The notes under the pieces are model-generated. The model saw only the letters and a list, made by a program, of their open reading frames with translations, was not told the DNA's origin and searched no databases. The translations under genes were made by a program, and so were the position numbers. Below, piece after piece: positions 1 through 64,000 of a stretch of 64,000 nt of DNA (positions are counted from its first letter, which is position 1; each line of letters starts with the position of its first letter). The stretch is from positions 62,372,001 through 62,436,000 of the forward strand of contig OX597824.1 of NCBI GenBank assembly GCA_951406725.2, in the 5' to 3' direction. The DNA is from Octopus vulgaris (taxonomy: Eukaryota).

Positions 1-34
<34 letters not shown>

Positions 35-169
35 TATACGTGCAGTTACCCATTATTCAAACGGATACCTACATATAAACATACCCATATATACCTATTT
101 ACACATATGTATGTATAAATATACAAACATACACATATAACTACATACCTACATATACATATACGCGCA

Positions 170-665
170 TGGCAGAATTTTGGAGGGAAAATTTACGTTC
201 CCAGTCGCCACTTAGTTTTAACATCTGCGCTCTTCCCCCCACTATCTGATGTCGCTGGGTCAGAAGTGTGGGCTAGTGGCATTTGGTAAAGCTATCGAAT
301 ATAGCGCCGATGACGGAATTCAAACTGATTTCTATGTTTGCGAGCCAGAAACATATGTTCGCTATTAACGGTAAGTGACTGACTTCGTATATTTGCCACT
401 CCGGTTTTGTGTATGTGAGCCGTAAGGGCCTTCGTTTTTGGATTCTCCACTTATAGAAAATGGGAAAACGGTCTTTGACTGCCATTTCTAATTCCTTCGG
501 TATGAGGCGAAACAGCATGCTGCTAGCCATCTTATTTTTTCTTTACTATATACTGAACCTTACAAAGGTCCTGACAATTAATTTGTCGTATTTACATACC
601 GAAATTTACCGGTAAATAATTTTTGGTTACATGAAAAACCACAGGAAAATTATTTACCATTTTTA
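170..665 (+). mobile_element. ~490-bp non-coding HHR-containing unit (retrozyme-like or solo pLTR) between microsatellites
   Basis: Complex sequence bounded by TA/CA repeats on both sides; contains the HHR at 301-365; no credible ORF. Confidence 0.55.
301..365 (+). ncRNA. Type I hammerhead ribozyme, variant core CCGAUGA
   Basis: Stem I atagcg/cgctat; core ccgatga; long and poorly paired stem II region; GAAAC-atat-GTT with palindromic stem III. Confidence 0.65.
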
Positions 666-669
666 TTGC

Positions 670-719
<50 letters not shown>

Positions 720-720
<1 letters not shown>

Positions 721-799
721 GAGCATAGGGCGTAGTGGTTAAGGAAGCGGGCTATAAATCCCAAGATTGCGAGTTCGATTTCTAGCAGTGACCTGAATA

Positions 800-835
<36 letters not shown>

Positions 836-1010
836 TCGGAAAATACCATAGGAATGGGAACGCAAGGTTCGAAATACACCCAGGACACCTGATGAATACT
901 GCAGAGTACATCAGACAAAACTTTGAGTTAACAGCAAACAAGATGAGGACGAATATCTGTCAAATGTTAATAATGTACATAATTATTCATTTATCAAATA
1001 TAGAACTGTA
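720..1010 (+). mobile_element. tRNA-derived SINE-like element with internal (AAT)n and a decayed HHR-like motif
   Basis: A-box-like ggcgtagtggttaag and B-box-like gagttcgatt; acac-ctgatga at about 886-896. Confidence 0.55.
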
Positions 1011-1618
1011 CACACACACACACATACACACAATTACGGACCAAATAATTCACGAGAAATATACAGTAGATAATAATAGAGTTAATGATATATTCGCAAA
1101 TTATTTTGTCGTGAATTATTTGCTCAGTATTGAAATTATTTTCACACTGGTGGTTACCATGATTCGGCGCAAAACGAATCAGTTGCAGCGCAAACTTCAA
1201 CATTATGGGTTGCAGCTCTCTTTCATGGTAACGCGTGATGGTGTATCTGAGGCTATTATGCCAATAAAGAAGCCGCTCCACATGAATCCAAATACTTGAA
1301 TGTATGGAGAGAGATCGTCATTGCCCGTTTGCTTTTGAACAGTTGATTTCTGTAGTTATTATCAGTGTACTTCGCCGATCTAAATAAGAGTTTTGACTGT
1401 TATTTGCACAGGTAGACATACGTAGGGTATCCTTTGAAACTTTTAATCCTTCAGCTATTTAATGATTTGGGGGATCTTGATCCTGCTATTATCATTTTTT
1501 AATTTTTTACATAGATAATAATAGAATCAATGATAACTTCGCAAATTGTTTTCTCGTGAAATATATGATCCGTGTGTATATACATGCACACACACAGACA
1601 CACACACAGACACACACA

Positions 1619-1696
<78 letters not shown>

Positions 1697-1700
<4 letters not shown>

Positions 1701-1979
1701 CGTGACCGACCAGGCTATTAGATGTTGTTACACATGTGCTTCGCATTGTTTTAGCCTTCAAATGACGCCACCCCGCTGGCTAAGCAAGCAGGCCAACAGA
1801 AGAAAGAGTGACAGAAAGTGGCGAAAGAGTACAGCAGAGATCGACACCCCCCCTGCCGGAGCCTCGTGGAGCTTTAGGTGTTTTCGCTCAATAAACACTC
1901 ACAACGCCCGGTCTGGGAATCGAAACCGCGATCCTACGACCGCGAGTCCGCTTCCCTAACCACTAGGCCACTGCGCCTC

Positions 1980-1980
<1 letters not shown>
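1697..1980 (-). mobile_element. tRNA-derived SINE (family 1)
   Basis: Minus strand starts ggaggcgcagtggcctagtggttag (A box) ... ggtttcgattccc (B box); full-length homolog at 60862-61166; partial copies near 43230-43300 and 51640-51745. Confidence 0.85.
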
Positions 1981-2030
<50 letters not shown>

Positions 2031-2031
<1 letters not shown>

Positions 2032-2625
2032 CTAATAGTTATCGCCAAGCTAATATGGCAGTCCATAAATATAGGACTAAAGAGGCCGTTGATTAGCTCC
2101 AAGAGGCCATCGCCTCTAGCTAGCTATATGACACACGAACATGTAATTATGATCTTTGAACAGGGGAGGTCAGCACTCCCCTTCCTGAACAGGGATGTGC
2201 GAACATGTTTCAGGGTATTTGTCATTTATAAATGCAGAGCAGCCAAACCCAACAGGCGTCGCTGCTGTACGTCTGTTCGAAGGATTATTTACCTAATTTC
2301 AGTGGAATACATCCATTGGTTTTCAAAAATAGCAATGCTATTATTTCTCTCTGAATGAGACTATGGTAGCGGTACTGCATTTGGCTACTCTGCATTAATG
2401 AAGGGCAAATACCCTGAAACATGTCTGCACATGCCTGACTAGCAAGGGGAAGCGGCTGACCTCCCCTGTTCGAAGGTTATAATGGGCACAGGTTCATGTG
2501 TCATATAGCTAGCTACAGGCGATGGCCTCTTGGAGCTAATCAACGGCAGCTTTAGTCCAATATTAGTAGACTCCATATTAGCTTGGCGATAACTGTTAAT
2601 ATCATGTACCGCTGCCGTAGTCTCC
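2031..2625. repeat. Fold-back element (inverted arms 2031-2247 / 2380-2600) with a decayed minimal HHR; probable inverted pLTR
   Basis: Arms are diverged reverse complements; tgca-ttaatga-aggg(caaata)ccct-gaaa-catg-tc-tgca at 2391-2429. Confidence 0.75.
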
Positions 2626-2641
2626 TTTAGAGAGAATTAGA

Positions 2642-2687
<46 letters not shown>

Positions 2688-3217
2688 TATATATATATAT
2701 ATATATATGTAAATAAGCAAAATTATAGATGTCACTAATATGACTAATTAGTACCAGTATGCTAGAAATAAGAGTCAAATGATCTCAATAGCCACGAAAG
2801 ACACTATCAAATCACTGACAAAAGAGGCAACCTTCCTGAAGTATCAAGGAGAACCAGATCATCAAACTTTTGCATTTACTTTAATGTTCATCATCATCGA
2901 TGATTTGGCTATTTCCGCTGCTGCCTCCTTTGTCAGCCAATACGACAGTGCATTTTGAGTTGTGTTGACCCTCAGTCACTTTAGTAACGTCTATATTTCT
3001 GACTTTCGTTTGTAAAACTGCGAATAAGCCACCCATATGTATATATATGGGTGTGTGTGATTGTGTATAGAACAATATATTAATAAAAGGAATTCCAACC
3101 TTGTCTGATTTTCACGTTTTATTTAGAATCTTATAATGATATAATATAATATAATATAATATAATATAATATAATATAATATAATAAAATAATAGAATGT
3201 TAAATGTTCATTCTGAT

Positions 3218-3262
3218 TGAACTAGTACTTTCATGCATTAAATTCTGCAATCTTCAGGTTCA
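3218..3262 (-). ncRNA. Minimal type I hammerhead ribozyme in the 3' pLTR
   Basis: Minus strand: tgaac-CTGAAGA-ttgcagaatttaatgcat-GAAA-gtac-TA-gttca. Confidence 0.85.
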
Positions 3263-3748
3263 TGTACTAGTGGTGACAGTCATGCTTCACAATTTTTGAC
3301 TGTAGCGAGATGATTAAATATGTTCCTAAAATACAGCTGTGTAGGCTCCAGATTGCTAGGTTTTGCAAAGTGTATTCTGACCAATCAGTGTGTAGTATCA
3401 CTCAATTACTTAAGCTGATTGGTTGGTTGAGCTGATTGGTTTAGGCGTCACGCTTTGTTGAATATGTCAAGAGTCCTGTATCTTAACCCTGGTCGAGGCA
3501 GCAATTGTTGAACTATTTTTAGAAATGTTGTAAATAGCCTTTGTTAGGGATTTTTATATTTCAATTGTCATCATCATCATTGTCAGCACCTTAATTATTG
3601 TTGCTAGTGGTGATGGTGGTGGAAATAGAAATTTTAACCCTAAATAAGATAATTTTCCTGCTATCTTCGTCATGATCACCTTTAGTATTGTTGTTGTTGT
3701 TAGTGGCCATGGTCGTAGCAGTAGAAGTAGTATATCTAAGTATTATTA

Positions 3749-6320
3749 TTATTGCTTATTTAGCTTGGGTTCGAATTTATCAATAAAATTCTTTTCTCTG
3801 ATTTTCCTCTTGATTTCACTTGGGCTGTGTAATTTGTAGAATGGAAATATTATATATATTTTCCGACTACATGTTGCTAGGTGGTTACTCAAAGGTATCT
3901 GACGGACCTCTGGGTCTCTAATCTGTTGTCAGTGTACACGTGAGCGTTCTGATAGTGCATTTCCCGTCTGACCTACATATATTTCTTCACAATTTGGGCA
4001 TTTGATGCAGTAAATTAAATTTCTGCTTTTGCAGTTCATATTCACGTTTGTGAATATTTTCCCGGTTTTTGTGTTTATATATTGGCCGGTATGTATGAAT
4101 TGGCATGTGCCACACCGGCTATCATTGCATTTAGATACAGTGGATGTTTGGTCTTTGCTGCTGAGGTCAAATTTTGCCTTTGTTAGTAATTTTTTCAAGT
4201 ATTTAGGCTGTCTTTTACTAAGTACCGATTTATTCCTAAACCGTGTGGAATATTGGTGTAGAGTCTTACCACATCAAAACTTAATAAAACTGAATTTGTT
4301 TCTGTTGTTTTGGGAAGAAGGGACAGGAAGTCGATGTCATCCCTGATGAAACTGGGTATGGAAGTACATAGTGGTTTCAAAACAATGTCAGTAAAATTGC
4401 CTAGACGGTAGGTAGGGCATGCTGGACCAGTTATAATAGGTCTAAGTTTTAGGTCTTTTGGATGTAGTAATTTTATGTACTCACTTTCTTGTTCGTTTAC
4501 TGCCTGTTGAATATCTTTTGATTTATGTATTTTCGGTAAGCCGTAGAAGTTGGTTTTTGTTCGAAATTGGTGATGTAGTCTCTTTCATTATCGGTAAGTG
4601 AGTTGTAGTGTTTTGAGATCAGGTTGTTGATCTTTTTCATGATGTGGTGGTCTATATTTGAGGGTATTTCACAATAGAAGGTTGTGTCCTTCAGTTGGTC
4701 CTCAACCAAATCCTTATAGTATTCGGTATCCATAATAACAATTGCACCACCTTTATCTGCTTGTTTAATTATTATTGTTTGATCGTTTTGTATACGTTTA
4801 CATGCAGACATCTCTGATTTGTTAATGTTTGGCCTAACATTTGTATTGCGTCTAAGGGGAAAATTAGACAAGATATCAATGTATTGGTCAAAGTAGTTAT
4901 TTCTTCCTTTTGGTGGGGTGAAATTTGATTTATTCCTTATGATGGATTCATCAATCTCATTACTTTTGTCAGCGAAGAATTCTACAAGTCGTAATTTTCG
5001 ACAGAATTTTTGGATATCCTCCTTTAATTCTTGGTGGCTGGCTGTTGGTGTAGGTGTGACTTTCAGTCCTTTTGACAGAAGTTGGATTTCATCATTGTCA
5101 AGATCTGTTTTTGATAAATTAATTATTTTAGGATCTATACGTTCAGTTGTTTTGGGTATGTTTCCTCTTAGATTTTTTCTTTCTCCTGTGTTTGTTGTCC
5201 TGACATTAAAAAAATGGATTTTTTTCTGTTTATGATTTATATTCCTGTTGATGTTTGCTTGATGAATTTTACGTTTTGGTTGTGGTATTTTACTTGGTTT
5301 CGTTATGTTTTCTGTCTTGTTTTTGGTATTATATATATTATTTTTCAATATCTTGTTAGTATTATTTTTAACCACCTGGGGAAATGATCTGGGTTTACTT
5401 CCAGATCTAGATCGGTTTTTTGTCCAGTTTCTTCTGGGTAATCTCTGTTGAGGTCTTGAAAATGATCTCCTGTTATTTCTACTGCTAATGGTCTGATCAA
5501 AAGAATATCTATTGTGTTTGTGATTTTTGTTCATGTTATGTGCATTAGGGTGTTTGCATACAAAAAGGGAAGAGTTCTTACCGTAGTTCGTCTTCGATTC
5601 GTGGTGAAACGGGTGTCGAGAAATAATTGTTTCCGCTGCCAAAACTTTCTTCATCTGCTTTCTTCTTTTGAGATAACTCTGGTCCATAGTTCACGCATTT
5701 TTCTGCTACATTGCCGGTCGTTAGTTTGGATATTTCGTCTCTTATTTGATCATCGATAGCTTCGTATTTGGCTTTGTAGCGGGATTGTTTAGACAGGGTA
5801 ATGGAGATGTCGGTCCTGAATTTTATCAAACTAAGGTCCCATCGAAGTTTTGTTTCTTCCTCTGGTTCTCCTGCAATTTCATTAATTAGGTACTTCCGAG
5901 GAAGTATGGGTGCCGCTAAAGATATCCATTCCGAATGTATTTCAGCATATTTTCGCATTTATATGCCTTCCAGAAGTTTTGTTTTCTTATGTTAAAGAGT
6001 TTTCTCCATGTCTTCCGTATCTCTTCTCTTTTTCGGTGTGCCTCTTTTTCCAAATTTTTTTCGTTTATTTCTGACATCAAAGGAGGTTGTGGTAGACTTT
6101 CTCTTGTAGATTTTATAATTGTTGGTATCATTTCAGCTAAATTTTTAATTTCAGAGTTTATATGTTCATTTTCAAGTTTTCCGTCTGAAGATTGTTTTTC
6201 TATTTCCTTTAAAATAGCGGATAGTGTGTAAATCATCGTGATGAGTGTTGATAATTTCGATGAAATTTCAATTAGAATTCTTTCTGATTCTGTAAATTTT
6301 GTTTGTTGCTTTCCAGACAT
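3749..6320 (-). pseudogene. Frameshifted PLE ORF: N-terminus, partial RT, Cys-rich linker, GIY-YIG endonuclease
   Basis: IIIKQADKGGAIVIMD; SFDVVRLYTNIPH (RT motif A); KCNDSRCGTC; CKSRNLIYCIKCPNCEEIYVGQT (GIY-YIG); split over several frames and lacking the catalytic YxDD region. Confidence 0.92.
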
Positions 6321-6873
6321 GTTGGCATATACACAATAGGAATATAGATATATATATGGGTGTGTGTGATTGTGGATAGAAGAATATATTAATTAAAGGA
6401 ATTCCAACCTTGTCTGATTTTCACGTTTTATTTACAATCTTATAATGATATAATATAATATAATATAATATAATATAATAAAATAAAATAATAGAATGTT
6501 AAATGTTCAATCGGTGTGTAGTATCACTCAATTACTTAAGCTGATTGGTTGGTTGAGCTGATTGGTTTAGGCGTCACGCATTGTTGAACATGTCAAGAGT
6601 CCTGTATCTTAACCCTGGCCGAGGCAGCAATTGTTGGGCTATTTTTGGGACTCTTGTTGGGACTCTTGACCTGTTCAACAAAGCGTGAGGCCTAAACCAA
6701 TCAGCTCAACCAACCAGTCAGCTTAAGTAATTGAGTGATACTACACACTGATTGGTCAGAATACAGTTTGCAAAACCTAGCAATCTGGAGCGTACACAGC
6801 TGTACTTAAGGCACATATTTAATCATCTCGCTACAGTCAATAATTGTGAAGCATGACTGTCACCACTACTACA

Positions 6874-6918
6874 TGGACCTGAAGATTGCAGAATTTAATG
6901 CATGAAAGTACTAGTTCA
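6874..6918 (+). ncRNA. Minimal type I hammerhead ribozyme in the inverted pLTR
   Basis: tggac-CTGAAGA-ttgcagaatttaatgcat-GAAA-gtac-TA-gttca. Confidence 0.82.
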
Positions 6919-7057
6919 ATCAGAATGAACAATTAACATTCTATTATTTTATTTTATTATATTTTATTATATTATATTATATTATATCATTATAAGATTA
7001 TAAATAAAACGTGAAAATCAGACAAGGTTGGAATTCCTTTTATTAATATATATATAT

Positions 7058-8026
<969 letters not shown>

Positions 8027-8028
<2 letters not shown>

Positions 8029-8152
8029 TGGCAATAATATTAACACCAATCATAACAATAAAAACTCCGTCTTAGTCTCGGAGGTAAACCCTAACAGATT
8101 AAAGTTCTTATCCAGCAATTCCAAAATTAGACATTTCATTTACCAATGCAAA
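8027..8152 (+). pseudogene. Short fragment of a Naiad-type PLE ORF (linker and start of GIY-YIG)
   Basis: Translates to NKNSVLVSEVNPNRLKFLSSNSKIRHFIYQCK, 24/32 identical to NKNAVLISEANPNRIRFLSSNSKIRNAIYQCR in ORF 35568-36257. Confidence 0.9.
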
Positions 8153-8854
8153 TATCTGCCTTAAAATTTTCAAGACCATCGTATTCGCGCCAACTTATCA
8201 GCAGTAAATATAAACTGCCGATTCAATCTCAGAATTAGTCAGAAAATCATCAATTAATCAATTTAGGGTAGCAAAAAATTCAATAGAAATTTATCGCTAC
8301 CAGCGGTCTAGTGGGAAAGAGAAAATAGTCAAAGACTAAATATATAAAATTTAACAATTCAGGAATGGCCTTAATAGGCCATTCGTCCACTAGAAAGAGC
8401 AGCCAGGACTCAAACCGCTAAGTAGTAGTAATTCAGAAATTAGGTGAAAATTTAAAAACGTTTACCCTAGTTCATCTTTAGACGATGCATCGTTTCAGTG
8501 TTTTTAATGGTAAACCAGCTTAATTATATTTACTGCTGATAAGTTGGCGCGAATACGATGGTCTTGAAAATTTTAAGGCAGATATTCCGAGGGCATTGAT
8601 ACAGACGCCTCGTGTATATCCGTCTCTCTTGGTTTCTTTACTGATGAAGTGTAACCTATGGTAGATTGACTTAATTTAATTTAATTAAGCTGGTTTACCA
8701 TTAAAAACACTGAAACGATGTATCGTCTAAAGATGAATTAGGGTAAACGTTTTTAAATTTTCACCTAATTTCTGAATTACTACTACTGAGCGGTTTGAGT
8801 CCTGGCTGCTCTTTCTAGTGGACGAATGGCTTATTAAGGCCATTCCTCAATTGT

Positions 8855-8858
<4 letters not shown>
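8153..8858 (+). mobile_element. HHR-containing non-coding unit with a 5' inversion, homologous to the 485-bp tandem repeat
   Basis: 8153-8211 is the inverse of 8524-8585; ~8350-8525 is the inverse of ~8683-8858; clear similarity to 53446-53930. Confidence 0.85.
8635..8733 (+). ncRNA. Type I hammerhead ribozyme with extended stem II
   Basis: tcttta-CTGATGA-agtgt...acact-GAAA-cgatgtatcg-TC-taaaga; the stem II interior forms a long hairpin. Confidence 0.9.
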
Positions 8859-8908
<50 letters not shown>

Positions 8909-8910
8909 TA

Positions 8911-9287
8911 TATAAACGGCAGTTTATCTGTGTGTGTTTCTGTGTGTCTGTTTGGTTGTACCCTCACTCTGACCACGGCTTTCAACCGATTCTGATGAAA
9001 CTTGACACACACATAGCCCAATGTCATAATTCAAAACTAACGCAGCGAAAATTTTGAAAAGTTCCCCCAGTTCTGAAAAAGATCGATAAATTCGACATGG
9101 GGTCGACAATCAGAAACACAAACCACAGATGGTCTAGGGGACGCAACTCGACCTTTTTAACTATCAAAAAAAATTTTACCATAATTTTTTTTCCCATTTT
9201 TGGGCTATTTTTTTGGCTATAACTCTCCAAAAATGCTTTATAGTTATTTCCCTTACAAACCCGAGCAACGCCGGGCGATACTGCTAG
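8911..9287 (+). mobile_element. Non-autonomous Helitron-like element
   Basis: 3' hairpin cccgagcaacgccggg followed 8 nt later by CTAG|T; inserted in (TA)n. Confidence 0.65.
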
Positions 9288-9964
9288 TATATATATATAT
9301 AAATATTAATTACATGTATGTGTGTAAATGTTTATTGAATAGAACATTGGAGAAAGAAGAAAGGAAGTAGAAGAAAAGGATGAAAGTAAAGGGTACAAAA
9401 GGATGTTCTATTTCGACGAACGTTTTCCATTGTTAAAATTTCAGTTGAAGCTGAATTTTTTGAAAAGCAAAGATGAAGAGAGTTTCAATGCGGGGAAAAT
9501 TCAGTTATTGCTAAGACCTGTCAGAAAAAGAGAAACAAACCCAAATATAATGAAATTGTGAAGAAAAGAAAAATACAATTTTAGAGAGAAACCCTAAAAT
9601 ATATGAAGCATTGTAAGCGTATGACGAAAACTACTAGAGGTTTTATCGAGGAAGAAAATTTGTTGAACTAATAGATATATTAATAATAGTAACATGATAA
9701 TATTGACAACATAATTAGAGAAAGTGATTGAGCGTTTACATAAGTATAACATGCTACAATATGTAATTGAAAATGTACCCGACGCAATTAAAAATGAGTT
9801 TTTGTTAAAATGTAAGATCTGGATAAAATAGGATTAAGCACTAATACAATATCATGGATAAAAAAGAACTGTTGAATATTTATTAAATTTACAACATGTA
9901 ATCTAATTTATAAATAGCTGTATTAAAGTTATAAATAATTTAGAACAAAATTACGGTTTCAATT

Positions 9965-10140
9965 TTTGGCACAAGGACACAATTTTAGGGATTGGGGAAT
10001 AGTCGATTACATTGACCCCAGTGCTCAACTGCTCCGTATTGTATCGATCTCGAAGAATGTGTAATTAGAACGTAAAGGCGGACAAAATACCTTTAACGAT
10101 CTTGCCCCGAGTGCTAACGATTCTGCCAGCTGCACGCCTT
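9965..10140 (-). mobile_element. tRNA-derived SINE (family 2, Meta-domain-like), decayed
   Basis: Reverse complement resembles 21686-21910. Confidence 0.65.
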
Positions 10141-10739
10141 ACAAAAGACAAAACAAAAAAATCTAATGAAGAACATTGAGGAAAATAAGCAACTAAATAC
10201 AGAAAATCTAATATTTCTAATATAAGTCATTAAATATATGGAGAATTACTTAATTTATTTAATTACTTAAATAAACAGAATTACTTAAATGTATTGCAAA
10301 CTGAAAGACTACTAAATCTTATAGTTTCTAAGCGTACAAATAGATGCGCGGAAAATTTCAGGGATAAACTTAATTTCAATACACATTTTTGCACATGAAT
10401 AGAGAAAACCAATTTAAATAATTATTAATTACACTGATTGACATATGTATACTTCCGTCAAGTTAAAAGAAAATATTCCATTATTTATATTGGCAATATG
10501 TTCAATATTATTCTGGATACTATTAAATATATATATCTTATATCAAAGATCGTTTTCGTTTATGTGTACATCTTTCGTTTATATGTATATATTTTATATA
10601 TCTTCGTATATTCAATATTTGTTACCTTAAGCTACACATTCCTTTCATCTTTTACTAAAATTTCCATTTACGTTTGCCTTCTTTTATATGGCACCATTTT
10701 CTATTTCTCCCACTCCATTTTACAGTATGCAATTTCATT

Positions 10740-11790
<1,051 letters not shown>

Positions 11791-11793
<3 letters not shown>

Positions 11794-12473
11794 TTGCATT
11801 TCGGGAAAGGAAAAGTTTTTTCGGAATAAAAATTTAGCAATTAAGGACAACTACTTAATAAGGAAAACTTAACAAGAAATTGTCAGGTAGATAATTATTT
11901 TCGAAATTTTTTCTCTTATGAGGTTTTCACACTATCTACCTGACAATTTCTTGTTAAGTTTTCCTTATTAAGTAGTTGTCCTTAATTGCTAAATTTTTAT
12001 TCCGAAAAAACTTTTCCTTTCCCGAAATGCAATTCGTAAAAGTCGGCCATTTACCGGATGTAATATATGTAAACTCACCCATGTGCTTCGTTGATGTTGA
12101 TCAGTTAGCTGATCGGCTTAAGCGAGGGAGGGTCGTTTATGTATGATACATCCAGGCCTGCTGATGAATACGTAAGTATGAAATCACTGTGATACAGGTC
12201 TATATTTTTTAAATGTCTTACTTTGAAAAATTGCATTCGGTGGGATTAGTAATATTTTTGGTAGAAATGACTAATTGTCCCTCTTAGCGTGTGGCATGTA
12301 TGTATAATGCTCTCTGGCATGTATGTATAATGCCCTCTATATATAAATTAATTATGTTCAATAAGAAATAATTATTTTCGAAATTTTTTCTCTTATGAGG
12401 TTTTCACGCTATCTACCTGACAATTTCTTGTTAAGTATTCCTTATTAAGTAGTTGTCCTTAATTGCTAAATTT
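11791..12473 (+). mobile_element. Terminally redundant 477-nt HHR unit with a 5' inversion
   Basis: 11891-11995 is repeated at 12368-12473 (period 477); 11791-11893 is the inverse of 11933-12035; ends in (TA)n. Confidence 0.85.
12155..12200 (+). ncRNA. Compact type I hammerhead ribozyme
   Basis: ggcctg-CTGATGA-atac(gtaa)gtat-GAAA-tca(ctg)tga-TA-caggtc. Confidence 0.92.
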
Positions 12474-12491
12474 CTATATATATATATATTT

Positions 12492-12564
<73 letters not shown>

Positions 12565-12565
12565 A

Positions 12566-12612
<47 letters not shown>

Positions 12613-12635
12613 AATACACACACACACACACACAC

Positions 12636-12679
<44 letters not shown>

Positions 12680-12684
<5 letters not shown>

Positions 12685-14206
12685 TGAAATTTACAGAAAA
12701 ATAACAGACGATGGCAGATGTATAAACAAGTAGGTGTATTAGTCTGACGCTCGGGAAAGCGAGGGAATCTTTAACGTTTCGAACCTACGCTTTTCAACAG
12801 AATGTAACACGAAGTAATAAACAAAGATTTACCGAAAAATCATGGTGACTAGTTTGAAAACGGTAGTCTGACAGGGAAGCTAGAAATAAAGGGAAATAAT
12901 AAAGTACTGGTGATCCCAAAATGAAGATACGCGTACGTGTGATGGTGTGTGGTGTGGGCGCAGGAACGTGGTTAGAGCTAGTGTGTGTAGAGGGGTGTAG
13001 GGTGCTGGGTGTGGTGTGGTGGTGTAGCGGTGTGCAGTGTGGGTTTGTGAGAATGTGACTTTGGGGTGACGCTGTGTAGTGTGTGGTGAGGATGTAGGGT
13101 GGCGATGTGGGGTAGGGATGGGTATATGGGGGTGAAATATATATGGGTGGGTATGTGAGAGTGGGATGTGTGGGGTGGAGTGTGGATAGAGGGGGTGTCA
13201 AAGAAGAGAGAAGGTGGGTGGGAGTGAAGACAGGAAGTAGGTGTCAGGTTTAGAGAGGAGAGGAGAGGTGGGTAGAGTGAAGAGAGGAGAGGAATGGAGT
13301 CAAATGAATAGAGGAGGGTTGTTGAGCCCATGTGGTGCAAAAGAGCGAAGAAAGAAGATTAATTCCTGTTCACAGCGAGGGTGGGTGTCCGGATGATTCC
13401 TGTGCAAAGACAATCTGAACACAGACAGGTGTTTTAATGAACGACCAGTAGAGCAGAAATGGCGTGAGACAGGTGTGTCATTGCCGCGTATAATGTCGCG
13501 GAGGTGCTCCGTGAACCGGTCAGCCAAGCGGCGTTCCGTTCTACCGATGTACAGAGAAGGGCAGAAAGAGCAGGAAATGCAGTAAATGACGTTGCTAGAA
13601 GTGCTGGTAAAGGAGTCTGTGATATGATAGGGACGATGATGGGTACCTGTGAGGATGGTGATGTTGGACAGGTAGGGACAAGTGTGGCAGCCTGGGTGGG
13701 GGCAGGAGAACGAACTATGTTGGCAGGTGTGGTTAGGGAAGAAACTGTGGACCAGAAGGTCACGTAGATTGTGGACACGTTTTAAGGAGAAATGGGGTAG
13801 GTTGGAGAAGATTTGTGACGTGGAGCTCTCGGATTGGAGTCACCGGAAAGTTCGGAGAATGGGGTGTTGAGGAGTGGTAGATGAGGCGAACAGAAATCGG
13901 GCAACGCGGAGGGTGCGTGGAGAGAGAGCAGAGACACGGTGCTCCATCATGGGCTGTAAGGGGATATCTACGAAGGATGAAGTGGTGAAACATGAGTTGA
14001 GATTTAGTCTCAAAGTCATGGTTGTCACTGCAGAGCTTGAGCAGTTGGAGGAATTGGGAGTGGGAAATAGGGAGATTGGTGTGGGTAGAGTGACAGAAGA
14101 AGAAGTTAAGGTTGAGTATAAATTGGTGTATTTGTAGTGGATGGAGGTAACGAGTACGCAGTTGTGTATGTCGACCGAAATGTTGAGGAAGGCGACGGAA
14201 GTGTTG
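12680..14206 (-). mobile_element. 5'-truncated, decayed Neptune-type PLE (RT thumb, GIY-YIG, pLTR)
   Basis: Minus strand gives VAFLNISV, then TSSNVIYCISCSFCPSLYIGRT-ERRLADRFTEHLRDI...PVSRHF...EQELIFFLRSFAPHGLN; HHR-like motif near 12766-12803. Confidence 0.85.
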
Positions 14207-14399
14207 AAAATATATATATATCTGTATATGTATATGTAATAATAATAATAATAATTTGAATATAAACCTCCATATGGCCAATGTTGGAGAGCTACTGAAA
14301 GTGTATGTAGTACAAAATCCACGGCTTTGTTAAAAATAAAGGATCCATTAAAAAAGAAAAAGGAACTGGGAGCCTAATTGTTGCAGCCTAAGATCAAGC

Positions 14400-15120
14400 G
14401 ATAAAAGCAAACAACTTGAAAAAATACATATGGAGAGAATGTGTGAGAAAAATGTAAAGCCTGTGTAACTTGGAGGGAGACAGTGGTGCACACTGTGACA
14501 GAATGCCCCAATTTGGCACAGGGACAATATTAAAAATAGAGGCAGGTCCAGGTCGTAAATGTTTTACACTGGAAACTGTACCAGAAACGAGTATTTGAAG
14601 TTGGAAAACATGGTAAAAGCACCTAGTCGAAAGAGTACTGGATTTGGAGAAATGTATGATTTCGTGGGACTCCAATATTCAAATGGACAAGAAGATAGAA
14701 TATAATTGACCGGACGGAATAATTATAGATTAGGAAATGCGAAACTTGTTTGGCATCAACCTATCATGCCGGTTTGATTCCAAGATCGTAAAGAAAGAGG
14801 AAGTAAACAAAAAATCCCCAATCTGTTAAAATTTGAAGACGAAGAATTTGGAGCGTGAGGACAGTAAAAGTCGTGCCTATAATAATTGGTGCGTTGGGAA
14901 CAGTATGGAAAGATACAGACAAATGGCTGATGGGGATTGAAATAGAATGACCGGAAGATCTCTTATAGAAAGTTTGTCGCTTAGGGACAGCAAGGATTAT
15001 CAGGAGGGTTTTCTAAGCACTTGAAAGACAGCTGAAACTTGTGTATACCTAAGGTTACAGGGAGTATCCCGCTGCCCCTTAAATCCTACCAGGAATAAGA
15101 CCGAACCTAGGCCAAACCAA
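14400..15120 (+). mobile_element. 3' fragment of an R4/Dong-type non-LTR retrotransposon (RLE domain)
   Basis: Decayed CCHC region, LHWKLY, WDSNIQMDKKIEYN, VKVVPIIIGALGT, LGTARIIR; followed by a short (AAT)n. Confidence 0.75.
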
Positions 15121-16059
15121 AATAATAATGATGATAATTTCTTTCACTAGCTATAGGGATGAGGTCATGGATGAGGAAGACATCACACAGAACCGAAAAC
15201 AATTTACATAAATAACGGGTAGAAGGAAATGGAAAATACTGTGAAATGCCCTAAAAATACTCATGGTAAACAGAGTATGTTGTATCACGAATTGGGCAGT
15301 CTTCCTGATACAAGAGAAACTCCAAGGCCAAGCATGGAGTATCAGAACCTCAAGATTACCTGACCACTAAAAATTATGAGCCCTCTCACCTGCGCTCCAT
15401 CGGCACAGGTATATACTTAGAGCTGGGCCATTCACTCTAACCTTTTCTGCCAGTCACCCATCTTTTCACAAATTTACTGGAAGGTAGCACTTCTATATCC
15501 ACCCTCACTTTCCTTTCCAATTGGAATTTAAGGAAGTTGATGAGAGCTTGATCGATGAGAACTTGATCTTTCAGCTACTCCAGCAGACAATCACTTTGGC
15601 CATAACCACTAGACAGAGGAACACCGCCTGTCCTGCCATGTTAAATGTGGGCGGTTAGGCTATTCTCACAATGAATTCAGCTAACAGTTGGATTCGTCCC
15701 ACACGGGATAATGTCTGTTTGATATAACTCTACAAGTCAGCAATACTCAGACGCTGCATTAGTGCATGTAGAATGGTTTCGTTTCTTTGCACCCTTATTT
15801 TTAGGGGACGGCATATTTCGTTTTTTCTATGACCTACCACAGCTGCATGGGATAGAGTACACACAGTCTTTGCTCATATTCTCTTCTATTGGTGGTTTTA
15901 CTCGAAGGAGATATTTGCGAAGTGTTGTATTGCTCTTGAATAGTGGCCTGATGTCATATGGGTCTCATATCTTTTGTATCTTTTGGAAGATGAAGGCTGC
16001 AGAGTGTATGAGCAGAGACGTTGTATTAAAAAACAAACAAGATGGGACAAATATCCGTC

Positions 16060-18100
16060 AAATGGAAATAATGTAAATAAGGTGACACTTGTTTTCTGGC
16101 AATTCCAAGCAATACTGGTTTTTGTAGGTGTTCTGCCTTCACACTCGCACCAAACTTTTCCAGCCATTTTGTTACTTGAGTGCTGATACTTCTTAGTGCA
16201 CCAATTACTCTTGGTATCACGTCTACTCTCGTCATTAACCAACAACCTTTGTATTTCCCGCTTCAAGTCGTCATAGTTCTTCCTTTTTTATTCTTCTGTC
16301 ACATTGATCCTGTTGTCACCGGGGCATACTATATCGATTATCATATATGTTCTTTCTTTTTTTATTTATCACAACAATATCTGGTTTCCGATATCTAGTC
16401 GGTGATCGCACTGGATCATTGCGTCCCACAGCATTTTGCAAATCTCATTTTCGGTGACTCCTTCTGGATTTTCGGCATACCACGTCTTTGCTCATAGTAG
16501 GTTGTGGTTTCCACAGAAATCCTAATGGATTATTCTTACGATATTGTGTTTTCTATACGCAGTGTGCCCATTTCGGGCATTCGCTAACGATGGGCCATAC
16601 CGTTCAACCCTTCTCACGACATTCTGCATTTGTCGCTATCTGTAGTTTTGTCTATTCTGCAGTTCATATAGTTGGTCCTTAACGCTTGTTCCTGAGCTGC
16701 GCATATGAGTGCTTTTCTCTCTATCATCAGGTCACTCGTCCTTATGCATAACCACCGGTCCTGTATATCTGTCTTCGCGTTCACATCTCTTGCAAACTAA
16801 CCGTACCTTTTTCTTTGCTACCATGCACATTTTTTTTGTTCACCTGTTTAAATTTTTCTTCAGTTACACAATTTTCAGTGTTGATGTAACTGAGTAAACC
16901 TCTCTCATCCTTTCGTCTGGACAAGTACAGCCTATCGGTTTCACATTTAAGGTGGAACGCTCCGTGTACTGTTAACATTTTTCTGGTCTTGTTATCCATT
17001 TTCTTCATTTCTCTCTTTGGCCATTTTCTTCACTTCCCTCTTTGGCCATTTTCTTCACTTCCCTATTTGGCTCCATACCGAAGTGGTGCTATCGCGCACG
17101 TATTAACCGCTTGGATTTTATTCCATCCAGTCAATTTTGAGCGCAGCAAAGACCTCAGCCTTCGGAAATACTGCATCCTCAGTTGCTCTATCATTTCCTT
17201 TTCCATTATCTCGTTGAACTCTTGCACATCGAGGTATTTGTATCCTTCCATTTCAGTTTGTTTAATCAGAACTCTTTTCGGTAATTCTATCCCTATTAGG
17301 GACTGCACCTTATCCCATTTTATGTTGATTATTCTATATTTCTTGAGTCAAAATTTCATTTTAATATCAGTAATAAAATAGTGGACCGTGTTCACCAAGG
17401 AACTTGCTTGTGTCTCATCTTGCCCATATATTTTCAAATCATCCATGAAGTGTAGGTGGTTGATTATTTTGCATCTTTCCTTTAGCTGGTATCATGAAGA
17501 GAACAAAGTGCAACGGAGATAAGCTATCACCCAAGAAAATCCCTCTTTTTACACCCAGGGTGCCCAAGCTTTTTCCGTAAGATGTCAGTTCAGTTTTCCA
17601 TCCCACCATACTTCTTTTTAGGAAACATGTTACATTCCTCACAATTCCAAACAGATCTAAGCATTCGACGATCCACAAATGAGGAATCATATCATAAGCT
17701 TTGCAATAGTCAATCCAGACCATTGCCAGATTTGTTCTCCTTTGTTTACAATCTTGCATTATCATTTTGTCTATCGATAGTTGGTCTCCTCCTACATCCT
17801 TTTTCGTTCCAGCAATATTATATCGTTCTCATCAAGGAATTTATGCAGTTCTTCTGCAATTCCTCCTTACAGTAACTTCAACATTAATGGTAGGTAGGAA
17901 ATCGGCCTGTATCTATCAGGCACAACACCGTTCGTCCTTTTATCAACCAGCCCAGGAGTTCTTCTTCCCCATTGAACAATGCAGTAAGTTGCTCTACGAT
18001 CAATTTATGTCAACTACTGAACTTTATTATCCAAATTCACTGTACACCATCAGGTCCAGCTGCTTTCCAGTTTCTTATCCATATTTTTGATAGTGTCTGG
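16060..18100 (-). mobile_element. Decayed R4/Dong-type non-LTR retrotransposon (RT and RLE)
   Basis: NLAMVWIDYCKAYDMIPH, RGIFLGDSLSPL, HLHFMDDLKIY, YKYL, DRLYLSRRKDERGLL, VIPRVIGAL...LLGIAR; many frameshifts. Confidence 0.9.
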
Positions 18101-20499
18101 TGTGAAGTGGATAGTGGCTATATCCACTGAGGATACAATTATTATCATTATTATTGTTGTTTTTGTTGTTCTTGTTCTTGTTAAGACAATTGAGTACCAG
18201 TAAAACATAGGCGCTGATATAATTAATTTGTTTATATTCCTTCTAAAATCCTCTTTATACCGCGAAATAAAGGCTTCTATATCTCAACAAAAGCTGGAAA
18301 ATAAGAACCACTCTACATATCTCAAAACTTTTAGGCATGAGTATATTTCCCATAAACTTAAAAGGATGACTACATCAACGTGTAACCTCATGAACTTTAC
18401 ATTACATCAAAACTCGAAGGCCATGCTTTTCAATCAAAATGTAGAAGATATCCAAAGTACCTAACAAAAAACAAAAAGATAGACACTGACCATTTTAAAC
18501 TTTCAAGTTGTAACAACAAATGCGATTGATGTCACTCTTCTGTGGAGGAAATAAAACAAAGAATCGGCAGATGTCTCAAAATATCTATTCAGCATTTTGG
18601 ATACCTGCAATTTGGATGTGAATATAAAGGTTGCTTTGAAAGTAGAATTCAAGTAAACATGAAAGCTTACACTGTCATTTGCGATACACAAGACATTTAG
18701 CATCAGCAGCTTGGCTCCAGCATTGTCTCCAAAGTCAAATCAAATTGAAACAAATTGCTATGCAAGCTAATTGTGATGTGGCGTGCACCACTGCAATATG
18801 TATTTACCTGATCTAAACTGCTTAAAAGAAAGGTACAGATCCCTGGCTTTAGTTTGTGAGAATACCACGAAAAGCTTGAAGTGTTGTGTTTATTTATCAA
18901 CTATACAGTCGCTCTTATAAATGTTTCTATAGATACTGTCCTCCATAAGTCACTAGAAAATCTGATGAAAAGGAATTACTTCTTTCTCTGTGCGTATCGT
19001 TTGTTGGAGTAATGAGGGCTCCGTTTTTAAGCCAAGCCAGATAAACATTCACATATGTCAAATCGTTAAGACTGATTACCATATGCAGGGCAAATGTCAG
19101 GTAGAAAAGTTTTGAGAACATTTATTCTTTGTTTTACGAATGTTAGTGTTTCGAGTATCTAGAAACTACTTTGGAAATTCCTTTTTTAACAAAACTATCC
19201 ACTGTACGAACACGTAGATTGTTTATTAAAATTCATTGATTTCATACGCTTTGCGAGGTATTATCTTTTCGTGTCGCCTCCGAAATATATGCTATTGTGC
19301 CATCATCAAAAACTGGAAGGATTTCTTTTCAGTTACCAACGAATAGTACATTAAGACTAAAGAACGGCTTTCCATAGCTTTAAACATCATACAAAATCCA
19401 ATAAAAGCATACGAAGACAAGCTTATATCCTATATTAACATCTTGCTAAATCAGTTACCTTGGTTATCTCTATTTGTATAGATGCGAATTGAGATGGTAG
19501 TGTGACAGAAAAGTATCTCTCACTTGAAATCAAAATATAAAATGTGTTTTTTTTTAACGAAGAATACAGCTGTAACGCATACTCTGTTATATATTTTCGT
19601 CTTTTATCAGATAAGACTTGATCCACTCTCTTGTCTTCTCTATATCGCTGATTTTAATTCTAAATATAAGCATTTTAGGAGTGAAGTGAATCCCAATTTA
19701 AAGGAGGAAGGGCGACCAGTTGACTTTGGTTTACGCTATCGGTATCATCTTCCACGTCATTATACTGATAAATTTTGTCAACGCGTGTCATGATTTTTAC
19801 ATGTTTTTCGGCTATGCTCCTATGTATTCCTGGTCAGCTACAACATACCACCATACGAGTTTACTGCTCTTCAGAAGCATGCTAAGTCACCTTACCGAAA
19901 AATAAAAGAAACAATGGGAAAATATTTATTGCAGTTTATTGTTTTCAGCCTTATGATAAATTCATCATCATGTCAAGCAAACCAGTACCTAACCGTATTT
20001 CATGTTATGTCTGTTGAAGCTGAGATTCAAACGTTTAGTTAAGTTGTATGGACTTGTTATTCATAGATTCAATTTCCCTTCTTTTTATTTTCTTCATCCT
20101 TCTGTTTTTACTGCCAGCTCTTCTATTTAGGTTATATAGCTTTTGCAACATCTAAAAGCTGTAAACAAATGATTCCTGTAGCAGCAATAATGAGAAACAA
20201 TATTTTAAAGATTGTGCAACAAGCAGTAGCAATATCATGTAGAAGAAAAACAAACAAGGAAAAAACGAAGTAATAAATTTCCATAATGAACTTTACTTGT
20301 ATGACTGAATAATTTTGTAATATAATATACGCCGCAAGAGTAATAAAAAACAACATATATGAAATATGTAATCAGATCCTGTTCTAACAATTCAAAGTTT
20401 TCAAAAAGTAGCGCATGCCTGGATATATCCACAATGTGGAAGAATTTCCAAGCGATCACGATGAAAAACTTTTTATATAACTTTTATTAGTTTCATATT

Positions 20500-20690
20500 T
20501 TAGCAGAAGGGAATGGCGAAAGTCGATCACATCGACCTCTAATGATTAATCAGTACTTAATTTAGGGAACCCGGAAGAATGATAAGCAGTTTCAACCTCG
20601 GCGGAATTTGAACTCAGAACATAAATATGGACGGAATGCTGCTAAGCATTTCACAAGCATACTTACGATTCTGCCAGCCCGTTGCCTTAT
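20500..20690 (-). mobile_element. tRNA-derived SINE (family 2)
   Basis: cctcggcggaatttgaactcagaac...ctaagcattt...gattctgccagc is the inverse of the family head. Confidence 0.75.
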
Positions 20691-21685
20691 ATATAATACT
20701 AATTAACAAATAATTTGCTTAGAACCTCATGAAGTGTTGTAAATCGTTGATGAATACGAGCAAAGTTTTGTGCAAATTTACATTTAGCACTAACACAATT
20801 GCGGGTGCTTTAAATACATTATTAAAAAATTGAGAATCAAATTTATACTCTTATTAATATTTTGGCCGAATTTGTACTGTTCTTGAAGTATTTTATGATT
20901 TGCTCTTCCATAATACGAAATTAGTTTGATTTACAATAAATGGCAGTGGAAGTTGTGGATTACCAGAAATGCTATCCAACCATTTAAAATTATTTCTACA
21001 TACAATTATCTTCATTGTTTGAAATTATGGTAGCAAGATGGTTATTATTATAATTGATATCATTTATTAAGTGAAAAATGTCGATGCTGTCAGTCGGTGT
21101 GTAAGAAACAACAGTCAAATCATCTCATAATTATAACCTCGCAAACAGGTGAAAGACCTTTCCTCGAACACGAATAAAAATAACAAGAACACAAACAATA
21201 TTCCCACCTCAAAATAGCACCTATAATAAATATATTACCAAGTGAAGAACAACGAAAATAGCGTAAGTATACCTCAACTAAATACAAAAACAGCACAAAC
21301 ATACAAAGAAAAGTAATTTTTAATTGCATGTGAAATATGTCCTTAATGAAGCTCCCTATTAAAGCATAATGACATGATTTTTTTGTCATATGCAATAATT
21401 TGCAGCATCTGACAAAGTGCAGGGCCTCCCAATAACGCTAATTATTAGCAATTATTAAAGAACGGACAACCGAAGCTTCAGTTATGTTAAACTTGCATCT
21501 GTGTTATTCATTAGTGCCTTAAACCACATATAAATGCTGATTTGTTTAGTTCTCAGATAGTTATAGTATCACGCACGGACGTGTTGTTAAGACATTTCGT
21601 GAAGAATCTCGTAATTATATTTCATTTTTATAATGGAATATAAGTTGTACACTTGTGCTGTCATTATCAGAGAATCGTTTAAATG

Positions 21686-22305
21686 CGGCGAGTTAGCAGA
21701 ATCGCTAGCACGCCGGGCGAAATGCTTAGCAGTATCTTGTCTGTCTTCATGTTCTGAGTTTGACTAGGTTGACTTCCGCCGAGGTTGACTAGGCCTTTCA
21801 TCTTTTCGGGCGACGATAAATTAAGTACCAATGAAATACTGGTGTCGATGAAATCGTCTGTCCCCTTCCCCGAATTTCAGGTCTTGTGCCTTCAGTAGAA
21901 AGGATTATTAGACAATCGTTTGAAGGCGGCGAGGTATTTCGTCTGTCGCTATGTTCTGAGGTCAAATTCCGCCGAGGTCGACTTTGCATTTTATCTTTTC
22001 GGGGTCGATTAAATACATACCAGTTGCGCTCTAGGGTCGATGTAATCAACTTGATCGCTTCCCCTAAATTTCAGGCCTTGTGCCTACAGTAGAAAGAGGT
22101 ATTAGAGAATTGTTAGCACGCCGGGCAAAATGCTTAACGGTATTTCGTTTGTCACTACGTTCTGAGTTCGTATTCCGTTGAGGTCGGCTTTGCCTTTTAT
22201 TCTTTCAGAGTCGATGAATTAAGTACCAGTTACACACTGGGATCGGTAACATCAACTAGTCTCCCACCTCCAAATTCCAGGCCTTGGGCCTACAGAAGAA
22301 AGGAA
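21686..22305 (+). mobile_element. Three head-to-tail SINE copies (family 2, Meta-domain-like)
   Basis: Repeats of gttctgagtt...ccgccgaggtcgactttgcctttcatc-tttcggggtcgataaattaagtaccag...tgtgcct-agtagaaagga starting near 21686, 21923 and 22105. Confidence 0.8.
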
Positions 22306-22509
22306 TATATGTTATGAAAATGTGAAGGCGAAATTATAGTCAGTTTCAAAATGATTTACCTCATTTATATAGTTTGTAATATATTTTCATTTTGTGTTAT
22401 TAAGGTGAGAACTTTAATCCCGTGCTCGTTATTTTAATCACACACCCCTACACACATACATGCACATACACATACAAACATATACATACAGACAAACGCA
22501 CATATATAT

Positions 22510-22745
22510 AGAAGAAGTTGGAAGTTATGGCCGATCACTTATAAAGCGCTTAGCAGCTTACCAGAATAGACGACACAAAGGGGAATGTAAAGAAATATAT
22601 TCTGTCTCTAATGCTTTAGAGTGTATGAGCAGGAGTACACACGGAAAGGAAAAGTCTCGTTGAAGAGGTCACAGATATGTGACGAAAGATTTCCGGACAA
22701 TGAATAGGCATTAAGATAAAAAATAGCAGTAATAAACGAGTGAAT
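22510..22745 (+). mobile_element. PLE 3' remnant with an HHR-like motif at 22654-22698
   Basis: GRSLIKRL resembles a GIY-YIG helix; gtctcg-TTGAAGA-g-gtcac(agatat)gtgac-GAAA-gatt-TC-cggac; related 3' sequence at ~45405-45470. Confidence 0.6.
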
Positions 22746-22747
22746 AC

Positions 22748-22774
22748 TATATATATATCATATATATATATATC

Positions 22775-22847
<73 letters not shown>

Positions 22848-23032
22848 GTGTGTGTGTGTGTGTGTGTTTGTTTGTGTGTGTGTGTGTGTGCGTGTATGTA
22901 TATATATATATGAGTGAGCGAATGAGTGAGCGAGCGAGTTAGTGAGTGAGCGAGTGAGTGAGCGAGTGAGTAACTGAGTAAGTGAGTGAGTGAGGGAGGG
23001 AGTGAGTGAGTGAGTGGGTGAGTGAGTGAGTA
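22748..23032. repeat. Compound microsatellite (TA)n(TG)n(GAGT)n, representative of dozens of such tracts in the window
   Basis: Directly visible. Confidence 0.95.
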
Positions 23033-23684
23033 TATAAATATTTGTATTTATTTGTGTTGTTAAAGAAATAGAATCAGTTGCGGTCGGGGGTAATTGCTTA
23101 GAGAATATGCTCCAGCCCTCTGTGCTCTGAGCCGAAAAACTCTCAAAATCCGAATATACGTTTCAAATATCTTTTGATCGATAGATATATTACCAATCGT
23201 TCCCTTTCTTCTCCCATTTTGGAGGAAAGCGGGCATGGACAAATGAACAACGGGGCACACTTAACTGCTTTAAATTCCGATGACATGCTATAAATCATGA
23301 TCACCAACATCATCTGTCCTAGATTATATGTTATTCACTCTGCACTACCACGTCACACGAAGGCACATTTACCCATCGGTGTAATTTACTATATGCAAAT
23401 AGGATGTAAGATCCTATTTATTCAGCACAGGCTCCAATATGAGAAAGCATACTATAATAGTGGATATGGATATACTGAAAATGGAATAAGACGATTCTGT
23501 TCTTTCCAGATTCTGTAACATTTCATAAGTATTTATTTATTTATTTTCATTATGCTGCTATACTTGAAAGAAAAATATTCACTCCGCTCGTAGGTAAGGG
23601 CGATTTACCCGTGCACATGGTTGTGTGTGTGTGTGTGTGTAATAAAAGTAAGTAAATATATATATATACATACATATATATATA

Positions 23685-23751
<67 letters not shown>

Positions 23752-24635
23752 CTTACTTTTATTTACACGCACACACAGACACAACCATGTATATATATAT
23801 ATATATATATATATATGAGTGTGTGATGTATATGTGTGTATATGCATATGCATGGATGTACATGAGTTTGCATATATGCGAGTATTTATGTAATGTCTGC
23901 GGTTGAAAATATATATTATGTAAAGGTTGTTGTCAAGAGAAATATGAAAGTACAAAAACAGATGTTGAGAAGTATTGATAGAATGAAAATGTGGTGATAT
24001 TGTTTTGTTAGAAATTTATATTTTGTTTTAATATATTTAGAATTTCAAAAGTCAGCAAATACAAAACTTCTTAAAAGCTTACTGCGAATGCAATGACAGA
24101 TTTTATTTAGCTGCATGGCATGGCATTATTTACTGGTGTTTCTTTTTATTTGGAATACAATGCACACGACAGTCAATTATAGAGATCTAGCTACTGTTTG
24201 GTTTCAATGCTTTGTACTCAACTTCGGCAAAATTTTCCATTTGTCTCTGGTATCTTGATAGATAATTATATTGCTGATGTTCAGTTTCATAATTTTTGCG
24301 GATACTGTCATACGAAAAACTTGAATTGCTGAAGGAGTGTTCTTAACAAATTATTTTGAAGCTGAAGGTCAAGTTACCTGCCATTTTTCCAAGGATTCAT
24401 TCATAAGAAGGTTTAAAAGAAGTGGTCCACATCACAGAGATTGCAGTCGTTATATTCAAATGAACGGAAAAGTGTTATAATGAATAGCATAATGGCGGAT
24501 TTGATACGGGTGATGCGAACTTCTTTCACAGATTTCTCGCCAAATTCTGTCACAAGGCATTGTGGTTGCAAATTTCTCAAACACAAAATTCTTCTTTTGC
24601 ACACATACACACACGCACTCATATATATATATATC

Positions 24636-24688
<53 letters not shown>

Positions 24689-24689
24689 G

Positions 24690-24895
24690 TAGGGAGAGTT
24701 TAGGAAAAAAAAACAAAAGACGAAGACAGGTGGTGTACAAAACAAACAGATGTATTAGTATTACGCTCAGGAATGGAAAAAGTCTTTTACGTTTCGAGCC
24801 TACTCTCTTCTACAGAAAGAGACACAGACAAAAAAGGAGAGAAACAAGGAGAGAGAAAAAAAGGAGAGAAAAATGTGTGTAGTGGCTAACGATCA
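24690..24895 (-). mobile_element. Solo pLTR of the 12680-14206 family with an HHR-like motif
   Basis: Minus strand tcttt-CTGTAGA-agagagtaggctc-GAAA-cg-TA-aaaga at about 24783-24820. Confidence 0.7.
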
Positions 24896-25399
24896 ATAAG
24901 TGTAAGTACTGACCATATAGATCTTGACGTTTTCAAGAGCTATATGGTCAACAAGGATTCAGCATGAGTAAAAGATCTGAAACAGTAAAACTGATGTATT
25001 GATGGTGTATGACCGTATAGCTATACATATATATTATTTTCTTCTATTCTTCCAGACATGAAGCTGTGTCCATGCTAGCTGCTATTAGTTTCATACTGTG
25101 AAAATACAATAAACTGACAAGCTTGTATACCATGCCCTGTGTTTTCAAGCAATCTATGAAACTCAAATATAGCCCATGGCCTGTCACTTTTGCAAAAGAA
25201 CGAAAAAGGATAATGGTCTCTAGAAAAAAATCGATGAAGGATGCTGGGCTTTGAAAAAATACAAAATGACAAGAATGCAAAAAGTGGAACAAGACAAAAG
25301 AAATCGAAAATAGAAAATCAAGTGATACGACCTTTTGTTCGAATCAGAATTGGTATAATGTAATTGATTGAGGGGAAAATCAAAGTCTGGGATCCTGCA

Positions 25400-27800
25400 T
25401 GTCTTATCCAGGGAAGATGGCCATCCTCTCGTTCAACGAAACAAATTTATCTATATTTGATTAAATAAAAATCTGGAATTTAGTGGGTCCGTGTTGTTCT
25501 TGCATCTAAATAGAATATGAAATATTTAGCTTAAACAAAGCCTCCACCATTTTAATCCATTAACGTATGCCGTAGTCTACTCCATGATGCAACATTTGAT
25601 GGTGCGTGCGTGCTGCTGGCCTTCAAATCCCAGGTACGGCCAACTAACATTGTGGCCTTCTTCTTATCCCCTTGCCGTACAGGCGAATCGTTGTTTGCAT
25701 ATGATTATTTTAAAAATTGCCTTGGCATGCAATTTTCCTTTGAATTTCAATATTTTGGACTAATATTGTGAATTCTGCTTCTTAAACCACTAAGCTGATT
25801 GGATGCCTCTTCGGGTAAGCATGTTTCTAGGCCATGGCAGTTAAAATTTAGAGTGCGCGCTTGGTGTAACGTGTGAGTGAAATATTTTTCTTATTGAAGC
25901 AACAGCTGTGTGAATCCTTCACTGAACTCTATTAAAAATTGTTCTATATTTATGGTTACTTGGGAAATGCTCATCTACTAAACCCAGACATTTTCTGTCT
26001 ACATCCGTCATAATATTCAGAGAAAGGGTGAGGCATATACTGTCTTTTGGGGTCTACTTTAAGGTTTCATATTTTTTTTTATTATAGGGTTGTCATATGA
26101 CTTTTCATTTGAACCACATTTAGATGAGGAAAGATTAGGTATCATATCGCTGATAATAGCTATAATTTGTTTTAAATATAGGGGTCACAAAACTGTTTAA
26201 GCGTATACTTGAGTTTTTCCTTCGGTTTATGATAGGGCTTATAAGAACGCAAGGGTAAATCTAGAGAAGCATGTAAGAAATCAAGAAAGATTAGTGGTTA
26301 TAGTAATTCTAATTCTTAATTGACTAACGGTATATATGAGAGTATTGCTAAATTAATATCATGTGCATTTACAATATAATCTCGCGATATACTTGAATGT
26401 TTGTCACAATACGAAACAACGCCAAGGGATGGAAATTAAGATCTTAGTGTATCTAATATAATGAAACCGACTAGATGATTATCAGCACTGTCATACAATC
26501 TCATCAATACATCACTTCTTCTGTTTCAAATATTTTACACTAGCTGAACCCTTATTGACCATTTAGACCTTGTTAAAGTTAAGATTCATGCGCTCAATAC
26601 TTACATATATTGCTGTTCTATACGCTTATTCCTCAATATAAAATTCTGTGAATCTAGCAGCTCTATGCTTACCTTTTATATATTCCTAAGCCAATCTATA
26701 AATGATGTTCATTGCTGTAGTGTAGTTCACTCTCTAATTCTATTATTAATATTTTTTCTAACTTTTTCGTCAGCAAAATTCCACAGATGGGCTTATTACT
26801 AAAATTAGTTTATGATCTTTTTAAAGTTAGGAAGGCTTCCCTTTTAGCTAAACATTCTGTCATCAATTTTATTTTACTTAGCAAGGAATCCATCTTCATC
26901 GGTAACGTCATTATATCTATGTTAGATTATCATGTAGCACTTTATCAATTAGATCGTTATTGGCTTTGTGCAGGTTTTAGCAGAAAGTACGAACTTACTT
27001 TTAGACTATTACATTTTTCTAATATCAGTTTTTATTATTTTTCTTGGAAAAATATATAGTTCACATGGAATCTTATATTTGCTACTAAATCTATGATCAG
27101 AAAATAACGGCGAATAAAAGTCGGTGTAAGGAATCTATACTCATTGTAAGTTGTTGCATACAGATAAATGACGTAATCAAATCTACATGGTAGTTTCAGA
27201 TAATTGATGAGAAATGGTATGCATAGCGAGAATACTATTATCATCAACTATAATAATATTGGTAACTCTATGAGTGATGACAATAATTATAATTTCAATT
27301 ACACCATGCCAACTATTTCAGTGTTAGTAATGATGGCTGGAATATTCATTGGTCTTTGCACAAGATTTACAGTTGTGTTGGTTATACTGATTTTGATGCG
27401 CTTAATGCTGTACTGACCTAACATGCGATAAGAAGGCTTGCAATTTCAGCATACCTATTAATTTCTATTTGCGGTGAAATTATCTGCGTTTATATTGTTG
27501 TCTATTAATATACTGTTACCACCGCACGGACATAATTTGGTGCAACGATCAACTTTAGGCATCGAATTTTCACCCAGTCGAGCTCATCAAATATTACTGA
27601 GAAAGGTTCATCCTTCTTTGCCAGTTAGCTCTACCACATCAAACCTGTGAGTATTGCTTATGATATTTATTGGTCTATAATTGATAATGGAATACCGTTC
27701 ACCAGAAACCGGCTCCCCTGTAACTTACCTGCCGTGTGTCACTCAGTAATTAAAGTAAAAAAGATGACTGCTTCCTTAATAACTTCTTTGACGTAATTAC
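25400..27800 (-). mobile_element. Possible highly decayed LINE RT remnants
   Basis: Isolated motif-like peptides on the minus strand (NYRPINIIS near 27650-27685; PVRQGD near 25665-25685); no continuous frame. Confidence 0.3.
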
Positions 27801-28354
27801 TAATTGTCAGAAATATCATACAAGTTTCTCGTATTACCATAAATCAATGTTTGACCTACTTTACTAACCCTTCTAATTCCGTTCTAGCCTTTTACTATTA
27901 TTCTTCCTTCGTAACTACAGCCTTTCTCTTACCACTATATTTAGCAAAAGTTAGGAAATTTTCAGTTTTAGAAGATACCACACCCTTGGTGTTTCTTCTA
28001 ATTCTCCTTCCCATGCATGCGCACCGCCTCTTCTCCATACCCCCTCCTGCTTTACTGATCTGTCTTCGGTACGACGGACAACGATTTCCAATAGTAAGAA
28101 GACAGGATAATACCGTTTGTTGGGGAAGGCCATAAAGGAAGTTAAAAGACGTTAAAAGAAATAAATAAAACAAAGAACAAAATAAAATGAAACAAGGAAT
28201 ACAAAAGCTAGTAAATTGCAAAATGGTATAAGGTGGCTTACTTTTCTATAATGGATGCAAAATAGGTATATAGCAAGACATAAAAACAGACATAAACAGA
28301 CATAAAGACAAGCCGACGAACAAACAGACAGAAAGACAGACAGACAGTCAGGCA

Positions 28355-28361
28355 GGCAGAT

Positions 28362-28458
<97 letters not shown>
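28355..28458. repeat. (GATA)n microsatellite
   Basis: Directly visible. Confidence 0.95.
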
Positions 28459-28459
<1 letters not shown>

Positions 28460-28496
28460 TGTACTCTCCATATGGCATGTAATGAGGAGCGAGTCA

Positions 28497-28970
28497 GGTT
28501 GCTGGGTGTTTTAGTTTTACTTCGTGAGCGCTTTCGAATTAACGAATTTTCATCAGTCTTTTTTATACTTGATATTGGCCACTGACGATTAATGCTCCTG
28601 GAAACAGTAAACAAGTTTCCGTGTGTTTAGCTGATTACGGCTGCTGAGGCTTGATGTTATTCACCAAATAAAGTTTGCCTCAATAATGCTGAGATTGACG
28701 ATATCCATCCATTTCGCTAGTATCCGGGTGAAAAATGTTCCCTTTACAGCGTTGACAGAATTAGAATACGGCGCTGTCCAGCTCAGAGTTACAGAGGTAC
28801 AATTCATTAGGAGAATAACAGCAAGTCTGAACAGCCGTAATTAGACACTGAAACACTTTTACTACTTTCAGGAGCATTAACCGCCAATGGCCAACATTAA
28901 GGAAACAAAAAAAGCATGAAGAATCTTTGATTCGCAAGCGCTCGTTAGGTAAACAATAACACCCAGCAAC
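28497..28970. repeat. ~475-bp element with diverged ~55-bp inverted ends
   Basis: gttgctgggtgtt...gagcgct...ttcat (28498-28553) versus atgaa...agcgctc...aacacccagcaac (28916-28970). Confidence 0.55.
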
Positions 28971-29029
28971 ACGGCTAGCTAGCTAGCTAACTTCCTATCA
29001 ATCTATTTGCTTATATGTCTATCAATATA

Positions 29030-29220
29030 AAGCCGTGAGCTGGGAGAATCTTGAGCACGCTGGGGAAAATGCTTAGCGACATTTCGTCAGATTTTACGCT
29101 CGAATTCCACCGAGGGCGATTTGCCTTTTACCCCTCAGGGTCGATGAAGTAAGTAACAGTTGATGTAAACGATTTAAACCTTCCCCCCAAATTGCAGGCT
29201 TTCTCCCAAAATTTGATATT
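29030..29220 (+). mobile_element. tRNA-derived SINE (family 2)
   Basis: Similar to 21686-21910. Confidence 0.7.
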
Positions 29221-29927
29221 ATAAACGTCGATCAATATATGCACTTTCTTATCTATAAACCTCTTATAGAAAATCAAAACCCCTCATGTCTTCCTGAACT
29301 TTACTATATTCCATTGCCATTTATTTCAGTTTTGTTTTGTTAATTTCTTTTACCTTCTTTTATTGTCTTCCCTGACTTACGGAAATTTCCTGTTTTCTTA
29401 GTATACTCAAAAAATGTTGCCTGAGATACATCAACACATTACAATTCTATTTTCTGTACCCCTTTATCGCCTTTATAATTTTTATCGTTATTTTCTTTTA
29501 TCTCCAATCCTACATTATCTGGCCAGTTATGATTTAGGGAATGCTAAGCATCGAGTATGCAACTCTGAAATCGCCTGCATACTGCATTTTTCATTTCAAT
29601 TTCTTTTTGACTGCGTTTTTTATATAGCTTCCCTGCTGGCCATTTTCTCCATCATTTAATGCTATACCTAATCTTTCTTTTCCTTGTTGCTGTTAAATGT
29701 TTTAATTATTAACTCTCAATCGAATAACCTACTCTTCTCCGGAACCCACATCATTCCGTTTATATTTCGCACAATGACACTTCTTGTACTTTTCTCACTC
29801 TTCGACTTGAGTTTATATATATATTTGCCAGCGATGTCCGATGAAGATATAATAACTTCGCTTCACTGGTATCTCAAAATCTCTGCCAATCTATTTACAT
29901 ACAATAATATTGGCCCTCGTTAAATAA

Positions 29928-32147
29928 CACAACGTAACAATTTTCAAAACAAAAATTTGTTTATTGTATTTTTTATTGTTTATCAATCAATGTTTTCTGC
30001 TGATTCCAAAAATGAAATTATTTTTTGTGTATCATCAACAGTTAAAATATAAGTCGACTTTCAATGTCATATATTTGGTATTATAATGTTCAGCTGCTAA
30101 ATGTATGTCTAATTTTCTTTTTCAGACCAATTACCAAGTTCTGCTACTTTCAGGATAGCTACTAGAGTATGTAAAAACTCTCCAGATACTTTTTGCTATG
30201 TGTGTGGTTAGTATACTGGAAAAATGCAGGTATTACATAATATCGTGAAAGTTGGCAAATTGTGGATAGTGTACAGACTCTATTTCGGAATGCCCATGGG
30301 TGACCAGGACAAACCATGGGCCCCACATGTGATATGTGAAAGCTGTCGTTCTACTCTAGAAGGATGGTTAAGAGGTACAGGAAGGTCAATGCCTTTTGCC
30401 ATTCCAAGGGTATGGAGAGAACCAAAGAACCATCACAATGACTGTTACTTTTGTATGATCGATGTGACAAAGTACAGAAGAGTGAAAGGAAGAAAAGCTC
30501 CTCAGTATCCAGACATACCATCATCTAGAGTACTTATTCCATGTGAGGACAGTTTACGAGTACCACTATCACCAGAAAATATTTCATCAGAAGGGTCAGC
30601 AAGTAGCAGCAGCCAAGAAATGGGGGAAGCTTTCGTACCAAGAACGACTTCGGAGCCTCATTTTCCAAATCAGAGTGAGCTAGATGATTTAATCAGGAAT
30701 CTGGTTTTTACTAAGTCAGGAGCTGAACATTTTTCATAATGGTTGAAGGAATGGAATCTACTGGGGGAAGACTGCAAGACAACTGTGTACTGGAAACGCC
30801 ATGAAGAATTTGAAATTTTCTATGAAAATATTAATGATCTGTGTCATTGCAAAGATGTGATTGGTTTGTTTACTGCTATTGGACTCAAGCATGATTCTGC
30901 AGAATGGCGACTGTTCATAGATAGCTCAACACGAAGTCTCAAAGCAGTGTTTTTCTACAATGGAAATAAATATCCTCCTTTGCCTCGTGCACACTCCATA
31001 CAGAAGAAAGAAAATTACCATAATGTCAAAGAACTTCTCGACAAAATAAATTACGCTGAGTTCAAGTGGAATGTTTGTGGTGGTTTCAAGATGATTGCCT
31101 TCCTGTCTGGCTTGCAAGGGGGATACACAAAGTATTTAATGTTTCCTTTGCTTATGAGACAGCAGAGTAGATGATGATCATTGCAAGATAGTACATTGGC
31201 CCCTATGTGTGTAACTGCAGCCCGGAATGTTAAATATTCCCAAATAGCCTCTAGTAAATTCAAAAAAATCTTATTACCCCCACTTCATATCAAACTCGGA
31301 TTGGTAAAACAGTTTGTGAAGGCTTTAGATTCTAGAGGAGAAGCTTTTCAAGAAATTTGCCTTATGTTTTCAAAGCTATCTGAGACTACGATCAAGGGTA
31401 GCATATTTGTTGGGCCCCAAGAAAATGCAATGTTAAAGTCGGAGAAACTGGAAAGAGCGATGACAAAATTTGAAAAAGAAGCTTGGTGTGCATTTCGTGA
31501 TGTAGTTTGTGGATTCTTATGAAATCACAAGGATCCTATTTACAAACAGTTGGTGGCAAAGCTTATTGAAAACTTCAAGGAAATGGGTTGTCGTTTGTCC
31601 TTAAATGTTCATTTTTTACACTCTCACCTAGATTTTCTTTCCACGAAAACTTGGGTGATGTCAGTGAGGATCATAGTGAGAGATTTCATCAGGACATCGC
31701 AACTATGAAAGAAGATACCAAAGACGATGTGATACTGCTATGATGGGAGATTATATATGATCTCTAGTCAGAAGAGATGAAGGTATACACTCAAGAAAAT
31801 CTCGATCGTCAAAGCACTTCTCATCTTAAGAAAAGAGTTATCAAGGCATTTACAGTGAAGAGTTTTATTGTTTGCTTTTGTTCTAACTAATATTATACGT
31901 CTTAAATACCCTTCAATATATGAAAAAATACTAAATGTTGTGTAATTATCCTTATAATACTAGAATAGATTGAACCAAAAAAGTGCTGTAGAGAATCGTT
32001 ACAAATATAACAAGCAAATATGAAATTGGGAATAAATAAATAACTATCGATGTTACGTCAAAACGAACGTGATTTTTTAATTTAACTGCAAAAATGCATA
32101 TATGAACATTAAAAATTACAAATAAACAAAATATGTGTTACATTGTG
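29928..32147 (+). mobile_element. Chapaev3-type (CMC superfamily) DNA transposon with both ends
   Basis: TIR CACAACGTAACA ... TGTTACATTGTG with subterminal similarity; 3-bp TSD TAA (29925-29927 / 32148-32150); internal transposase. Confidence 0.9.
30155..31829 (+). pseudogene. Chapaev3 transposase with stops and frameshifts
   Basis: CKNSPDTFCYVCG, GDQDKPWAPHVIC, MPFAIPRVWREP...DCYFC, EWRLFIDSS, LPPLHIKLGLVKQFVKAL, HFLHSHLDF, ERFHQDI. Confidence 0.9.
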
Positions 32148-33812
32148 TAATATACATGGTTATGGCATCAGTAGTTGATTAGACGAAACAGCGATGAAAA
32201 ATAATACTTGATTACATCCTATATTTATATATGCAACGTTCCATGTAAGCTTATTATTCCGTAAGCTTATTATATGTTCTGCCTCCACACTCGATCGACG
32301 AAGACTCTCCTTATAAAAGACGATGGACTTAGGGTTAAGTTTCTCATTGATATGAACGCTTAATTTAGAATTTTATAACACGCGGTATATATATATATAT
32401 ATATATATAAATGTGCATGTGATTTGACGACGCAGACAAGAAACTATAACACTGTAACATGATTTTTGTCTTTGGGAAGCAACTTTTATTTTCTATTTGC
32501 TTACCCATAGAAAGTATGAAAAATAACTAATATTTCCTTCAAACTCTGCATTTGTTACATGTATTCAAACTCCAAAGGATCCCTCTCAGCATATAGCTAT
32601 GATGCCACCCCACTTCTCCTGCTCATGATCAGAGATGCACATATTGTCAGCCTCTAATGGACATGATCAAGTGGTTAAGATCAATCAAATGATAAACAAA
32701 TCTATGGTACCGAGCAAAGTATTTGCTGTAACGATATTTCTGATTCAGCTGAATCTGAAAAGTAATCGAAAATAAGTCAGTTTCAAAACATTGGTATCCA
32801 GGTCACAAAAGTAAGATTTGCATAGTATTCACTCCCTTTGATTTCTAGATAGAATCAAATACAAAATAACACCTGCTGTCCAATGACAAAAAAAAAAAAC
32901 ACGATAAAAATTTTGTTAGACAGTGTAATAGGTACTATAGTTTTGTAAATTAAAGGAGTAATAAGATATTAAAATTTATAAACTCTTAGTTGACAAAAGA
33001 AAACAGATGAACTGCATACACATTAGTCCTCAAATAAAACAATTGAATGCTTTCGTCAGAAACACTGGAATAGAGTGTATATTCTTGTCACAAGAGAATC
33101 GTGTAGTAGACTTCAACATTCACAAGTTTTTAATCTACCAGTTATACCCAGGCTCATTTACCATTAATAATTTAGTTGTAAGAATTTGGATCTCGTTTTA
33201 ATTCTGAGAATAATTCCTTCATTTCCCTTTCACTGTCTCGTAAATTCAACTAAAAATAGAATCTACATTTTCATTCACTTGACTACAGCAAATAATAAAA
33301 TGGCGTGAGGATGCGTTGGGGAGATTTCTACTAAGTGTGCCGCTTGTAATTTCCGTTTTAGTATGATACTCATCATATCCAATGTAATCATAAATATATA
33401 TTTCATAGTTATTGCTAGATATATTGACTATTTTATATTATGATTAATTCTACGAGAGAGTCAATATATTAAACGATGGAAAGTAATACCAATGAAAAAC
33501 GAGTGTACAACTTTGAAATTTGTAAGACAGATATAAATAGATAGAAATATTTTGGAGATGCATTCAATGTTTCTTGTTAGAGATTTTATAGGTATAGATA
33601 TATTGGAGTATTATCGAAATAAGAATTTTGAAATTATGATAACCTATTGACGCGATACAACTATATATGTTTGTTAAGGTAATGAACAGAATAGGGAAGC
33701 AATATTTTTTTGATTACTATATATTGTATCTGCACACAATCTGTACACAAATACATCTAAATATAGTTGTATTTGTTTGGGTTTGACTGATCATGAGCGT
33801 GCATCGTTTCTG

Positions 33813-33879
<67 letters not shown>

Positions 33880-33900
33880 GTCTATCTATCTATCTCGTTA

Positions 33901-33946
<46 letters not shown>

Positions 33947-34197
33947 CACGCAGATATGTGTGTATATATATATTCTGTTTTGTAAGACCTCAGGAGTAAT
34001 ATATATATATATATATATCTATATATATAAACATATATACATACACACACATGTGTGTGTGTGTAAGAATATAAATACATGCATATATGTATGCATGTAT
34101 TTTTGTATGTACATCGAATAACTGTTAGCTGGTACTGGAAGGAGTTCTGACTTAAAATATTACTTTAATTCTGGTTAGTTAAAAGAAAATGAACATA

Positions 34198-34580
34198 GGC
34201 GTAAGAGTGGCTGTGTGGTAAGTAGCTTGCTTACGAACCACATGGTTTCGGGTACAGTCCCACTGCGTGGCTCCTTGGGCCACTGTCTTCTACTATAGCC
34301 TGTGAGTGGATTTGGTAGACGGAAACTGAAAGATGCCCGTCGTATATATATAAATATATATATGTGTGAGTGCGTGTGCTTTTTTGTGTCTGTGTTTATC
34401 TCCAACATCGCTTGGCAACCGATGCTGGTGTGTTTACGTCCCTGTAACTTAGCAGTTTGGCAAAAAGAGACTGATACAATAAGTACTAGGCTTACAAAGA
34501 ATAAGTCCTGTAGTCGATTTGCTCGACTAAAGGCGGTGCTCCAGCATGGCCACAGTCAAATGACTGAAACAAGTAAAAGA
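34198..34580 (+). mobile_element. CORE-type tRNA-derived SINE (family 3)
   Basis: Head gtggctgtgtggtaag; CORE-like ccttgggc-actgtcttctactatagcc; internal TA/TG repeat; homologs at 50998-51410, 40505-40665 and 7058-7965. Confidence 0.8.
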
Positions 34581-34864
34581 GCTATTGATAATCTGTAGAT
34601 CATCAGTTCCTCTTTTACTCAAAATCCCTGCACTACCTCTAGCCTGATTCTTCGTGGGAAGATTGATGGTAAGATAGGATAGGAATATCTATGTAACAAG
34701 GATCAAGACATTCATAAAAGGAAATCAATAAAATGAAGATTATCACTCGCCTAATATTGGTGACTGATATGATATACATTACATACGTACATATATATGT
34801 ATATATATATTTAGTGAAGGGAAGAAATAGAGCTGAACGAAGATGCTACAGAATTCCTTTTATT

Positions 34865-34950
34865 ATTTTCTACACATGTTTCAAAGGCCGCAAATTTCCA
34901 AATTCGGATTGAATAAGGAGACCATTTTGCAGCATTCTCTTCAGGAAAAT
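34865..34950 (-). ncRNA. Type I HHR with long stem II in the 3' pLTR
   Basis: attttc-CTGAAGA-gaat-gctgcaaa...tttgcggc-cttt-GAAAC-atgt-GTA-gaaaat. Confidence 0.8.
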
Positions 34951-35567
34951 CCAGGAATTTAAAAATCCAAAACAAATGCGCAGCAAGGTATTCGAACAAA
35001 ACGCTCCTTAGGAGCCCATGAAAAAGCACAAAACTGTCTCTCAATGTGCGTTGACGTCGGGGGGGGGGAGGCCGACGAAAAAGTCCGTTGGAATAAATCA
35101 AGGTCAGACTGTGGTCAACCCTGGTAGTGGAAGAAATACTGAAAACCAAAGGGTGTGAATATATTCTGTATAACTAAAGTTAATGCTCGGATTGTTTTAA
35201 GAATTAAGGCTATCTTATATAGGTGTGGGACCCTACCTACATGTATGTGTGTGCGCGCCTGTGTATGTGTAGGAGTCTGTCAGGCAGCGAGTAGAGGGAA
35301 AGAGAACTGCTGATTTTGTTGGTCAGGCAGCTGATAGGAGCCCGTGTCTGTGTGTCCGTCTGTGGTCAGCTTGTAAACAGATGACTTGTCAAATCAAGGA
35401 GAATATAATTCCTGATATTGCTTCTAAAAAAGTAGCAGACCATTCGCTAGAGGGGAGTAATTTCCCCTTGTAAAATTAATTCAAAGATTTTTTCAAAAAT
35501 TTTCCCAAAAATTCTTTTAAATATGTTTTCCTCTCTTAGGACCTCAAGGGGTTAATTATCTTAGGTT

Positions 35568-37380
35568 TCAATTGTATGCAAGAAATGTGTGTCGGCGCCA
35601 ATGGGGACATCTGAAAGAATTTTGCAAAATCCCGTTAACTAGGTGCCCTCGGGCGAATAAAATGTGAAAAAGCTCAGAGTTGCAGAGATTACAAATTCTT
35701 TTGCCTCTATAAAACGGTAGAGACACCGATAAAATCGACCATTCCAGTCTAAATGCTGAATTCGCGTTCTTCAAACGCCAGATCAATATACTAAGTCCTG
35801 TCGCGTGATATTTATTAAAATCGCGAAATGTTGTGAAGTGGTTCGATATTCTCACGGCCAATTTTGATGATGAAGCTCCTATATACGAGTAGACATCTGA
35901 TTCAGTGTAAATTCTGCATTGGTAAATGGCATTTCTAATCTTGGAATTACTAGATAAGAACCTTATTCTATTGGGATTAGCTTCCGATATTAATACGGCG
36001 TTCTTATTACTATAATGATTGTGAGAACTGCGGCTGTCTTCGACATTATACACCCCATTATCAATACTATTTAATGGAATAACACCTGTATATTCCCTGT
36101 CACTGAGATCGCTGTGATCGCTAATGTCCGTGATCCTACTGTGGTCTAAATCGCTGCTAAAGGTGTTATTAGGACTCTCTACATTAATGACTCGGACAGT
36201 GCTCTCATTCCTATTACTATTACTAACGTTAGTGTCGTCAACATTGCTCCTATCCATATTCCTATTATTAACTCCATGGCTAGTATGGAGATTGCTAATC
36301 TCTGTGCCGGTTCTATTATCACTATTACTATTATTATTACTGTTCGTTATTCTTGCATTATACGGAGCTGCGTCTCCGGACGAGGGTCATAGGGTCTTAT
36401 TTAGCAGCTTATTGTTATGGGAGGAAATTATCTGGGAGAGATTTTTTGTGTTTGAGAAGGCTATCCTAACTTTGTGTGAGTTAACAGTAGCGTAATATCT
36501 GGAATTTCTGGGAAAATTACTGGCAATGGCTTGGCGAAACTGCAGGGGTAGATTAGATCTTATTTGTTTACCAAAGGGAATTACAAACCAAATGTATTTA
36601 TTCCTGTTTTGTAATGGGTCGGGGAGTCAACTCTGACATTAAGGTGGGTATTTCTAGGCTGAATAATAGGTTTTGGCTTACTATGGCCTCCCCTGGACCG
36701 CAAATTATTTATGTTACCTAAATTTATTCTAGATGTACCTGTTCCGACATTCCTCGGGCTATCATCACTACTTAAATTATTTATGTTATTGTAGCCGGCC
36801 CTATCCCAATGACAGAATGCTGGCATCGGAAGGGCAGGATCTATATATACTACCTTCTCCCTATAACCGGCTTTAGACAGGGCGGCATTATAAAATTCCT
36901 CTTTTGCCTAAAAATGTCGACACTAGCAGACAAAATGGTCAATCTTTGAGAAATATTTTTAACCAAATTGTCTGTTATAGTTTTAGCGTGATTCGAGAAG
37001 ACACTGACATACTTTAAGTTAGTGGAAGGCTTGTGGTAAGGGCAGTAAGAATCGCTATGGAGGTTTAGTGAAACATCTAAGAAATTAGCCTTAGTTAGTT
37101 CGTTATCAAAAACTATACTCATGCCCATCCTATTAAAGAACCTAGCTAACCTGTTTTTAGTTTTCTGAATGATTCTGTTCGTGGTGTTTTGAAGGTAAAA
37201 CAGACAATCGTCACGATATAGGCCGCCCCCGATTTCCGGGAACTGGTCGGATAATTCGTAGAGAATATATATTCCGACCAAGTCGGCAATCTGCGCGCTA
37301 TCTGAACTACCCATAGGCACATCGAACTTGTTGGGGGTATCTTTACGAACCCACAACTTATTACCAAACTTTATAAAAGA
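35568..37380 (-). pseudogene. Naiad RT (C-terminal half), thumb, N/S-rich linker and GIY-YIG endonuclease
   Basis: WVRKD..FDVPMGSSDSAQIADLVG, GLYRDDCL, NFLDVSLNL..YCPYHKP, YIWFVIPFG, AIYQC..YIGAS, LIWRLK, CNLC..E, RCPH; two frameshifts and one in-frame TGA. Confidence 0.9.
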
Positions 37381-37681
37381 TGCACACACATACATGTAGG
37401 TAGGGTCCCACACCTATATAAGATAGCCTTAATTCTTAAAACAATCCGAACATTAACTTTAGTTATACAGAATATATTCACACCCTTTGGTTTTCAGTAT
37501 TTCTTCCACTACCAGGGTTGACCACAGTCTGACCTTGATTTATTCCAACGGACTTTTTCGTCGGCCTCCCCCCGACGTCAACGCACATTGAGAGACAGTT
37601 TTGTGCTTTTTCATGGGCTCCTAAGGAGCGTTTTGTTCGAATACCTTGCTGCGCATTTGTTTTGGATTTTTAAATTCCTGG

Positions 37682-37767
37682 ATTTTCCTGAAGAGAATGC
37701 TGCAAAATGGTCTCCTTATTCAATCCGAATTTGGAAATTTGCGGCCTTTGAAACATGTGTAGAAAAT
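37682..37767 (+). ncRNA. Type I HHR in the inverted pLTR
   Basis: Inverse copy of 34865-34950. Confidence 0.8.
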
Positions 37768-37977
37768 AATAAAAGGAATTCTGTAGCATCTTCGTTCAGC
37801 TCCATTTCTTCCCTTCACTAAATATATCAAACTTCAATTATCCGCGCTAAGGCACGGTTGCGACACCCCAAGGTCGTAACTTCAACCGTGTTTTTTCTGT
37901 TGTGATTTTTGCTACCCAGGTATCGGTTAAATTTTGAATAATCCTTAACAAGATAATTCATTTGTCCATTTCAATAA

Positions 37978-38024
<47 letters not shown>

Positions 38025-38219
38025 TCTACAGGTATCGCTAAGTTTAGAAATACCCTTGCTCACGGTATACGGACACAAACCATGCGTTGGTAGCCAGCGG
38101 GAAAAGATGTTTTCCTGGGGCTAAAAAGTAGTATCATCATACTGAAAATGACTTCCAGATTGTGTTGGCAAACACACGCATATATATATATATATATATA
38201 TGTTTTAGTGTAGAGCACC

Positions 38220-38680
38220 TTCATTCTCCTCAGCGTCCCCTGACGCCTAGTATTCAACTCAACTTCTTTTGTAAATCTTATAAGAAAAACCGTTGAAATA
38301 TTGTGCTGATGAGAATTAAGGTTGTCTCCAACAAAATTCGAAATCGCGATGCAGCTATATACGCTAGGGACCTAACCCCCTTTGTAAGTCAGTAAGTATA
38401 GTGATTTAGTGGCTTTAGATTTAATTTAATTCTTATTTTAGTATACGCTCTGCTAGTCAGCGCTTTCCGTCACTTTTGTGACTTCTATTAACTTTGCCTT
38501 TAGGCTCTAATTACTAATAAACCACACTTTTAATTTGTCTTGATAATTTTACCGTTTTCAAAACCAGCACAAGACTTCAACGGTCTTTCTTATAAGATTC
38601 ACAAAGGAAGTTCAGTTTGAAACTAGGAATTAAGAGCCACTGATAAGAATTAAGATGGTCTGATAAGAATTAAGATATAT
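38220..38680 (+). mobile_element. Decayed inverted-pLTR-like element with an HHR remnant
   Basis: 38246-38307 is the inverse of ~38566-38627; CTGATGA-gaatt...aattc-GAAA-tcgcga-TG at 38306-38351 (non-cleavable UG). Confidence 0.6.
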
Positions 38681-38752
38681 AATATATAAATAATATATAT
38701 GTACACAACTTAATATACATACATATATGTGATATATAATATATATAAATAG

Positions 38753-38808
<56 letters not shown>

Positions 38809-38876
38809 TATATATGTGTGTGTGTGTATGTGTAATATACATAATATATATAAATAATATTTTGTACATTTATAGA

Positions 38877-38909
<33 letters not shown>

Positions 38910-38941
38910 GCATATGTGTGCTTATCTGTATGTTTGTGTAC

Positions 38942-38994
<53 letters not shown>

Positions 38995-40504
38995 TATACA
39001 CACATGAATTTATATATACATGCCCATTTGCATACACACCTCACATATATAAAAAGACAGTGATATAGTTAGTCCGATACTCGGACTTTGTAATTGCAGT
39101 TCATATGAAGGCAACATACCAAATATTGGAAAAGTTGAGTTATAGAGTGCGATAAAGTTCCATACGAATATTTCTACGTAAGTGTTTTAAACATAAACAT
39201 ATATTGCAGCGTATCAACTTGGACTATACATACATCTTAACTTAATTACGTAAACCCAGCGTTGTAACGATCCACACATAACGTACTAGGTCGAGTAACA
39301 TTTTGAAACAATTTTCGAAAATGACAGTCATCACTTAATATATACGTTTAAAATCTATCATATGATTAAATACAACCTGAAGGAAAGATTAACCAAGCTG
39401 TATACAACTTTAAATCTAATTCTGACAGAACATTCTGGAAGAAGATTATTGTATGTTTTGAAAAAACAATTAAAAATACCAGTGAATAGACGAAATCAAG
39501 ATGGCTAAATGTATATGTCTCCTTCGACCAAATCCTGACTACAATAATTGTATACAATGGACCTACGATCTTAACAAAAATTTATATGAAACATACGTAC
39601 AATCTGACACCCAGAAGCTCGGTTTTATACAAAGGCTAAAAAAATTGACACAGACTTTTCCCCAAAACATTTAAATGAACAAGCAAAGCTTATCATTAGA
39701 TATAAATATTGATACATCTAACAGAAATCTCTAATTCGAAGCAGGCTGGAACTATGAGGCCAACCATTGACTATAATCATTCCACTTTCACTGAAGGACA
39801 GAGAGAATTGTCAACTAAATATAACTGTAAACAACACGCCAACAATGTAGCTGAGATTCACAACAACTGTACAAAGAGAAGAACACCAAAACCTTGTGTA
39901 CGTGTTAGAAGAAATTTGGCTTGGTACGTTTCAACAAGTCAACTTCAATTTCAATGACAGACCATATAACATCAATATAAAAACCCAGTAAATTAGAATT
40001 AGAAGCAGTAAATAAAATAGGAAACAAATATCTGATGGCCACACTATTTATGAAAACAACCTATGAAATCATTAACTTTTTGATATATGTCTCAGCTACT
40101 GTATTACCAGCCAGACCTCAAGAGCCAAAGTCATGCATACAAGATACAAACAGAAAGCATGAACCAACATGAGCACGTAACTTAAAAAATGGAATTTTAT
40201 TTGTGTGAAAAAGTATCTCATAGATCATTGTAGTTATGAAATATAACAAAGAGAACGACTTCACATGATATCAGAAAGCTCGCAGATGCGATGTTCTGAT
40301 ACACGATTAAAAATAAAACCTAAACGCCAAACTACACCAACTGCAACAAGTCATATCTATAGCTGGAAAACTAAAGAATAAACAACATATAAACGGCAAA
40401 TGCATTTCACTAAATAGCTACCGGTGCAAGATGGTGAAACAATCGTAGTGAATAATAAAGTCTCGTGAATTTCATTTTCCTTGTATCATAATATATATGC
40501 AGAT

Positions 40505-40665
40505 CGGGTTTCTTTCAGTTTGCTTCTGCCAAATCCACTCACAAGGATTTGGTCAACTCGAGGCAATAGTGGAGGATAAGTTGCTACGCAGTGCGGCATG
40601 ACACGGTACCTGGTACCATGTTGTTGGGAAGGAAACTTCGTAGCACACTACTACGTGCTTCTCCT
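40505..40665 (-). mobile_element. CORE-type SINE, 5' half
   Basis: ctttcagttt...ccaaatccactcacaagg is the inverse of the family 3 body. Confidence 0.65.
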
Positions 40666-40752
40666 TCTCTCTCCTTCATATAGATACACACACACACACA
40701 CACACACATACACACACATATATATATATATATTAAAATTCAGAAAATGGAG

Positions 40753-40926
40753 ATGTAGCATTAATAAGATTTATTAACTGCAACAATCCAATATATTTAC
40801 TTACAGACGTATCAATTTTGCCCAAAACAATGATATGATTATTGAATTTAATCTTAAGGCAAAATTGAAATAGCTGTAAGGGGATATTTTGTATTATTGC
40901 AGTTAATAAATAATATTAATGCTACA
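40753..40926. repeat. Imperfect fold-back (~75-bp arms)
   Basis: tgtagcattaata..atttattaactgcaa..caattttgcc versus ggcaaaattg..ttgcagttaataaat..tattaatgctaca. Confidence 0.75.
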
Positions 40927-41114
40927 GTGACATTGTCCGAATGTTAATTTGAATATTAATAAACCATGATTTATGCTTAGACCTATTTTATTATTATCAC
41001 TATTCACAAAAAAATTATAGGTAAAGAACTAGTAATTCAATCGATATTTTTATCCCTTAATGAGGCTATTTCAACCGCTAATGAAATTCATAATATATAT
41101 ATGTATATATATAT

Positions 41115-42100
41115 ATTGGGACATCCAATATATAATGGGTTTTTTATACCTCTTTTATTTTTCAATATTAAAATAAACAAAGTTATTTTTTAATCTAAAA
41201 TATGCTTTCCTTCATTTTCTACAATGCTCATCCATCTATCAGGTAGATTTGCAAAGTCCCTCTTCCAAATTTCACTTGTCCATGACGAAAAATATTCCTC
41301 CACTACTGTTTAAAAATAATTTTGTAGAGTGCGGAATAAATGATAATCTGATGGGGCAATGTCCGGCAAATATGAAATGTATGTGACCGCGCATTTTCCT
41401 AATGGAAGAACACCTTTCGTCTTGAAATCAGAGATGGTTGTTTTACTTTTAGCGATGACTTAAGCCGCTCAAGCTGCTCGCAGTAGATCTCCTTTGTTAA
41501 GTTTAAAATAGACTAAATCTTTCATATACCATTAAACAGATAAAAATCCTTACGTGGGTGAAGACGTTCTTTAACCTGGAGTGCCGGTATTTCTCCTTTC
41601 TCTACCCATTGTTATCGGCGCTTTACATCTTCATAGAGAACCCATATCTCGTCACCAGTCATTATTCGGTCCAGAACAGTTTCATTCGTGTGACGTGACC
41701 GTAAAGAAAACACACCTTCTATCTCTGCGCACGATTAGTCTCGGAAAGTTTGTGAGGAACCCATTGACCCAATTTACTGACTTTTCCGATGACCTGCAGG
41801 TGACGATGAATAGCTGAATGACCAAATCCAAACTTCTCTGCTGGTTCCCCAACAGTAACGGTGGGATTTTGTTCCACCAGGAAAGGCAGGTTATCCTCAT
41901 CGATCTCTACAGATCTTACAGGACGGGACTGGTCTTCTAGGTTGCAGTTTCCGGTTCGGAATTTCTGGAAACAGCGTTGACACTTATTGACCGATCCGTA
42001 TATACTGCATTAATATTCCTCGCACTTTCCTTTGCGTTGTTGCTTTATAGAACTCATAAAGCAAAATATGCCGAATAAGCTCCCTTTCATTATAGTTTAG
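41115..42100 (-). mobile_element. Decayed mariner (Tc1/mariner) transposon
   Basis: Minus strand gives ELIRHILLYEF, TGDEIWVLY and YLPDIAPSDYHLFRTLQN (YSPDLAPSD-like). Confidence 0.85.
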
Positions 42101-42592
42101 AAAAAAACTGTTAAAATCGAACGGCACTCTTGAAAACTTTCACTAAGAATAAGCACAACGTAAAATTACAACCTGCTTGTACAGCAAGTTGAAGTACGTA
42201 GTATGTATGCATATACATACATGCATACATGCATACATGCTGGAATGAGATGTCAAATATGCAAACCACGAAAAATACATTCTTATTTATAGCTCGTTGA
42301 GAGTAGGCGGGGAAGTACATTTGAATAATAATTTTAAAAAGACAATTATTTCTATATCTCGAAATTTCGCCATTAATAATTAAATAAATTATCTGAGGAC
42401 TTCAATACAAACTGCCGGAGATATATAATTATAAAACTCAAATACATACCATATCCAAAGGACACAAGTGTATGTCAAGTATTATCGTTATACATCGTAA
42501 ATGCAATTCAAATGTCTTCAACCGGCGTGTCAGGCCAGAATAAAGGAGTAGTGAATAAAAGTTCAGTAGTATATAATCTGACTCAAGAATTA

Positions 42593-42628
<36 letters not shown>

Positions 42629-43026
42629 TAATCATACATATGATCTAAACGAATAGGTAGACTGGGTAAATGTTATAATTGGTTTTCTGTTAGGTTCCAA
42701 GTTCACAACTGAGGATGGACCTAGGGATCGATATTAGGCTTCCGTGTTAGCAGGTATATATTAGAGGAAAAGGACATCAAAACCAAGGCAGGGTAAGTAT
42801 CTTTAGTCAATTATAATTATTTAATTAGGGTAAGGTTAACTTGAAGATATCCCAAGTGATAGGCTAGCATGTCCGTACACTGGGCATTCCGTCATTAAAG
42901 ACAAGGTATTATGATAGTTCTAGACACGAAAATTCACAGTTTATAAGGAATACAATTGAAACATAGAGTAAAAGTAGATAGAAGAATACAGACAGGAGAA
43001 TAAATTCACAGTTCATTTTATTTCCA

Positions 43027-43215
43027 GAGGGTATGCAGGTTGGTCCGTACTTCCATGAATATATTGGTCCTTAGATTTAATCCCATGTAAATCCAGGCAA
43101 AATTTTGGCAGTATTTTGAATAAAGCGTTTATGTTGAATTCTGTCTAGATTTACCTGGGATTAAACCTAAGAGCCGATACCATCACGGAAGTACATACCA
43201 ACCTCCATACCCTCT
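43027..43215. repeat. Imperfect fold-back (~80-bp arms)
   Basis: gagggtatgcaggttggt..gtacttcc..ttaatccca versus tgggattaa..ggaagtac..accaacctccataccctc. Confidence 0.75.
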
Positions 43216-45208
43216 GTGAGAGTAACATGAGGTGAAGTGCTTTGCTCAAGAACACAACGCCCCGCTCAGTTTATGAATTTATACTACGATTTTGCGATAT
43301 ACCACATAGCCGCTATATATACATATACGCATGTTTATCATGCTGCAATCATATGATGTTTATCCTCGACACCATTTTATCCGTTAAACTAGTACGTTAT
43401 AATTCAGAATAGTCTCCGCCTACAGGTATTATGAAATATTCATATTCTTATTAATCGACTCATATTAATGTTTATATTTGTGAACAACGTACGAGTGGAT
43501 AATAAAACTATTTGTATAGTTCTTAAGTGAAACAGGTTAGACGGGAATGAGTATCGGTTCTTCTGGGTACATTTACAATGTCAATGTCCTACTATCTCAG
43601 GCAACACCTTGTTTATTAGAACAGTGTCACGATATCTTGTAAAGAATGATTCTGATTGAAGCTGTTCCAGAATATTAATGACATTTCGTTTCTAATCCAA
43701 GGATAATCTCTAAGTATGATTAATGGAATTGGAAATTGAAATACAGAGGCAAGCAAATACGGGTATGCTGCATATCAACGTCTCTGACGCGATTTTAACT
43801 CTATCAACACCGTGAATTTCTCATGTCATAGTTGAACCTCCACAAACCTGTCTTGAGGCACATTTCATGGGTGTTTTTTCCGTACTCATTAACCCAGCCT
43901 GCCATACACACACGTGCGCGCGCATACATATATATGCTTGTGTAATTTTTTGGAGTAACAGGTGTATGTCAATTAGCGTGTTGAGTAAAACATGTTCACA
44001 GTTTGGGCTACCGGGTATCATCCACTGTTGGGGCATATATCCGCGGGATCTACATCAGGAATTCCGCAGTGTTAGATGAGATAATAATGATTGAGGAAGC
44101 AAACAGAAAATAGATTTAGCACAAGTCTTTATTCCATACGAGGATCATTACGACCCATCTTACCCCTGTCCGTTATGTCTAGGATAGTGTTGCATCAATC
44201 AATGCAGTTTGTATCACATCAGGTGCATGCATGAAGAGGGGGATGCCCTGCTACATATAATGGGATGTCGTAGGCATGTTGTTCGTGCTTATTGTATTTG
44301 GATTATGACCGACTACAGTTGGAGGGGCTGTGTTGATCAGACTTTGCCACTACAGAAACCAAACCGTTTGAGATAAAGTAAGTGATTTGTTTTGTAGTTA
44401 TCTTTGATCCCGTCACCCTTTCGAAAAGTTGAATATGTAACGATAGGCTTATCTTAAGCTGATTCCTTGCTGCGGTGTTAAAGAACGTAGAACAGCAGTT
44501 CTGAAACCAGATTCATAACTATACAGACTTGCATTATGAGAAAAGATATGATGTTATATCGACTCTCAAGCAAGAAATTTGTAGCGCAGAACATTAATCA
44601 TGAAAGTAATGTATCCTAAGTGTCTCACTTATATTATCTAAATCAGTAAGTGGCAGGATTCTTTGAGTAAAGATATTGAAATCCTGTCTGCTAAGAACGT
44701 TTCTTAATATTCATCATTTCCAGAATCGTTAAAATATTGTATCGATCATGTACTAACTTCCATTTAATCGAATTTAACGTGTACCAAAATGTATACCCTT
44801 GTAACTAATTTAAAATAATATGCTATCATAATAGGGAAAAAGGTCAGGCATTGATGAAATTCTTAAATTAAATTTGAAAGTGTAAAAATATAGACCCTTA
44901 AAAAAGTACCTATTAGAGGAGTCTTTCAATGCACGTCTGCACGAATTTCACATATATCCACGGTCCTTTATTATTAGTAGTATTGGGAAAAAAACAATAG
45001 TAGATTATGAGAGGCAGGAATGACATTCATTGGAAACGAATAAAGAAAATAATTGATTTGCTTTAATATAATGACATTTTCACGTGAGGACGACATGGAA
45101 TATAGAAAGAAAACACAAAATTGCTGGCTGGAAATTTAAGATTCATGAAATTCATATCAAAAATAAATGGCGAGAACAATAACACTCGCGCACATATATA
45201 TGTGTATG

Positions 45209-45261
<53 letters not shown>

Positions 45262-46188
45262 ATATATATGTATGTATATATATATTCACCAATAGCACGT
45301 ATGTTTGGAAAGATTAACGGAAAGCGCCCACACACGTTAGTAATTTTTTTTCCCAAAAAGGCTAGTAACATCCTGATAAAATATTTTCTAAAATCTTACT
45401 GAAGTGTGACGAAAGGTTTCCAGACAATGGACGTGAGTTAAAATAAGAACAGTAATAAACTAGTAAAGAAGAATTATATAGTGCGTGTGTTTATTTGGTA
45501 TACACCCACCCCTAAAAAAAAAGAAATGACCATCCGAAATACAACAATATCTGTTTTAACACACGATTTCACATCACGAAGCTTGCAACATAAGTTAGCA
45601 AACGATTTTCTAACTTTTATTTTACAATATTTTTTATTCCAATTTATAAGGTATTAAGTAATTGCCACAAAGAACTTTCAAATGTAAGTATATTTTTTCA
45701 ATGTATACAAATAACAAAGAAAAATGAATAAATAGTTGCCAGGGTACAAAAATTCACATAAGTGCCAAGAATATTGCAGCCTACTTAAAAAGGTAGAAAT
45801 TCTAGGGTTAAGAGAAATGTCTTTCTATAACATGAATAAATAAAGAAATGGATTCAAACGTAGGTGTTATTCAAATCATTTCAAATGAGTTTAATGAAAA
45901 GAGTTTAATGCAGAGTGTTTATGTAACTGAAAATCCAGAAAAAACGAGCAATGACATTATGCTGTTAAAGTATATATAAAATTATAAAATTAGGGCGAAG
46001 GCGTATTTATTAGTGTGTAATGTGTGTGAGTGTATGTATTTACGTATGTATGTATATATATATATATATATATATATACATACGTAAATACATAGATATT
46101 ATATATATATATATATATATATATGGAATATATATATATGGTTTGTTTTACTCTCTCGCCCAAATATGTATATATGTATATATATACA

Positions 46189-46228
<40 letters not shown>

Positions 46229-47019
46229 AGAGTTAGGGAATGGGGTAGATAAAATCCAGAGTACACATGTGTCATAGCGAGTGAAACATCGGAAGTGGTA
46301 AATATACAAGCGTTATATATACCGCAGGCCAAGGATATGTTGATTAAGTGAAAGTTTAAATTGTTGCAAGGGGGTACATGTTGACACATGGAAGATTCAA
46401 TCAGATTGTGTAGAGTGCACAGTAGGAGAGGAGAATTTCAAAGAAGAGAGAAATAACGATTAAAAGAAGACCGAAGAAAAAAAGACATAAGTGGGTGAGA
46501 AGAAAGTAGAATTTAAGAAAGGTTATTTGACCGGTTGTATTCAATAGGGTTATTGTGGTTGAATCACAGATATTAGCACGGGCAGTGGTATTTGGAGAAA
46601 TGATAATGTGGCGGAGAGAGGGTATGGAAATATTTTTGGTCAAGGGAGAGAAAAAACTATGCATGCAGAAGAAAGCAAAATAGAATGGTTAAGAATCGTG
46701 GCGACTACTACTAGCAATCAATTAAGGAGTGTATATTGTGTGCCATGAGCGTGTTTACATTATGAAGTAGTAGATGTGCATGTTGGTGCATGTACTTGTA
46801 AGTTTACAAAGTCGGTTGGTAGGAGGGATGAGTTAGGTGAAATAAGAGAACAACTTTTTTTATAAGTAGTAAGGAAGGATACAGGGAGAAATATGCAAAT
46901 GACAATAAGGAATTAAAGTAAAGATTAAGAGGATTTATAGTTAAATTTAACATATTGAAATACATATATACTACTTACTAAGAATTGAAAATTGTGTTTT
47001 TTCAAAGCTGTTCATAGCT

Positions 47020-48445
47020 TCTTCAAGTAGAGAGAGATGGGCGAATAATCCTGATGGCTTCTGCTATGTCTTTGGCACCTCCACACTTATTCGTTAAAGG
47101 CGCAGTATCATAATATTTGCGAGAGGGGAATATAAAGCCTATTCTGGAATTCTTCTTGTCGCCCAAGACAAAAAATGGGCCTCTCATGTTGTGTGTCATA
47201 ACCGTCAGGATATGTTTCGTGTTTAGGCAAACAAAAACGAAAGGGACAGCCGTTTGGAGTTTCTACCGCTTGACAAGTGATTGTTATTTTGTATGGTCAA
47301 CACAGAAGTCACCGGAAAGAAAAATACCAATAAACTACCTTATCGCAATATTCTTTCAGCAATTAGACCTATACCTATTCTGCATTCTGAGGCACTATGG
47401 ATTCCAGTTTTCATTGGGTTTACCTCTTCTGGAGACGAAGCGAGCGAACAAGTTTACGAAGATTATAACGAAGATCAAGAAATTCCAAGGCCCCTCTTTT
47501 GGTACCGAAAAATCAGTTCCTCAACAGTTTTGCCATACAGAACTGAATTATTTACAGCGTGATTTGGGACTCTACATGATTTCAGCTGAAGTTCTAGTGA
47601 CCAGGTTACAAGAAAAACATTTACTTGTCAAAGCTGCAAATGCTTCTTATTTTCGGAAAGATTTTTGTGTCATTTTGTTCAAAAGAGAAACATTGTGTTT
47701 ACTGCCACGATATTCCCGGTCTTCTTCAGGTATTAGAAGTCACCTCGTACTACAGTCCCACTGACTGGCTGTTTTTCCTAGATAGTTCTAAGCGTATCCT
47801 AAATTGTGTTCTCCTACACAATGTCAATATTAATTTACCTGTCCCAGCCGGTCACTCAGTGAATTTGAAAGAAGAATACAATGACATAGAAATGGTTATT
47901 GATCAACGAAAATATCATGGGCCCAACTGGAGTATTTGTGTAGACTTCAAAAGTGTCAATTTCTTCCTCGACCACGAGAAAGGTTTCACAAATATCCTTG
48001 ATATCACTGCATATGAGATAGCCGAGCTCGAGAGAAATACTGGATTCAGAAGAAGTGGTCCATTCGTGAAACATTGGAAGCAGACATACCAAGTATTGTG
48101 AACGATCCAATTGTCAGCTGAGAAAAGATTATTTTCCTACCATATAAAGATGGGCTTGTTGAAGCAATTTGCTAAGCTATTGAATACTGATAGTAAATGC
48201 TTTCAACATATAATCGCTGTGTTTCCTGAGTTTTAAACTCCATTTCTTGTATAGTCACCTCGATCATTGCCATGTAAGTGATGAACACAGAGCGCTTCCA
48301 CTAAGACCTCGGGACCATGGTAGAATGTTATCAAGGATGATGGCACAAAAACCTGATGACACAGCACTGCTGGAGCGTTAAACGATATTTCCCTGTGAAA
48401 CCCTACAAACGCAAGAGCTCCAAGAACACATTATTGCCCGAATAA
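47020..48445 (+). mobile_element. Second, older Chapaev3 transposase remnant
   Basis: NNPDGFCYV, QDKKWASHVVC, SDCYFCMV, SAIRPI, VYCHDIPGLL..DWLFFLDSSKR..CVLLHN, WSICVDFKSVNF; ends not identified. Confidence 0.85.
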
Positions 48446-49575
48446 CAACTATTTGTGTCTAATGTTCCATTCTAGTCAGGCAGGTTTTCAATTATGTACG
48501 CTTATCATTTGTATATAATAATGGCGAACAAAACTGGCACATGATAAAATTTATTCAACTCAGCATCGGTATAAGAAATATTATTTTTATAGCCCTATGG
48601 TGGTGTATTAACTCGTATATATGAATAAAGTTGGAATCTCAGTGCATAAACATTTATTGGATGCCACTTAGTTTGAAGATAGTATAACTAGAAAATTATG
48701 AGAGGGATTGCATCAAATCTCTGGTAATATTCGAAATTTAGAAAATATAAAATAACCTTAGTTGCCCGGAGTCCAATATATAATGAAAAAAGGAGGGCAA
48801 TCGGTTGACACGTATATTTTAAATGATCGGATTGCGGTAGTCTGGACCTATAACAGCATGCTCAAAGATACAACAATCCACTCGATTTACGAATCGAACC
48901 AGTGAACTAAGGGACAGGAGTCTTGAAAGCCTAACTCTAAGGTCATGAACCTTCATGTAGTTAAATATAAACATTGAGATGGAAAATTCTTTCATTTCCA
49001 AATATGAGCTTAATCCAAATAATTTTAACCCAATTCGCAAAATATATGCCAACAATATTCTTGATTAGATTCAATATATACTATGAATATTTGTTGTTTC
49101 TTATTTAAATAAATCAATGATATTTTAAAGCAATATATTATGTTGAGTATTGCATTTACATGTAATACTTCGGAGTAGAAAACCATTCAATAAAACCGAA
49201 TTAGTCGTTGGCAGATGATAGAATAATACACTACACAGAAGTATGATTGAAATGTCTGCACCAGCAAGATATTTTCTTTCTGAAATATCCTAATGAAAGA
49301 GATGTTGTTCGTAGTTGAACATGCAATAGAATAATTTCTTTCAAATTTTTCAAATACCGTTTTCTTCTATTTCTCTTCGGCGGTATACGATTCCATAATT
49401 TATAAGATAATAATTTTTTTCTCGAAATAAAATATTGCACACATCAAATCATATAATGTTCTAAAAACTTTCTCAAAGATAAAAATAATCTATTCTTAAA
49501 GAGCTAGTCTTTTTGCAGTAAATTATGTTGGCATTCATGAGTTCTTGAAAAAGTAAACATGATATTAAATCAATA

Positions 49576-49615
<40 letters not shown>

Positions 49616-50059
49616 TCAAAAATTCGTGTGAATTAATTCTAATTTCTGCGTTAAGTTGAAATTGTAAATTATAAGAAATCAAATAAAGTAAAATAGGCAA
49701 TAAATATATAATTTCTGAAAAAAAAAAATAATATTGAAAATGCAAGTTTGATTATTTTTGTATGATATATTGTTTTCTATCCGCATAACGATAACGAAAG
49801 GAATATTTCAAAAACAAATACGAGTAACATGGCAGTATAAAACAGAATGAAATTAAAAAGTGTTTCTTCACACAGTTTTCAGACGATGCTATTTTCTAGC
49901 AGCTTATAACTTCATTCATCTCACTATCATTTGCGTTTTAACGTTCCTTTGTAACAAATGAATAACAGAAACAAACGCGTTCGTATACACCTACACGGAC
50001 TAATGCGTCTATGTATATATGTATGTGTTATACTAAATAATACGTCTGTACATTTTAGC

Positions 50060-50270
50060 CTAAATTTTAGCACAAGGCCAGCTATTTAGAGGGATGTGTA
50101 ATTCGATTATATCGATCCCAGTCATCAACATGTACTTAGTTCATCGACCCCGAAAGTATTAAAAGCAAAGTTGACTTCAGCAGAATTTAAACTCGGAACG
50201 TAAAGACGGAAGAAATGTCGCTAAACATTTTACCGGGTGTTCTAACGATTCTGCCATCTTGCTGTCTTAC
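50060..50270 (-). mobile_element. tRNA-derived SINE (family 2)
   Basis: atcgaccccgaaag...gcaaagttgacttc...ctaacgattctgcca is the inverse of the family sequence. Confidence 0.75.
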
Positions 50271-50997
50271 ATTGCATATATATTATAGATAAAGATAAAT
50301 GCTTGCTTTTTATACACAACACATACGTTGAAAGAAAAAAGTCCATCTTAGTTTCAGTTACTGTTGTAATATTTGTAACAACTGAGTGCCGTCTTCAAAC
50401 GACCATTGAAACTTTAATCATGCAACCACGAATGATATAGGTTAAACTAAGTCTAATAGACCTCCGATTACCATAAATAGTAGGGGATGGCAGCTAATTT
50501 GATTAATATGTTACTGACACGATATGCAGTATTTACGGAATATGTTTACTACCCCAGCGTATATAAATCTAGGGTTAAATAATCGATTATTATATTAGAT
50601 ATATTTACTATTCAAACTTGCTGCCAATAAAACAATATATAGCGACTTAGTCTATCCGATATACTTGAGATTTTCGGACCACTGGGAGATTATAAGAAGT
50701 ATCACCGTGGAAGGGTTAAAGAGCAGATGGTCAATAAAGAAATCCAAAATCAGGATGAAGCGTCTGCATTATCCCCATTTTTTCCGTTCAATATACTATG
50801 ATATATGAATACAAGATGCCTTTACATTTGTCTACACAACCTGTTAACTAAAAACTAAGGATATATTTTGTAGTATATAAAGTGTCTTTCGAAAAAAATA
50901 CGTTAAGATACTAATAACTTACCTGTATACGTGTGAAAAAATGTATACATACACATATATAGGTGATACAAAAATACTTCTTTCAATATTAAGCACA

Positions 50998-51410
50998 TGC
51001 GTAGCTGTGTGGTGAGAAGCTTGCTTCCATGCCATATGGTTCTGGGTTCAGTGGCACCTTCGACAAATGTTTTCTACTGCAGCTTGGGGCCGACGAAAGA
51101 TTTGTGAGCGGATTTCATAGACGGGATCTGAATAAAACCCGTTGTATATAGACATGTGTGTGTGTGTATGTGTGTGCGTGTGTGCGTGTGTGTGCATGTG
51201 TTTGCGCGTGTATGTGTTTGCCCCACGACCGCTTGTTAGCCGGTGCCAGTGCGTTTATGTCCCTGAAACTTAAGGGTTCGGCAAATCGCATGGATAGAAT
51301 AAGTACCATGCTTATAAAATAAGCACTGGTGTCGATTCATTCGTGTCCTTTGACTCAAGGCGGTGCCCCCGCATGACCGTAGTGTAATGACTGAATGAAG
51401 TAAAAGGTAA
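50998..51410 (+). mobile_element. CORE-type SINE (family 3)
   Basis: Full-length homolog of 34198-34580. Confidence 0.78.
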
Positions 51411-53342
51411 AAATCAAATTTTAGTCCTATAAATAATGCATCTCATATATTGAATGATTGTAATATAGATGTCTTTGAATGGATCCAAATTACATTTATG
51501 TTTTCTTAAAATAAAGATGCTTCCCGAGTGTTATGTACTCATAGGGTTGGCTTTCCGGTTCTTTTGACGTATTTATTTCCCGCACTGCTTTGGACACCGG
51601 TTTGACTCACGTCTACTCTTTTTTTTCAGCTGGGTGACCCGGAAATACGTGAAATGAAGTGTTTAGCTCAAGAACAAAACGCGCCGCCCTGTCTAGGAAT
51701 CGAAACCATAAATTTATGATCATGAGTTCAACACCCTAACTAGTTAGACCTTTACATATGCTTTTAGATATAAATTATGTTTTTACGTCATATAAGAGTA
51801 ATATTCTTAATATAAATATAAGAGTTATAGTCTTAATATAAATGATATAAATATAATCTAGATTATATTTCAATCATAAATATCAAATAAAATACATAAT
51901 TAATTTATATTTATAATAAATTGACCTATTAAACAATGCTAATTACATTATTTTAAACATTACAATATTTTATAAATCACAACTCCCGTACTTGTGTCAC
52001 TCTCACAATAAATACATTTGTTCTTATTTAGAAACTGAAAATAAACGTCTTAGATGTAAATTATGTTATATACTATAATATGCGAAATGGAAGATTGTAA
52101 ACCAAAAATTCACAGATAAGGAGGTTGTTGGTATAAATAGAGCTACAACCAGCAAATTCACATTTTCGTTATATTATGTTGCTTGTTGTGAATTTAATGG
52201 CTGTCACAACAATTCTACTAACCAAAATCCGTATAGTCCCTTCGTTAAATATAGTGATAATAAAATATATTGAAGTTCGTTTGCTTTGTCATGTAACATT
52301 TGTCATGCTTTTGTTATTTATATGACCGAGATACTTAAATTATGACGACCTAGAATGACCTTTCGTAGCAAGGTACCTTTGGGCATTACAGTACAACTCA
52401 ATCCAATAAAGTTAACTTCTGTAAGTTGCAGTTGTCGTATAAAAGATTGTTATCAGCTTAACCTCAAATATATTGCGCTGCATATAATTAAAATCATTCA
52501 GCTTCTAGACAACGCGCTAAAATCCCACGAAAGGAGTGATGAACTGTTATACACTAATGCAGTTCATCTCATTATATACTGATCTTCAGTATTTTCCTAA
52601 TCATACCTGTTATATTGAACACTTTAATCACAAATATATAACGAAGCTCATTTTGTATTGTTGGCTAGGCTGAATGCGATTGATTAAAAGAAACACTTTC
52701 ACTGAATTCTGTTAACGTGTTCAAGATGCAGTTCTACAGACAACGAATTCTGAATATACATGAAATAAAGTAAACAAGAAGCAAATACAGATAACTTTCA
52801 TTCTAATTTATCTCACATTCATTACAAAACCTTAACACCACATAATCTCACGTCTCAGTCGTAATATTCGTTTAATTTCCATTAAAGAAAGTGATCAATA
52901 ACTTCATAGTATTTTTACCTCACATAAATTACAAACTGAAGGAAACGTCGAAGTTTTTATTAACGAATATATCCACAAGTACTTTTGTAATTCAAATTCA
53001 TCTCATATTTGTTTTGCTTATGCGTCACAATATATCACAATATTTCTGTCTATTAAATTAGATTTATTGTTACACATTTATAGTTGGCTGTTAAAATATT
53101 TCCATGAATCTCCGACATTGTTATAAACAAGAAGATATAAATATGCGTAGGTGTATAATTTGATAATGCCAACAACAGCAGCAACAGCAACACACATACA
53201 CACACGCACACAGGCATGCACCCACACAGAGATATATAGATAGATTGATAGACACAGATAACTACATTGAGAGACACATACACACGTACATATATATATA
53301 TGCATATATATATAAGTGTGTGTGTGTGTGTATATATATGTG

Positions 53343-53373
<31 letters not shown>

Positions 53374-53394
53374 GTATGTATGTATGTATACATA

Positions 53395-53450
<56 letters not shown>

Positions 53451-53568
53451 CAATTAAGGAACGGCCATAATAGGCCATTCACCCACTAGAAATAACAGCC
53501 AAAGCTTCTACCGCAAATAAAGATCAATTCCGTAAACAGGAGAAAATTAAAAAAACATTTACCCTGTA

Positions 53569-53675
53569 ATTTCTTGTACGGTATACCGTTTCATCTGCTG
53601 TTTAATGGTAAACTAACCTGATTAAATTAAATCAAGCCAATCTTCCATAAGCCCTCAGATTCTTCAGCAAGAAAT
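53569..53675 (-). ncRNA. Type I HHR with extended stem II, unit 1
   Basis: Minus strand: atttcttg-CTGAAGA-atctg...cagat-GAAA-cggtataccg-TA-caagaaat. Confidence 0.92.
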
Positions 53676-54053
53676 AGCTCAAGTCGGAACAGATATTTAC
53701 ACGAGGCATACCCAATCCTGCCAAGGCAATATCTGACCTAAAATTTTCAAATCGTCGCACTCGCGCCAAATTTATCGGCAGCAAATAAATCGTCGATTCC
53801 ATTACGGAATTAACCAAAAAATTCATAATTAATCAATATAGGGTGGCAAGGAAAATTTTGTAGAATTTTTTTGCCACCAGCGGCCCAGTGGGAAAAAATT
53901 AAATAGTCATAGACCATTTTTAAGTTCAACATTAACAATTAAGGAACGGCCATAATAGGCCATTCACCCACTAGAAATAACAGCCAAAGCTTCTACCGCA
54001 AATAAAGATCAATTCCGTAAACAGGAGAAAATTAAAAAAACATTTACCCTGTA

Positions 54054-54160
54054 ATTTCTTGTACGGTATACCGTTTCATCTGCTGTTTAATGGTAAACTA
54101 ACCTGATTAAATTAAATCAAGCCAATCTTCCATAAGCCCTCAGATTCTTCAGCAAGAAAT
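54054..54160 (-). ncRNA. Type I HHR, unit 2
   Basis: Copy of 53569-53675 offset by 485. Confidence 0.92.
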
Positions 54161-54538
54161 AGCTCAAGTCGGAACAGATATTTACACGAGGCATACCCAA
54201 TCCTGCCAAGGCAATATCTGACCTAAAATTTTCAAATCGTCGCACTCGCGCCAAATTTATCGGCAGCAAATAAATCGTCGATTCCATTACGGAATTAACC
54301 AAAAAATTCATAATTAATCAATATAGGGTGGCAAGGAAAATTTTGTAGAATTTTTTTGCCACCAGCGGCCCAGTGGGAAAAAATTAAATAGTCATAGACC
54401 ATTTTTAAGTTCAACATTAACAATTAAGGAACGGCCATAATAGGCCATTCACCCACTAGAAATAACAGCCAAAGCTTCTACCGCAAATAAAGATCAATTC
54501 CGTAAACAGGAGAAAATTAAAAAAACATTTACCCTGTA

Positions 54539-54645
54539 ATTTCTTGTACGGTATACCGTTTCATCTGCTGTTTAATGGTAAACTAACCTGATTAAATTAA
54601 ATCAAGCCAATCTTCCATAAGCCCTCAGATTCTTCAGCAAGAAAT
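54539..54645 (-). ncRNA. Type I HHR, unit 3
   Basis: Copy of 53569-53675 offset by 970. Confidence 0.92.
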
Positions 54646-55099
54646 AGCTCAAGTCGGAACAGATATTTACACGAGGCATACCCAATCCTGCCAAGGCAAT
54701 ATCTGACCTAAAATTTTCAAATCGTCGCACTCGCGCCAAATTTATCGGCAGCAAATAAATCGTCGATTCCATTACGGAATTAACCAAAAAATTCATAATT
54801 AATCAATATAGGGTGGCAAGGAAAATTTTGTAGAATTTTTTTGCCACCAGCGGCCCAGTGGGAAAAAATTAAATAGTCATAGACCATTTTTAAGTTCAAC
54901 ATTAACAATTAAGGAACGGCCATAATAGGCCATTCACCCACTAGAAATAACAGCCAAAGCTTCTACCGCAAATAAAGATCAATTCCGTAAACAGGAGAAA
55001 ATTAAAAAATGTATGTATGTATGTATATATATGTGTATACACACAGATACATACATATTTATTTGTATATCTTGCATTCCTTTCTCTTTTATCGTCTAC

Positions 55100-55480
55100 T
55101 CGGTTCCACCATTGAACCGCGGCCATCCTTTCTCACCGCTTTCTCCCACATCTTCCTAGGGCTGCCCCTTACACAGTTCTCTCCCAATTAGAGCTCGACA
55201 CATCTTTATTAAATTCTCCTCATCCATACGCATCACACAATCGAACCAACGCAGTCTTCTCTCTTGCACATAACATCTGATACCTCATATACCCAGTTTT
55301 CCTCTGAAATCATTTACACTCTTTCTTGTGTGAACACTGATATTACCCATCCAAGGGCATGCTAGCTTTATTTCTTTCAAGCCGTTGCAAGTCATTTGTA
55401 GTCAAAGCCAATGTTTAACTGGCATTCAGCACAGCTGAAGGTACATTGGTATCATGCAATCTCCCTTCACTCTGAGTGAG
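55100..55480 (-). mobile_element. RTE-clade LINE 3' fragment
   Basis: Minus strand GIRCYVQERRLRWFDCVMRMDE...GSPRKMWE. Confidence 0.7.
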
Positions 55481-55578
55481 AAGCCCTCAGTTACCAATAA
55501 ATTTAATAATAATAATAATAACAATAATAATAGTATATATATATATACATTCATATATATATATATATACATATATAT

Positions 55579-55612
<34 letters not shown>

Positions 55613-56599
55613 CTATATATATATATATATATATACAAACACACACACACATGTATATAAACATATTTATAAGTATGTATGTATATATGTATCTGCCCTC
55701 ACACACACACATACAGACAGCAGGCTTTCAGATTCTACTAACCAAACTCACAAGAAGTATTTGGTCTGCCTGCTACTGGAGTAGAGTACGCTTGAGCAGG
55801 GTAGCATGCAGCATACATACGCACATATGTACTTGCATACATACATACATACATACATACATACATACATACATACATACATACATACATACATACATAC
55901 ATGCATACATACATACATACATACATAAATACATACATACATATATACGCATGAGAATATAAATCTTCCGTTTTAAATTTTGTTCAAACAGTGCGTATAA
56001 ATCATAGAACCATCTTCATTTTGATCAACGTTTAATCTTACTGAAGTAATCAATTATTTATTAAATATATAAATCAATAGTTATGTATTATTTCACAAAC
56101 ATGAAAAACACAAGAACGCATATTTTCAAACACACACAAACTCAAATGCAAACAAAACAAATCCGAAAACTATTGAATATTTATGTTAGTTTTCCTTTGT
56201 AGAATCTGCCTGCGGTGTATGACTAATTGTACAGTATTGGCGTTTGCGTAAAGAAACGTTATGAAATGAGATAAACAACATGTTAAAGTGCTGAGTTTCA
56301 CCCGCAATAGTTCTTTCGGGGACTCGGAGCAGTGTCACGATAAACCTGGATTTATTTTTGATAATATTATCGTTTATGCATTTTTTTAGCAATCCATGCT
56401 ACAATTTATATTTTTTAATATCAGTGTAAATTAATATTAAATATTATATTTTGTTGCCCCAAGTAGCTTGAAATAGAAGGCGATATTAAGCTGATAGGTC
56501 CTGAAAAACTTTCCCACACTGAGAAGTTGTACAGACTTCTTTGTTTTTTGAGAACTGATAAATTCTCTGTCTTCTGTCGTTGCTCTGTGATCGTCGGGC

Positions 56600-56825
56600 G
56601 ATTCAGTTTTCAATACTAGCAAGTAATGCAGGTAACGATTCTTTTGGTATACCGAGTAAAAGATACAAGTTCTTCGTTCAAATTCCACCGATGTCGACTT
56701 TGCCTTTCATCCTTTCGGGCTCGATTATATATATAACAGTTACGCACTGGGGTCGTATATCGACCCCAGTGCGTAACTTGTTTGTCCCCTCTGTGTTTAG
56801 CCCCTTGTGGGCAGTAAAGAAATAT
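56600..56825 (+). mobile_element. tRNA-derived SINE (family 2), partial
   Basis: gttcaaattccaccgatgtcgactttgcctttcatcctttcggg. Confidence 0.7.
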
Positions 56826-59800
56826 GTATTTTAATTTTCTAGATATGTGTTCCTCTATCTGTCTGTATATCTCTCAATCTATGCAACTGTCCGTGGTTAA
56901 GCGACATTATCGTGCTTTTCAACTGTGTATAGACATATATCATGAAGTTTAGATGGCTATAATATATACATACATGCATACAGAAGTTTATCATTAAAAG
57001 ATACATGAGCACGTCTAGATATGCAAGTATATGCATGAGAAAACATACATAAAACAAAACATACAAATGTGTACATATACATACATATATGCATACATAA
57101 ATACCATGCTGTTTACGTTAAAATTCTAATGAAGGAAGCTTGGATCTAGGTTAGAAACCGGCTCTTTCACTATTATCGAGAAATCTTGAAATAAAAGTGA
57201 ATAATAATATACATACCTGTACCAACCAATTTACACAAAATCTTGAAATACTTGGTTTCACAGAAAAGAGCAAACGAAATTACCGTTGATCTCCAGATCC
57301 AATCTATTAGTGGGACAGTGAAGATATGTAAGACATTCTAGAAATTCTTTATGTCAGATTCTTATGCGAATAGATGAACATAATGCGAATAGATGCACAA
57401 ATAGATGCACACAATCGACAGTTTAACCAACATACCAACGCGATTCTCAAACACCGGGAACTCTCTTAACGCAAAAATTATTCTTGTCTTATCAGCAACC
57501 GACTTAAACTCTCTCAAGAAGAACTTGAATTATACTCAAGGAAAAGCCTATTCATACATACATTCATAAATACATACATGCATTACATGCATACATACAT
57601 ACATACATACTTACATTAGAGAAGGGAGAGATGAAATATAATGGTATTAGTGATGGTGGTGGTAACAGAATATGAGGAAAAGATAATGGTGGGCCGGCTA
57701 TGGTATTCTGAGGAAATAAAGCATGAGGGTAGCTGAACCTTGAAGGGTTGTTGAGTGGTGGTTAATATGTCATCAGTTGTGCTAGCTTTGAGGTTTGGCC
57801 GTGACTGTTCGTCATATTGTTTATGTTTATGTTGTTGTTGTTGTTGTTGTTGATGCTGTTGAATTATTGTTGGATGAAATACACGTTGAACTTTTTCAGT
57901 ATGTTTTAGCTGGGTTTGTATCTGCTTCTCTGATTTGTTATTGAACAGCTGGACTCTTCTTTGGGGAATAAAATTCAGACATAGAGCATGTGTGTTTTCA
58001 GTTTGATAAACACAAAACTCATGCATTTATGCGGCTGTTGATTTTATTGTCAGCACATTTTGTTTATTGTAGATAATTTGTGTAGTCGTGAGTCTGTAAG
58101 AGCATTTAACATTGATATATAGATGAGGGAGACAAAAGTGCGTGAGTGAGTACGAACATATAAGTTTGTAAGATCAATGGATTTACCAAAACAATCAGAA
58201 TTAATTCCCAGTGTTCTGATATGTCTGTGATCATAGTAACATGATGGTTCCCTATACGATTGCACCTACCGTAGAGTTTTAAATCTAATCGTCATGATTT
58301 TACAAGCACTGCTAATTTGCATCTGTTTCTCCAAATGTTATATAAACTTATTTACATTTTTAGATTCATTCGTACATACATATATGCAAATATATGTACG
58401 CGTGTGTGTGTTTGTATGAGTCTGTGTGCGCGTGTGTGTGTGTGTTCATTTTAAGCTGGAGCTCACTAATGAATATACACATTCCAGAACATGTGTCTAG
58501 TATTTATTTTAATTCGAGTGTTAGTTGGAAAAAAATATATATAATACCCATACGCACGCGCGCGCGGTCTAACATTCTGCATATTAACGCCACTATATAT
58601 AATGTAGGCGTAAGTTTGTAAAACTTTCAATATGACGTTTTTTTACCACGTCTCATAAAATCAACACCGGAAAAATAGGAATTTGTAAATTTAACTGTCG
58701 AAGAATTTAGGGTATATATCAGACGTGAAACCTCTATACATTTTGTAGTAATTCACATTATTCTGATGTCCACATATAATTTTCTTCTGTAAAATATTAC
58801 AATCATTATCGTAAATTTTCTTTTCTAACATGTTTTTCTTTGTATCTCAATGCGTGATTTCGACTTTTTAAACCGAAAATATGGTGCCTCTATGTGTCAC
58901 ACTTCTAATTTATAATTTGATTTATAGCATGTAAGGTTTATGTCTAATATCAATGTCTGTTAAATTGTTAAAACGGACAACTCAGCCATTCTCTAAAGTA
59001 ACAGCGCAACGTGCAATCACAAGAGATAAAATTCAATAGGAAGAAATCTATAGCACTTTCTTTGCAGATGATTAAATGTTTGTAAGAGAAATATATATAC
59101 ACACACACACATTCACACACATACACACACTAATGCATGAGTACTTGTTTGTCTGTGTGGAAGATCAAAAGACGCTTCCTCGTAGTTGGAAAGCATCAAA
59201 AGATATTGTTAAGCATAGCAAAAAAAAAAAAATACAATCATCAAACATCAGAAATCTCAAATGAATTTTAATAATGTTAAAGGCAAGAAAGATTAATAAT
59301 AACTGAATAAATATAAAGACTATTTTGAGGAGCATGGAGATACATAGATCAGAATATATTCATGCATAGATGAAATATAGAATTTTTTCAATTCGATTAT
59401 TGTTTTTACACAAGACATAAAGAGGAAATGAAAAGTGGTTTATGCTGAGGAGGTGGTGGTGCGTTTACTGGAACATATAGCCAAGCGGAATGATATCTCG
59501 TTTTCAAGCAATCTCTTGTTTCTCAAACATGATTTATTTCCTTGATATTTGGTAACATGAGATTATCTAACCAAAAATATTAATAAATTTTGGGGAATAA
59601 TTTCGTTTAGATTTCATAAACTGTACTGAGTATGATTCAACTGCAGAATAACATCGTGATTATTTGCTGAAAAGAAATAACAGCTAAATATTCCCAAATT
59701 CGAAATCGACAGGCATAAGATAATTGCGGTTATATCAGAAGAGACAGGAAGGCCATTGCTGTAATCTGGATAAAAAAAAATTGTGTGCTCGATCAGTGCT

Positions 59801-59974
59801 ACCTTGCTATTAAACATATTACCTTTTAAAAGAATAGCAATTCAACGTCTAGCGTAAAATGGTGATGTTTTTTGTATGATATTAATCATGTTAAGAGTGC
59901 ACGTTGATAAATACTGGTTGATAACAAACACGATTAAAATTACTTTGCTGCCCCAAACACTACAACATCTAAAC

Positions 59975-60121
59975 CAGTAGTTTCCTAGCTGTGGTCTGCA
60001 AATGTAGTATTACGGGTCCGTGATCATGTTAAGCTGACAGACGTTTCAATATCCTGGGGTCCGTCGGAAAACTCATTTAAATAAACGGGATCCTTGGCAA
60101 TGAAAACTTTGGGAACCACTG
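59975..60121. mobile_element. hAT (Charlie-like) MITE
   Basis: TIR cagtagtttccta ... ttgggaaccactg; decayed 8-bp TSD atctaaac/atatacac. Confidence 0.7.
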
Positions 60122-60189
60122 ATATACACTCTTGATAAAGATATACCCACCATCTAGAAAACTAGCAGGAGTATTGAGGGCTAGAAGAA

Positions 60190-60590
60190 AGGCTGAATAC
60201 GCTCGACCTTTATTCTCTAGAAAAACGACGACGCCGTGGTGATCTCATTCTTGCTCACAACATCATAAGCGGAAAGTGTAACCTCCCGAAAGAGCTGTTC
60301 TTCACTCCCTCTCCAGAGCGTCGGCTGCGGTGTCACTCTGAAAAGGTCTGTCTGCGACGATTTCATCTCAATCGGAGGAGAGGGGCTTTCTCCGTCCGGG
60401 TTACGGATCCGTGGAATAAGCTGCCGGACGAGATAGTGATAATGCCAACGACCGCTCGATTCAAAGTCTCCCTTGACTACAAGTGGCCTGAACTCTTTAC
60501 ATGAACACCACCCTGTACATAACTCCATGTCCCCCTACATGGCCTTGCTTTTTGCTTTTTGAGCCAAAAAATTAACTAACTAACTAACTA
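60190..60590 (+). mobile_element. CR1-clade LINE 3' end
   Basis: LDLYSLEKRRRRGDLI..HNII..RLRCHSEK..FSVRVTDPWNKLPDEIV..FKVSLD, short 3' UTR, (TAAC)n tail. Confidence 0.9.
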
Positions 60591-60779
60591 CCACGCGTGC
60601 ATTCGCGTCCGCACACATCGCTACGTTCCGAAATATAACAGACAAAATATATTTATAAGTCCTTTCAAGTAAGATACTTTGCTTAGAAGGCAAGATTAGC
60701 GTATCTTAATTGAAAATTTAATGTGTTACCTTTCACACTTCCATTATTTTTTCAGAAAAACAAGGCCATACACACAATC

Positions 60780-60854
<75 letters not shown>

Positions 60855-60861
60855 CATACAT

Positions 60862-61166
60862 CACGTGGCTACGTGACTGACTATCAGATGTTGCTACACA
60901 TCGCTGGGCACAATGCGCTTCGCATTGTTTCAGTCTTAAAATGACGCCACTCCGCTGGCTAAGCGAGCAGGCCTACTGAAGAAAGAGTGAGAGAAAGTTG
61001 TGGCGAAAGAGTACAGCAGGGATCACCAGCACCCCCTGGCGGAGCTTCGTGGAGCTTTAGGTGTTTTCGCCCAATAAACACTCACAACGCCTGGTCTGGG
61101 ATTCGAAACCGCGATCCTACGACCACGAGTCTGCTGCCCTAACCACTGGGTCATTGCGCCTCCACC
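60862..61166 (-). mobile_element. tRNA-derived SINE (family 1)
   Basis: Homolog of 1697-1980. Confidence 0.85.
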
Positions 61167-61397
61167 TATATGTATATATATATATACATACATATATACA
61201 TACATACATATATATATATCAACAATTGAGGGTAAAATTAATTAATTAATCAATTTCACCAAGTGTTCAGTATGTAAAAAGACCATTTCTTTAAGTAGTA
61301 GGAATGCTAAGAAAATTTTTTGGGGGCTGCTATTTCTACTAAGTTCAGTAATTTATTTTACTAAGCCCTAATTATATAATGTAATATTTTAAATTAC

Positions 61398-61452
<55 letters not shown>

Positions 61453-61523
61453 CTATATATACATTTGTGCATGTATATGTAGGTATATGTATACATACAT
61501 ACACACACACATATACATATATG

Positions 61524-61598
<75 letters not shown>

Positions 61599-62381
61599 GC
61601 ATGGCCGGAGAACCAACTAGTACCGTGTTCATTAGCTCAATTATTTCAGAACTCTAAAGATGCTTTGACCCATCACTGAAACAAAGATATCCAGTACACA
61701 CGCACCTGCAGCTAAACCTAAGACATCTACGAATCTTTTGCCCAGTTATGGTACATGCACGTGATGCAGGTGTTCTTTCGGAAAGGCTTAGCACCAGAAG
61801 TATAGTCTTTTGTGTTAGAGTTGAAACGTAAGACTGTGGGCATAAACAACTGCAAAAGCGGTACTTTTCTATTTTGCACTAGGGACTGGTGAGAATGCCG
61901 TATAGATTCTTGGATCTAGATGGCCTGTTTGAGGCCATATTGTTTTTTAGTAATAAAATGACACTAGAACTTCACATGCACGCTAAGATTTTACGGGTTA
62001 ATGGATAGACGATGTAAAAAATAATTGATAAGGTACTTAGTTTCCAGAGGTTTGAAAGGTATCAGAATACCAATATAGGAATACAAGCATATCAGTACAC
62101 GTAATTTTATAGTCTAAAATATTTACTTTAAATGTTTGTATACATAAAGATTTCTATAGGTGTATTTCTGTGTAACTATTTATTTATACATACATATATA
62201 CAAGCATACATACATATATATGTGTGTATGTACGCGTGTTTGTGCGTGGGTATGTGTGGTTTATGTATGTGCGGTATAAATCTACGTATATATATATATA
62301 TATATATATATGCATTTACACATATATCTCAATAAAACGTGTGCCATCACTCAACGCAAGCAGAGAACGATATTGAGAAAA

Positions 62382-63030
62382 TAACAGTACTAAAGAGTAG
62401 GATTTATTTGCTAAAGTAAATTGGCAGTCTTGGTGAGGAAGATGTTCCTCCTTTTTTTTATATCCCCAGGGCAACATATTTTCGAGCTGGCTACCGATGC
62501 AAACTGCATCTTTAGACCTCGAACAAGGTAGCTAATGTCCCCCCCTCAGATTTAAACGGTACCTGTGTACCATGGTTTCTGGGTTAATTCCCTTGGTCGG
62601 CATAGGACGACGGCTGGCACGAGATGGCAGCACTAGGTCTTGTTCATATATATACTTTTATAGTGACACACAGACACTTGTCTTGTAAAGAAGAAAGCAG
62701 GTAGTCTTAAATCTCTGTGCTAGAAGTAAGTAGTAACAGTACTACAGAGTAACATCTATTTGCTAGCGTAAATTGCAGTCCTGGTTAGGACGATGTTACT
62801 ACCATTTTTAGTCTCATGTCACTTTACACTGGCAAATAGATTTTACACTGTAGTACTGTTACTTCTTGCTTCTTGCTCAAAAATTTAAAACTAAATGGTT
62901 TTCTCTTTACGAGACCAGGAAATGTGTGTCACTTTGAAAGTATATTCTTTGAACAAGGCCTAGTGCTTCCATCTTGCGCCAACGGTCATCCTATGTCGAC
63001 CAAGGGAAATAACCCAGAAACCGTGGGTGA
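62382..63030. repeat. Element with a ~352-bp-period direct repeat plus an inverted copy (pLTR-like architecture)
   Basis: 62382-62450 resembles 62734-62800; 62821-63030 is the diverged inverse of 62570-62780. Confidence 0.7.
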
Positions 63031-63843
63031 TACAGATAATTTGACATTATTTTTTTAATTCTGCATGCAAAAACGTATGAGATACAGGTGTTATTTTTCC
63101 TTCGGACAAATTCTTTGTTGGCCACTGTTATTCTTATCGTAATTTACAAATCCAAGTATGAAAACGTTACTCAACTTTGGAGTTTTGGAGACAGACGCCC
63201 CTTCACACACACATACACACATCACTTCATAAATGAATATATAAACTTATATATATGAATACATACATCCACATGCACTTATACATTAATGATGTACACA
63301 AATGCATGACAGGTATACATAATACTGAAATATGCATAAAGTAAACACATGCAGACAAATATATCAATATAACAAATTAAAAGAAAATAATAGAACCATA
63401 CAATCAATGAGTAGACAAAAGAAACAGTAAGATAATACATGTTGATTTTATTAGGTATTTCTGTTTATTTAGAAACATACAGTGAACAGGTCAGATGCTA
63501 AACTGTAAACTTCACAGAGTACAACCTTAAAGTTGATACGGCTCCGCTAAACGCGGAAAATTTCTGTGTCAGTATTGGCTAAAAATATACAGCTTTTTCA
63601 AGTTTTAAAACTCTGTGACTTTTTTCTCCATTTTGTTCTCCACAACATCATACTTTCAAAATAACGAGACTGGAAGACTACATTATTATAGCCGATTTTC
63701 AAATTTTTCTGTCTTTTAAAATATGCATATTTTGCGAATGAAAGAAATACTAGATCCTTTAAAGCTAACCGTGTTCCTCTATCGCTAAATATATATATAT
63801 ATATATATATTTATATGAGTAACAAAGATGAACAGGCATCAGC

Positions 63844-63926
63844 TCATTAAAGCCGTTTCAAGCGATCCCTTTAATTGATTAATTGAGACATTATACCATT
63901 GCAAAGAAACCACTTCCGTCAGATGA
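63844..63926 (-). ncRNA. Decayed long-stem-II HHR-like motif
   Basis: Minus strand: tcat-CTGACGG-aagtggtt...gatcgctt-GAAA-cggctt-TA-atga. Confidence 0.45.
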
Positions 63927-64000
63927 CTGCATAGACTTCAAACACAAATGAAAAACAAACTGCTTTAACATATTTGTATCAGCGACGGAGCTCAAATACT

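What the first reader, a model, noticed from the sequence alone, without database searches (positions are those of the whole stretch)
8153..8858. Diverged sister of the 485-nt unit shows stem covariation and circular permutation
Seen: all three HHR stems differ in sequence from the array yet still pair (stem I tcttta/taaaga vs atttcttg/caagaaat; stem II base agtgt/acact vs atctg/cagat; stem III cgatgYatcg vs cggtataccg), while the cores are kept. The inverted 5' part, read on the minus strand, runs past the end of the sense part (8858) and re-enters its start (ttatatttactg, 8524). It therefore crosses a unit-to-unit junction of a ~470-nt repeat. Inference: the ribozyme is under selection and the template was circular or tandem.
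Basis: partly seen in the sequence, partly recalled or inferred. Interest (0 to 1): 0.82.

Follow-up and report, generated by a model that had tools for sequence, protein, structure and literature searches.

The report
Retrozyme copied from both ends
This is a broken copy of a small ribozyme-carrying repeat that has spread through an animal genome, and its relatives' end points suggest that one RNA, likely a circle, is copied from two fixed start sites at once, probably by a Penelope-type transposon enzyme.

Summary
8524-8858(+) and 8530-8151(-) are head-to-head arms of a 470-nt type I hammerhead repeat, 72% identical to the 485-nt array. It is a truncated non-LTR retrozyme copy from a large family (3,342 genomic hits to one motif). 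The 8858-to-8524 'junction' is not the unit boundary; the cleavage site (8727/8728) is, and both arms cross it. Stems stay paired between lineages, but there are few independent changes, and some lineages carry U4C or a mismatched first stem II pair. The stronger result is in the relatives. Arm ends sit in (AT)n at two sites, about 130 (P1) and 230 nt (P2) past the cleavage site. Of 85 head-to-head copies, 75 have one arm at each site and none has both at the same site. Locus-private mutations are shared across both arms (35; 0 one-arm-only). Local Penelope-like elements follow the same two-end rule. Likely mechanism: a Penelope-type RT/endonuclease primes both target ends on one circular RNA and makes concatemers at insertion. 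This locus is an exception: its left arm ends on a 126-bp Penelope ORF fragment. The driver element, cleavage and circles are not shown.

The parts
7965..8026 (.). (AT)31 microsatellite, left flank
8027..8152 (+). Fragment of a Penelope-like (PLE) ORF: N-rich linker up to the start of the GIY-YIG endonuclease; 95-97% identical to a PLE family elsewhere in the genome; 2-nt exact overlap with the retrozyme arm; the junction was found only here
   Evidence: (1 of 40 scored hits spans it)
8151..8530 (-). Inverted retrozyme arm, 0.81 unit: unit positions 421-470 then 1-329. Carries the 3' half of the hammerhead (cleavage site 8481/8480) and reads through both P1 (about 8350) and P2 (about 8253)
8214..8349 (-). 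About 135 nt of the unit missing from the sense arm; holds the P2 hairpin (from 8301) and the P2 site
8524..8530 (.). Inversion centre; the two arms overlap by 7 nt (6 of 7 matching)
8524..8858 (+). Sense retrozyme arm, about 0.7 unit: unit positions 267-470 then 1 to about 130; ends at site P1
8635..8733 (+). Type I hammerhead ribozyme with a long stem II and a self-complementary stem III; predicted cleavage 8727/8728
8824..8858 (+). P1 module: conserved GC-rich hairpin (8824-8845) followed by an AU-rich stretch at which arms end
8858..8914 (.). (AT)n microsatellite, right flank
53446..55009 (-). Young sister array, 3.22 identical 485-nt units; 3' end at P1 in (AT)n, 5' end at unit position 23

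Best explanation
This is a truncated, head-to-head copy of a hammerhead-containing tandem repeat of the non-LTR retrozyme kind, likely inserted when a Penelope-type RT/GIY-YIG enzyme primed both ends of a cut (AT)n target on one, probably circular, RNA. SHOWN: the unit, the hammerhead motif, the subfamilies, (AT)n flanks, two fixed arm ends used one per arm, variable inner ends, concatemers in both arms, private variants shared across arms, and the same end rule in local PLEs. INFERRED: (1) tandem transcripts self-cleave, probably as dimeric hammerheads, and are ligated to circles; (2) the PLE protein, perhaps as a dimer, cuts both strands of (AT)n; (3) one 3' end starts cDNA at P1 and the other at P2, each just 3' of a conserved hairpin; (4) each RT runs round the circle for a variable distance; (5) the two cDNA 3' ends are joined by short overlap or filler, giving a head-to-head centre. 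At this locus the left end is atypical: it was primed by, or later deleted into, a neighbouring PLE fragment.
For: End rule: 75 of 85 head-to-head elements are P1+P2, 0 are P1+P1, 0 are P2+P2, and 10 have at least one end elsewhere. This includes 21 of 26 in a chromosome-order sample and 22 of 23 in a set whose outcome was predicted in writing beforehand. 150 of 159 ends at P1 or P2 abut (AT)n. One template: among private substitutions at positions covered by both arms, 35 are shared across arms, 0 are multi-copy in one arm only and 110 are singletons; in the T lineage the counts are 9, 1 and 25. Where three or more copies in one element cover the site, 14 are in all copies and 3 in a subset, and 6 and 1 in the T lineage. 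Young units are 100% identical across many contigs. PLE likeness: an intact 727-aa PLE family (7 ORFs compared, 99.2-100% identical) also ends in (AT)n at two sites 70 nt apart, one per arm in 6 of 6 inverted copies with both ends in view. The family that gave the fragment does the same with ends about 156 nt apart in 5 copies. Literature: a PLE protein cuts and extends both strands and starts RT at two internal sites whose spacer is the genomic 'tail' (PMC11167929, parts 1-2 of 4 read); the tail is often at only one end of inverted pLTRs (PMC8557442, PMC3846280, passages); circles as templates for tandem cDNA were proposed (PMC7229834, PMC4209133, passages).
Against: No PLE with a clearly homologous pLTR was found among the PLE loci compared. 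One gapped match of the B/Y lineage to the 727-aa PLE scored z 5.6-8.2 under one scoring and 1.6-7.3 under three others, was absent for the sister lineage and does not align hammerhead with hammerhead. Cleavage and circles were not observed. An all-copy variant could also come from a linear transcript of an unsampled uniform source array. Five variants sit in a subset of copies across arms at element level or in one arm. Inner ends are enriched in the first 15 nt after the cleavage site (17 of 202, p 2e-4, post hoc), which hints at some linear, cleaved templates or at pausing at a stem. Frangieh et al. saw no strand difference in start site and no need for cleavage in vitro. Whole-unit structure conservation was mixed: 6 of 11 lineage comparisons beat the whole-sequence null and 7 of 11 the stem-only null at p<0.05, and double changes were significant in 1 of 11. 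The first sister loci were chosen by similarity to an arm ending at P1, which biases that subset.
Confidence: 0.62

Rival explanations
1. Same PLE-driven two-site priming, but on a linear, uncleaved multimeric transcript of a uniform source array; the hammerhead matters little for insertion.
For: Cleavage was dispensable for PAc priming in vitro (PMC11167929). Young arrays are 99-100% uniform. Lineages with U4C (17 of 317 copies, 11 loci) or an A.A first stem II pair (83 of 317, 24 loci) spread. Four cross-arm variants are in only a subset of an element's copies.
Against: 20 variants are in every one of three or more copies across both arms, which needs a one-unit bottleneck somewhere. The free core positions N7 (all four bases) and H17 (C or A) change while stems I and III stay paired.
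Confidence: 0.22
2. Monomers insert and arrays grow later by unequal crossover or gene conversion (satellite model, bioRxiv 10.64898/2026.07.22.740005).
For: One one-arm variant in 2 of 10 copies (L199); long uniform arrays exist.
Against: 1 one-arm multi-copy variant against 44 cross-arm ones. 135 singletons remain unconverted. The youngest family already has arms of 8-10 units in both orientations (those loci were picked as best full-unit hits).
Confidence: 0.05
3. The inversion arises by fold-back self-priming on an antisense template, as proposed for PLE head-to-head repeats (PMC3846280, passage).
For: A few centres have nearly equal unit positions on both sides (L014, L127, L136, L097).
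Against: Most centres join unrelated unit positions with overlaps of 1-12 nt, blunt joins or short fillers. The inverted arm here holds 135 nt that the other arm lacks. Fold-back does not explain why the two outer ends use different fixed sites.
Confidence: 0.06
4. A LINE mobilises it by L1-type twin priming.
For: 5' inversions joined by microhomology are known for L1 (recalled).
Against: There is no poly(A). Both outer ends are fixed internal sites, whereas in L1 the second site varies (recalled). Local PLEs share the target and the end rule.
Confidence: 0.05

Closest known systems
Metazoan non-LTR retrozymes (Cervera and de la Pena 2020, PMC7229834; passages read)
   Same: Non-coding, low-GC tandem repeats with one type I hammerhead per unit, from partial monomers to multimers, dispersed in the genome, with PLEs in the same genome.
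   Different: Units of 468-495 nt are longer than the reported 170-400 nt RNAs. Stem II is about 60 nt long. The search terms 'inverted', 'microsatellite' and 'rolling' had 0 hits in that paper's main text; its supplements were not read. Circles and cleavage are untested here.
Penelope-like elements: inverted pLTRs with a tail, and two RT start sites (PMC11167929 parts 1-2; PMC8557442 and PMC3846280 passages)
   Same: An inverted 5'-truncated copy next to the sense copy, a tail on one end only, AT-rich or (TA)n targets, a hammerhead upstream of the start sites.
   Different: No ORF. The tail is about 100 nt, not 30-40 nt. Both arms can be concatemers. One site per arm is near absolute here, while PAc in vitro showed no strand difference.
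Retrozymes as non-autonomous PLE derivatives (bioRxiv 10.64898/2026.07.22.740005; parts 1-3 of 5 read, abstract to discussion)
   Same: Reaches the PLE link by co-occurrence and pLTR homology in Xenopus.
   Different: It offers no insertion-footprint evidence and invokes later unequal crossover for arrays. Here the footprint shows the link, arrays look made at insertion, and no clearly homologous pLTR was found.
Dimeric hammerheads of newt satellite 2 and repeat-type HHRs (PMC4209133, PMC3088659 passages)
   Same: Self-complementary stem III plus loop.
   Different: Here the stem has 3-4 bp, and one lineage changes both central loop bases (UGCA to UAUA) while staying self-complementary; that is a single event.

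Membership tests
Non-LTR retrozyme | Type I hammerhead motif in each unit | tested here: met
   no Rfam hit at gathering and none among the 150 of 203 E<=5 rows shown, so the call rests on motif and stems
Non-LTR retrozyme | Short tandem units of low GC, dispersed, from partial copies to multimers | tested here: met
   468-495-nt units, many contigs
Non-LTR retrozyme | No coding capacity and no LTR, PBS or PPT | tested here: inconclusive
   No PLE protein match inside units; no LTR pair in the mapped elements; ORFs, PBS and PPT were not scanned for
Non-LTR retrozyme | Self-cleavage of the transcript | not testable with these tools
   needs in vitro transcription
Non-LTR retrozyme | Expressed as linear and circular monomers | tested here: inconclusive
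   only contigs of runs not on record as RNA were available
Non-LTR retrozyme | Target-site duplications | not testable with these tools
   flanks are (AT)n and no empty allele is held
Autonomous Penelope-like element | Single RT plus GIY-YIG ORF | tested here: not met
   only a 126-bp ORF fragment abuts the left arm; it is not part of the unit
PLE-mobilised non-autonomous element | Inverted 5'-truncated copy with a tail at one end (two RT start sites) | tested here: met
   75 of 85, none at the same site
PLE-mobilised non-autonomous element | (TA)n or AT-rich target | tested here: met
   150 of 159 P1/P2 ends
PLE-mobilised non-autonomous element | Sequence homology to the pLTR of an autonomous partner | tested here: inconclusive
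   three PLE pLTRs aligned with shuffles; one weak, scoring-dependent match; the genome's PLE families were not enumerated

The most novel reading that the evidence does not exclude
Penelope-type enzymes carry out programmed twin priming: one RNP holds two hairpin-plus-AU modules of a single circular RNA, gives one to each target strand, and rolls both RTs round the circle. This one mechanism would account for PLE inverted pLTRs, the one-sided tail and retrozyme tandem arrays, and it would be a eukaryotic rolling-circle reverse-transcription pathway that inserts into (AT)n.
Probability: 0.45. Interest if true: 0.8.

Novelty: new member of a known kind. Interest (0 to 1): 0.6.

Why it matters
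The element class is known and this copy is dead. The family, however, gives a countable footprint for two open questions: how non-LTR retrozymes are mobilised, and how PLE head-to-head repeats with a one-sided tail arise. A roughly 480-nt non-coding RNA with two mapped start sites, a 100%-identical young subfamily and an intact, equally young candidate PLE in the same genome make an in vitro test straightforward. It also argues that these arrays are made at insertion and not grown as satellites.

Tried and rejected
Rfam: no hit at gathering; the 150 rows shown of 203 at E<=5 were miRNA, snoRNA and sRNA models, mostly on simple repeats, with no hammerhead; 53 rows were not shown. Expression: no RNA holder listed on record; 14 runs only guessed to be RNA hold 53-86% of the young unit's sampled words, not used as evidence. 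Laying 4 contig sets on 8030-8852 listed no piece bridging the PLE junction and one run laid nothing; this proves nothing, but its loose ends led to lineages T and U. A 7-nt microhomology at the PLE junction, written in my note, was wrong: the exact overlap is 2 nt. The PLE fragment as a marker of the driver was rejected: its family's 3' region has no significant similarity to the unit, the junction was found once, and the fragment looks no younger than the arms (4 of 124 differences against 8 of 691). L017, a retrozyme arm abutting a PLE RT, is an insertion beside a decayed PLE with no retrozyme-like 3' end. Sloppy template jumping at the cleavage site was rejected: no indel there among the family copies in the 341 motif matches, some of which are unrelated noise (the search needed the upstream motif intact). 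Whole-unit covariation on single-sequence folds was mixed, and antisense folds also kept some double changes; RNAalifold gave 7 of 103 pairs changed on both sides. Pfam gave only a sub-threshold GIY-YIG hit for the PLE ORF (E 0.028) and nothing for the fragment. Earlier scan findings: none. Seven literature searches and the passages read showed no report of head-to-head retrozymes or of a one-site-per-arm rule; most subscription papers and all supplements were outside what I saw.

Full report
Observation. The 485-nt array at 53446-55009 holds its sister on the - strand. Self-alignment shows that 8530->8151(-) repeats 8678-8859, goes on for about 135 new nt and re-enters 8524-8586, so the unit is 470 nt. 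Natural tandem copies of 468-474 nt confirm this. Numbered from the predicted cleavage site, the sense arm covers 267-470 and 1 to about 130, and the inverted arm covers 421-470 and 1-329. Both arms therefore cross the real RNA boundary. 8524 is only the inversion centre (7-nt overlap) and 8858 a preferred end.

Family. The genome is 2.8 Gb in 227 contigs. Motif counts: 1,595 for a stem II motif (control 1), 3,342 for the P2 motif (control 0), 218 for lineage T and 9 for lineage U. These count units or fragments, not insertions. There are two main branches about 71-75% identical, S (S1-S3, T, U) and Y/B/C/D, with sublineages at 86-96% and U at about 82-87% to S3. Y units are 100% identical on many contigs. 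The window copy is 98% identical to its closest relatives.

Covariation. On 13 hammerheads and 30 named pairs, 97.7% of cells pair (0 of 500 shuffles reach this; slid controls 25-46%), and 6 pairs change on both sides (65 of 500 shuffles reach this). The sequences fall into few lineages, so these are not probabilities. In 317 hammerheads counted in the mapped loci, five paired stem I types account for 304 and five self-complementary stem III types for 300. N7 takes all four bases and H17 is C or A (the search fixed the other core positions and required H17 to be A, C or U, so it does not test them). Against strict selection: U4C occurs in 17 copies at 11 loci, and the first stem II pair is A.A in 83 and A.C in 12. 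U4C lowers activity in vitro but was tolerated in a viroid (PMC3088659, passage). Outside the ribozyme, conserved hairpins are predicted, but lineage-pair tests were mixed.

End rule. I mapped 80 loci, then 29 and 20 against repeated natural units. Elements cut by a locus edge were left out. Arm 3' ends cluster at P1 (120-147) and P2 (215-245). Head-to-head elements: 45 of 53, 22 of 23 and 8 of 9 are P1+P2; none is P1+P1 or P2+P2; 10 have an end elsewhere, this locus among them. The second set was predicted in a note first. Four apparently single-armed copies hide a short P2 arm. 150 of 159 P1/P2 ends abut (AT)n. Inner ends scatter over the unit, with overlaps of 1-12 nt, blunt joins or short fillers. 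Each site lies in a weakly paired AU-rich stretch just 3' of a conserved hairpin.

One template. Substitutions private to a locus, at positions covered by both arms, were 35 shared across arms, 0 multi-copy in one arm and 110 singletons; in lineage T, 9, 1 and 25. Examples: one variant in 8 of 8 copies (L162) and one in 9 of 9 (L199). This fits copying of one unit, followed by neutral decay. It does not exclude a linear transcript of an unsampled uniform array. The sequence across the cleavage site has no indels. Inner ends are somewhat enriched just after the cleavage site (17 of 202 within 15 nt; post hoc).

PLE link. 8027-8152(+) translates to the linker and first residues of a PLE endonuclease and is 95-97% identical to a family with a long RT-EN frame and its own hammerhead. 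The junction with the retrozyme has a 2-nt exact overlap and was found once among 40 scored hits. Insertion beside an existing PLE remnant, a later deletion and a single chimeric event cannot be told apart; both element types use (AT)n, so being neighbours does not name the driver. That PLE family and an intact, 99%-identical 727-aa family show the same one-end-each rule. The 727-aa family matches the Y lineage in age and target and is the best candidate driver, but sequence kinship is weak and depends on the scoring.

Mechanism and literature. Retrozyme circles as templates for tandem cDNA made by a PLE RT were proposed without direct evidence (PMC7229834, PMC4209133; passages). A 2026 preprint links retrozymes to pLTRs but invokes unequal crossover for arrays. 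A purified PLE protein cuts and extends both strands, starts at two internal sites that delimit the tail and is predicted to be a dimer. The footprint here adds that the two sites are used one per target end on what looks like the same template, in a non-coding element with concatemeric arms. I found no such report in seven searches of the held library; supplements were not read and could bear on this.

Verdict. The copy is an ordinary dead member of a known class (confidence in the class about 0.95). The family-level footprint is new in what I could read and makes the PLE and retrozyme insertion mechanism testable. Cleavage, circularity and the driver remain inferred.

Noticed in passing
window 34790-37975: A 5'-truncated, frameshifted PLE on the - strand with inverted pLTRs, each with a hammerhead motif (core at 34944- and 37688+); the two ends stop at different sites, one with a tail.
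   Followed up: partly
window 11900-12476: Another likely retrozyme family: a clean type I hammerhead motif near 12157-12200(+) in a repeat with a period of about 478 nt that ends in (AT)n; it had no BLAST hit to the units studied.
   Followed up: no
window 8915-9290: A repeat ending in a short GC-rich palindrome and CTAG, like a Helitron-type non-autonomous element (resemblance recalled).
   Followed up: no
L303:2805-4464: A head-to-head tandem repeat with a 564-nt period, a short-stem-III hammerhead motif and (AT)n ends; weak similarity to the P1-P2 region (z 2.5-3.3).
   Followed up: partly
G000, e.g. L292:2203-4383: A very young PLE family with many intact 727-aa frames among 150 scored hits, in partial tandems and inversions, with a minimal hammerhead and a 70-nt tail.
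   Followed up: partly
window 28556(-), 38306(+), 28582(+): Further hammerhead-core-like motifs from a loose scan; stems incomplete or not checked.
   Followed up: no
L162 and window 53446-55009: Two young arms on the same contig have identical extent (unit 23 to 131, 3.22 units); L162 carries a variant in all 8 copies that the window array lacks.
   Followed up: no
runs X16-X19: Two other coded organisms hold words of the young unit, so the family probably extends to related species; pieces of the sister were laid from X16.
   Followed up: partly
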